Assembly (NCBI GenBank): GCA_904063045.1
Contig: CAJFCJ010000021.1
Span: forward strand, 434,001-498,000
Length of the DNA stretch: 64,000 nucleotides
Reading direction: 5' to 3'
Source: Dimorphilus gyrociliatus
Lineage: Eukaryota > Animalia > Annelida
Part shown: one piece after another, positions 1 to 64,000 of the stretch
Layout of the letters: the number at the start of each line of letters is the position of its first letter
Position numbering within the stretch: the stretch's first letter is position 1
The notes under the pieces: model-generated
The model's input: only the letters and a program-made list of their open reading frames with translations
Database searches by the model: none
What the model was told of the DNA's origin: nothing
Made by a program: the position numbers and the translations under genes

Positions 1-186
1 GTGCCATCTTATTCCTACAATCAAAAATTATCAAAATTGGCCATTCTACGGATAGCTTCCTCATATATTCTCGCCCTAGCCCGCCTAGCAGGAGACGAGC
101 ACGACGAAAAGCCAGACTTTGCCGAATGTGTCGATATGTGTACAAGAACTATTCAAGCGGAAGGCAGAGCTAAACGCCGTCATTGA
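1..186 (+). CDS. ATOH8: bHLH transcription factor ATOH8/net, C-terminal part (5' end outside window)
   Basis: VPSYSYNQKLSKLAILRIASSYILALARLAG...FAECVDMCTRTIQAEGRAKRRH* matches bHLH helix 2 and the conserved C-terminal tail of ATOH8/Net. Confidence 0.92.
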   Translation: MPSYSYNQKLSKLAILRIASSYILALARLAGDEHDEKPDFAECVDMCTRTIQAEGRAKRRH

Positions 187-1412
187 ACTAGCTCTTTCAA
201 TTGATTTTCATTCTTTTTTATACCGGATCTGTGATATAGAACAGCTGTTTTATCTATGTATATATACATACGGCACAATAATGGATATAGCGCGTATATT
301 CTACAGGATTAATCAATGAACAGGTGCTGCGATTTACGTAAACAATTCGAACGCCGTTGCCGGGCGCTAGCTGCCAGATGTTTCGCAGATAAGCCTAATT
401 TGTTGCTACACTCTCAATTTAGTCGGCTTTTTAGATAAGATGCGGCGGGAAATTCCTACCCGTATCTTTTTCTAAATAGATAAAAGCTAGGCTAGTGAAC
501 GGAAGGGAAGAAACAGACAATGGGCTAAAGAAAAAAAAGAATTATTATGAACCTTACTTCTTTATACGATCAGTTTTATATACGTGCAAAAATTTTATTA
601 TTCGCGTAGTTCAGAATTCTTAACTAGGTGGCGTCTCTTAGATGTGATATATCAGTCGCTTTCCATTGTAATTTCTCTTTTAATACCTTTTGACATCTCT
701 TCAACGATGTCTTACCAAAAGAAAGAAACTGAACATTTTATAGCCAATAAGTTATTCTCATTTCCTTATTTGTGTCAAAATGGAATTTCTAATATCTCTA
801 ATTACAGGACTAAGTAGTAAATCCTAGAATTTCAAATCTTCCGCCTTTCCTATAAGTTTTCTTCCTTTTTTATTTCCTAGATACTATATCTATATACTTC
901 TTTTCCTTTGTCACGATTTTGAAGTTGAGAAGCATGTAAAATTGAAATGAAAACTACTCTTGTACGGTTTTAAAACATAATTAGACAGGTTTGTTAGTAG
1001 ATTGAGTCGTTGATTCTTACCAACCCCCTACTTGGTTTTCATTGTTATCATAAGAGAATCGTTTTCTTACAATATCCAGTTGTAGATCAATGAAGGAGAA
1101 AAAGAATGCATTATTTTGCAGAGTACAAAAAAACTGACGTCATACTTTAGTACAGGGCGAATAGATTTAATACAGTGACCGTCTCCATTGAGCTTGTAAA
1201 AGAGACGTATCAACCCGTTTAAGGTTAGGCCTAAAGACGCACTGGCTTTTTAGCAAAAGGTCGCTTTGTTTGGCATGGTTTGCCGAATGATCGTAAATGA
1301 GAAAAACTAACGATAGAACGCATTGTATTCCTCAACTTACTCAATTGTAGAACAAGAGCTGGTTATAGGCTTATGTTAAGATTAAAGATACTAAATGTAT
1401 TGTGTATCACAT

Positions 1413-2444
1413 CTATAGTAGAAGGTGACCTTTCAACGTGACCTGAGCATTCCCAGTTAACTCTACACGGTCATCTAAGACACTTATGTTTACGGTGCCT
1501 TTTCTTGCTCTGCCTTGTCTTGCTCTCATTTTCTTTTTATTCAAGATGTCAGACCAAAAACTACTAAGAGTCGTATGTGCTGAACCAGTAACGGGATCTT
1601 CATTTACTCCTAACCAAGGAGCAAACATTCGCGAAACAAAATCATAGCTTTTGCCTTCTTTATCCTTGAATTTGTCTCCTTTCATTGTCACTGATATCCA
1701 TTCAGTAACGCTTGTATTTAGTAGCCTATGAAAATTTGGCGTAAAAGCTTCAAACTCTTCAGCACTAACTGAATCCTTTAGGTGAACAAGTCCATATTTC
1801 AGATTCTTTGATAAATAGACGCCTTCAATAGGTAAATTACCCGAAACTTCATCGCATACTATCTTCCAATCTCCTTCAATACTCTCAATTCTTTCCAATG
1901 TTTTATCCAAAGGCAATGAAATAGTTATACCTTCTCCATGCTTTCTTGCAAACAAACTACCACTCTTTCTTGTGACGAATTCAATTTCTTCGTTCTTATT
2001 TCCCAGTGTGTAGAAAAGAGAAGCAGCACTCGCCAAAGTTGCATGACCACACAAAGGTACTTCTGTTTCAGGAGTAAACCATCTAAGACCGAACTTTGAA
2101 GCTTAAGTGTAACAATAGCGATATTAATTATAACTTTATTAGAACTATTATTATTTGTTATTAAGGTAAGTACATTTGTCAAAGGTATCGCCATCCTTTA
2201 ATATTTTAATGTAAGCTGTTTCTGATAGGTTCATTTCCCGAGCAATATTTAATAGAAAAGTATCATCGTAGTCCTGGAAATAGGTTAATTACACTTATTA
2301 TTACATAATATCTAAACAAATACTAAGCAAATATAAATATCTTAACTCAACAACCTGATCAAATTTTAAGGGACAAATAGCCGCCTGATTGCCGGTAAAA
2401 GGACCATGGGCGAAGGCATCAATAATGCAAATTTCTTGTTCCAT
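1413..2444 (-). CDS. PBLD: Phenazine biosynthesis-like (PhzF family) epimerase
   Basis: Exons 2444-2355, 2273-2174, 2101-1413 with GT-AG boundaries. Motifs IDAF..PFTGNQAAIC, EMNLSETAY, LRWFTPETEVPLCGHATLAS, SRMFAPWLGVNEDPVTGSAH. Confidence 0.95.
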
Positions 2445-5400
2445 TTCTCTCTGTAAAAGGTAACGAACTGAGAGATATAGAGTTCTAGGTATGTACTGAT
2501 TCTTCAGAAATCCGTATTTATACTAAGATAAGACAATAGGATCAAAGTTCAGCAAATTAGAGTGAATATGTAAACTTGCTTTGTCACAACAAGACTACAA
2601 AATTTAGTGTGGCACTAGAGGAAGAGTATACATGTCTCACTAGTTTTTTGTATTCAAATACACGATCAGCCTATTATAAAATTATATTATGTAAACAGGC
2701 CGAAACTATTTTTTCTTTCGCCTTTCTTCTTTACCATTTCCTTCCTACTATCGCTCTCTGTCTCCCTCTCTCTCTGTCTCTGAGTTGACTTTTCCCCCCA
2801 CCATTACTATTATTCTCCATCCATTTCAATATCTATCTTTCTCTCTTCCTATCCTCTCTTCCAAGCTTACTTGCTTAAGTCACTTACTTACTCTTCCTTT
2901 CATTCTTTCCACTATCTTACGTTTTGTTTTACTTAATGTTTTATTTATCTATTTTCTACCTAAGCATAAGAGTTTTAGGTTATGGAAAAAACAAATAAAA
3001 CATGTTTTTTCCCACATCTTAAATGTTATTACTATTGCGCAATGTAAGAGAAACTTACAAGAACAGATAAATTTTAATGCAGTTTATTAATTTTACATAT
3101 TTTATTTATAGAATAAAGAAAATAGATAGTTATTCTATCTGTACTATGCATATTATGTATGTACATATATATACATACTATATATATATATAAAGATTAT
3201 TTAATACATATAATAGAGTATTTAAAAGGCTTGTATAGTCCCCTATTTAACGTATATGTATAGACAAATATACCATACAAGTATACCTATATAATAGATA
3301 AAGAATACCGGTACACGTGTTCATATAAGTTTATATTTGTAAAAGCTTAAACAATCTGGTTTTTTATAATTTATTCATAATTTTATTAAATTTTTGCTGA
3401 TTTATCTTCCGTATCTGTATGTTACAGATGTAAGGAAAAAAAATGAAATATATAGTGACGCAGGCGTCTAAAACTTAAAAAAGAAAGGAATTATTGTCTT
3501 TTAAATTATGATATTATATATATTTTATGTTTGAATAAGGATAATTAGTTTGTTGATTTCATTTAAACAATTAATAGACGAGTTTAATAGAAAGTCATTA
3601 TTTAGTAAATTAAGAAGGAAAATGGACGACAATTAAGATATTGACGAAGAGAAGGAGGATTGAAACTAGTTTGGAAACAGAGAGAGAGAGAGAGAAAGAG
3701 AAGTGATCAAGTATTGATACGTTTCTCTTTTCATTCCACCTGCTTGTTTTATCACTACCCTCTTATCGGAGTATGCTACATTTCTTATCATTTAAAACTG
3801 AAAGATTGTGTTCTATACTCTACGGTATTTAAAGCTCTGATTTTACAGTATAATCTATGGAAATTATTTTAAGAATAGGTGAACATTTAGCCTATTTACT
3901 CTAAATCGATTGGATAAACTTTGACCTAGTTTTTTTTTGACACTTGGATATCCATTACTAAGTAATATAAATCTAATACATAGACGGCGCCGTTGTTCAA
4001 CCAATCTTTCAAACATCTGTGTTATTTCCCCCCGCCGTATTCCATTTATTATAAATAGGGCAGGCTACTTACTCTACCGACTTAAACAAATTTGATTATA
4101 CTCTTGACATCTTTTAATAATTAACTAGAATTGAAAATAGTAAATAAATAAAAGAAAAATTAACGATTAATATGACTTTTCCTCATTTCCATTCATTTTT
4201 ATCCGAATGCAGAAACTCTTGTATTATTTCAAAATATAATAAAAAAGACAGGAATTAGGTAATGTAAACCAAAATACTTATTTAAAAGAGAATGAATAAA
4301 AAATAGAGGATGAAAGAGAGTAGGGGTGGAAAACATCAAACAGAATACTGCGAACGAGTGATAAAGAATGGGTGGAGAGAATGAGCTAGGGAAGGGAGGG
4401 AGAAGGAGAGGAGGTGGGGGGTAGGAAAGAAAGAGAATATAAATGAGTTGGAGGAACAGAGAGGACGAAGGCGAGGAAGGAGAGAACTAGAGAAGAGCAG
4501 TTAAATAGTTCATTTTCTCATCCTATTTTATACTAATTACGATTACATATTCTATCTTGTTTAGTCTGTTCCACAACTACCCATTATAATCTTATCATTA
4601 TTGCATTCCATTCACGCCACCCCCCACGTTTAGTCTCAACTCGACGAATTTAAGGAGGATCCTTTTTGGAAAAGGTAAATGGATAGAGAAGATCGTAAAA
4701 CCACACAGATCTATTTAAACTAGATAATAAATAAAACATAGTAGCATATACAATTTATAAAGGATATAAAAGCCCTATTAAGTTGATTAATTAACTGAAA
4801 TATTATTATTTTTAAAGTAAAGATGAACTTTCAACAGTGTAAACTTTGTAGTTAAGTATGAAATTTTATAGTGAAAAAGAATATAAAGGATATTTTACTA
4901 TTTTTCTCTTGTTTATTATTATTATTCTTCTTGGTATAGAACATACAAGACTAAAGTGTGACTTGACCCTATAGAATTCCACTAAACCACTCTATAAGAC
5001 CAAAAGTACTAAGAACTGATCGCTATTTGCTTTAGGGTGAATTCTATATAAACTACAGTTATTTTCTTTTTTTCAAAAGTAAATGTTTCCCCCTTTACCT
5101 TTAACATGCTTATCTCTAAATTGTGTTTTTACCTTAACAACAAGTCTCTTATTATTTTTTGTAAAGTAGCCAGGATTCCTACTCTTCTCTTCACGATTAT
5201 CTTGAAGGGAAGAGAAGAGCTTAAAGATGGATTTAATTAATATATTTCCTTTGAGAAGGTTTCTGGAAAAATTTAAGATTTTTATCAGAAATGTTCCTAA
5301 TAGAAAAACAAAATTAATAAGAAAAAGAGAAGGAAGAAGAGGAAGAGAATTCAATTTCTTTCTAGAAGATAGATAATTGTACATTTTAAGAGTTTTATAA

Positions 5401-5585
5401 AATTAATGATTTTATCGATTATGTCCATTTAATCCATATTTTTAAATTAAAAAGTCTTTTTAGAGCATTCCATAGGGATTGGGAGTATTTCGTAATCTCT
5501 AATTTCTCCGTCTAAAACCATTAAGGTAATTAATCGTAAACAGGGAACATAGCATGGAAGGAGTGTAGGATAGCAGAGAAGAAGA

Positions 5586-5640
5586 GACACAGACAGACGG
5601 ACCGACAGATAGACAGACAGATAGAGAGACAGACAGAGAG
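5586..5640. repeat. Imperfect (AGAC/AGAT)n microsatellite
   Basis: Direct reading. Confidence 0.7.
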
Positions 5641-6529
5641 AAAACTGTTTAAGATTAATACAGGTGCTTCATCAAGGTTTTAAAACGTTTGCAGATTTCC
5701 GGAAACTTCAGCTGCGTTTTACAGCCGGGTAACTAATACAGTCAGAATGTTAGAAATCTACTTTAGGAATCTATTTTAAATATTCCGATCCGCTTACAAT
5801 AAGAAGTGAATCCAGCTTATACTGAGTACATTCTACTAGTTAATCTTTAGCTTTTTTCCATCATCCTCAACTATGTTTTAGTTCCTCTTTTCATCCACTT
5901 GTCGATCCTAAATAAGTAAGATGAAGGTCTATTGATTGAGTAGTATGTTATTAAATATACAACGTATTCAATTATTTGTCTATAGTATATTTAACGAAGA
6001 AATTACAATATTCCTTTTTTTTTTTATCTTGGCTTAAACTATTCGATGAATTTTTTCGATAATCAATAATTTCAATCTGTGCGTTTAGGAAGAAATGATC
6101 AAAAATTCAATAAGGAAATATTAAGCAAATATCAAGGTGCGATTAAAGCTTTACTATATATTCAATGGGAGAAAAAAGGGAGAATACATTTGTCTAAAAC
6201 GTTGCAAAATGTAATTTGAATATAGGCCTAGCGGCCATTAGAGTAAATAACAGTTTTATCACTGGGTAAAGTTGATTTATAACTAGTTGACCAGAGACAT
6301 TTAAAGGAAAAGGCTATATGCTTATATATAAATGTATATTGTAGGTATATACTGCATATATATATATATATTATAGAGTATATGACTTGAGGTAAATTTC
6401 ATTCTATCAATAATTATTGGCTTTTTTTTACACTACGTTTAAAAGCCCTTCCGAGTATTTTACTCTATTTTATATATATTTGAACTTTTCGCAATATATT
6501 TCCTACGATATCCATTACGTCTAATTTCC

Positions 6530-6612
6530 TGTCTCCTCCTCCTCCTTCTTCTTCTCCTTCTTCTCCTCCTTCTTCTTGTTCTTGCGCCTCTTCTTCTCTT
6601 GCTTTCTTCTGC
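6530..6612. repeat. Imperfect (CTT/CCT)n pyrimidine tract
   Basis: Direct reading; it generates the poly-Arg ORF 6460..6654. Confidence 0.75.
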
Positions 6613-6921
6613 TCTTAAGGAAGATTTCAATTCCATCTCCAGTTTTTTTGGCATATAAACTAAACAGGTGTTTAGTCAACTATCACAAAAATATTGTATT
6701 ATGGACAACGACGTCTAATGTTCGACTTCTAAGAAACACAATCGATTTTAAAGTGTTTATTTAATTTTTCTACTCCTCGTATAGATATTTTAATGGAAGT
6801 AACATTAAAAAATGCTTACATTTTGATACAAATAAAATAGAAATACATATATAATTTATACATATTTGAAAAAGTGATAATATAATCGTTATTATTCATT
6901 CCTCTTTCGGTTTTTTTCTTA

Positions 6922-7517
6922 TTAATTATAGTGATTTTGCGGGAATTTTACATGGCATTCCGTAAAAACTCTTGTACATCTTTGAACGCATTCGATATCG
7001 TTAAAAAATTCTGCGCATTCGTTAAAGCATTTCTGAAAGGTAGAAAAAAGAAAACCAATAATTAATTATATAATAAAACGTATTGTAAATATAGTGTTTT
7101 ATCCAGAAGGGTTTTATTTAAAAAAAGAAAACCACAATAGACGCCATCTAGCGTCTATCATAAGAAGTATATCATTATGATAATGAATCTAAAAATTAAT
7201 TACCGTATAAACTGGATTACAAATTTTGTAAGCAATTGTAGGCGATTTAGACCGTTTTAATAATTCCAAAAGTTGCCTTTCATCGTCAATATTTTCTTCT
7301 GTATTTACATTTAGCACACTGAGTAGTATAACAATAGTACCAATCTGGAATTTATTGAAAATAATTAATGAATGAACGAATGAATGAATGAATGAATGAA
7401 TGTAAGCCGATATATACAGTATATGCATATATATATATATATATACATATATTTCTATTAAAAATCAGTTAAACAAATAACAATAGAACAGCTATTTACT
7501 ATTATAAAATATCTCAT
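6922..7517 (-). CDS. Secreted six-cysteine prepro-peptide, 89 aa, no family recognised
   Basis: Exons 7517-7500, 7344-7204, 7032-6922 join in phase 0 at canonical sites. Product: MRYFIIIGTIVILLSVLNVNT-EENIDDERQLLELLKR-SKSPTIAYKICNPVYTKCFNECAEFFNDIECVQRCTRVFTECHVKFPQNHYN*. Confidence 0.8.
7367..7402. repeat. (GAAT)n microsatellite in intron 1 of the peptide gene
   Basis: Direct reading. Confidence 0.85.
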
Positions 7518-7629
7518 ATTCTTTATCTGTTGTTTATTTATCCTTTTTCAATAGAAATGTGCAGTATCCTTGTAAAAGTTGTTATCAAACGAGTTTTGTT
7601 TGTTTTTAGAAGCTATTTTCGCAGCTATT

Positions 7630-7637
7630 CTTTTATA
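7630..7637 (-). promoter_or_regulatory. TATA box candidate for the Cys-rich peptide gene
   Basis: TATAAAAG about 110 nt upstream of the ATG at 7517. An AATAAA lies at 6761-6756 downstream of the stop. Confidence 0.45.
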
Positions 7638-7820
7638 CGAACAAAAATTCTAACAGATCTATCTATCTTTATATATAAAAGGATTATAATAAATTGTTAG
7701 AAACAATTGTAATTATACAATATAAATAGGAAATAACTGATAGGAAAATTACTGACAAATAGATGAATCCAATTGGTGCAGCGCCAATTTTCGTAATTAT
7801 TCAACATAAAGATTAAACTT

Positions 7821-7843
7821 TATTATTATTATTATTATTATTA
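7821..7843. repeat. (ATT)n microsatellite
   Basis: Direct reading. Confidence 0.85.
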
Positions 7844-10800
7844 CTATTGTTCCTTTTATTAACTGATTAAGAAGTTTATATATTTTCATTCATTCATTCG
7901 GGGTGAATTAATTTGTTCTTTTATTGTTTAGTTTCATTTATTCAAAAGTGTTTAATAGTATATTAGGTTAGGCAAAGTAGACAAAGAGTTTTGATGTATA
8001 TACCGACAAACATCAACAACTTTCAAGCCAATTAGTCAAGCCTTCTCTTTGTGTTCAAAACATCCCAATGAAGAAAGCTTATCTAGTTTGAAAAGGGATA
8101 TAAAACAGCCATCTTTCTTTTATTACATTTAATGTCAACAAAAGGATTTAGCGTAAGTTTACATAAGAATCAAAGGAAGTATTAACAAGAATAAAAGTTA
8201 CATATTTACGTTCATTTCTCTTATTTATGCTTGTAATCTTATCAGGTTTCACAAAAGGATATAAGATTAATAGATTATCGAATGGAATATGACTGTAAGA
8301 TGTGTATATTGAATAAATTAGCGTTACGTAGCTGCTAATTTCTGCTGAATGTTTGCATGTTTATTTGTTTGAAGTAAGACAGATCGGCTTTCCCTAAGGT
8401 CATCACTTACTCAGCTCGTGATCTAATATCTTAAAAAGATAGCCCCTGGGCTATTAAGCATCAAAAGTAAAGAGGATTTACCAATCTGTTCAAACATTTT
8501 TTATTTATCCAAAAAAAGTCGTATTTCAATAGAAAAATTCCATTCATTACTTAAGATTAAAACAGATATCGTGAACAAAAAGAAGGTTAAAAGCTCTTTA
8601 GAGATTTCTACCAATAGGTAGTTCAAAATAATTTATAGATCAATTATTGCTTAGATTTTATAATAAAAAAATGACAAGATATCGAAAGATAGATATAGAG
8701 TTTCATGTTTTATATTAAGACATATACACGTTTTCTTTCTTATTATCAAACTTTTTATTAATAACGAGGGACGTTAAAAAAAATATGAAAAAAAAATCAA
8801 TATATGGGTTATAAATAATATAAATGTAAATATTACAGGTATTAACCATAAATAAATATATTCATCCATATAAGTGTATATAACTATATTTCATACACAC
8901 TTATATATGTTTTAAGTATCATAGTTATATATACATGTATATGTACAACTATTTCTTTTTTAACTATAAACAATCAAAATCAAACCTTTTTACGTAATAA
9001 ATGTATTGTTTTTTTTGTTTTTACAGTTAAAGTTTTTTTTATCAGTCGCGATACCGACAGTTGTCTCCACGAGTTGAAAAAATGATGAATTCTTATAGGT
9101 CTTCATTAAATATCCGAATCTGAAAGATACAAAAAAAATGTTGCTTTTTATTACTGGACTCTTTTTGCCAATAAAAATTTTTTATTTTTCATTTTTTGTG
9201 TTTAATATAAATAGAACAAGTACGAATATTGATACAATCGAACTTTCATATGCCTTATTCACAATTTAAAAAAAAAAAGATATATTTCAAAAGATTTAGC
9301 CCTGTCAAATCGTAATTTATGATTTTGGGATCAAACAAAGTAGGCCTAAATGTGCTGTATTCTTTTATTATTAAAACTTATATTACGTACATCATGTAAA
9401 TCCAAACTCTAAATTATACATAAGTAAGTATATTTTGATTCTTTTATGAAATTTAACCCTCAAATAACCATTTATATATAGAAAAATACAGTATATATAT
9501 ATGTATATACAATATATATTTATATATACATACATATATAGATAATTAATGTATAGATGCGAATATATGTCAAAATATCTATCTGTACTCACATTCTGAT
9601 AATCTCTTTTCATTATCAGCTAAAATTTATTCATAATTCACCGCAAAACATTAAGATATTATAATTTAGAATTATTGATATATATTCTAAAGAAGTTTAT
9701 TCTTTAAACTTTTACAAACTATTCATCTGACAGTGAAAATATAAATATAAATTTGTTATTCACTCTTGAGAAAGTATCTTATTGTAGCTAATACTTTTTT
9801 GAACGACGTAATGTAAATAAATATATGAAAATGAAACTCTTTAATGTTTCACAATGTCAGATAAATAGTTAGCCAAGTGCTACTTTTCAAATCATAAAAT
9901 TATCAAAAATTATACACCTAAAAAAATATAAAAAACATATTGTAAATGCCATCAATTAATTACAGTCAATGGAAAAAAGTCACGTATGATTTGTAGAACA
10001 TAGTCTAATTCCAAAAATATCTTTATCGATAAAATATAAAGTTCTTATAGCCACCGGTTTTTTTAAAAAAATAGTCATTTTACATTGTGGTAGTTTTACA
10101 CAATTATTAAAAATGTCATCAATTAATCCACAGCAAGGTTTCATTTAAGATCTTTAGGATTTAGCTTAAAACTTTGGGTATTTTTACAATTTCTAAAATT
10201 ACCAGTTATTCCTTACACGAGCATGCAAAACGGTTCAGTAAGAAATTTACGTTGAAAACTTTACATAGCAATATCAACAAGAGGATGTTATGCAAATAAA
10301 ACATCTTATAAAATATACCAAACATTTTAAAAAAAATATATGTAATATATACAATATATATATATAAATAAATATATTTCTATATATATATTCTATTTAT
10401 GTGTATTTCTTTATAAATATATATATATATATATATCAAAAGATATAAATATATACATTCATATGTAACTAAAAATTGTATATAGATATAGATATATATA
10501 TATCATATACATATATTATATACATATATATGTTTAAATATAACCGATGTTTAGATAAAAAAAAGCCATACCCTGAGATAAAATTAATAAATTACACTCT
10601 CCGATAATAATTAAAATACAGTAACATACAAAAAGGGGTAAAAAAGTGATCTTAGAATATCAAATAACATTAAAACCTGTAAGTTCAAAACAATTTCTTA
10701 TGAATAATCAAGAATAGTTGCCAAATTACACCTTAATTTTAAATATTACAGAATTTTGTAATAATATTTAAATATAAAGTGTAAAAAGGATGTAACCCGA

Positions 10801-11533
10801 ATATCATGCTTTCTCTTTTTTTGATCCATTAACATGCAAAATATATGAAAATATGTAAATAGATATAAATACGCAATGAAACTCACAAATTGTTTTACAT
10901 TAATTATCAAATATGAAGTTATAAAAAAACATTCAGACTAATCCAATAAATCAGTAAATTTGTGGAACATCGTTTAGTTTTTTTTAATTGAGCAAACTTT
11001 TATCAATAAATATTTTGAAAATTTATGCATTGATCGACAATAACGATGTTACACGTTTTTTCGCATTTTGGAAAAAATGTTATCAGGTATGCCACATTGA
11101 AAAAAAAAACATCTTAACTGGCAATATTTGGTTCTAATTATATGATAAATGAAGAAAAAATCACATCTGCAGCCTAGGACCGTAATATAAATTTGCATTT
11201 GTGTGTAATGTGATAAGAAAAATACATTTTTTAAAGCAAAATGCGCATATAATGCACTTTAAAAAAAAAGGTATATATGTAGAATAAAGAACACAAAAAA
11301 ACGTACGGATTCTGAGCATTTTTAGCACCGTTTGATTTATGGCGAACATGTCTTACAGAACATGTTGATTACATAATTATAACAAAATAAGGCACGGATA
11401 CATTGATTAGAATAACATACGTATAAACTTTTTTTTAATTAAAAATTCAACTTAAATATTTAATTCAGAAATTAAATGACTTACCGGCTATTACCCTGTA
11501 ATGATTATTATAAATAATTTTAAGAGCACTCAC

Positions 11534-13531
11534 CTAACGTCTACTACTGCGATGATGTCTTGATTCATAATGGTCATCATAGTATCTTTCCCTACTACGA
11601 TCTCTGTAATCTCTTTCCCTAGATCTTGATCTATCCCTACGACTTCTTTTACGATCATCTCGTTCTCTTGATCTTGATCTATCCCTTCTGCTAGACCTTT
11701 GAAATGACAATAGAAATTTAAAAATTCCTTTAGAAAAACTTAAGGGAAAGTTCTTACTTTCCACCGCCATAACTCTTGGATTCAATACCATGTAGGGTAT
11801 CTTGAAGGGACGAGATTAGGATCTTACACCTGTCGTCGTTCGCTATCTTACTTTGCTTAATCAATGATATAGCAGTAACAAGAGTTTCAATAGCTGAAGC
11901 ATAGTCTCCTGCCCTGGCGTCCTGAACTGATTTGTTAATTGCGCTGCTAGAGACGGTTTTATTCCTACTAAATAATTCTTCAAATTCAGCTTCAGAAATA
12001 GGTTGTTGATCTGCTCCACGAGATGAATCCATTGGTCTTCCAAAAGCATCAAAGGGAGTAGCCGGAGCTCTATCACCAGTTCCGTAGGGATCTGGATTTC
12101 CTGGATATTGAGCTGGTCTGCCAAAAGGATCTGCCTGAGGAGCGGCGGTTGGAGCTTGGGAAACAGTGGGGAAAAAGGCTGGGTTTACATGAGGAGCAGG
12201 CGCTGTGGCCATTCCCGGAGCGTTGGGAGCTCCTGGATTCATCTGATTTCCTGGATTACCCGGAGCAGCAGCCTGTAGACCACCGCCAACACCTACTGGT
12301 CTAGATGGACGACTGGCATTTACAGCGGCTGCGGCTGCAGCCGCATTTCCTTGATTCCACTCCATTCGGGCTCCTGGTGGCGGTCCACGCATACCAGGAG
12401 CAGCATGCAAAGGTGGTCCAGTAAGACGTGGTGGAAATCCCATTGGAGGTGGTAGACCAGGTCGTAAGCTGGCATTCGTAGCAATGGCTAATAACCTGAC
12501 GACATCGACAACGTTAGGTCCTGTTGTTGGAGGGGGTACAGAGCCTGTAATCGGAGGTCGAGGAATTCCCATAGAAGGTTGGTCTTTTTTCATTCCCGTA
12601 ACTTTGGGAGTATTTTTCATATCTTTTCCATTCGCTACATGACTTCTGTTGTCGCTTAAGTCGAATTTGCTCAAATTCTGTTTATTGGCAACTGTGCATA
12701 TAAGTGTTTGGCCGTTTAGCTCCTTTTGGGGTAATTTTTTCAACAGAGCTTTTACAGACTCGTCAGATTTTAGTAGAACAGTTGCAAGTCTATATTTTTA
12801 AAAAATATCACACAAATTAGTTCAGCCAAAACACGATTGTTCAAACTATTTACCCTTTGGATTGACCATTGGATCGATTTTCAAAGAATTTAATTTCCAG
12901 AATATCAGAAACGCCAACACTGTTAATAGCCTCTTGTAATTGATCATCAGTCGTCCACTAAATTAAATTTGTCATTAAACTGGGTTTCTTATAAAAAATA
13001 TTTTCAATAATATAGTTCTTACCCAAGTCATATTACCCACGTATACACCATGCCTACTCCTATTAGCGGGAACGGGACCATGCATAAAAAAGTTGCGAGG
13101 AGTTTGCTGGTCGGATTGTTCGTTTGTCTATTTGATCATTTAGTAATGATTGTTTATATCTAATGAACGTATTTGTTTACAATACCGTCGATGAGGCCCC
13201 TCCAGTAGTAGTTTCTGGTTTTGTTTCCGAGTTTTCCTCGCTATCAGCTGAATTTCCAGTTATTATGTCATTATAGAGATCATCTCCTTCCGTAGTTGAA
13301 TTATTAACCTAAAATTTATTGGAATATAGATTGTTTTCGCCCATGAAAAATGTATTATATTTTCATTCAGCATTTCGAGATGCCTAATAGATATTTTTGA
13401 CATCTTTTAAAGGCATATTAAATATCGTTTTGTTAAAAACTTAATATTTATGTAAAATGTCTAAAAATGATTTCTCTTACATCAAAATCCTCAGCTACAT
13501 CACCATACAAATCAATGTCCCCGTCCGCCAT
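11534..13531 (-). CDS. CPSF6: Cleavage factor Im large subunit (CFIm68; RRM, Pro-rich region, RS/RD tail)
   Basis: Exons 13531-13481, 13308-13186, 13127-13023, 12957-12854, 12789-11758, 11696-11534. Motifs [81 protein letters not shown] repeats. Confidence 0.95.
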
Positions 13532-13753
13532 CTTGTTTAAGAGTAACTGCCAGTGTATTGTGGGCTACAACTTCCGCTAGCTATTTAGTTTGGTTCGGGC
13601 TTCCTCATACAATATTTTTAAAAAATATCGTGGAACCTGGTTCCCTTAGTTGTATTCCTTGCTAGGCGGCGCCACCCTCAACGTTTACCGCGTTATCTAT
13701 CAGAAGTTGTTGAATGTTAAATCGTTGAACTTTAAAGAGCGCATTCTTTGCTG
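13532..13753. promoter_or_regulatory. Putative bidirectional promoter shared by CPSF6 and STOX
   Basis: Divergent start codons 222 nt apart; locally GC-richer sequence. Confidence 0.6.
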
Positions 13754-16700
13754 ATGGAAGGAGAGGAAGAAATCGCTGATAAACAATGGAACCTCTTTCC
13801 TCACTGCCTCGTTATAGGTATGAAAGAGAAAAGAAGATCACGTTCCAAATCGGAATATATAGGAGATTTCAACGACGATATTAAACCTAACAACGGGATA
13901 GAGTTATTTGATGCTTTCATAGAGAGAAATAACGATTGTTACTGGAATCCGCATTTGGATGAAAGCTTAAAAAATATTAAATACATTGGCTGTCTGCGTT
14001 CACATACGTTGTTGATTAATGGAAGAGACATTTACTTGGAGACTATCAAGTCTGCTTGGTCTAGAAGAGTCTTAAGGGCACCGAAGGGATTTTCTTTATG
14101 CCGTATTGGTAAGTAGGTCGACAGGTGTTCCAGGTGTTTTTCGACATTGACAGTTTCTCCGCAGGTTAAAAAGTGTTTTGCACGTAGAAATATTGAGATT
14201 TTTTCACAGTCGTTCATAATAGAGTACCGTATCGGTATTCGTTCTCTATCGATATGCATTTGTTTATGTAAGGCGGCTTTATCAAGATCTTCGTTTTTGC
14301 TTTGATCTTATTGAATAGTAAGCTAAGCGTACCGCCAAAAATTTTACTCTATATCGCTTGGATTTGTTATCTTATCAGTTCAAGCTGCGTTGATAAATTT
14401 GCCGACCTTTTTAGACCCTCTGACGTAATAAACCTTTGATATTAAAAGCGTTCCCGAACGTTACTTACGAATTAAAGTTTATTGCCTAAGGCGCACGCGT
14501 TTTACATTTGAATAGCGCATGTTTCACGTACATTTAATATGGATTGTTCTCTACGGCGAAGTTCTCAAAGAGACGAAAAGTAGAAAATATGTAATGACAA
14601 AGTGTGAAAACGAGAGAATGCAAATGTTTTCTAGTCTCTTGTAGCTTTAGAATTTTATTATTAGTAAATTTATACTAAAAGTACTAGTACACATAATTTG
14701 TTTATACATTTGATTATCGCTCAAGTTTCAATTTTCATTAGTGTTTATTCATTATTTTCACACAGCTGAACTCCAACCGACTCCTGTCTCAATAGTCCCT
14801 CAAAGCCAATTCACACCCTTACCTGAAGCGTTATGTATAATAGTTTCGGATTTACGTCGACTAAACAAAAGGGCAGATCTGGAATCGATCTGTTTGAAAT
14901 TGAAGGATACTTATAAATCTATTCAGGCACCGCCTGAACAAGTTGTTTATGAGACGCTTGATAGCCTACTAAAAGAGAACAAACTCATCTATATAGGTAA
15001 AGAATTACTTTATTGAAAAAATAGATTTGTAACCTTTGAACTTTTTCCCCCCGCGTTTTACTTAAAATCCACCCCTTCTTTTAAAAACTACCGGCCTTGA
15101 GGCCCTTATTGACATTTGTAACGCATACTATTTACAAAAGAAGATTTTTTTTAAATAATAAATGCATAAGAATTTCCATTTATCTCTTAGGTAACGGCTA
15201 TGAATTGGTAACGCCGGAAACGCTCGCCAAATTAAAACAGCAACAAACCTTACACAATCGTTTATCCGTCCGCGACCATAATCTTGTAATAGACGGCGAT
15301 AGTGAGACACCGACTCTATATATTCCAATTATGCAGGTAATTTAATGTGCTATTCGTTTACGGAATTGATCAAATATCGATCTGACCCGTTACCTTTCGA
15401 CATAAAGCCGATATAATGAATGTATTATATTTTTTCCTCTTTCTTAGCCGAATCAACCAGACATTCGATCGATATCTTGCCAAACTTCCCCGGTCGATGA
15501 GGAAAATTTAAATAATATGAATAACCCGGAAGATATTGATCTTTCACCCAAGAAAATAGAAAGATCTCATTCCCTTAGATATAGGCGTGATCATCCAAAA
15601 ACGTTGCGAAGAACTAGTTCCCTCCTTCATCCAGATAATAAACGATCGAAAAATCCACTACAACATTCAGCCACTATGCCGTTGGTTGGAGAAACAGAAA
15701 AAACTTTCGAGCATAAGAGTAAGTTGTTTTATTTATATAAAGTAGAATAACACACCTACTTATTAATGTACTTGGGTTAGAAGATTGTGTTAGAAAACAA
15801 AAATTTTAGGTTAAATCGATTAAAAAGCTGAGAATGTTAAGTACGTGCCCGTTAGGTTGTTCTAAGCTATTAGTCAAAGTCACGTCAAATTACCGCCCTA
15901 AAATTACAGGTGTAAAAGCAATTGCCCTTCTCTAATCAGTTTATTTCCTTTGTATGAATAATTCTAATTTTCAAAGGATAGTCTAGGTAGTAAATTAACT
16001 GGTAGCTTTATTTTGATGTTTCAATACCCTCGACTATTATCTACCGATCATTTTGACACTTTTGACAGGTTACGTCTTATTTGAAATAGGTCTTAGTAAA
16101 GAAAGTATAAAAAATATTTACTAAAAGACTCCAAATAAAACGAAATCTTTTCCACCACACCCATACATTTACATTATAAACTATTGTATCCCAAGTTTGC
16201 TCCAATTAAATCGGGCGCCGTTCGGCAGTTTGTTTTGTGTGACGCTTTTTTTGTTAATTGGATTTAGCGTTTTGTTTGTAAAGATTTTCAATGAATAGAA
16301 ACCGTTAACCTAAAAAAGAAAAACGCACATTTGAATTTCCCAAATCCAATTAGATAGTTATCGAAGACTGTTATATAATATTGACTAGTTTGAGTGGCGA
16401 TTTCTCATTTCTTTTGTCTGCTCTCGAGTACGACCGTCGGTGACGCCCTACCCGGTGGGCGTGTTGTCCAAAATTTTTTCGCTATTATTCACATCCCCTA
16501 TCACATACATCGATAATTTCAAAAGATTCACGCACGAATGGAATAATTTTGTGTACCCGAAAACGTACAGATGGATGTATAGAATGAAAAATGGGATGAT
16601 TAACGACTCATAATTAGTGAGTGAATAAGAGAGAGAACGTGTGCACGCGTGATCAGCCTTTATTGAAGTCTTCTAGTGTTATTAACAAAATTTTCTGCCT

Positions 16701-19051
16701 TTCCTAATCATATAGCGTCGTTTTCCTTTCTATTGCTATTCCGCCGCAACTATTTAACGCGGGGTGTTAATTCTCAAATGGACTTTGAGAGCCACGTCAC
16801 GCTAACTTTCCAATTAAGAAAAAAAAATATATAGTTAAAGAAACTAAAACACTCAATGAATTTATTCGCATATGCTCAGGTATTTTTAGAAAGGTGAATT
16901 GGAATTTAGAGCAAGCGTAAAATTGCCTGATAGCGGCAAAGAAAGTAAAAAGAACATCTATTTTTCTTCCTGTCTATCACGGTTCGTCAAGATTTTTTAG
17001 ATACAGTATACAAAGTACCTGTAGAAATCTCTCTTTTCTGTAATCAAGAATATATCCTGTAACATTCAATCTATGTAATCTCTTTTTTCAATAATACTGA
17101 TTCAATCACAAGCTTAAGGTTTTAGTGTTTTGTAATCCAAGTAAATGTGAAAGTTAACAAATCCTATTAACTACGGGATTCTATTCGAAGAGAAATATTA
17201 GTATGCTATAGTATTGTAACTTTTTATATGATAGAATATTCAATTCATGAACATGTCTGCGCTTTCTTTATCTGATTACACATTCTGCTCATTGTTTAAT
17301 AATAAATAGAGTGAAGCCATTCCGTATGAGCGATTGACACTAATGGTATTTATCTGTTTAGAAAGGGCCGAAAAAAATGACCGCAATATAAAAGAATACG
17401 TATTTGATCACGATTGAAAGTTTTACGTTGATCGCTGTTAAATTACTATAGTCGCGTGACCAAGAATAAAAAAGCATCTACTTGCGTCAGCAGCTTTCAA
17501 TCATTCAAGATGTAACTTTCTATCGCCCATCTGCCGGGCACCATGGGTCCTTGTAAAATTTGGCAGCTAATCAAATTAGCAGTTACCCTCCCCGGCCCAA
17601 TCGGTCGCTAATTTCACCTCATTGAGTAACAAAAGCTGTTTTCATCCCCGTCGGCATTTTTTTTTATTTATTTGATGTTCATCGATTAGAAATCTAGAGA
17701 TTAAAACACCCAGGTGTGTGACGCGTGTGTGAGTTACCATGTGGGTCGACATCTAAATTCAGCTATGTGTTTTTGATCCGATAATACCAACTTAACGGTA
17801 AAAGAATACTTCTCTACCCTTGTGTCGTAACAATGCCCTTTGGGATTCAATTAATCCTGAAGATTGGTGCGTTGTCTCTAATTATCAGGCATTTGCGACA
17901 GACAGCACCAGTCCTATTCAGTTAATTATTTTTGATAAGGCGTTAAGAATGCTCTTTAATCGATTTTGACAACTGTTCATACGACCATTAAACTGCTTTC
18001 AATATCATTTATAAAAAGATCGACGTAGTCATTTTATCATCAATAGCCTGTGACCGGCTTTTTAGCGTGTTTTTTTTCAAACCTTGTTTTATTACACCTA
18101 AAAATCTAGCAATAAATCACATTGAAACGTTAAGAACAGACGATTAAATAAATTATCACTTATATAGGATCTAATGCGTCGTGAAAGAAAACCAGAACTT
18201 TTTAGATGTGATGCCATCCATCGATAAATTATGTCCCCAAGCGATTTTAATACTTGTTTATTTTCACAGGGAAACGATCTCTTATCAAGAAACTGTTCAG
18301 CTGGCGGCGAAAGGTTGTTGAGAGAAAGCAGGACGATTATGTTTTCGAAGAGACGTCTGACAAAGATGTTGAATATGCCACGTTTTCAGCTCAATTTCCC
18401 CCTCCTGAATGGGAACTTGAACATTTGCAACGCTTCATTCGACAAAACGGAAATAGCTGCCCTATTCACCTTAGAAAGTCAAAAACTCTCCCAATGCCGG
18501 TTAGAGAGGAGAATGTCTACGAAGATGTTATAGTAGAAGAAAATCAAAATCAAGGAGTATTTGCTACGGATATTTCAATTAAGTATAATGGAAAATTCTT
18601 GAAAAAAAATAACCCCCTTTCACGATCGAAAGAAAATGGGGTCAACTGTGTGGAATTCGATAAGGATGCAGAACGGAGAGCTTCTATACGTCGGCAGAAG
18701 AGAAAAGAAGAGAAACTAAGAAGAGAGGAAAGCGTGGATCCTGACCCTCTCTATTACCAATGCTCCAATTCGAGTGGTTATCATAGTCAACAAACGAGCT
18801 TTAGCGTTCAATCGCCCGACGCAAAAAAAGAAAAAGTCAAAGAAGCAGAAGAAACGGTGATGAAAAGAGAAGAGAACGGCAATAGAATGACCAGTTCGAG
18901 CTCTTGGTCTAGTTATTCTAGTATTAGTAAACAGACTGTGAAAGAAAATCCCGATTACCTAGAAAAACAACACCGCCTAGCTAACGAGCGATTGAAGAGA
19001 GACGCTAGAAATAGGTTTTCTAACGATTTTCAAGTTGTTGGTGTTGTTTAG
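13754..19051 (+). CDS. STOX1: Storkhead-box winged-helix transcription factor (STOX1/STOX2/knockout family)
   Basis: Exons 13754-14108, 14766-14996, 15191-15336, 15448-15718, 18270-19051 join in frame. Motifs CYWN...AWSRRVLRAP, PQSQFTPLPEALC, LLKENKLIYIGNGYELVTP, FSAQFPPPEW. Orthology to STOX1 versus STOX2 is not resolvable. Confidence 0.9.
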
Positions 19052-20232
19052 CATCAGTATATTTAACAAGTCTAGTGGAGGGGAGTTTCTTATAAATGTG
19101 TTTCTTCCCCATCGATTAAATTAATTTCCTCATATCACTTATTAGAAATGTTCTTTTCTGTACAAAAAGTCGATAGAACATTATTGTATTGACTGAATAT
19201 AGAAATTGTAAATTTTCTTTTTTTGGACTAGATTCGTATGAATTTAAATTTAACTGGCTATTATACAGTTTTATAACCGTTCTTTAGAAACGTTAAATAA
19301 AGGACTGTAAAGCAGCCATAAAAAACCTACTCTTGAAAAAACTTGTCATAATAACGCTAATAATACAAGTCTTAAAGCTGGGTCTTTAATAACTTGGTAT
19401 CTAATTAATTGCCCTTGACGGAGTAAAGCCACCGTGAATAGAGTAAATTATAGTAATAAAAATAACAGTGCTTAACAATATCCCCTAATCCATCCTCTCC
19501 TTAGTCCTATTTGAGTGCTCTTAAAAAGTACTTAAAAAAATATATATAGGCTAAACTTTTCGTAAAAAGAGTTTTCTTAAACTATTTTAAGAGGATTTTC
19601 AGGAATTTTACTGATTTTATCGATGAAAAACCTGCTTCCTTCTCTTCTCCAATAATCTTATTTAACAAAGCTAACTTTTAACGTAAACAAAAGTAATTAA
19701 ACATAAAAAATCTATAGGCTGACACTAGTAAGAAGTAATTAGGATCTGTATACCTAAGGTTTCACATACTACTTCAATATTTTCAATAGTTAATTTATCG
19801 TAGAGAGAGTGGTTTTGATTAGCTCCCGCCTATCCCAATTATCGTTACTATAAACCTACAATAAATCATCGTACGTTTTCTTAGTGGATATAGAAGAGAA
19901 AGGCTACGAACTTTTATTTAATTTCTAATCAAAACTGTAGTAGACATAGTTATTAGCCAATTATTACTGTCTATTTTTCTCTTTTCCATCAAGTTGCCCG
20001 TACTCTCCCATCTGTTGTTCACGGGTAACAGTTTGTTATAAATAAAGAGCTCTCATTAAGAATACTCTATTGTTTTAAAATATTTATATATTTTGATTTT
20101 GAATTTAATAGCTGAGATAAAACATCATTCAACTTTGCCTTTAACTCTGTTAAAGAGGATGTATTCAAACACGATAAGAAGCGTAACATTTTTATTTTCC
20201 TTTCAATCATCTTTTCTTTTTTCTCTTTTCTT

Positions 20233-20234
<2 letters not shown>

Positions 20235-20267
<33 letters not shown>
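20235..20267. repeat. (TC)n microsatellite
   Basis: Direct reading. Confidence 0.9.
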
Positions 20268-20271
<4 letters not shown>

Positions 20272-20878
20272 CACTGTTCCTGTCTCATTTTTCTATCAGT
20301 AATCTGAGCACGCTGTAAACATTGTTGAATGTTATCTTGTTAATAAAATCTATCACGAAAATGTGATTTTACAACTCTTAGACAAAATAAGTTTCTCGTG
20401 GGAAAATTTTTCAACTATCATCAAAATATAGTATTTATCAACAATACATTTATATATAGTACAAACTATTCAATAGCTTCAATCTACGAATTCAATAGTA
20501 CATTTTATACATATAAATAATATTTAGGAAAGAATAATCATTCTATTTTTAAAAATTAGCGAAACGTTCAATATTTTATTCTAAACCAGTTTTCACTATA
20601 CAAATAAAAGTAAAATAATTGTTTTCTTCGATGCAAATAACTAATAAAATATTCAGAATAATAATCAATTTTATTGTTATTAATCAATAATTATGTTATA
20701 TTGAATGATTTATAAAAATATTCTCTTTTAAAACATTTAAGCACCATTGTGAATCTCTTATATATATGATAATAATAATAATATAAATATACATATACTG
20801 TATATACATATATAAAGAATAAGTTCATATACAAGATAGAATAGGTGTAATACAAATATATCTGTTTGAATATTGAGT

Positions 20879-23306
20879 TCAATCTTCCACAGGTATTCGA
20901 AATGCGTGTTCGTTGTCAATTTGTTCAACTGTTTTTGAAACTATTGTACCGAGTATCCTTTTTGGGGCAGTCTTCTTACCAGATTGAATTATTGGTTTCT
21001 TTCTAACCGAAGCATCCCTTTCTTCGCAAGCGTTAAGAATTTCACTTATTTTACTTTCTCTAGATTTTCCCTGATTATTTTCGTCTTCATTTGAACCGTT
21101 ATGTTGATGTATATTAGATTCTGATTGCTTCTCTTTAGCCAGTTGTTTCGGTATCAGATAACTAGAGTGTTTACCGATAATTTCACTAACGTATTCAGCT
21201 GATTTAAGCTCTTTATTATTGTCAGACATATTGTCAGACATATTGTCAAATGTTAAATTGCTTTGTACATTTGGAATTTCTCCCCTATTTATTCGAATTT
21301 TCAATTTTGCGGCTATTTCATAAAATGATGGTCTCTCATTAGATTGTTGATTCCAGCATCTTTTCATTAATAGGAATCTATGGAAAAATAAAAGAAAATA
21401 TACAATGAATATATATAAATATTCTATTAATAGAATACGGTTAGTTAAAACTATTAGTTTTCGCATAATTAAAACTTTTTCCAACCCTAAATTCATTCAT
21501 GCGATTTTAAACGATTTTATTACCAATTTGAATTTTAAGCTAATAAAACCTTTGAAAAGAGTAATTAAGGTGTAATTATAGTAAAAAAAAAAGACTTAAT
21601 AACTAACACGTCGTCTGGGCAGTATTTAGGTTTCTCCAAAGTTTGACCCTCTCTTATTAGTGCAGCTGCTTGAACATTTCCCATACTATAATAGGGAGTC
21701 TTGCCCCTTGAAAAGAGTTCCCATAATAATACTCCGAAAGTATACTGTTTGCCAATGCATGTAAAATATGTTAAACAATGAATTGAATTGTATTGAACAG
21801 ATACTTACAATGTCACTTTTTGTACTAAATTTTGATTGAATAAGCGATTCGGGAGCCAACCATCTGATTGGTAAAGGTAGCGATCTATTCTCTAATACGT
21901 AGTACTCTTCCCCATAAACATCCCTGCTGAGTCCGAAATCCGCTACTTTAACTATTTTATGCTTATCTACCCTGCACGTGTATTGTGGTTTTAATTATAA
22001 ACAGACTCTTAAAAATCTTAGTTTTTCATTTATCTTTACTCACATGCAATTGCGTGTTGCTAAATCTCTATGAACGAATTTATTTGCTGCTAAATAGGCC
22101 ATTCCTTCAGCAATATTTAGAGCAAACTGTAAGAGATCTTTTAAAGTTATGACCTGGGTAAAATAACAATGAAGATTTGTACTTTTATATATTGTACTGT
22201 AGATATTTAAAAGAAGTCATGAATGGCAGGAAACGTTTAAACTTACAACTGATTTATCCGAAATATAGCATTTGAGATCACCAAATTTCATATAAGGCAT
22301 AATAGCTAAAGGCATATTGGATCTTAGAACTATTCCGAAAGTTGATAATACATTTGGATGATTAAATTTCTTCATTCTTAAAATTTCTTTTAAAAATGCT
22401 CTTACATCCTGTTCTTTTGAATTTCCTTGCATAGTTTTTATAGCTATAACTAGAGATTTTCTATTTTTAACATATCTACCAAGATAAACTATACCAAATT
22501 GTCCTTTTCCTAACATTTCACCAACGAATAAGTTCTTTTCTTTCAGCACTACACTTTTAAAATTATCATTACTCTCGGTGATTAGTTCCTCAAGGATTTT
22601 TTTAGTATCAAACGACAGATTCTGGTATCCGTCAAACGTCTCTGGTGAATTTAACTCTGTTATAGGAATAGTCCTCTCTAAATCCATTAGTACACCTGTT
22701 TTGTTAATATAATTTATACTCTATTGCAGTTTATACCTTGGGAAAGATGAATAAGGATTTATTTCAAGATTACCTGAACTATTCCTCGAACACTTTCGTT
22801 TATATATAATTATTGAAATAATTAAAGCAACGAGAAGGATCATAAACACAATTCCACTTAGGACGAGTTTGTCATTGTAGTGGCAGAGATTGAAAACAAT
22901 TCCGTATCCTTCGCCATTACAAGGTTTACTATTTTTTGCGGTGTTTAATTCATTAACTATAGTTGTTAACGAGATTCTTGAGGTCATATCTTCATTGATA
23001 ATTCCCAATTAGCTATATTTTCTCCTGAAGTAATGTCTATGATCAATATAAAATAAATAACGCGACAGATATTATTATATAACAATTTTTATATAAATAC
23101 TATCGAAGTATGGAATATTAAAAGAGGGATATTCTTCATATAGTATTGAAAAGGAAGGGTTAAAAATCATTCGGTCATATACCTTTTTCCTGACAATCTC
23201 CTTTCGGAATATACTCAATCCATTTCCCTCTTACAGGTGAATACATCTGATATATTACTAAGAATGAATCACGATATAGTTTGTTTGTCTCGCCCTTCAT
23301 TAGCAT
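20879..23306 (-). CDS. Receptor tyrosine kinase, MET/RON/AXL-like kinase domain, very short ectodomain; 5' end uncertain
   Basis: Exons about 23306-23183, 22956 (or ATG 22987)-22774, 22695-22247, 22153-22044, 21971-21809, 21744-21608, 21377-20879. [24 protein letters not shown] followed by KRK; kinase motifs [42 protein letters not shown]. Confidence 0.88.
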
Positions 23307-23391
23307 ATCACTTGTACCTTAATATTTAAACTTTAATTTTGAGTTCATGTAGGGCTATATAATTTAAATATATGCATTTCTTCAACTACAG

Positions 23392-24672
23392 ATGGCGCAA
23401 GAGGAGCTTCCTTGCGCTATATTTTTTAGTTGCGACGAAAGCCCACCAAATACGATTATTAAACGTTTGAAACTTTATTAATATTATAATATAAAATATG
23501 TTAATCAATTTTCAAAAGAAATATATTTTCAATATATAGAAATAGATAATATTTCACAATTTTTTCACTTAATTCACCTATTATCACTCAGAAATTGTCT
23601 CAACTCCACAAGTGGATCCTGTTCAAGATGACATCGAGACTTACGAATGGGATATTGATACAAAATATTATACTTCGAAAATAAATCTATGCGCTTCGAA
23701 AACATCTATCCTGTCATCATCAGTATTGGAGCGAACGAATGCAATAGCTATAACGTTCAATACAAGCGAAGTATAAATAACCAAATTGTTAACCTATGTT
23801 AACTATTAGTTACTAATTATATAACATTCTATTAATTATTATAGGAAGATTGTTTGACAAAAGTAAGCAAACTATGGTCCCAAATAAAGGAATCCAGTCC
23901 GCAAGTTTTATTATTAATTTGCGAGAATTGTAAAGAGAGCGACCGTTTGTATAGATTGTTAAAATACTATAAATAGCTAGTTAAAACTAATATAAATCAA
24001 AAGAAAGAGTACGCATCACAAATTGTAATAAATCTCTAAAAATTTATGCAACAGCTATATCCCGAACTGAAATTATACACTGGACTTTGGATAATGGATT
24101 CGAATTTGTTGAATTAAATGAAGAATGCGAATCGGAAGGTAACGAATTATACAAATTTTATATTATTCAAACTATTACTTTATTATCACTCTTTTATCGT
24201 TCTTTTAGATGAATACGATGTTATTGGTATCAATAGAATTATTCAAGCTTTACACGCTCACACATGGCCAAATCTACAATTGAAAAGTGAGAATAATAGA
24301 AAATTGAAATCTCAGATAGAAAGTGAGAAGGAAAAACAAAAAGAGGAAAAGGAAGAAGAAGAAGGAGACTGCTCCTCAAAGTCATCTTCTAACGAACCAG
24401 AGTATAACGAATTGGAAGATAATTCTTATGAAGAACTGTTTTCGCAATTTGCCGATATGAAAGGTTTACCTTATTTTTATATAAATGTTTAATAGACAAC
24501 GTATAAACAACAATTGTATTCTTTTTCAGTAAAGGCGGAAGGTCTACCACCGGAAGAACGAAAGAAGTTTGCCGAAGAGGTTGTAATAAAATTCTGGAAA
24601 TCAATGGGTGGAGACGAATCAGAAATAGCTGGTTTATCAGATGACGATGACGACGATAAAGTACCGAAGTAA
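23392..24672 (+). CDS. AAGAB: Alpha- and gamma-adaptin-binding protein p34
   Basis: Multi-exon. Motifs LPCAIFFSC, YEWDIDTKYYTSKINLC, WTLDNGFEFVEL, GINRIIQALHAHTWPNLQLK, YEELFSQFADMK, LPPEERKKFAEEVVIKFWKSMGGDE. Confidence 0.92.
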
Positions 24673-25249
24673 ATGATGAAAGTTTGGAGAAAATTGATTA
24701 ATTCCATAACTTATATTAATCATATAGATATTTTATTTTTAAAGAGGATATAAACTGTTTTTGTTAACATTAATAATTATAATAAAACAATCATGTTACT
24801 ATCGATATCTCTATTTATATAGAAAAAATGTTTTTAGAGTAGTTTTTGACATTTTTATACAGTAGAAACAAAATTGGTAGGATATTAAAGAAGTTGTATT
24901 AAGCTAATGAATTTCTTATCTGTAGGTTTCAAAGGCTACTGCTAATAAGAAAAGTAAGTTAGAGGTAATATATAGAAATTTTCAAATATTAAAAGTTAAT
25001 TACTATTATTACAGTTCTCAGAGTCTAATATCTTTTCCATAAGATAATTCAATAACGTTATTGATGTCATAAAGTATATGGATTTGTATATTTAAGGGAT
25101 AGATACCTGACTAATGTCAACCAGATGATACATTATCTTGATTAGACATTTCGTTTCTTTCCTTTCTTGTTTACGCTCTGACTCAGAGTTTTGGTTCATA
25201 TTCTTCCATTGTTCTTGAGAGAGAGAGTAGCGATGTATACATATTTTCT

Positions 25250-26027
25250 TTAGAGTTTAGTGTTTGTTGTAAATCTGTTGGACAAGTTTATGCGCAATTG
25301 TTGTTTTATGCTCTTTGAGAATAATTTTAAAAATTCTTGTCTAAATCTTTTACCACTGAGACAATAAATATAGAAATTCAAAGCGTGATTACTCTGAGAT
25401 ATAGCTGAGAGAGTTAGAGCTAGAACAAGTAGTTTTCTTGATTCCGATGGTGATGGCTCTTTAATAAAGTAATGTACATATAATTGAAGACTGGCTATTG
25501 GTAAACATGATGCCACAAAATACTGTAGAATGAAACGAAGATTAAGCAAATAACAAGCATGATATGACTTTTATTAGCATTATTATTGATTTTCAATTCA
25601 TTAAGTGATAATTTCTTTCTTATTGATAAGGCTTTTAAAAGACTTTTCAACATCAGTATATTTACTAAGAAAAGCAGTAATGAGGGGAAAATTCCATAAT
25701 CAAAAACTAGGATTACACTGTTGACGTTTCTTTCGTAAAATTCTATTGATTTAGTTTTATATTTACAAAGAAATACATCTTTCCATTTCGTTGTTGAAGA
25801 TCTTATGATAAGTGTTTCCTGGTATATGAATAGTTCATGAATACCGAGAGGAAACTAAGATAAATCGAAGTTGTTGAATAGTTTAAAGGGGCTTTTGAAA
25901 ATATAATGAAACACGAAATATTACCAAATATTCCAAGAAAAAACAGAATTATAGGAAAAACTTTACCAGTTATGATTATTGTTCTAACATCATCATTAAA
26001 ATAGTCATCTAAACTGGAGTTGCTCAT
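25250..26027 (-). pseudogene. Class A GPCR pseudogene, tandem paralog of 26628..27686
   Basis: TM1 and the start of TM2 match the neighbour. About 95 codons (TM2-TM4) are deleted with a frameshift. ECL2/TM5 resumes in another frame (HELFIYQETLIIRSS vs HKLFIYDEALIMRSS). A second frameshift lies at about 25521, before TM6-TM7 (NFYIYCLSGKRFR). Confidence 0.85.
25521..25527. mobile_element. Putative Tc1/mariner excision footprint (TA-CAG-TA on minus strand) inside the GPCR pseudogene
   Basis: Removing the 5-nt CAGTA restores the frame and gives an ungapped alignment to TM6 of the paralog. Confidence 0.65.
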
Positions 26028-26627
26028 AATGATTCTTATAGAAAAGAGTAAAGTTTACTTCGGAGTATATCTAGTCAAATTTTGCTCAGTTCCTTGATGG
26101 AAAATGAGTTAGTTTTATGTTCAACGTTAATATATGTAAACAAGAATTTCTATTTTATATAATTAGACTTTATTATAATTAGCCTAAAACCTCTTACATC
26201 TTTACATCTTCTTAAAATGGATATATAAAGATATAAAGGCGGAAAAGAAACGTTAAAGGCGTTAAAAATTTCTAATTTTTAATATTAAATATATCTTGTC
26301 TATATTATTCTATCTCGTCTTTCTTTTTTATCAATATTACCATTCATAATTAAATATATAAGAATTTCCCTTTATTATCTTTCAATAGGAACAACGTAAA
26401 GGAGGAAAAACTACAGCAAAACAACGAATTGTCTTAATTTTAAATATATTTTCTTTTTCTTTGCTTTCATTTTTACATTATTTACCTCTTTTTTACCTTT
26501 GTATATTTTATATATATTTTGATTGTTTTCTTCTATTTTTACGCTAATATTAAACTATAAAAGATATTAAATAATAAAGTTTAATGCATATTCATAAGAG
26601 TAATTTGCGATATATATGTATGACTAT

Positions 26628-27686
26628 TTAAAATTTTGAAGCCTTTTGTAGAACTATTGAATGTTCTGTTTGAGAGGAATTGCCCTTTCTTATATTCTTG
26701 AATAATTGAAGAAATTCACCTCTGAACTTTTTTCCACTTAGACAATAAATATAAAAATTTAGTGAGTTGTTACAGTGTGATAAAACTCCAAATACTAAAG
26801 CTAGAATTTTTATCTTTGCAGCTTGATTGGGCGATGGATTTGGATTAAAATTTTGAAAATAGACGTTAAGCCAAACTAACGGTAGAGTTGAAACTGTAAA
26901 AAATACAGATAAACTGACAAGTAAAATAGATAGTTGATAGTTTTTCATTTCATTCCTATCCAAGTTAAACGTTACCAAATATAATCGTTTTCTCTTGGCA
27001 ATTATTAACTTTCTCACTATTAAGGAATTAATAAAAAACAGTATAACAGATGGCATAAAGGTGAAATCGAATGCCACTACTAAACTATGCACATTCCTTT
27101 CATACAATTCTACCGATTTTGTCCTATATACACATAGGAAAATATCATCTATTTTTGATATAGAAGACCTCATAATTAATGCTTCATCATATATGAAAAG
27201 TTTATGGGAATAGTATGCAAAATGTATAAGAATAAGACAAATAGATACAATCTTTGCTCTCTTCTTCGAGCAAATATTTTTAGCTTTGGTAGGGAAGATT
27301 ATAAAGAGACTTCTATCCAAATTCATAGCAACAAGAATCCATGCACTCGAAGTTGAAAATATAACTGGTAAGAATCCATCCATTGCACAAAAGTAATATC
27401 TGTAAACTTGCTTATTATCCGTTATTGTAGTTTCCATAAATTTAAACATTCTACCAAAAGCTTCCAAAAGTAAAGAAATTGTATCGACAAACGCTAAATA
27501 TCTAAGATAAATGGAAGTTGTTGTGTAGTTTAGAGACGCTTTACTAAATATTATAAAACTGCAAATATTTCCAAAAATACCAATAAAGCATAGTAACATT
27601 GTAACGCTCTTACAACTGATCATAACAATTTGATAATTTTCAATGAAATAGCTATGATAATGAGTATTATTCGTTAAATTCAACAT
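26628..27686 (-). CDS. Intronless rhodopsin-like orphan GPCR (invertebrate FMRFamide-receptor/Srw-like group)
   Basis: 352-aa ORF with seven hydrophobic segments; GIFGN, MNLDRSLFIIFP (DRY variant), C-terminal NFYIYCLSGKKFR. Confidence 0.9.
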   Translation of the reverse strand: MLNLTNNTHYHSYFIENYQIVMISCKSVTMLLCFIGIFGNICSFIIFSKASLNYTTTSIYLRYLAFVDTISLLLEAFGRMFKFMETTITDNKQVYRYYFCAMDGFLPVIFSTSSAWILVAMNLDRSLFIIFPTKAKNICSKKRAKIVSICLILIHFAYYSHKLFIYDEALIMRSSISKIDDIFLCVYRTKSVELYERNVHSLVVAFDFTFMPSVILFFINSLIVRKLIIAKRKRLYLVTFNLDRNEMKNYQLSILLVSLSVFFTVSTLPLVWLNVYFQNFNPNPSPNQAAKIKILALVFGVLSHCNNSLNFYIYCLSGKKFRGEFLQLFKNIRKGNSSQTEHSIVLQKASKF

Positions 27687-27923
27687 GGTTTACGTATGTT
27701 TGTACAGTTTGTAGAGTATGTTTACTTTTTACCTTATATACAGAGAAAATGTATTTCGTTAATTGACAGCAGAAAATGGGAGATATAGTTAATCTCAATT
27801 TATAAATAGCCTTATAGACTATTTTCGGCTGAAATAAGCAGTTTCTTCTTATAGATTAATGATGTATGTTTCGTAACGAACTCGTAATAAACTTTAACAA
27901 GATTATTGTTATATGAATAAGCC

Positions 27924-28010
27924 TTTATTTAATTATTATTCTTATTAAATATTATATACAAATAAGTGTAATTTGTACAGTTTGATACAGTTTCAAATAC
28001 AGTTTATACA
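27924..28010 (-). terminator. Polyadenylation site candidate of the polycystin gene (four UGUA elements upstream of AAUAAA)
   Basis: AAACTGTA three times (27976-28005), a fourth TGTA (28007-28010), then AATAAA at 27929-27924. Confidence 0.55.
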
Positions 28011-28076
28011 CTAATACTTTGAAAAGAATTTCCTTCTATTAAACAACATCTATAACTTAATAAATAATTAATATAT

Positions 28077-31000
28077 TCATTTCACAACTAATTGAATATT
28101 TTCAACTTCAACGCAATTTTTCAATGAATGTTTCATGAATAAAGTTTTTAATTCGCCTTCCGCTTGAACTTTAAGACAGTTGTTCAAATACTTTAATATT
28201 TCATCTAACCTCTTTATTAAATCATTTAAATGATCGTTATTCGTTAATGAATTACGAATGTCATAACGATCCTCCTCTTTAACTTTTTCCTTTTTTAATT
28301 GTTTAATTAGTACTAAAGGTTCATCTTTAATAATATATTTGTTCTTAGAATTTTTAGTATCTTTTGGTTTTTTGAATAATCTGTTAAATAATTCACCAAT
28401 GTATTTATATAATTCTTCATCGTATCCGGTTTTAGTCTTTTTCGATTTGACTTTTTTTAGTATATCGTTTAGAATTGTTATTAAAAAGTTTGTTGCTACA
28501 TAATGAATTAGGAATGCATAGATAATTATAAAGATTTTCCCATACAGACCGGATTCTGCTTCTATTGAATCGAATGATAATTTTCCGAATAGAGTTCGAA
28601 ATAGTGATATAGCACTTGCAATCAAAGTCTTATAGTTGTTCAATTTTGGTCCAAATACTATTAAGCCAAAAAATGATGAACCAATTAAAAATGCAATATA
28701 GCATATTAATAGATTTAAAAGAAGTTCTTTGGTTTTTGTCAATATCGTTGCTAATATAGATATATTTCTGGATATCTTTAGTATCTCTAATAAATGAATT
28801 TGGGCAAAAAAGGCGGATAGACCTATAAAAAGAATAAAATATTTATCAGATGCAAAGAACTTGGAGAAATCAATGATCTTATCTCTAGAGTTCATTACGG
28901 TTTCAACAGTTTTTAAACCAATAATAGTTCTCCAAATGTAAAGTGCAATAGCTGTCATAAATGTTAGTAACGATAGCACAAGGAAAATTGATGGTAATTT
29001 CCTTTGTTTTATTCCAAGTATAACGGTTTTACAAAGTTGTATTAAGCCTATGAGTAACGTAAAACCTTCGATTATTAACGTTATCAATCCTCCCACTCCT
29101 GTATATCTATATAATTTTAAAGAATCCACTTCAATTGATGGAAGAATCTGTCCAAATAAATCTCTTTCGAATATCCATCTGGCTTGTGACATCCATAGAT
29201 TATTCATTATTATAACCTCCAAAATCACCTTAGATGTTGTTCTATCGAACCAAAACTGTTCATTAACATTTCTTAAAATTTTCTGGGCTGTTTCGTTATT
29301 ATCGCCCAAAGATATAACCGACACATTCAGAAAGGAGTTAGTAATGAAATTAGTAAAATTAGTAATTGCAGATTTCTTATCATCGCCAATGCAAGGTCTG
29401 CCTTCATAAAGATTTCGCAATATATTTGATAATCTACATTTCTGATACATGAATCTCTCTTGAATGAGTTTAGGAGGAGAAAATCTCATCTGATATAAAT
29501 CTTGAATAAATTTTTTATCGTATTCATCTCTCTCTTCCGTATTATAGTAATAATCTTGATAAATGGTAGGGATAGCTTCATTACTTAGCCATTTGTTTAA
29601 ATTTTCCAGTGATTTTATAGATTGAACGTTATTTATTGATTTACTTAAAGCTTGATTTTGATAGAAATTCTCAACCTGCCTTGACGAAAAGCAAACGTAT
29701 ACTAATAAGGTAAAATATATTGAATGAATGAAGATGTCAAAGATCATTTTTCTCATACGATTTTCAAGATTCTTTTCTAATTTCTTTAATCTATTACGCT
29801 CCCTAATCTGAATATATTTCAAATGAACTTTTAATTCTTTTGGAACTGTATTAAGGTCCTGCTTTTGTAATTTTATCAATTTTTCCTTTCCAGTTTCGTA
29901 TTGAAGAAGATCGCTCTCTTGTTTCAGAATGAACGTAAGGAAGATAACAATGAGAAATACTTTAATTGGTTGAAGAAGAATAAAACTTTCGAAGAAAGAT
30001 AAAACAAACGAGACCAACCACTTGACCGATTTTTCTTTACCCCATTGAATAGAATAAAGTATGGTAAAGAATGCCGAAGAAAGAATAGCAACAATTGCCA
30101 CTGTCCATCCAAAAATTACGCAAAATCTTCGTTTTCTCTTCGAATTGAAGCAGGAAGTAATTACGATCAAACCTGGTACAACCACAATGCTACTAGCAAA
30201 ACTTACATATACTTCATTCACCGTGAATGAGTATGGTCCAATAGTAAAAGCGCTTTGTTTAGGACTCGTTTCCGAGTTCCTATAAAACATACAACTAGCA
30301 ATCATAGACAAAAAGAGAGCAACGAAACAAGTTATTAATCTTTGTAGTCTTGTGAAAATTGATCTTATTCTCTTTGTTCCAATTGATAGCCAAAGATGAT
30401 CATCAGCAAATCTTCTTTTGGTATTTCTTATCAATAGAGTTGAAAGATCGTATTCGAATTTTTCAAATTCTGCTAATAAAAGTTCTTCATTAATCAAACC
30501 AGCAAAGGATAACCAATCTTCATGGGTAAAAAGAGACCAATTATTTGTCGAACAGTGAATAATGATTATCTTGGACAGGTATAGTTTAGTATTCGAAGGG
30601 AATGGTTCAACTGTTCCGATTTTTAGACAAACCAATTGGCCAAGATAGTTCGGCGTTGTAAGCATAAAAGAACTACATGTATCCGACTCAACCCTCTTAA
30701 ATGAAAAACGAAATTAAAAGAATGATAAATTATGTGATAATTAACTTTGTGCAGACTATAAACTGCATAATTAATATATGTAACTTACATAATCATCTTC
30801 TGATAGGATTCTTTGACCCGAATTACCTTCTGTACCGTATAACGTTATATAAATTCGTAGATTTGAAGATTTTATTATCGTTTTACCAGTAAATACATGA
30901 ATTTCGTATCTATTAGAGTCTCTTTCCTGATTGCCAATTAGAGATATAGGTTTCCAAGAAATTTCATCTCTAATATCTAATCTTCGAGCCAAAATGACTA

Positions 31001-34000
31001 ATGGTATTAATAATACAATTAAACAACAAATTGTTGAAAAAACCGCTGCGTTATCGGCTAGTTTTGAACCAAAATTTAAGAACACTGTATCAAAATCAAT
31101 TAAATTAGGTTTAATATCTAAACCAGCCCCTAAGCTGCCAAATATATTACTCTTGAAGCGGGTTGTTGATGGTGTACTTCCTTTATCGATATTACATACA
31201 GTAGGGTCTGAATGCCAAGTGTTACCATTCCAGATATTGCAGGAGGCATTAAATATTGTTACGTTATAATTAATTATCTCTAAATCTGAATCAACAATAA
31301 AGTAAAACGTTGTGTTATCATTCTGATCAATAACTAATGTTCTTAGATATTCGTAACAATACTTTTCATTCATCTGTTTTGTACAAGATATATTTTGAGG
31401 TATTGAAAAATTCCGATAGGTGGCATTTGTTAAATTTCCTGCTGTAAATGATACAGTTAAATTTCCTTTCAGTGGTTCAAAGGTTAAAATTAAAGGTATC
31501 CCGGATTGTGTAACGTTTATAGAATGTATAACTTTCACTTTTGATTCTATAGATTCCGATTTAGGCTTCGTAATATCCATTGTTAAAGCATAGGGCTCAT
31601 TTAATGTTTCTTTCAGTTTTTTATTATCCTCTTTTTTGGAACTTTTACACGATTCTAATCGAAATTCTGCAACGCTCGATTTAACGCGATCGGCACTAGC
31701 ATCCCATATATAAGGGTTAATAGTAGACACAAGTAGCATTCTCTTAATACAATCATCATCATTAATATCCATCATTTTATTGATTGATGGAATTTCTATG
31801 AAACTATGGCGAGCGGAATACGTCTGGTTGCTCATATTTTTCCAGTTATTTCTTTCTAACTCTAGAGTTATATCCTCCAAAGATATTTTCGTTGCACCAT
31901 CCCCAACTCTTTTATCGTCTAGTAACTCATCACTAACGTTGTGTATAACGGCGACTACCTCTCTCATAACGACACCAACTTGAGTTTGTGTATCATTTAG
32001 CATAACTTCCGGCTCTGGTGGAGTTTCAGTGGGACCTAGATTATTAATTGTTGAAAAACAACTATTCTTACTGCCCTTTAAATAACTTTTAACCTCTTGA
32101 TTATGTGAATTCGCGGCCGAGGCAATACGAATTCCGCTTTGAATAAGGCTAACCGACAAGTCTTCCGTAACTTGTCTCCCAATTCTCCCTCTATTATTAT
32201 TTAAAGCTGAATTTAAATTGGTTAGTTGAGTACTAAGATCATTTTGAGTTTGAATATCGACTTCATTTGGCTTGGATGCTAAAGAATCTATTAGACCATT
32301 ATTTTGCTGCATCTCGTCAGCTGTATTAAAAGGGATTTTTTTTGTATGATTAACCATAATTCCTCTTAAATTCATCCTTCTCTGTCTTCCTTTGCATTCG
32401 TTATCCTTTCTTGTAGGTTGATCATCAGTTTTCGAAGAGTTAGACGTTAAATTTACGTTTAAAATCGAAGTTACCGAGAAAACGCTGGAAGCTACTTGAC
32501 TAAAACTGCCGTTTTTTATTTTATCAGTAATATCATTACTAGTCATAATATTCATCGTTTCATTTAGCAACTCCTCTTCCGGAAGATTGGGAACAGTGAC
32601 TTCAACATCATAAAGAAACTCCGTTTGATCCCCTACGGAATCCCTAACGGTTATTACAGCTTCAGTCAAAAAATTCTTATCCGGATTCCCAACCGGTAGC
32701 ATCAAAGGTACAGATTCCTGGTTGTAGGAAAAAAATAAAAGAAAAGATTTATCTGTTCCTTTGGGTCTTGCTTTATATTCGTATTTCAAACCCAAACTTC
32801 CTTCCCTCTTGTCGTATTCCAACCAACCTTGACAACTTATCATAAAATTTGTGATGGAAGCAAAACCACTTCTAGGTTCGCAATTGCAACTTCCCCCAAA
32901 AGGCCTTTTATTTCGAAGGAATTTTTTCTCAAACTTTGTAGTTTTATTAAGAAATCGTCCTTCAACTTCTAAGTAATGCCATACTCCTTCCTTTAAAGAA
33001 TTTTCCAATATTTCTATCCTCTTCGATGTAGTAGTCGTCGATATGTGCAATTTTGATTGAAGGTCAATTTCTATTTTTCCTCCTGAATATTCTTCAAATA
33101 ATCGCCATTTATAGTAAACTTCATCAAACATAGTTGAACAATGTTGCAGGCAATCAACAGCAAATACCATTGGTAATCTTATAGCTGACTTTTTACCGCA
33201 ATTTTCCATACATCTGTAATATCAATAGAATTATTTGTATCACAGTAATTATTTAATTATTAGTTTACTTACATTACATTGACAACTGGAATACCAGTTT
33301 CAATAATTAATTCCTGTACTGAATCCACGAACGCCGAAGGGGAGCTAACTCGAACTCTAATTAGAAATCTTTGTTTTGTATCTAAATATGCGGTATTTAA
33401 CGTAAATTGATTAGCAGTGACTGGTAACTTTCCAGGCCCTGTCCCAAAACATCCTCCACTCTTTAAATAGTCGTTGGTTATGTTAGGTGGATAATTGATG
33501 TATGTCAATTTGTTAGTTATATTATCTTGTTCGTGGGAAAGCTTACAAAACCATTCAAAGCTTATTTCATCCATATTATCGGATTTTACTAGGGCTTTAA
33601 AGGTAACATTATCAGAATAATTAACATTGATAACACTTCCGCCTTCAACTGAAACATTTAAGGGTAGATGTACTATTTGAAAATATATTGAAGCATTTGC
33701 TGTTGTTTCTTCTACTTTATTCATACTAGCGCTGAAAAATGCTGCATAATGTCCGTAATTTAGAGAGAAAGCTTTGCACAATAAGGTTTCATTAAAGCCT
33801 TCTCTAATAGTTGTATTCGTATCTAAATATACAAGTTTCCAATAATAATCAATTTTACTAGTTTTTGAACAGAATACAGTTAAATTAACGAATAGTTCCA
33901 AATGATCAGTTTTGAATAGATCAGGCTGAGAGAGAAAGTATTTATTGACGTTTATTTTAGGAGGAAAGCAGTACCAGTTTTTAACCTCAAATTTCTTAAA

Positions 34001-35876
34001 AACCAAGTCACTACCTAAATGATTAAAAGCGCGAATAGCTATATAATAAACGCCTTCGTTTTCGTAACGATACTGAAATCTTATTAGTTTATCGTTTTTA
34101 CTGATTTTAGTGAAATTAAGAAGTTTATCCTTCGAATAATCCTCGCATAATTCATCCAATCCGAACGTTCTTTCGTCTAATGTATTACCGAATTGTATAT
34201 GTAAGCAACCCCTATCCCCAATATTATCCATCTCTAAAATAAATGTTGTTAAATTGAAAACCAAAATTGGTTCAACGATTATTATAGAACGTATAATAAC
34301 CACATCCAATCTCACTAATACTTTAGCTTTAGAAATAACCTCCGAAACAGTATTAGAACAATTCGTTATCATGTTTAAAATGCCTAGAGAGGATTTAGGA
34401 AGAGTTTGTCCAAAGTTGAAATTTCTGTCCCTAGGCCAAATTTTGACGAAGATATATTTTGACATGCCGTTGCTAAATTGTATATTGCAAGAAATATCTT
34501 CCAATATTTCTTGTTCTTTATCCAATTCCAAAGAATAGTTAAGATTTCCTGGTGGCCAGTATATTGTATCCTTGCAAATAATATTTACAAGTTTTATTCT
34601 ATTTTGAACGACTATCGCAACCCTTACTTGACCTTTGCTAATTGGATTTTTAGCCTCCACAACAACTGTATAATTTCCGGTTTCGTTATAAAACTTAGAG
34701 AGAGTTAGAGGCGTCTCTGAAGCGAATATTAGAGGATGCTCTACCTCTATTCGAGTAGTATCATTAAAGTCAATTACGAATGTGACATTCGAGCCTTTTT
34801 GCATAGTTATATTCAAGTGGAACTCTACCACTGGCATAATATTATAGGCGGTAGATAGTAGGGTCAAATTTGATATTTCTTCGAAAATTGAGAAGGTGTG
34901 ATTAGTTGTCATAGAACTAACTAAGTTCCAGCAGGAAAGATGGAGATTAATGTTTTTACCAACATCTCTCCTAGTTAAATTATGTAATAATAATTCTGTA
35001 CGTTTTTTTATAGAAAGCTCCGGAAGAAATCTAATTTCCGCCACTGCAAAATTCGTTGATAAATTCCAGGAACAAAACACATCGCTAGGTCCAATTGAAT
35101 TAGTATTCGCCTCTAACCAAAATTTGTAGATATCTTTATTAAAAGTGAAACGTTCAGATTGAATTATTTCAATCTCTTCAATTGCATTCTGAACGATTAC
35201 CTCATAAGTTAAATTTAATATTGCAGAAATGTTGTTAGAAGTCTTAAAAATGGCTTGAACTTTAAAATTACCGGCAAGGGAATACGAATGATTAAAAACA
35301 TGTCCAGTTGAACACGACAAATGAAATGTTTCGGTAATATTATCGCCGTACATAAGAATTACCGTTGAATTATTACCAATCACAAAAAATTTAGCTGTCT
35401 CATTCGTTCTCAGGATATTTTTATCAGAATTTAATGAATAATTAAGCTCATTTACAGTACTTTTAAAATGGATTTTATTATCTGTAAACGAAAATAACAT
35501 TAAAAGAAAAGTTTAATGACATTTTCTTTTATTGTTTTTAAGTGGTAGAAATAAAAAAGAATAGCTATAAATATTCTATTAAGCTATTTATTATTGTTGT
35601 TGTTAAGTATAAATGTATGTAATTTAAGGAAATATTATCTAGCATTAACTTGGATAGTATCGATAGATACTATAATACATACTTTTCCATAATCAAGTAC
35701 GATTATGTGTCTGTCATATATATGTTATATATCATTCATACATATACTGTATATATATACATTATATACTAATATATGTATACAATACATTATTCTTCTA
35801 TTTAACACTTACCAACTATACAAATCAATTGCAAAATTTCAAACGAAAGGATACAAAGGATCAATTTTGGAATCAT
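28077..35876 (-). CDS. Polycystin-1-like protein (PKD1L/REJ family), 2438 aa
   Basis: Exons 35876-35813 (signal peptide), 35481-33273, 33213-30789, 30695-28077 sum to 7317 nt, in frame. Contains PKD domains, REJ, GAIN/GPS, TM1, PLAT, further TMs, a TOP domain and channel-like TMs. Confidence 0.92.
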
Positions 35877-36560
35877 GTCTCCTCTGCTACTGATTATGAG
35901 CGATTGAGAATATTCGTGCATTATTTTATTGACCTGAAAGAATGTTTTATTATTCATATATAGGAAAAAATAGACTGAAATTTATTAACCTTCAAGCTAT
36001 ATATATAATCATTTTGAATTAAAAATTTACAGTTAAAGAAATTATATAATAGAAAGAATATTCAAGTTTTAATATGGTTTTTAATACTTACAATAAAATT
36101 AAAGCTTGGAAAACAGGCTTTCTGTTAAATCTCCAACATTATTTCATTTCAAGTCATAGGTTAGTAAGGCCTCCCCGTAAACCTTCTAAGGTCAATTCTC
36201 TTGCGTCCACCACTCTGGAAAATTCCATTATCTACGATAGTCAGTCTTTCCCATAGAGCGTTCATTCATCTATCTAAACCACAGCGAATAGGTTTCATTC
36301 TGACAAATAATTAACAAGGAACGACGTTACCAATCCTAAGCGTTTAAAAAGTACAGTAATCTTTTTAAAAAGGTTATATTAAGAATTTAAACAAAACAAA
36401 TCATTTTATTTATTGTTCTTCTTTATTTTTTAATAATAAACAGGAAAAGAAAACAGATGGACTGTGGAAATTTCTCTTCATCCAAACAAACAAAAAAAAA
36501 ACTATAATCTAATAAAATCCAATAAAAGCAAATTTTCTAAACATGGAAAACAAGGTTTCT

Positions 36561-36815
36561 TTAGTCAATTGTTTTAGGTTTATTCAATTTAACAGTTCTT
36601 GCGCCTAGTACCGAGGATTTTTTAAGCATATCCAACTGCCTTTCACCTTTTCGTATTAAATATTCAATTTTCATTATATCACTTCGATTTATCAAGGAAT
36701 TTTTACGAAATTCTGTTTTTATTTGTTCTTTTAACCCAATTTTATCATCTGTCGCCCTAAGTAGCCTTCTATATAGACCTAATACAACAATTTGGACTCG
36801 CGAATGCCTTGCCAT
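36561..36815 (-). CDS. SDHAF1: Succinate dehydrogenase assembly factor 1 (LYR motif)
   Basis: MARHSRVQIVVLGLYRRLLRA...IKTEFRKN..INRSDIMKIEYLIRKGERQL; single exon, 84 aa. Confidence 0.93.
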   Translation of the reverse strand: MARHSRVQIVVLGLYRRLLRATDDKIGLKEQIKTEFRKNSLINRSDIMKIEYLIRKGERQLDMLKKSSVLGARTVKLNKPKTID

Positions 36816-39800
36816 AATATACACCAAAGTCGTGTTTTTCGTTTAGCAGACGACGGATTTTGTTCTAAACACTGGCGCCATCTATTCCTCATCAATTTAA
36901 AACTTAATTCCAAAAGGACCGATTGCGATCCTCTCCTCAAGGAAAAATAAAATCTTACTTTCAATTCAACTAACTAAATTATTAATTGTTTATATTTCAA
37001 TCAAAGTAAAAAACAAAGTAGCCTAAAAGGTTTAAAAAAAGAACTTTTACTTAACTTTTCAATTAAAACTAGAGTATATAGCTGTAGTTGATTTTTTTTA
37101 AATTCCATTTTCGTATCATATGAAATAATTAGTATTATTAAAAGACAAGACGAAAAAGAAAGAGTGAAAATTCTCTCAATTCTTATATTTTCCTTCTTTA
37201 GCCTACTTTTCACAACCTTGTTTACAAAAGCTAATAATATTTATCTAAACAGTAATAATATCAATATATACATTCTATCCTTTATTAGTGTCATTTTTAC
37301 ATATATATATATATATATTGCACATGGTTTAGACGACGAATACGCTACTTATACACAAAAATTGAATTAGAGCTAACTGTAGAGCAGAATTTACAGTATC
37401 TATTCTATATGCACCATTTAATTAAATACCCTTATTAAGATATGATTTCCGACTTGAGATTCCAAGAAAAGTGGTTTATCTTTCCTTTTAAAGGTTATAT
37501 AATGTTAATTGCGTCTACCACTCGAATAAAAAATAATTATCTTCTTCTCACTTTTTACATGCGTAACAAGTTAAATAACGGTAGGATCCTCAGTATTTGT
37601 TATCAATGACTGTCAAGAGAATTCGTCATTTATTCTTTTTTCTTTAATCTTACAAAATATTCATTCAGTCTCTTATACATCAAAGATTCTAGTTTTGTAT
37701 GGATAGAAAATTTGTAGTCACGTGATATGTTTTTATTAATACTTAAAAACTGAAACTAGGAAAGAGAAAAGGAAAAGATTGGTAAGGTACATGCAAATGA
37801 ACATAAATACAACAATTTTGATGTAAGGTATATTATAAAAAATTGGGGATAATAACTATAATCCTGTCAATATTTGCCCTTATTGTATATTTATCATTTA
37901 TTCACTTTTATTAGACCCTTTTAATTTTCTCCTGAATACGTATTGTTAAAGTACTTATTACATTAATAATCTATATGAAAAAAAGCTATTTGTAAACGTT
38001 TAGATCAACCGAATATCTTTTTAATGGTATTCCCCTTCCCTCTCCTTAATGGATAAATGATACAACATAGAAAAAGAGAAATAGAATCAGTTAAAATAAA
38101 GAAAATTAAGTATAAAGACTTAGAAGACACATCAGCGCTCTAATCAATCAAATACTTGGTTTTAAACTTAAAATTTTATAAGCGTCTTAAAAGTGCTAGA
38201 CGTCCAGGAACCAGTCATTAATTGACAAGCACTAAATACTAAATAAAGCTTGAAAGAGGGTAGAGTTTTTCTTCTTTTGTAAAAGTAAAATTAATAGATG
38301 TCTTGTAGAAAAGTCTATAGAAGTGAAAAGAAACGGAATTAATCTTGTTTTACACCAATAAAAACACTGAATAGATAAAATATATGTAAATTTACATTGT
38401 TATGCAGATGCTAATTTTTAAGAATATCCTTAAAAAGTCTACTCTTGTTCGCTATTCTTTCTTTATATAAAAATGACCAGCTGGTGTATTAGGGTCATTT
38501 ATAGGTTTTTTTTTATTGTAATTTCTTTATTTATTTTTTCTTTCATCCTTTCTTTCTTTATCTTCTCCCTCCACCTCTACTTCTATCTTTGTTTTATCTA
38601 CTACTCCTTTATTCTTAGATCTATTCAGTCTTTATTTGTATTTCAAAGTGTTGAAATCAATGAATTCCTAGTATCTTTCTATCTTCCATAGCTCAAGCGC
38701 TTAGAGAACAAGTCTTACGTCAATATCCATCTAGTTCTGACAATTTTCCATTAATCTTCAAAGTATAAGTACTTCTATTATTCTTATAAGTTCGGAATCG
38801 TGCCGATTTATTGTACTTTTAATGAAAAAAAATGAGCTAATAGCAAATTAGAATTATAATATTAAAACTATTACTCTCAACAATATCTAGGTGGAGCCAC
38901 ATTTGTGTTTTTTTTTCGGATCGAATGTTATTAAACAGCCCACCTAAGTCTCATTAGTTACAGATTTGGTCATCCGTAAAACGGCTTAAACGCATAGAAA
39001 AGACGATAGAAAGAGAAATGGGACTTTTTTCCATTTTAGTTTCAATACTCGACAATATAAAGAGGAAACTGCTCGTACAATCTGCACAATCGTCCCCATC
39101 CGTTGTAAATTGCTTTCCAAAAGTAAATTACTATTACATGTTGAGTCGTCAAAAAATCGTTCCATTTACCGATGGGAGAAAAAGGGGAAAGGAAGAGAGA
39201 TAGGAAAATTGGCCAATATTTTATCCTTTTTCTTTATAACAGGCTAATTCTCAAAGAAAAGTAAAAGAATACAACTTGCTTCAATTTTTTATTATTTAGT
39301 TGTTTGCATTTTTGTCATTTTTCCTTAACAAAATCTTTTAGTCCTAACGAATAACGGAAATATTTGTCAAAAGAGAAAAAAATGGCTTAATTAACACTCT
39401 TTAGGCGCAAGATTTATTTAAAGAAGGCAATTAAGACGAAATAACGATAAAAAGGTTTCTTTTTTTTTTTAAAAAAACAAAACCATATTCATATAATTAC
39501 AATTACATTTAAAGTTGTTGTATTAGGGTTTCTGTCTTTATTTCTCAATCTTTATTCCTCTCTTTCTCTCTTTCTCTCTCTCTATCCCCTTTTCCCTTTC
39601 TTATAATTGCTAATTTACCAAAAAAAACAGCAATCTTTTTTCTTACTTTAGCGTTCCTGTTTTACGTTTAGTGAATAATAAAAGTCAAGGTCAAAACTAT
39701 CGGGAACAATCAGATATTGTAATATTTATTTCTTAAGGTTTTTGTAGGACAAAAAAAGAAGTCAGAATAGCACAAGTAATGATGGAGAAGAATAAAATCG

Positions 39801-39889
39801 TAAATCCACCTACTTCCCGCACGAATAACATCCATAGGCCTATCAAAGCTGGCGCAAAAAAACGATCGCCTGTCGTCTAAAAAACGAGG

Positions 39890-40231
39890 GGGGTGGGGGG
39901 GAGAGAGGGGAGAGAAGAGAGAGAGGGAAGGGGGGAGAGGGGCAGGGGCGAGCCTCTAGCGTTCACAGAACGACGCTCACTGCGCCATTCGGAGAGTGGA
40001 CTCGAAGTGGAAAGCGTCTTTTATTTTTTGTGCAAAGTTTCTTTCCACAACTTTTTGTACTTATCATTGTGGTGGCTTGTTAATCCCGCCTCAGAATTAA
40101 GCTTAAAAAATTATTCCGTGACGCCTTTTAAAGCGTCCTGTTTCTCATAAAACGGTTTGTCTTCATAATTCGGGATATGCACATCTTGTTCGTTTTTGGT
40201 TTTTTTCTGCATATTGGTCAGGTAATAAGTG
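39890..40231 (+). promoter_or_regulatory. GA-rich promoter region and probable non-coding first exon of the downstream mucin-like gene
   Basis: Purine tract 39890-39945, a GC-richer segment, and donor-like sites at 40222 (gtaata) and 40232 (gtaagt). Confidence 0.35.
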
Positions 40232-40863
40232 GTAAGTTGATCGCTTCTAGACTATTTGCATATTTAAAGGCCTACAGGGCAAAAATAGCGGCTTAAAAAT
40301 ATACCCAAACGTCGAGCTGTCAAATCTGGGAAGCGTCTCCCGCAGGCGTCTCCAAGTTGTTTACGTACAACTCGTTCGTCTTCATTAACATACTTCTCGT
40401 GGAGTTCTGCCCCTTTCCTTCTTCCAGCCCCTCTTTCCTTCCCCGTGAGACAGCTAGAAAACTGCATTGCAGTAAAAGGGAGGGCTCCAGCCACAATGGC
40501 AGTCTGTCACTGATTGGGTCATTAGCAGAGTAGCGCATCGAACGGCATCTCTTCATTAGGATGTTCTTATTGTGTATACTCTCTTAAAAATGGGATCGTG
40601 TTTCGCTTCAATTAATTGAGGCGGAAGACAAATTGAACAATATAATATTATCCGTCCTGAAATAAAACTATAAAATATAAAAGAGAAAGGGGGAAATTGC
40701 ACTTAATCCGATTCATGACACGATGATCATCGATCTGTCTCTCTTTGCGTCATTTTATGTACAGTATCGTAAAACTTGTTTATTCTTTCACTTTTGCCTT
40801 TTCTAATCGTTCTCCATGTTGCGTAAATGGCCAACATTAGCCTCTCTTCTTTTTTTGTCATAG

Positions 40864-43219
40864 ATGTCGGAAATTCGACAAACGAGACAGATAGGCCTAC
40901 GCGACCTTCTTATCAATTCCGCTATATTCGATTCTCACTACCGATTGCCAATGATACAAAAGAAAGTCAAGAAGAAGCGAAGATATCAACAACAAACAAG
41001 ATATCTGAAAGTATTAATACTACGAATTCGGAAGTTGAAATCAGGACAGAAACAACATTAGAAACAGAATCAAAAGTATCAGCAACATCAACTGTATCAG
41101 CAATAAATGAAAAGCCAACAGAAAGTGCTACAACAGAACCAACAGTTTCAACGCCGAATACTCTAAGTGAGAGTGCAACAGAAAAACAAGATATCAACGA
41201 CAATAGGTTTCTATTTGATAAAGATAAGGGATATTATAATCGATTAAAAGGTAAGCTTTGCAGTCGGATTTTTTTTATATTCTATACATTAGATCAATGG
41301 GTATTAAAAATTATCACATTTCCTTTACTCTACTACATTTTATACGGAGGGAGAAAAAACAATAAATTCTTTATCGAAACAGTAACATATAGCAGATAAA
41401 AGTTGAAGCCGCATGTCATTAGTAAACTTTGACGGTTGTCCGATTAACTAGGCCTATACTTGCAGATAAAAGTATTTAACTAAATACCATTTAAGCGACA
41501 GTCTTTTCATATTTATAAATAAGTTAAGTAGTTATTTTATTATAAATAAAATAAACTGCAGAATTTAGGAAACGTATAGAATACTGTTGTTACAAAAAGC
41601 ATCTTGTCCTGTCAGTGACAGTCGCATGCTTGAGATTTTTCATATAGGAAATTCTAATTCCGGTTCTCTAGTAAATCTTCATCTAGAATAGGAAGAGACG
41701 CCCTAGATTTATTTATTCTATATTAAACGTCCCGAAAAAAAATTTCATTGCAAATAGCTGTCTTCGTTACTCCTGCCATCTTTCCTCTCTCCTTCTCTCT
41801 CGACTGCCAATTTCAAGTTTTTTTTTTCTATAAAGATTGAAATAAATCGCCTTGTGACCTTAACAAGGACGAGAAGCTTTAAACAGTAATTCATTATAAC
41901 ATCTAATAAGACCACGATCTACTGAAGAGAATAACGAAAGGTCGCCCTGGTCGAACTCAAGCTAATTTTATATTATATCACGTGGTTGTATTTCTAAAGA
42001 TATTCCCAAGATCTTTTTTATTAGACGCTTCAGTACCTTATTACTTACTTTTATATGGTGATCATATACAGTATATTATAAGTGTATAGCTTGGAACTGT
42101 GACAATCTTTCTCACTCAGAAACTAATAAAGGAGGCCGGTGTTGTAATGTGATTTCGGCATGTAATTCGACTCTTTGCCTGTAGGCCTACACATCACGTG
42201 ATATTAGTAAATACCTCAATGCACCAGAGGATTTGATCCACGAATATGGAATATAATATTCCTTAAACATACATATTTTTGCCTTATCCCCGTTTGGGAG
42301 AAGTAGGAAAAAAATGTTTGTCCAGTAGTTGTCAAATTATTTCAATATGTCTTTTATTTATTGTATATATCTATAATTTATTAGAATCATTTTTCTCCAA
42401 TATAAGAGAGGTTCAATGGTGACGATAGGAGGAGCGATTCGTACGACTCGCTGAATGAAGATACTGGCGGTTACTATAGCGATGACGGTAAGGGTTATAG
42501 GTTGAGAAATGAATGAATATTAACAAACCGAAAAATATCTTTGATTAACAAATGCATGGAAAGATTTCAAAAAATGATAAAAAAGTTGGGTTTTTCAACA
42601 GATTATACGTTGGGTGATGATGATCTCTACCCGAGAGATAAGATAATGGACGGTAGGTTAAAGATAAAAAAGAATCTATAAAAAAAAACTCATTTTAACA
42701 TGTCAATGTGAATTTTACGGACCAATAGGCAAAAGTGCATTCGAAGAGGAAAACTTCCCGTTAAGGATGCGAGGTTCGTATGTCCTTATATAAATAAACA
42801 TTCTAGATAACCTGTTAGAAGGTTTTGTAAGAGAAGCGTATAATTGTATGCCCCTATTAAAAAAAACGGAACTTATCTTCTTTCACTAAAAAAAGGCTTA
42901 ACCGGGAATAAAGAAGAGGCGTCCAGCCAGCTGCCGTCCTTTGGAATTATTGCTTTATCCTGCTGGCTTGCTGTTATATTACTAACAACAATAGGACTCG
43001 TCATTTTTGCCGTTCGAAAGAATAAATTGAGTGTAAGTTAATTCCGTTATATTGACAGTTCTAATGTGCCTTATAAAAATGTCCTAAATCTTACTTTATT
43101 TTTTCTCTATCTCTCTCTCTCTATATATACATAAATAGGTTTTCCAAGGAACTCGAAGAGTAGAAGAAAGACAAGAAAGAGAAGAAGAGCATGAAGTTCA
43201 CAATCTGTTGAGAATATAA
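40864..43219 (+). CDS. Single-pass mucin-like membrane protein (S/T/E-rich stalk, acidic Tyr-rich segment, TM, charged tail); first coding exon unresolved
   Basis: Exons 40864-41250, 42407-42487, 42602-42653, 42729 or 42736-42773, about 42807-42821, about 42896-43032, 43139-43219 can be joined in frame. TM FGIIALSCWLAVILLTTIGLVIFAV followed by RKNK. Confidence 0.6.
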
Positions 43220-43634
43220 AAAGAAAGCCTCAGACTAGTCTACAATTAAAACGACAAATGTTATTAACTTTACAAATTTTAGTACTTTTATTGACTCTTA
43301 AACATTTTTATTTACATATGTCTTCCTTTATCCTCTCCCTTTCCTTTCCCCATTCCCTATCCCTGCTCCATGTTCTCTTTCCATCTTTCTTACACATCAA
43401 AAAGCTAGCTAAAAATATACTTTAGAAACCGAAGTGTCAACTAGATGGCGTTATGTTTAATAGTACCGGTTTTTCCTAAAATCAAATACTGCCAATTGTT
43501 TGAATGTTTTACTTAAAAACACCTGTAGTGAAATTGATGATGCCCGCCAAGTTTTAATTCTTAATACAAATAAATGTCATTTTAGAGAAAATGACCTAAT
43601 TTTCTTATGGTTTAGTAGGATATATTTGGAAGTT

Positions 43635-44943
43635 ATGACAAGAAATATTTGGAAACAATTACTAATATCCTGTATATTGGGGATAATTTTAACAATCTTC
43701 CTATATATATACCATGGGAGTAGCGTTGTCAGATTAGGTAAAAGCTATAAAGATTATAAAACAATTTAGATTGAGATTTTGCTTTGTAACTCATATATTA
43801 AAGTTTTAGTATAAATATAAACTGTTCTAGTTACGATCCATAGCTAATTATATATTTAAATAATTAACATCCTATTGGAAATCAACCATCCGTAGAGGCT
43901 AGGGAAGAGAAAATATTTAATTATTTACATGAAAATATAGTTTTATATAAAATATATATTCTAGATTTTGTAGTGATATCTTTCATTTCGCTTTAGTGAC
44001 TAATCTTTTATTAATAAATTTTAGTTAAAAGTTTTCGTACAACCAAGAGCCATACCATTTCCAGTGAAGAGCAAGATGTATATAATAAGATAAAGATTTT
44101 CTGTTTTATTCCCATTCAACAACGGAATTTATTAACGAAAGGAAGTGCTGTTAAAAGAACATGGCTAACTAAATGCGATGGCTATATGTTTTTTGGTGAA
44201 AGAGATGATCCTATATGGCCAATGGTTAAACTTCCAATTAGGGAAAGTTTTCAAAAACTACCTGCAAAAACTATGGCAGCTTTTAAGTATGTTCACAAGC
44301 ATTTCTACGACTCTTATGATTATTTCCTGAAGGCTGACGATGACACTTACATTATCATTGAGAATCTACGCTACCTGTTAATGTCTTATAATGACTACAA
44401 AGATCAACCTATTTATATAGGACATAAAATGAAGAGACATGTACAACAAGGCTATTTAAGTGGAGGTGCCAGCTACGTTTTGAATAAAGTAGCATTAAAC
44501 AAGCTAATAAAAGATGGTCTAGCAAATTCAGGTAATGTTTTAGAGTGTACGAAGGAAGTAGGGGCTGAAGATGCTACTTTAGGGCGTTGTCTTGAAAAAC
44601 TTGGCATTAAGATAGCAAATTCTTTGGATTGTGATGAGAAAGATTCGTTTCATCCTTTTAACTTACAAACATATATCACGGGAAATTATCCAACTTGGTA
44701 TAAAACCTTTGCTCCAAAGGATTTGAATGTCAGTAAATCAGTTGCTAAAACGATTATATATCATTTTCTCTTTTGTTTATTTCCATATAGGTGAATAACT
44801 GCTGTAGTCCTTATACTGTTAGCTTCCATTTCGTAGACCCTAGTCAAATGGAAATATACCACTACCTAATCTATCATATGGAAGTCTACGGCAAACCTTC
44901 TGGAATTCCCCAACGACCAATGTTTAAGGCGTCTTTTACCTGA
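43635..44943 (+). CDS. C1GALT1: Core 1 beta-1,3-galactosyltransferase-like (T-synthase, GT31)
   Basis: Exons 43635-43737 (type II anchor), 44025-44728, 44791-44943. Motifs YDYFLKADDDTYIIIENLRYLL, GYLSGGASYVL, EDATLGRCL, FHPF, CCSPYTVSFHFV. Confidence 0.9.
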
Positions 44944-45653
44944 AAACTTGGCAACCTGCTTTTATTGCTATATACACTAGAAATATACATTAAATGTTTT
45001 TTTAGAAGAAAAATATATTAAATTTTTTTACTGTACGACTTTGGTGGTATTGAGAAAGAGCGAAAAGTTACGTGTGAAATAGTATATACAGATGTACCGT
45101 CTATACAGTACACATATACGTTCAAAGGAGTGAGTAGCCTGGAACTAGCATAGAAATAATCTATGTTCATGATAAGAGACACTTCATTCCTTATAGTAAA
45201 TTTCTTACAACGAGCTGCTACAATTACTTAGAATGAATTACTAAATCGATTTTTACCTTTTAAAGTGTTTGTCTTTATAGTGCCTTCAACCAATTACTCG
45301 AGTTATAATGTGAAATCTTAGATTTAAAGTGTCTGTCTATATATTTCAACGTTAGCTTATTTTGAGTTGTTTACCACGTGTATTCTTTTGTCTTTAAAAT
45401 TTAATTAATGAGAGAAATTATTAAATTTCTACTATTCTCTCAAGATAAATTTCTTATAAGTACATGAATAGCTTTTAAAAGTCCTGATACATTATTTACA
45501 ATATTCTAATGGTGTTTGGAGATTACAACTTTTACAAAAGAACTATCAAAACTTAAATATTTACTGTGCAAGTTCAATAAAAGTAGGAATTAAGCCTTCC
45601 AATATCAGTGCAAAAAGTAGGGCGTTTTATTATATCAGATAAAAAAATTGAAC

Positions 45654-46659
45654 TCATTGAATACTTTTACGTACATGCTCGCACCATAATTCTTGTAATC
45701 CTGTATCATTAAAGAAACTTTTCATATCTTCGATTTGGGTAAACTCTTCTACAAACACATTTTCCATGCTGTTTATCGAATATCGATATTATATACAACA
45801 GTGAGTATAAAATTAATAATGCTTATAAGAAATTAAAGTGCATAAAATATAGCTATTACCGTTTATCTTTGATAGCTGTATGACTTAGGGTTTTCGTCAT
45901 TCTTTCCTTACAAGGTTGGCCTTTAGAATCAACATCGACATTATTCGTTTTATATTCTCTTAGAAACTTCTACAAAATTTTTTAAATGATAAATTGAATG
46001 ATCTCTTAAATTCTCATGTGATATTCTGCTTGCTGTAATACTATTAATAATCTTACCTTTGTATTCTCATCTTTCCCTTGAAGAACTATATATATAAACT
46101 TTTTATAGAATAGTATACGACCTGTTAAATCAAAGTTTCTCATCCAAGTTCGTATATTTTTTATATACTTTTCCTTTGCTCTCATATGATGTACCTGTAA
46201 TAAGGTATTATAGTACATTTGTTCAGTGCAAATTTCTTTTAATTGATAAGTTTGCAGTTTTTTGTATTCCATAAGTTTATCAGGAAACCAAGAAACAATA
46301 TCTATTATCATGCAACTTCCGCTTAATGACTGTCCATATTCTTCTGTCATTTTATTCAACTCAACTAAGTCTTTTCGGCTGAATTCTGTATTGTAGACAT
46401 TAATTCTGGGAGGTTGATCTGGATAAGCTTCCGATAGCAGGAATTTTAAGTTCCATATTTTCCCATTTATATCTAAATTTAGAGAGATTTGACGTCCTTC
46501 ACTAATTTGTTCTTCGAAGAATTCTCCATCCTGACAATACATCCAGCGTATGGCTTCAATTTCATCTTCTACAGCTGAATTTCAATCAAATGTATTTCTT
46601 GTTAGCTAAATAATTAAAATATTACCCTTTCTGACTTTATCATCTTTCACAGAGGTCAT
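45654..46659 (-). CDS. RWDD3: RWD domain-containing protein 3 (RSUME)
   Basis: Exons 46659-46626, 46574-46057, 45969-45860, 45768-45654. RWD domain with YP motif; HHMRAKEKYIK, LTGRILF, NVDVDSKGQPCKERM. Confidence 0.92.
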
Positions 46660-47607
46660 TCGACACGCAACTTTTCCTATTTTCCTATGTTCTTTGTAAA
46701 CCGAAACAAGTAGTCGGGTTAATATTCCGCTTTGTGAAATTTCTTCAATAACCACTTAAAAAGAAATTATGTCAGGTACCAGCCAATATAAATAATTCGT
46801 TTTAAAATGGCGCGCCGGTATGAAATAAATTTAAATGAACACTTTATAGCGATATAAAACTTAATTTAAATGTTTTTGAATCATAAACTAATACATAATC
46901 ATCAGAATTTGACTTAATAAGAGTTTTTTAAATAGATTATAGTCTAATTAATTTACTAGTGTATTATAGTAACGAATATATGTTTTACCTGTCCGCCAGA
47001 TGACTCTTTTTTTCACAACATTAATGATGACGCACAGTGTACGGTAGAAGAGGGATGTCTTCAACAGCATGACATCGGACGTTGGATTTGCTCTTTGATG
47101 AATATAACGGGCTTAAATGGATCAGTAGGTTGGTCTTGAAAGTTGTGTTTTTGTAAGTTGCATTAATTTTGTCACGACACATGATTGTCGATAAGCAGTC
47201 GATGTTTAACTTAGCAACGGTAAAAACCGTCTAATATTTAAACGTTGCTTAGGCAGAAGTCTTTGAACTTAATCACTGCCCGTTCAACTATCTTCCTATT
47301 ACGTCTTGGATTCCTCAGAAGCAGTAAATTTAATAGTTACTTTAATTTCATAATATTAGCCTGATACTTTAAACAGACTGTTTATTAGTAATTGAGCCTC
47401 ATACTAAGGTTAATGAGTATAATTCAAGGAGGAGAATCAATACCATAAATAACAATGGAAGGCTAGCAAATCCCAAATTGTTCTATTTTCATTGATGATA
47501 GGCCTAAATGATGTAAAGCGCAGGCTTTAGTACTCTATAAATAAACCGTATCCGTTTCACTATTTTTTGTGTATATTTTTCAGATGTTACACGATCAATA
47601 ACCTACA

Positions 47608-48954
47608 ATGACGAGCGGTGAACGAGGTGAAAGCGTTACGTCCGTCGAAAAATCCCAACCGGAAGTGGGGCGAAAGCTAACTCCCTACGAAAAGGTTACA
47701 AAGGATTTATCGAATGATCCTAATGCTATGAAAGAAATTACTTTGGGTAAACGTATAGGATTTTACAAAATAAGGAGTGAATTAGGTAGTGGAAATTTCT
47801 CTCAGGTGAAAATGGGCGTTCATACCTTAACTAAAGGTAATTCTCATTTAAACAATTCACAATCATAGTTTTCTTGAAAATGTATATATTTTTACTATAA
47901 GAATTATATGAAAATTTGTAAAAAATAGCGAACAGAAAATCATTGCTGTCCGTATCTATATAACAGAGAAATTGCTTAGCGACTCGGAGATTTGAAACAA
48001 TAGCTTTATATCTAATTTATTACGGCAACTTGAAAGCATATTCGTATGAAAAGTAGTTAAAAATTTACAATCTTTATTATTTAAAAATATGTGATAACAA
48101 ATATATAGAATAAGTACGTATAAGGCTTTTATTAGGTCCTTTTAGTTATTAACTCAATTATGAATAATATACAACTGGCTGCTAATAATCTTTTTAAATA
48201 TCAATCTAATGTATTTGTACATGTATACGTATATACATATTCGCTACATTGTATACAATTCATAAATTATACTAGAACATCTCGTTAAATGTTAATATAT
48301 TCCTTATGTAATGGTTTTTCTTATGTAATCAAACTTTTTAACAGATAGAATGTTGTAGAAAATGACAAAGAAACTAAAAAAGATTACTAGATTATAGTCC
48401 CGGTTTTAATATATGAATATGTTTTTTTTCTTATTAAGATCTTTAACTTTTTGCCTACCTGTACTTTATTTATTAGCAGTTATTAACCTTATTGATTAGT
48501 TTTTCTTTTTATCAATTTTGACGCTGCGTATAAGTTCATTTACATGTATGTTAGTGTAAAAGGAAGAAGGAAGAAATCATATTTTTCATATATATTATTT
48601 TAGAGAACACTTTCTTGTAAAGAATATTTTAATTGAGTGTAATTTTATGAAAAGTTCTTTTCCATAGAGTAATTATGATTGATAATTAGTTCAGGTATTG
48701 CCTTGTCTATTTTACAAATCTGTAAAGAAATCTTTTCATATCTTGCTGTATTATTAGAATCTTACGTTTTTTACAATAAGTTTCGAGTACTTTTATTATT
48801 TGTTTACTTCAAGTTACCGCGATTATGAATTCTTTTGATTTTGTAAGCTTTACTATTATTGTAAAATTACTCAAGTCTTCATAATAATATGAATGGCAGT
48901 TGGACAGGAGAAGGGCGGGAGAAATAACTCTTTACAAGATATATATATACGCTA

Positions 48955-48990
<36 letters not shown>

Positions 48991-51900
48991 TTAATGAAGG
49001 CCTGGTAAAAAGATATGTTCAATTGTTGGTCGATATTTCGAAAATTTTCTATACCTCTTTATGCAAGTGGAGAGAAAGAAAGTTCGATCATAAAGTTTTA
49101 ATTCGCTTCTTACTTTCTCTTCTAAACTTTAATGGACTAGATAATGTACAGTACCCTCTCCAACCATATACTTTATTTATTAAGTATTTAGTAAAAATTT
49201 TTACATTTAAAATGACAAAAGTACATTACACGTGGCTACTCAAACACAAAACAGCTATTATGCACTCATTTTTCGTGAATTCGTGTTACGTATATTTATA
49301 TTAATTAGAAAGTGCCTATGGCATTCTAATTATTAGATTTGAACTAAAAATATTTTCTTTTAAGTAAAAATAAAAAAGAAAAAATTTTGTACTTGATTTC
49401 TTTTCTTTAAGGCTCATCCATCCAATTATAGTGGAAAACGAATATAAAAAACGGAAATTTATAAAGGGTAGCGGGTGGGAAGGTGGAGTAGATATACCTT
49501 TTCGTGGAAATATATTATTCAACCTTGATATTTGTACATCCGCTAAATATAATTTATTGTTTACGTACATACCTATTCAAAAAAAATTTTCTTTATGAAT
49601 ACTACAGAAAAGGTTGCCATTAAAATCCTGGATAAAACAAAGCTTGATCAAAAAACTCAACGCCTTCTCTCACGTGAAATATCGTCAATGGAACGCCTGC
49701 ATCATCCAAATGTCATAAGATTATACGAGGTTATAGAAACTTTGGCGAAAATGTATATAGTTATGGAATACGCTGGTGGTGGTGAACTATTTACTAAGAT
49801 AACCAACGAAGGAAAGTTATTAGAAAAGGATGCCAGACATCTATATGCCCAAGTAGTCTCTGCTGTTCAGCATATGGTAAATAAGCTTTTATATGACTTC
49901 AAATTCATCTTCAAATTAAATCAATTCGTCTAATGTATTTAAAATTAAATATCGTTCTTTTTTCCCTTTACTTTGTCTTTTTTCTACTCTCCTAACTCCC
50001 TTTCTACTTGTACTACTCTTACCTAAACTTGCAGCATCGAAATAACGTGATACACCGTGACTTAAAAGCAGAAAATGTCTTTTTCGCTGCTCCGAAAACT
50101 GTAAAGGTTGGAGATTTTGGATTTAGTACATTCTCAACAACAGATCAAACCTTGAATACATTTTGTGGTTCTCCCCCGTAAGTGCACTTTAACTATTTCA
50201 TCGAATTTCATTCATGTGTTTATAGTATACGTATATGCTATACTGACACATTAGCATGTATGTATATTAATAGGCTTAAAAGTGTCTGTCATAGACGTTC
50301 AGACATATTTTTTGTTATTTACCAAATAAATTGCGTTTTAGGCTAAAAAAGATTCAGGTAAAGAGTTTATATATATATATATATCTGAGGGTTGTTTATA
50401 AGAGATCAATAAACTAAAATATCGATATTAAAAAGGATTAACGTAAGGTATAATTGTGAAGATATCGATTAGAAGCTTGTTCTCTTTCATACTTATATAA
50501 TACGACAATGTATCAATAATATTAATCTGAAAAATTCATGTTTAAATTAGAAAAACAACTTCATTTTTATGGTCTTTTTGGTAGACCGCTTATTAGGTCA
50601 AAAGGGAAAAAGAACTTATCGATTATTGTTAATTTTGCGGTTGGGGAATATAGGTAAAGAAAGGTAATGATTTTTTCTAATATAAAAGTTAATTAAAAGT
50701 CTCACGTCACTATGAAACAACCGAGCAAATATCAGCTAGTGAAATATAACAGTGTATAGTATATATTCTAATATATATATATATATATATACTGTATATC
50801 CTGTATATATATACCTTAAATGTATATTATAAAAATTTTGAATTACCTAATTGTTAGTCATTAGCTAATTATTTCTTATTTTAAAGCGTTGTCAATGACT
50901 AAAAGGAAAGATAAAATATGTCTTTTTGAAATTTTCCATAAATAGTAGATGTAAAATATTACATATTAAAGGAAAAACAAGGAATTATATAATAACAAAA
51001 CCTTCGTTGCTATTTAAATAAAAAGCCTAGTACCCAATTTCATTATAAACAATTAAGAGATAAAAATATTGATTTACTTAATTTAATAACAGAAATATAT
51101 CTATAAATTTACTTTATTTCCTTATTTGAATACTTTGTGGTTAGTTTAAAAAAACGAGTAGGAAGAAAGAAGAGAAGAGAAGAGAGGATAGAAGAGATAT
51201 AAATTGTATTGAGAAGTAATCAATTATTATATTTAGAAGCAGTATTGCTTATGTACAATACCCGTTTATAGAATATATATATATTCAATAAGAACTGCTA
51301 GAAAAAATAAGATTTTTTTTCCCTATTTATAAATTCCAAAGATGTCCTCCAAAGTGCATGTTTACCACATTGTGGAAGACTATAAACTCAATTAAAGTAT
51401 ATATATACTGTATATATAGACTATTCTATACTATATAATGTATACTATATAGAAGTTTTATTATAAATACAAATAGAAAAAAACTTCAACAAATGAGAAT
51501 AAACCAACAATTTCCCATTGATCGGGGTGTTTTAACGCAGTATACAGCGAAATATTGCCAATTATAATTAAAAACTGGATATATACGTACGTGTAATACC
51601 CATTAAGTCGAATATAGAAGGAAATGATAAAGGAATTTATAGTGTAATACTCTTACAAAAGCGAATATAAGCTTGCTTATACTATCATGCTTGGTAAAGT
51701 AAACCATTTATCTTATAAATAAAATGATTTTGACCCAAAAGAGAGGAGAGAAATCAATAGACTAAGAGATATTCTTCTTTAAGGATGGGACCAGTCTTCA
51801 TCTTTTATGACTCATTAATTGCAAGGCTAAACTAATTTATTCATATAAATGATTGGTTCTAGTTAATGTGAAGGTTAAATGGGAAAACGTAGCGGTCATG

Positions 51901-52843
51901 GAGAACATGTTTTTCTCTAATGTTGTTGCGTCTCTTAGTTGCAGTCTCTCGCTTTATGATGCTTTTATGGCATCCTAGTAGTCAGATGATTGAAATATAC
52001 AGCGACCTATACTGCTTCTTATGTTGAAAAATGTGTAGAATTTGTTGATAAAAGGCATTGTGAGGGGGAGGAAGGAGAGAAAAAGCAGGGAAAGGGAAAC
52101 TACAGCATGTAGAAAACGAGACAATAATTAAGTAAAATAAAGAAATGGTCAGGATAAAATCTTATTTCATTATGTAAATTAAAAAGCAGAATAACAAATT
52201 TGAATAGTTTAATTATATTAAAAATTAATCATTTTTCATTTTGAACAGATATGCAGCACCTGAACTGTTTCGCGATGAAAGCTATTATGGCGTCTTCGTA
52301 GACGTTTGGGCTCTAGGAATAATGTTATATTTTATGGTAACAGGAGTTATGCCTTTTAGAGCAGAGACGGTTGGAAAATTGAAAAAATGTATTCTAGAAG
52401 GCACATTTACAATACCTTCTTACGTGTCAGACAGTTGCCAATTTTTAATACGTTCCATTTTACGTCCATTACCTACGGATCGTTTTACCCTTGATCAAGT
52501 TGAACGAGCTGATTGGCTTAGGGATGAAATTTTTCCTGAAGCCTTGGAAAAATACGAAATAACCCCTGCCGTTCATCCCTCGAACGGTGTTTCAGAAGAG
52601 GAGCGAGAGGCTTATAAAGCCATGTCGAATCTCGGTATACAAGTTGAACATATTGAACAATCATTTGGGAAGCATGCCAGAAGTAGTATTACTGGGACTT
52701 ATAGGATTTTGCTCCATTCTATTCAAAAGAAAAAATCTGGAGGTAGTGAAATATATAATCAACAAGCCGAAAGCGTTAAAAAGACGTCCATGAACAATAA
52801 ATACCATGAAAATAAGAAGAGCGCTTTCTGCAATATTTTATAG
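47608..52843 (+). CDS. NIM1K: Serine/threonine kinase NIM1 (AMPK-related)
   Basis: Exons 47608-47836, 49608-49876, 50035-50177, 52249-52843. Motifs [60 protein letters not shown]. Confidence 0.95.
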
Positions 52844-53818
52844 TATTTGAACGTTTTTCCTGCAGTAGGACTATTCTTTTTTAAAAAAAAAAGAAAATAT
52901 CTTCCACGTGAAATTGAAAGAAACAATGTAGAAAATATATTTTAAATAGTAATCATATATATCTTTTTAATATCATCTATAATTTATTTGCTGTTCTATA
53001 TCCTAATTTTCTCTCTTAAAGCGGTCATTCTGATAAAAAAGGAGGGAAAAATAAAAGAACGTTCCAAAAAAAGACGTAACGTCTAAAAAGAAAAACGAGA
53101 CGTATCGAACGTTCTTTTTTTTTTATTCCACAAAAGGAAAAAAAAAACAATATCCATTTTAAAAACTATTAGTGCTTTTTTCTCTTTATTCTTAAGAGCA
53201 GACTGAAAAACTTTTTAACTTTTTAATTCTGCTCTATCTTTCTTTATATTCTAAATATACAGTATATATATATATATATATATTTATGTACATACTGTAT
53301 ATTCTTTTTATTTAAAAACAAAGAACAATTTTTATTCTTTTAACTTTACGTTATAAAATTCTTTTGTTTGTTTTTGTTCTATTTTTTTTATTTATTAAAA
53401 ATGAAAATATGATCTCATCTATTTTGCATTCTAACATAAAAACAAAGAATAACAATCGTTCAGTTCTGTATTTTTCAAAAAAAAAACATCATTACATAAA
53501 AAATAATAAGAATGAATGAAAAAGGAAATGTTTGTTTGATAAAAAAAAAGAATTTTCTCTTATGGCGCCCCCTGACGATTCGCTCAATAGAAAATATTCT
53601 TTTCTTCCTAAGAATTGATAATAATTGCATCTGCATATTACCACAGTATTAATGAATAAATCATAATGAAATAACAATAAAAGAAAAGGAAATATTTTTA
53701 AAGTACTTATTATAATTTACATTGAGAATGTATTAATTAATATAAAGAGTCGATTTTAGTAAGTATAGGTAAAAAGTGATAAAAATATATATATGTAAAG
53801 AAAGAAATTACACTATTA

Positions 53819-53840
53819 CTCTCTCTCTCTCTCTCTCTCT
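53819..53840. repeat. (CT)n microsatellite
   Basis: Direct reading. Confidence 0.85.
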
Positions 53841-54077
53841 GTCTTTCTTTATAATAGAATATTCTTTATACTGTTTTATTTAGCATTTCGTAATAGGTAT
53901 TAGATAAAGCTAATTTTCGATATTGAATTTGTTTGTTCCTCTTTTGAAATATATGAGAAAAAGTACTATTCTTTCAATAAGCGAATATAATTATACGCCT
54001 ACGACATTGTAGTTAACTGATAAGAACGATCGATAACGAAATTCTAGAATATTATTTGAATTTGTTAAAAATTGGGG

Positions 54078-54617
54078 ATGGAAGCCTGGAAAATCGGTGT
54101 TATTACATCAGCTTGTATTCTTTGTATTATTCTAATATCAGTGACTATTTTCCTAGTTTTGAGAGCCAAGAAAACGCTTAAATTGTAAGTATTTAACCAT
54201 TATTAATTATTGATATTAGATGATGAAATATTGATTGATAATATTTAAATCGTTTTTAAGTTCCAAGTTCAAAAGATAAAGGGAATAATTTAAAAAAATT
54301 TCATTTTTTATTATTCTGCTTACCTTTTCATTGTTTTTATCTATTTTTACTTTTTATTAATTAGTAAAAAAGCTCAAGAACGACTGGAAGAACACGAAAA
54401 ACGCCTCTCAGCCTACAATAGTCTAAAATTAAAAGATGATGATAAAAAAGAAACTGATCAGGATAATAACTTTGATGTATTAAGAAACGAACATGTGGAA
54501 ATAAACACTGCAGTACAACCATACCCCCAAAGACCAACATCACTCAACGTAGCGTCTTTACAGAACGGTGTAGAAAATCCAGTATATAGATCTGATAATG
54601 ATATGACAATATTATAA
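54078..54617 (+). CDS. Small type III transmembrane protein, 119 aa, with SAYNSL and NPVY motifs
   Basis: Exons 54078-54184 and 54365-54617 join in phase 2. An in-frame TAA lies just upstream of the ATG. N-terminal TM is followed by RAKK. Confidence 0.7.
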
Positions 54618-55501
54618 TTATATTAGTATATTCTTTGTTATTTTTATACAATTAATCTTCTCAATATCTCCTTTTTCTCTCCATCTATCTCTCTGTCTAT
54701 CTGTCGCTCTTGATACTTATCTCTGCTTAAAATACACATTTTGAAATTTATAAACAAAAAAATGTTAATGGTAGTTAACTTTACGAGAAAAATGATAACG
54801 TCTTTCCATCTATGTCAATTCACATCGTAAGAATAAGTATTACACTGTTAACGTATATTCTTCTGCTGTAGTGGTAGACTGCAATTACATTTTGCAGTTT
54901 TTAGCAACACTATACTATTATAGTGTAACTAATGTCAAGTTTTTCTATTTAGTGAAATACTATAATCTATACTTAAATAATACTTTTAGAATAAGCATTG
55001 TTTCATTTATATTTAGATGGAAAAGGACAGAGAAATAGCACATCAGAATCCTGAGCTACGTGTCTCCTTGCAACAGCAAATAGAGAAAAAAAGCAACATC
55101 AATATCTTTTTATGAAGATATCTTTTCCGACTCCATAAATATAATTATTTGGTGACTTTAATATCTTCGTTTCTTGTTAATATTCCATACTATAGGATTG
55201 TAGAAGCGTCGATAAATTCTATTAGAGGATAAAAGCGTTGAGTTAATGCGATTAACATTCGATTGCAGAGGTTACTGTCCACTTCTTTTTCTTTTCTCTC
55301 ATCCTTCTTTTATTGATTGATTATCTATCGTAAAAGAGAAGAGATAAACCATAGATCATAAAGAATTTGGGTGTACACTCACAACTCTTAGGCATTTTTT
55401 TGGAATACTATCAAAGATTTTGCACACCTGAACGAATTATCTTTATAGTATCATAATAAATATGACGCATAAGCTATCCACTCGTCATTCGGACGTTTAG
55501 A

Positions 55502-57498
55502 ATGAAAATGGCAAAGTTCGTTTTCTGTCTTCTATTTCTAACCACTGCTGTTTCTAGTTAGTACTTTTCTTTGATATCTTGTACAGTTTTATTCTCTTTA
55601 CTTCTTTTGTTTTTTTTCTTTTTTAGCTTTTTTTTTACTTCTCATTGATTTTTTCTTTCTTCTTCCACATGGAAAAAAATAGTTGTAGTGTGAAAAACAT
55701 TATAACTAGTTTCCTTTACTTGTTACCTTCTAATGTATATAATTTTGATAATTCTATACTTTTCTGGTTTTTAAAACTAACAACTCCTATTTTGTTTATA
55801 ATAAAACCTATTAACCGACTAATTGAATATGTATTGTTGCTTAAAAAGGTAAAGGAAATAAGGATAATTTTGAAAAAATTATCCAACTGCTCATTTCGGA
55901 AAATGGAAATAGTGATTTAAATGAATTAATAGGAAGTGAAGAGTCTGGTTCTGGTTCTACTTCTATACCTTCTACACCTTCTACTGTCCCTACTCCCATT
56001 CCTACTATTAATCCAAATCAATTTTGTCGAGACAATTTTATTTCTTTAAAATTTCAGAATCTTACCTATAATGAAGTAAATATTTAGTTGCCTATTGAAT
56101 ACTAATCAACCTTTCTTTTACTACCCTTTTCAACTAGTTTACAAGTGACGCAAGTTCGGCATCTAATTCCCGACGGTTGAAATTATCGATGTCATTGGCT
56201 TTAAGTCAAAGATGTGACAATATATCCCAATGCAGAGAGACAAATAGAACAGTCTTCAAGTATGTTTCCTCTTAATCTGTATCAGTTTTTCTCTTTAGTC
56301 TATGTAAACACTTATTATTTATCAGTTGGGGAAAACGAAAATAAAAAAATGAAATGATTTCCTTTCAGTGAAAACGATATAGCTTTAAATAATTCTGAAC
56401 AAATAAGTGGTGTCGAAACTAGCTTAACCGTTGACATATGTATCCTGCAAATTCCTCTTTCAAGATTTGGTGAAAAATTATCACTTTTCAAGAGAGCAAG
56501 TCTACAAATAGTTGTCGAAAATACAAAAGTTAGAGAAATAATTGAAGAAAACTTTGGTAAAAAAGTAAGTAACTATTGGATAGAGAAATATTTAACATAT
56601 CTATTTTCTTTGTATAAATAACCCTCTAAAAGAATATACATCAAAAATATTTATCTATTTATAGTAGTTTTTATGAATTTATCAGCATGTTTCACAAAAT
56701 ATGTGTTCCAAATTTTTTGAATAGTCTTCAAACCACTGACCAACTTTATCTTTATGTAGTTCTTACTGTGTTGAAGACGAACTTAGACTATAAATAATTT
56801 TATCTTTTTATAATACGACGTCACGTGAACATTTATATTCTTCAACTTGTGGTAATTATCATCATTATTGATAAAAAGACACACAAAGGGAAGATTTTCA
56901 TTTAAATAGTTTAATTATTAATTTATTCACAACTTATTGAGTTTTGTAGAATGAAAAGTACTAATTCTATAATTCCTTTTTACCCCATTAGTATATTGTC
57001 ATAAAAGAAGAGACAACTAGCAGTAGCGGATTGAAGGGTTGGCAAATCGCTTTGATCGTGATAGGAAGTGTTCTAGGTGTGGGATTAATAGCTGGTTTTA
57101 TAATTATAATGATAAAAAAGAAAAATAGGTAAGTATGGTGTGCTGATGAAGTTTTATTGATATAAACGCCTTCTTCTCTTAATATTTTGCATAAATAGTC
57201 TCTTTTTTTTTAGGTAAAAATCATTTTCCTAAAAAAAAACTAAAGCTTAATTAGGCTGATTAATTGAAAAGATGAGAAAGAGATAAAAATATTCTCTGTT
57301 TTTTTTTTATTAATAATCTAAAATGTAACAATTACTGCTTTAAACTATCGGTAACTTATTAGAGATCAAAAGGCGTTCACTGTACAAAGAAACAAGCTTA
57401 TAATAGTACCCGCTCAGAGAACAACAAGCGTTCAGGACATTGTAACATCTCCACAAGAAGCTGAAGAGAATCGATATGAAAACGTAATGAAGGATTGA
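55502..57498 (+). CDS. Unrecognised type I membrane protein (paralog B), 262 aa
   Basis: Exons 55502-55556 (signal peptide), 55933-56075, 56138-56259, 56369-56564, 56992-57128 (TM), 57363-57498 all join in frame. Four ectodomain Cys; tail ends RYENVMKD*. Confidence 0.8.
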
Positions 57499-59759
57499 AA
57501 GAATATTTAAAACTTTAAAAAATAGTATATATTAAACGTAATGTTTTTTATTAATTAAATGACAAAATCAATAATTAAATAACTAATTTTTCTTTATTCT
57601 AATTTGTTTCTTAACCATTTAATTAAATTATTCTTCAAATGTGTTGTATCAAAAAAGGGAAATGTAAAACGATTTATTTTGTATCACTATCAATTAGATA
57701 GTCACTTTTATAAAGAAAGATTTCTTTATACGCAATCTAATCATTATGATTAACTTTTCAACTAACTTAAATCTTTGCATTATAAGTATAATTCAAGATT
57801 AACTGGCTAAAAAACTCCAAACAGCCTAATTCTATTTCTACGTAATAATACAAAGTATCTTTAGTGTCACTTGACTCATTAATTTTCTGTTAGAATCGTA
57901 ACGTCACAAAGAAAGATATTCAAAGCGAAAATTTCAATTAAAAGTATAGTGTAAAGAAAACTAAGTCGATGAAAAAAATACTGTCGGTAGAGCTCATTAC
58001 AAGCAAAATGGTTAAACCATGCTGAGAAAAAGAGGAAATATGAATATATTTTATAAATTTACCTCTAATAAACATATCACCTATATATACTTCATCACTT
58101 TGCAAGCTCTTTTAACTTCCTTATACAGATGTACGGCTCTATATATGAGTAATAAGGGATATTGACAATATTTTCTCTGACTTTGTTTTTAGTTTTTGTT
58201 TATTATCTAATTTAATTTTAAGATATTAAAAATTCTTTATTGAAAATAACTAGTTGTCAAGGAACTTTAAAGATTAAAAGAAGATTTTTAAAGTCTAGTG
58301 TCCTTTCTTTTTCTTTTTTAATGATTTTTAACATCGTTTAAGTGGGTTGAACTGACTCACTTGTTCAAATAGTAAAAATTCAATTGTGAATTATGTAAAC
58401 TACTCACTGAATGTCATTATTTCTTAATAGAGATTCGATGACTAGTCTGAGTGTTTATTACTATTGCAAATACTTCATTGATAATCCTTCAATTTTCCAA
58501 GGTTAAATCGTATTCGTCATGATATTATCAACAAGAACAATCTGAGACTAATGTTGTATGGTACTATATGATATACTATATATATGCAGTATAAAAAATA
58601 TACAGTATATGTATAAAATAGATATTGATAAAAGTTAACCGAGAGATTATTAGATATTTTAACTTCCTTATTATAGATATTCAAGCAAGTGATATTCAAG
58701 GGTCATATTTGTGCCTTGAATGAAAGATATAGAAGAAGTGCACTCTTTTAATTCGAAAAATATTTGACCGTGACTTTTAAACTAAATAAATAAATAAACA
58801 AAGTTAATTTAGTAAGGAATGGATTAGTTAATCAACTATTTAAGTAATTAAGTAATTTATCATGGCCGATATAATTATTTTAAGAACTATTTCTTACAGA
58901 TGAAAGAACATATTATATTTCAATTGAAATGATCAGATAAGCATAATTTATTGACTTATCATGAAGAGTGTCTTGTTTAATTCGAGAAAAAATAATTTAC
59001 TTGTGTACTCATTATCTTCTAGATACAATTAATATTGAAAATAAAAGATTCTTCTATACATAATCTAATCATCTGTGCAATTGAATTTTTAATATCAAAA
59101 GAGATATTAATAAACATAAGTTTCGAAATTAATGAATTGCAATAATCATCGGAATCATTTTTAGGACTAAATAAATAGGAAATTTATAAAGAGGTTGTAT
59201 ACTTTTTTATACTTTGTTTTATTAATTTCTATAAATTTTATCCCTTCTCCCTTTTCCTTCTTTATATTCCTCTGAACCAATCCTTTTAAACATAGACAGA
59301 GATTAAAGTTTGATAAATTATCCGAACTTTGCTTACATATTACTTATATGTCAATTTGTTATATTCAAATTTTGTAACAATAAACAGTATCAGACATCAC
59401 AGAATAATGTTTTTTCTATTTTCGTTCTTGCCTCGTTTTATTTATTAATATTAAGATATTTTAACAAAATATCGGTCTATATACTTTCGTTTACGTAGTA
59501 TAGGTTGTTTGAAATGTATAACAAACATAATATATAGAGGAATACATTGTAAATTAGTTGAACTTTAATATCAGTATTTTAGGTTTATATGCTGTAACTA
59601 AGATCATTAGCTATAAAAAATTAGATTCTTTCAGAGTAAGATACTGTCTATAGATAAGAGCTAATCGATATTAAGATATTATATCAAAGTATATAAGAAA
59701 GTTTATATCAAGAATGTTTTCATTAGCAACTGCTTTAAGTTGGAGCATTTGAAGAAATT

Positions 59760-60705
59760 ATGAAATTTTCTACGTGTATTATTTTTATTTGTTTCCAATG
59801 CCTTTTCGTTCTGTTAAATGGCTTAACAGGTTTCTTTCATATTTTATTATTTTATATGGGTTCTTAATTGACAAAGGATTATAAAAATTTTATCATCTTT
59901 CTTGGATTAAATTAAACTAAAGTTTCTTAAACTTCTTAAATTCTCTATCTCCATCTACATATCTATCTCTTTCTCTTTAGAAAATGAAATGAAAAACCTG
60001 GTGGATCTCCAGTTAAAAGATATAAAGTACGATGAAATCTTTGCTGGCTCGGGTTTTCCACCTGCAAGATCTTGTGCAGAGGACAGCGTAGGAATTCAGA
60101 TTTTTGACCTAAAAAAATCCGAAGTCTGTTGAAAATAAACTTTTATTTTCATTCTAATTTCAAATTCAACTTTTATTCAATTAAAGTTTGACGATACGAA
60201 CAATAATAACGGCGCACATAAGGGTAAACTTACCGAGGGTCTACGACTAGGAATTAATAGATATTGCACTTTAAACAGCTGTCCATCCGGTGGAGAATCG
60301 ATCAAGTAAGTTAAAACACCTAAGATTTCTTATAAACTTTCAAAATATTTTTATTAAATTTATAGAGATTCAGATGTCACTTATGGACCTGACGTTGTCG
60401 AGCGCAGTAATAACCTATATTTGAGCGTATGTATTGTTCGTTCAAGTCTTAGATTTGGAAATGCGGCTTCTTTGTTTTCAAGACAACAACTGCGAGAAAT
60501 ATTAGCAGACTCCGTCACTATATCTGAAATCCGAACTGTTTTTCCTAAAAGGCTAATAGTTGCAGATCCGCCAAAGTCAAAGGGTTTGAAAGGATGGCAA
60601 ATAGCTCTAATAGCTGTTGGATGTGTAGCTTTTGTAGCTCTTATTGCTGGAGCAATAATATTTGCGAAGAAGAAGAAGAACTCAGCAGTTCAAGATAATT
60701 CTTAA
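59760..60705 (+). CDS. Unrecognised type I membrane protein (paralog C), 223 aa
   Basis: Exons 59760-59829 (signal peptide), 59981-60123, 60187-60305, 60366-60705 join in frame. Shares four Cys, RFG..SLF.R..L and GLKGWQIALI with paralog B. Confidence 0.82.
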
Positions 60706-63385
60706 GAAGAAAGTGTTGAAAATTATCTTAATCTACTTTCATTTTTATAAAATACATTATATTCAGTATATATATATATACAGTATAAATATATATTTTC
60801 TGTATATATAATATATATACAGTATATATACACCCACTCTTAGGTTTCAGGGAATTTCGTTCCGGTTCATTGAACAAATCAACGGAAAATGAGTTTCTCA
60901 TTCCCGTACTGTTTGTGATACAGAGTGCCTAATATATATATATATATATACTGTATTTGAAAATTCAAATTCTTTATATATACATTTATAAAAGCCAAAA
61001 TATAAAAAGAAAATCTGTAGCAAAGCTGAAGTATTATTCTCCTTCCTCCAAAATACGAGATAACACAAGTAACCATGGAAACTTGGCTTTCTATTGTATA
61101 CTGATATGATATTATTCAGTGTAAACAAACAAGGACTAAATTTTTCATTTAGAAACATACTTATAATAACAATAATGAGATAAAGTAAATAAAATGTACA
61201 TAATATTCAATGTATTAAATGTTTATTTGCCCTTTAAAAACCTTTGGTAGCATGCTACTATAAATATCATGTATTTCCTATATTAGCATATCTAATCTAT
61301 AAAAATGCTATATACTTTGCATCGAACTTTCGGGCTTTTTTTGCATGTTAAATAGAAACAAAGTTTCTATTATCTGCTATTATTATTAATTTTTTCTTTT
61401 TTTTCCTTCTTTCTTTCTTTCTCTCTTTCTTCTTCTCCTTTTACATTCATATTTTTGTAGATTTTTATTAATAATTATCCTTCTTTCGTTGAAAGATAAC
61501 TAAGGTAAACGCCGCCTTATTTTAGTATAGATTGATAAGAAGTAAAACGTATAAAACATACTGTATATATACATATATGAAATTCCATTGAAAGCAGATT
61601 GTATATAGATCCTTAAACGTTCTAATAGCAATATTATTCAATTTTATAGATGCTATATTATACTCTATATTTCAATTACTATTACGAACAAAGATAGATT
61701 AAGAATCTTTATATAGTAGTAGATAGTTTCTCGTTAACGATAATAAGGGTAGTAGTAATAGAGAATATTCAAAAATAGTAATGTTTCTTCAAAGAGTAAA
61801 CAAGCAACAGTTGAAATTTGCCAAAAATATATTTTTCTCTTTCTTCTTAAATAATTATATCAGTAGAATAGATAAAGTAAGATGAGGAAAAATGAAAGGA
61901 ATCACTAATGAAATGTTTCGGAAAAATCAAAAGAGTAGATTCTGCTAGGGGATCTACTCAACTTACTACAAACAATTTTAAAGATGTATAACAAACTTAA
62001 ATAACTAGGAAAATATTTTGATATAATTGGCTATCGTATGAGTTTTAAAAATTATTGAAGTCAGAACAAGAATAAGAAGAAAGAGAGTATCTTTCTTTTC
62101 CTACTTTCATTCTTATAATTTTCTCCATAAAATCATATAGATTACCTTTCATCATAAGTAACTATTGTTGAAATGTTCTAATAAAACATTCACATCTCTT
62201 AAATTGGAAAAGAGACGCCTAATTTTTGTTCTATACAGTATATACTTTAAAGATTGTATAGTTTAGATCATTTTTAAAAAACTATCATAATCTTAATATA
62301 ATCACTGCTATAAATCAGACAGTACCGGTTTTACTGCTTTATAAACATATTTGTCTATTTTTTTCAGTTTTTTTCCCCTAAAATTGCTTATCTTACCTAC
62401 TTCAGAATTATAAATAGTAATTTCTTTTTTATCAATCTCTAACTTTTAACTTTATGCTGAAATTTTACTTTTTTTTAATAGTTTTTCTGATAAAAATAAT
62501 ACTAATACAACAAAAAGAAATTAGGAATTAGGAATTTATGAATTCAGCTGAAAAAATAAAACTTGATGAATCATATTTGATTAATATAGACATAATAACG
62601 ATATGTTGGTAAATCAACAGAAATTACTTTAGTGCTATTATTTATGTAATTACTCTGTAAAAATCTCTCTCTCTCTTTCTTTCTCTAAAGAAACCATACT
62701 ATTCCAAAAATTGCCCTATAAACTACTGATATACTACAAAAATTATATCATTAGTTTGGTAATAAATACTTCCAAGAAATGGGAAGAAATGTTTCTATTT
62801 CTAACTTTAAAAGAAAAACAAATTTGCCAATTTCAATTATATCGCTCAAGAAGACAAGCTGAACTAGCCATCAACCTATGTAAAAACGCAAGAGGAAAAT
62901 ACTATCTGTATTAAATATATATATATATATACAGTATTATAAGATTATATGCAAAAACGTCTAATTAAATTGCTCTGCTAATGAACACCAGATGTTCAAA
63001 CATTTTAAAATATCTCTAAAGAAAATTAACTGTTTTCCATCTATTTTTTTTTCTCCATAATTTTTGTCCTTCTTATCAAACCTATCAGACCTTAATATCT
63101 GCGCGTCTATATTGTTGTTATAGATGTAGATTATCAACTATGATTGTAGGATACAAAGTTCTTATGGCGTGTGCTAATATATCTTTTATTAAATTAAATT
63201 CTTCTGGGAAGAGTAGTAAGAAAACTTTATAGCATGAAGATTTGAGATTTTAAATTTGAAGGAAAAAAAGCGAATTTAGATATCCTTTCTCTCTTAGAAG
63301 TAACAGACAGGAAAATGATCTCCTAAAGAGAGAGAGAAAGAGTCAGGGTAAAAAAGAAAGACTTGGTTTATTATATTGTTGTACA

Positions 63386-63443
63386 ATGAAGGGAATATTG
63401 ATTTTTCTTTTAGGATCTTTTTCATTTCTTAGTACATTTTAAG
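63386..63443 (+). other. Possible small exon of an unresolved gene near the window end
   Basis: Strong donor AAG|gtgagt at 63444. Reads either DLFHFLVHFK from the acceptor at 63413, or as signal-peptide-like MKGILIFLLGSFSFLSTF followed by TAA. Confidence 0.25.
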
Positions 63444-64000
63444 GTGAGTTTTCTTTGAAGAATTTACTCTGAAGTGAATTTATGAAAATCGTAATTCACA
63501 AAGAAAATTGACTTTAAAGTTCTTCCTGAATATAATTAAATTAAATAAAATCTTATAAAATAAACTCTTGTGTGTGTTATATACTGAAGAACTGATATAC
63601 TCTGATTTATCGCTTGCATGTAAAAGTCTACAACGAATCATACGTATTGATAACAAAGGCTAAATGCTCAAAGACATATAACCACTAAACTTGTTCTTTC
63701 TTGCTTTCTTTTTCTTATCCAAAAAATTAAGCTAGTAATTGATAAGAATACTCTTTCTAATTTCAGCAATAAAGTATGTAATCTGGTTTCCATAGTTACT
63801 TTGAAAATGTTTTCAACGTTTCCTTCAACTTTTTTGTGATATATATATTATGTTTCCTTACTTGTGTATCTTCTTTTCAAGTTGTATCTTCTAGATCTTC
63901 TCTTTTCCGGATAATTTCTATAAAATTATGATTCCGTTAGTCGATCCATTACAAAGTGTAAGATAGGCCAACACTATTTTCCCGAAAAGTTAAAACTTTC

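Follow-up and report, generated by a model that had tools for sequence, protein, structure and literature searches.

A hidden three-exon gene of Dimorphilus gyrociliatus for a predicted secreted six-cysteine peptide with a probable helical-hairpin fold

The alpha-hairpinins of plants, whose members include EcAMP1, nigellin-1.1, MBP-1, VhTI and BWI-2c, are defined by a CXXXC-(X)n-CXXXC motif and a helix-loop-helix fold (PMC4695807). These peptides are rich in Lys and Arg, derive from vicilin or multimodular precursors and are closed by two nested disulfides (C1-C4, C2-C3). Eclosion hormone and the CHH/ITP peptides are secreted helical hormones with three disulfides, processed from precursors with dibasic sites; they are longer than the peptide described here and have other cysteine frameworks, although two CXXXC pairs occur in eclosion hormone as well. 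Two antiparallel helices and six cysteines are likewise found in Aplysia attractin, a secreted protein of similar size to our peptide with nested disulfides (I-VI, II-V, III-IV) and cysteine spacings of 8, 6, 5, 6 and 7, for which we know of no acidic propeptide or Lys-Arg processing step. The plant protein Ole e 6, a pollen allergen of about 50 amino acids, combines six palindromically arranged cysteines (3, 3, 9, 3, 3) with two antiparallel helices, three disulfides and a flexible C-terminal tail. Twin CX3C motifs finally occur in the small Tim proteins and in the CHCH hairpin protein p8MTCP1, which are made in the cytosol, reside in the mitochondrial intermembrane space and have no signal peptide.

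The gene described here lies in a 64,000-nucleotide stretch of the genome of the annelid Dimorphilus gyrociliatus (hereafter the window) and would encode a small secreted peptide whose six cysteines are spaced 6, 3, 8, 3 and 6, as compared with 3, 3, 9, 3 and 3 in Ole e 6. The twin CX3C arrangement is common to this peptide and to the small Tim proteins and p8MTCP1, but here an ER signal and a propeptide are predicted, as is a third pair of disulfide-bonded cysteines. Its inner core (Cys2-x3-Cys3-x8-Cys4-x3-Cys5) fits the plant alpha-hairpinin motif, whereas an extra outer pair of cysteines stands seven residues further out on each arm. In contrast to the Lys/Arg-rich plant peptides, this is a near-neutral animal peptide (charge +0.6, pI 7.6) from a single-peptide precursor with signal, propeptide and Lys-Arg site, and there is no sequence similarity between the two. 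A preliminary description of the locus had held that its cysteine spacing is unlike that of known hairpins; this is correct for the outer pair and for the framework as a whole, but not for the inner four cysteines, which fit the alpha-hairpinin motif (PMC4695807). Among the cystine-stabilised alpha-helical hairpins, the peptide apparently has a new cysteine framework, and the family that it stands for likewise seems to be new and confined to its lineage.

Gene structure, transcript and selection

Two public sequencing runs, referred to as X2 (2017) and X1 (a marine metatranscriptome of 2025), were aligned to positions 5600-9000 of the window. The gene is on the minus strand. Its first exon contains a 5' UTR (7518-7624, as far as the X2 RNA contig supports it) and an 18-nt coding part (7500-7517), which begins with the ATG at 7517 and encodes MRYFII, the first six residues of the predicted signal peptide. 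Intron 1 (7345-7499; 155 nt, GT..AG, phase 0) harbors (TA)n and (TTCA)n microsatellites at 7365-7445. Exon 2 (7204-7344; 141 nt, 47 codons) successively encodes the remainder of the predicted signal peptide (7300-7344, residues 7-21), a 16-residue acidic propeptide with a terminal Lys-Arg (7252-7299, residues 22-37) and the 16 N-terminal residues of the predicted mature peptide, Cys1 included (7204-7251). Intron 2 (7033-7203; 171 nt, GT..AG, phase 0) falls between Cys1 and Cys2, and the coding part of exon 3 (6922-7032) provides the last 36 codons, which comprise Cys2 to Cys6 and a ten-residue tail, followed by TAA. The 3' UTR (6777-6921) is covered by the X2 contig down to 6807 and by its X1 relative down to 6777, its end being approximate; a candidate polyadenylation signal, ATTAAA, can be read at 6794-6789. 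A purine-rich simple repeat 3' of the gene (6527-6590) gives rise to a spurious poly-Arg ORF (6460-6654); it was passed over as repetitive in the alignment of the two runs.

As read from the sequence, the donor sites are ATA/GTAAAT for intron 1 and ACG/GTAATT for intron 2, and the acceptors are TTCCAG for intron 1 and a T-rich tract ending in TTTCAG for intron 2. Joining the three exons locally yields a coding sequence of 270 nt (89 amino acids) without internal stop. The start codon is the first ATG of the RNA model, with an A at -3 and an in-frame TGA upstream, and the 89-residue frame is the longest ORF of this model when both strands are considered. TATA-like runs were noticed by eye at 7676-7669 and 7637-7631, which carry little weight in a genome so rich in A and T. 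The program-made list of ORFs contains only the middle exon, embedded in a 79-residue ORF (7189-7428), as the preliminary description had remarked when it proposed a three-exon gene; re-translation of the exons and the X2 contig agree with all of its coordinates, junctions and translation.

This model is borne out by a single 513-nt contig of X2, which matches positions 6807-7032, 7204-7344 and 7500-7624 with 100% identity and skips exactly 171 and 155 nt; the boundaries of the skipped segments, CT..AC on the plus strand, read GT..AG on the strand of the gene. Both of the junctions that had been put forward for verification in RNA (7500/7344 and 7204/7032) are thus present without a mismatch and, since one contig matches the two of them exactly, the joining of the exons is not a chance product. 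Beyond 7624 the contig runs into Illumina adapter. In X2 there is no cover on either intron or on most of the surrounding 3.4 kb, and the few flanking contigs have a depth of 4-8 compared with 501 for this one; contig depth being a poor measure of expression, the transcript only looks abundant. Although its library type is unrecorded, X2 behaves as cDNA because cover is patchy and the introns are removed precisely. That every exon is found only once in the 77.9 Mb of the genome makes a processed DNA copy unlikely. Two further matches to X1, of 32-35 nt (7048-7079 and 7669-7703), are partial and have long dissimilar flanks; in sequence so rich in A and T they most likely arose by chance. Upstream of the peptide gene, three near-contiguous X2 contigs of depth 5-8 cover 7914-8702, a segment without any ORF above 44 residues or any Rfam match, which may correspond to a low-level non-coding or promoter-associated transcript.

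X1 contributes a 260-nt contig that is about 93% identical to the window over 6777-7033. The coding part differs by two substitutions in 112 nt, both of them synonymous (6940, CCG to CCA, Pro; 6994, ATC to ATT, Ile), whereas the 3' UTR has accumulated 12 substitutions and three indels in 145 nt, that is, 8-10% divergence. The difference between coding sequence and UTR is significant when indels are counted (Fisher's exact test, P = 0.005) and, at the rate of the UTR, 7.5 non-synonymous changes would be expected where none is seen (P = 0.0006), in a test that rests on this one 260-nt contig. Because the coding changes are synonymous while the UTR has diverged, this comparison indicates that the gene is under purifying selection at the peptide level.

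These data also bear on the possibility that the transcript is non-coding, or carries the ORF by accident, and that the peptide is never made. Such a reading could draw on the lack of distant homologs in the word and HMMER searches described below and on the fact that the peptide is known from sequence and not as protein. It is nevertheless hardly credible in view of the start at the first AUG, whose context is good, the longest ORF of the transcript opening with a canonical signal peptide, the restriction of coding differences to synonymous sites next to an 8-10% diverged UTR, and the perfectly symmetrical spacing of the six cysteines. We therefore regard the gene as almost certainly real, transcribed and spliced, with a secreted precursor as its product.

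Precursor, predicted fold and possible roles

The predicted signal peptide (residues 1-21) consists of a short n-region, MRY, and a 14-residue hydrophobic core, with Kyte-Doolittle window means of 2.5-2.9 across residues 5-20; the heuristically predicted cleavage site V-N-T / E conforms to the -3/-1 rule. An N-terminal signal peptide, as expected of a peptide-hormone or neuropeptide precursor, is therefore present according to this heuristic. The propeptide (residues 22-37) is acidic (pI 4.4, charge -3.2) and ends in Lys-Arg at residues 36-37; Leu occupies P4, hence the site is not of the furin type R-x-K/R-R. Cleavage there would leave a mature peptide of 52 amino acids (pI 7.6, charge +0.6, about 6.17 kDa), with cysteines at precursor residues 48, 55, 59, 68, 72 and 79. 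From end to end the peptide then reads 10-C-6-C-3-C-8-C-3-C-6-C-10, which is perfectly symmetrical. It has neither an N-glycosylation sequon nor a C-terminal Gly for amidation. Local sequence statistics thus bear out the layout proposed at the outset, namely a signal, an acidic propeptide, a Lys-Arg site and a 52-residue six-cysteine peptide.

Exon 3 was modeled alone with AlphaFold2 from the single sequence. The model, which covers Cys2 to Cys6 without Cys1 and is of moderate confidence (mean pLDDT 74), consists of a helix at residues 2-9, a five-residue loop and a second helix at residues 15-29. This is the helix-loop-helix that had been anticipated from the cysteine pattern, and the antiparallel arrangement is that of the alpha-hairpinins. 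On one arm the cysteines occupy positions i, i+7 and i+11, on the other i, i+4 and i+11; when drawn on an ideal helix, the three of either arm are no more than 40 degrees apart. Three nested disulfides could form because the cysteines of each arm share one helical face; the pairing C1-C6, C2-C5, C3-C4 appears geometrically natural on the model, and the geometry seems compatible with the two nested disulfides of the alpha-hairpinins. The hydrophobic moments of both helices exceed the shuffle mean, marginally so (P about 0.07 each), and an acidic helix 1 and loop face a basic helix 2. Cys1 is directly followed by Asn-Pro, which resembles a helix N-cap; Cys1 would then sit across from Cys6, where the hairpin is open. 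Judging from this model and the cysteine pattern, the peptide is probably a disulfide-stapled helical hairpin. Were the three-disulfide hairpin to be true, the small class of cystine-stapled helical hairpins, a scaffold of interest to peptide engineers, would gain a new cysteine framework.

The role that we favor for such a peptide is that of a secreted signaling ligand, to which we give a probability of about 40%. In this scheme, signal peptidase would cut near T21/E22 and the precursor would enter the regulated secretory pathway, where a prohormone convertase of the PC1/3 or PC2 type would cut after K36-R37; it is the non-furin nature of the Lys-Arg site that suggests this type of enzyme and this pathway. 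The released 52-residue peptide would fold as two antiparallel helices with three nested disulfides and would act extracellularly as a soluble ligand (a peptide hormone, a neuropeptide or a pheromone-like factor) and not as a membrane-lytic agent. We lean toward signaling because of the convertase-type, non-furin Lys-Arg site, the near-neutral mature peptide, its full conservation relative to the X1 sequence and the single-copy state of the gene. Near-neutral charge, the opposition of an acidic helix 1 and loop to a basic helix 2, and the conservation of the residues similarly argue for a soluble ligand over a membrane-lytic agent. On the other side, the neuropeptide families of bilaterians are for the most part conserved over wide distances, which counts against a signaling role for an orphan such as this one. 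The genome paper, moreover, describes a canonical neuropeptide complement in D. gyrociliatus, which also counts against it (PMC7854359). More specifically, and only tentatively, the gene could represent the first member of a family of animal signaling peptides that is as yet undescribed, a three-rung (i, i+7, i+11) hairpin hormone or pheromone that is restricted to dinophilids and was missed by annotation. If the hairpin is true, D. gyrociliatus, a miniature marine annelid that is tractable and has a mapped nervous system, would offer an orphan peptide for which a receptor or target could be searched.

Many antimicrobial peptides of invertebrates likewise come from precursors that consist of a signal, a propeptide, a Lys-Arg site and a Cys-rich peptide. 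The apparently high abundance of the transcript fits a gland product equally well, and the depth of its contig, 501 where neighboring contigs reach 4-8, would suit an abundant one. The peptide could then be a host-defence or surface-protective agent (antimicrobial, antifungal or enzyme-inhibiting), acting in the manner of the alpha-hairpinins and made in large amounts by gland cells of the epidermis, pharynx or gut. The inner four cysteines and the helix-loop-helix recall the alpha-hairpinins (PMC4695807), and the plant hairpinin nigellin-1.1 is among the tied structural matches to the exon 3 model (rmsd 1.6 over 30 residues). An orphan, lineage-restricted distribution is likewise typical of defence peptides. 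In our estimation a defensive role is possible but rather improbable, and the signaling reading remains the one that we prefer.

Copy number and searches for relatives

Each exon is single-copy in the genome (77,897,245 bases in 349 contigs), and exon searches of these 77.9 Mb found no paralog. Size and contig number agree with the published assembly (about 78 Mb, about 350 scaffolds), which is marked by a strong GC bias (PMC7854359). A genome-wide search with a DNA pattern for the cysteine framework returned 299 matches compared with 184 for the control and was swamped by TGY-rich microsatellites.

The copy number is also relevant to the idea of a venom-type ion-channel toxin, similar to the helical-hairpin toxins of scorpions, cone snails and nemerteans. 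Toxins are known both for this type of precursor and for disulfide-stapled hairpins. D. gyrociliatus is a microbe-grazing meiofaunal annelid, however, and to our knowledge has no venom apparatus, which counts against a toxin. The gene is present as a single copy and shows no sign of expansion into a multigene family or of diversifying selection, as would be usual for toxins, and no toxin family was matched in the Pfam, HMMER and PDB sequence searches. We consider this reading very unlikely.

Sequence and fold searches were run exon by exon, with correspondingly short queries (36 and 47 amino acids). In Pfam, neither exon 2 nor exon 3 matched any family above the cut-off in searches at E <=10. 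The profiles left unmatched by both exons include those of eclosion hormone and CHH/ITP, and there was no Pfam match to Ole e 6 or to zf-Tim10_DDP in these searches. The Defensin-like family (PF24552) reached 14.7 bits against a cut-off of 27 (E 0.032), over residues 1-20 of exon 3 only; we rejected this match because it is driven by cysteines and lies below the cut-off. The predicted fold of exon 3 is moreover helical, unlike the CS-alpha/beta fold of Defensin-like proteins.

A word search with exon 2, in its 79-residue open frame, gave no candidate, and the ESM Atlas returned no usable match for exon 3. With HMMER, exon 3 found no relative and no self-match among 1.84 billion protein representatives, a library in which a 36-residue query detects only relatives of roughly at least 50% identity. 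The sole match, P0001 (E 1.6e-4), is a 704-residue tandem-repeat translation with a different cysteine spacing; it was rejected as an artefact because five repeats add up to its score and no Pfam family matches it above the cut-off. P0001 has a repeat unit of about 90 residues and a homeodomain-like N-terminus that scores below the cut-off, and it illustrates how repeats inflate E-values for short Cys-rich queries. Among PDB sequences searched at E <=10, only C5a anaphylatoxin was matched, with E >1, and was discarded. The fold search of the PDB with the exon 3 model assigned no family. A degenerate 39-nt exon 3 pattern was without a match in the JGI metagenomes, and Rfam gave nothing on 2000-12000. 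In the literature, the peptide motifs and cysteine-framework strings appeared in no paper found, and two sequence motifs were absent from four text supplementary files of the genome paper (PMC7854359).

Taken exon by exon, the Pfam, word, 1.84-billion HMMER, and PDB sequence and fold searches are therefore in line with the initial statement that no family was recognised for the peptide. By sequence comparison, its only relative found is the near-identical marine sequence of X1. The lack of a self-match suggests that the gene is apparently absent from the protein collections searched, which supports calling it hidden. The gene is real and apparently strongly transcribed, yet it is in neither of the two protein collections, which indicates that annotation still misses short peptide genes of several exons, even where a model genome is well assembled. 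Invertebrates commonly have small secreted peptides that are rich in Cys and of orphan status, and the finding is thus solid and only moderately surprising.

The comparison with attractin raises the question of a reproductive or structural accessory peptide, which could belong to eggs, cocoon, mucus or an adhesive, or be an attractin-like, egg-associated water-borne pheromone. The resemblance to the six-cysteine, nested-disulfide attractin of Aplysia, another marine spiralian, speaks for it, as do the apparent abundance of the transcript in a library of whole-animal type and the predicted small, stable, disulfide-rich helical hairpin. In searches with these short queries, however, neither exon matched the attractin family in Pfam and no attractin chain was returned from the PDB sequences at E <=10, and a convertase-type propeptide would be unusual for structural secretions. 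An accessory function is thus unlikely, though less so than a toxin, and a signaling ligand remains the reading we favor.

Surroundings of the gene in the window

GC content ranges from 26 to 38% in the window. The peptide gene stands alone in a segment of about 9 kb (2200-11500; 26-29% GC) in which no other convincing ORF was seen, a gap that is unusually large and gene-poor for a compact genome. It is flanked by a PhzF-like gene (1413-2054) on one side and by a Pro/Gly-rich gene with an RS tail (11534-12743) on the other. Farther away, a 352-residue GPCR-like ORF is found at 26628-27686. On the minus strand, three serial uninterrupted ORFs of 862, 812 and 743 residues (28077-35500) resemble the giant exons of a single large gene for a receptor or channel, with putative multi-pass membrane segments and extracellular repeats rich in predicted N-glycosylation sites.
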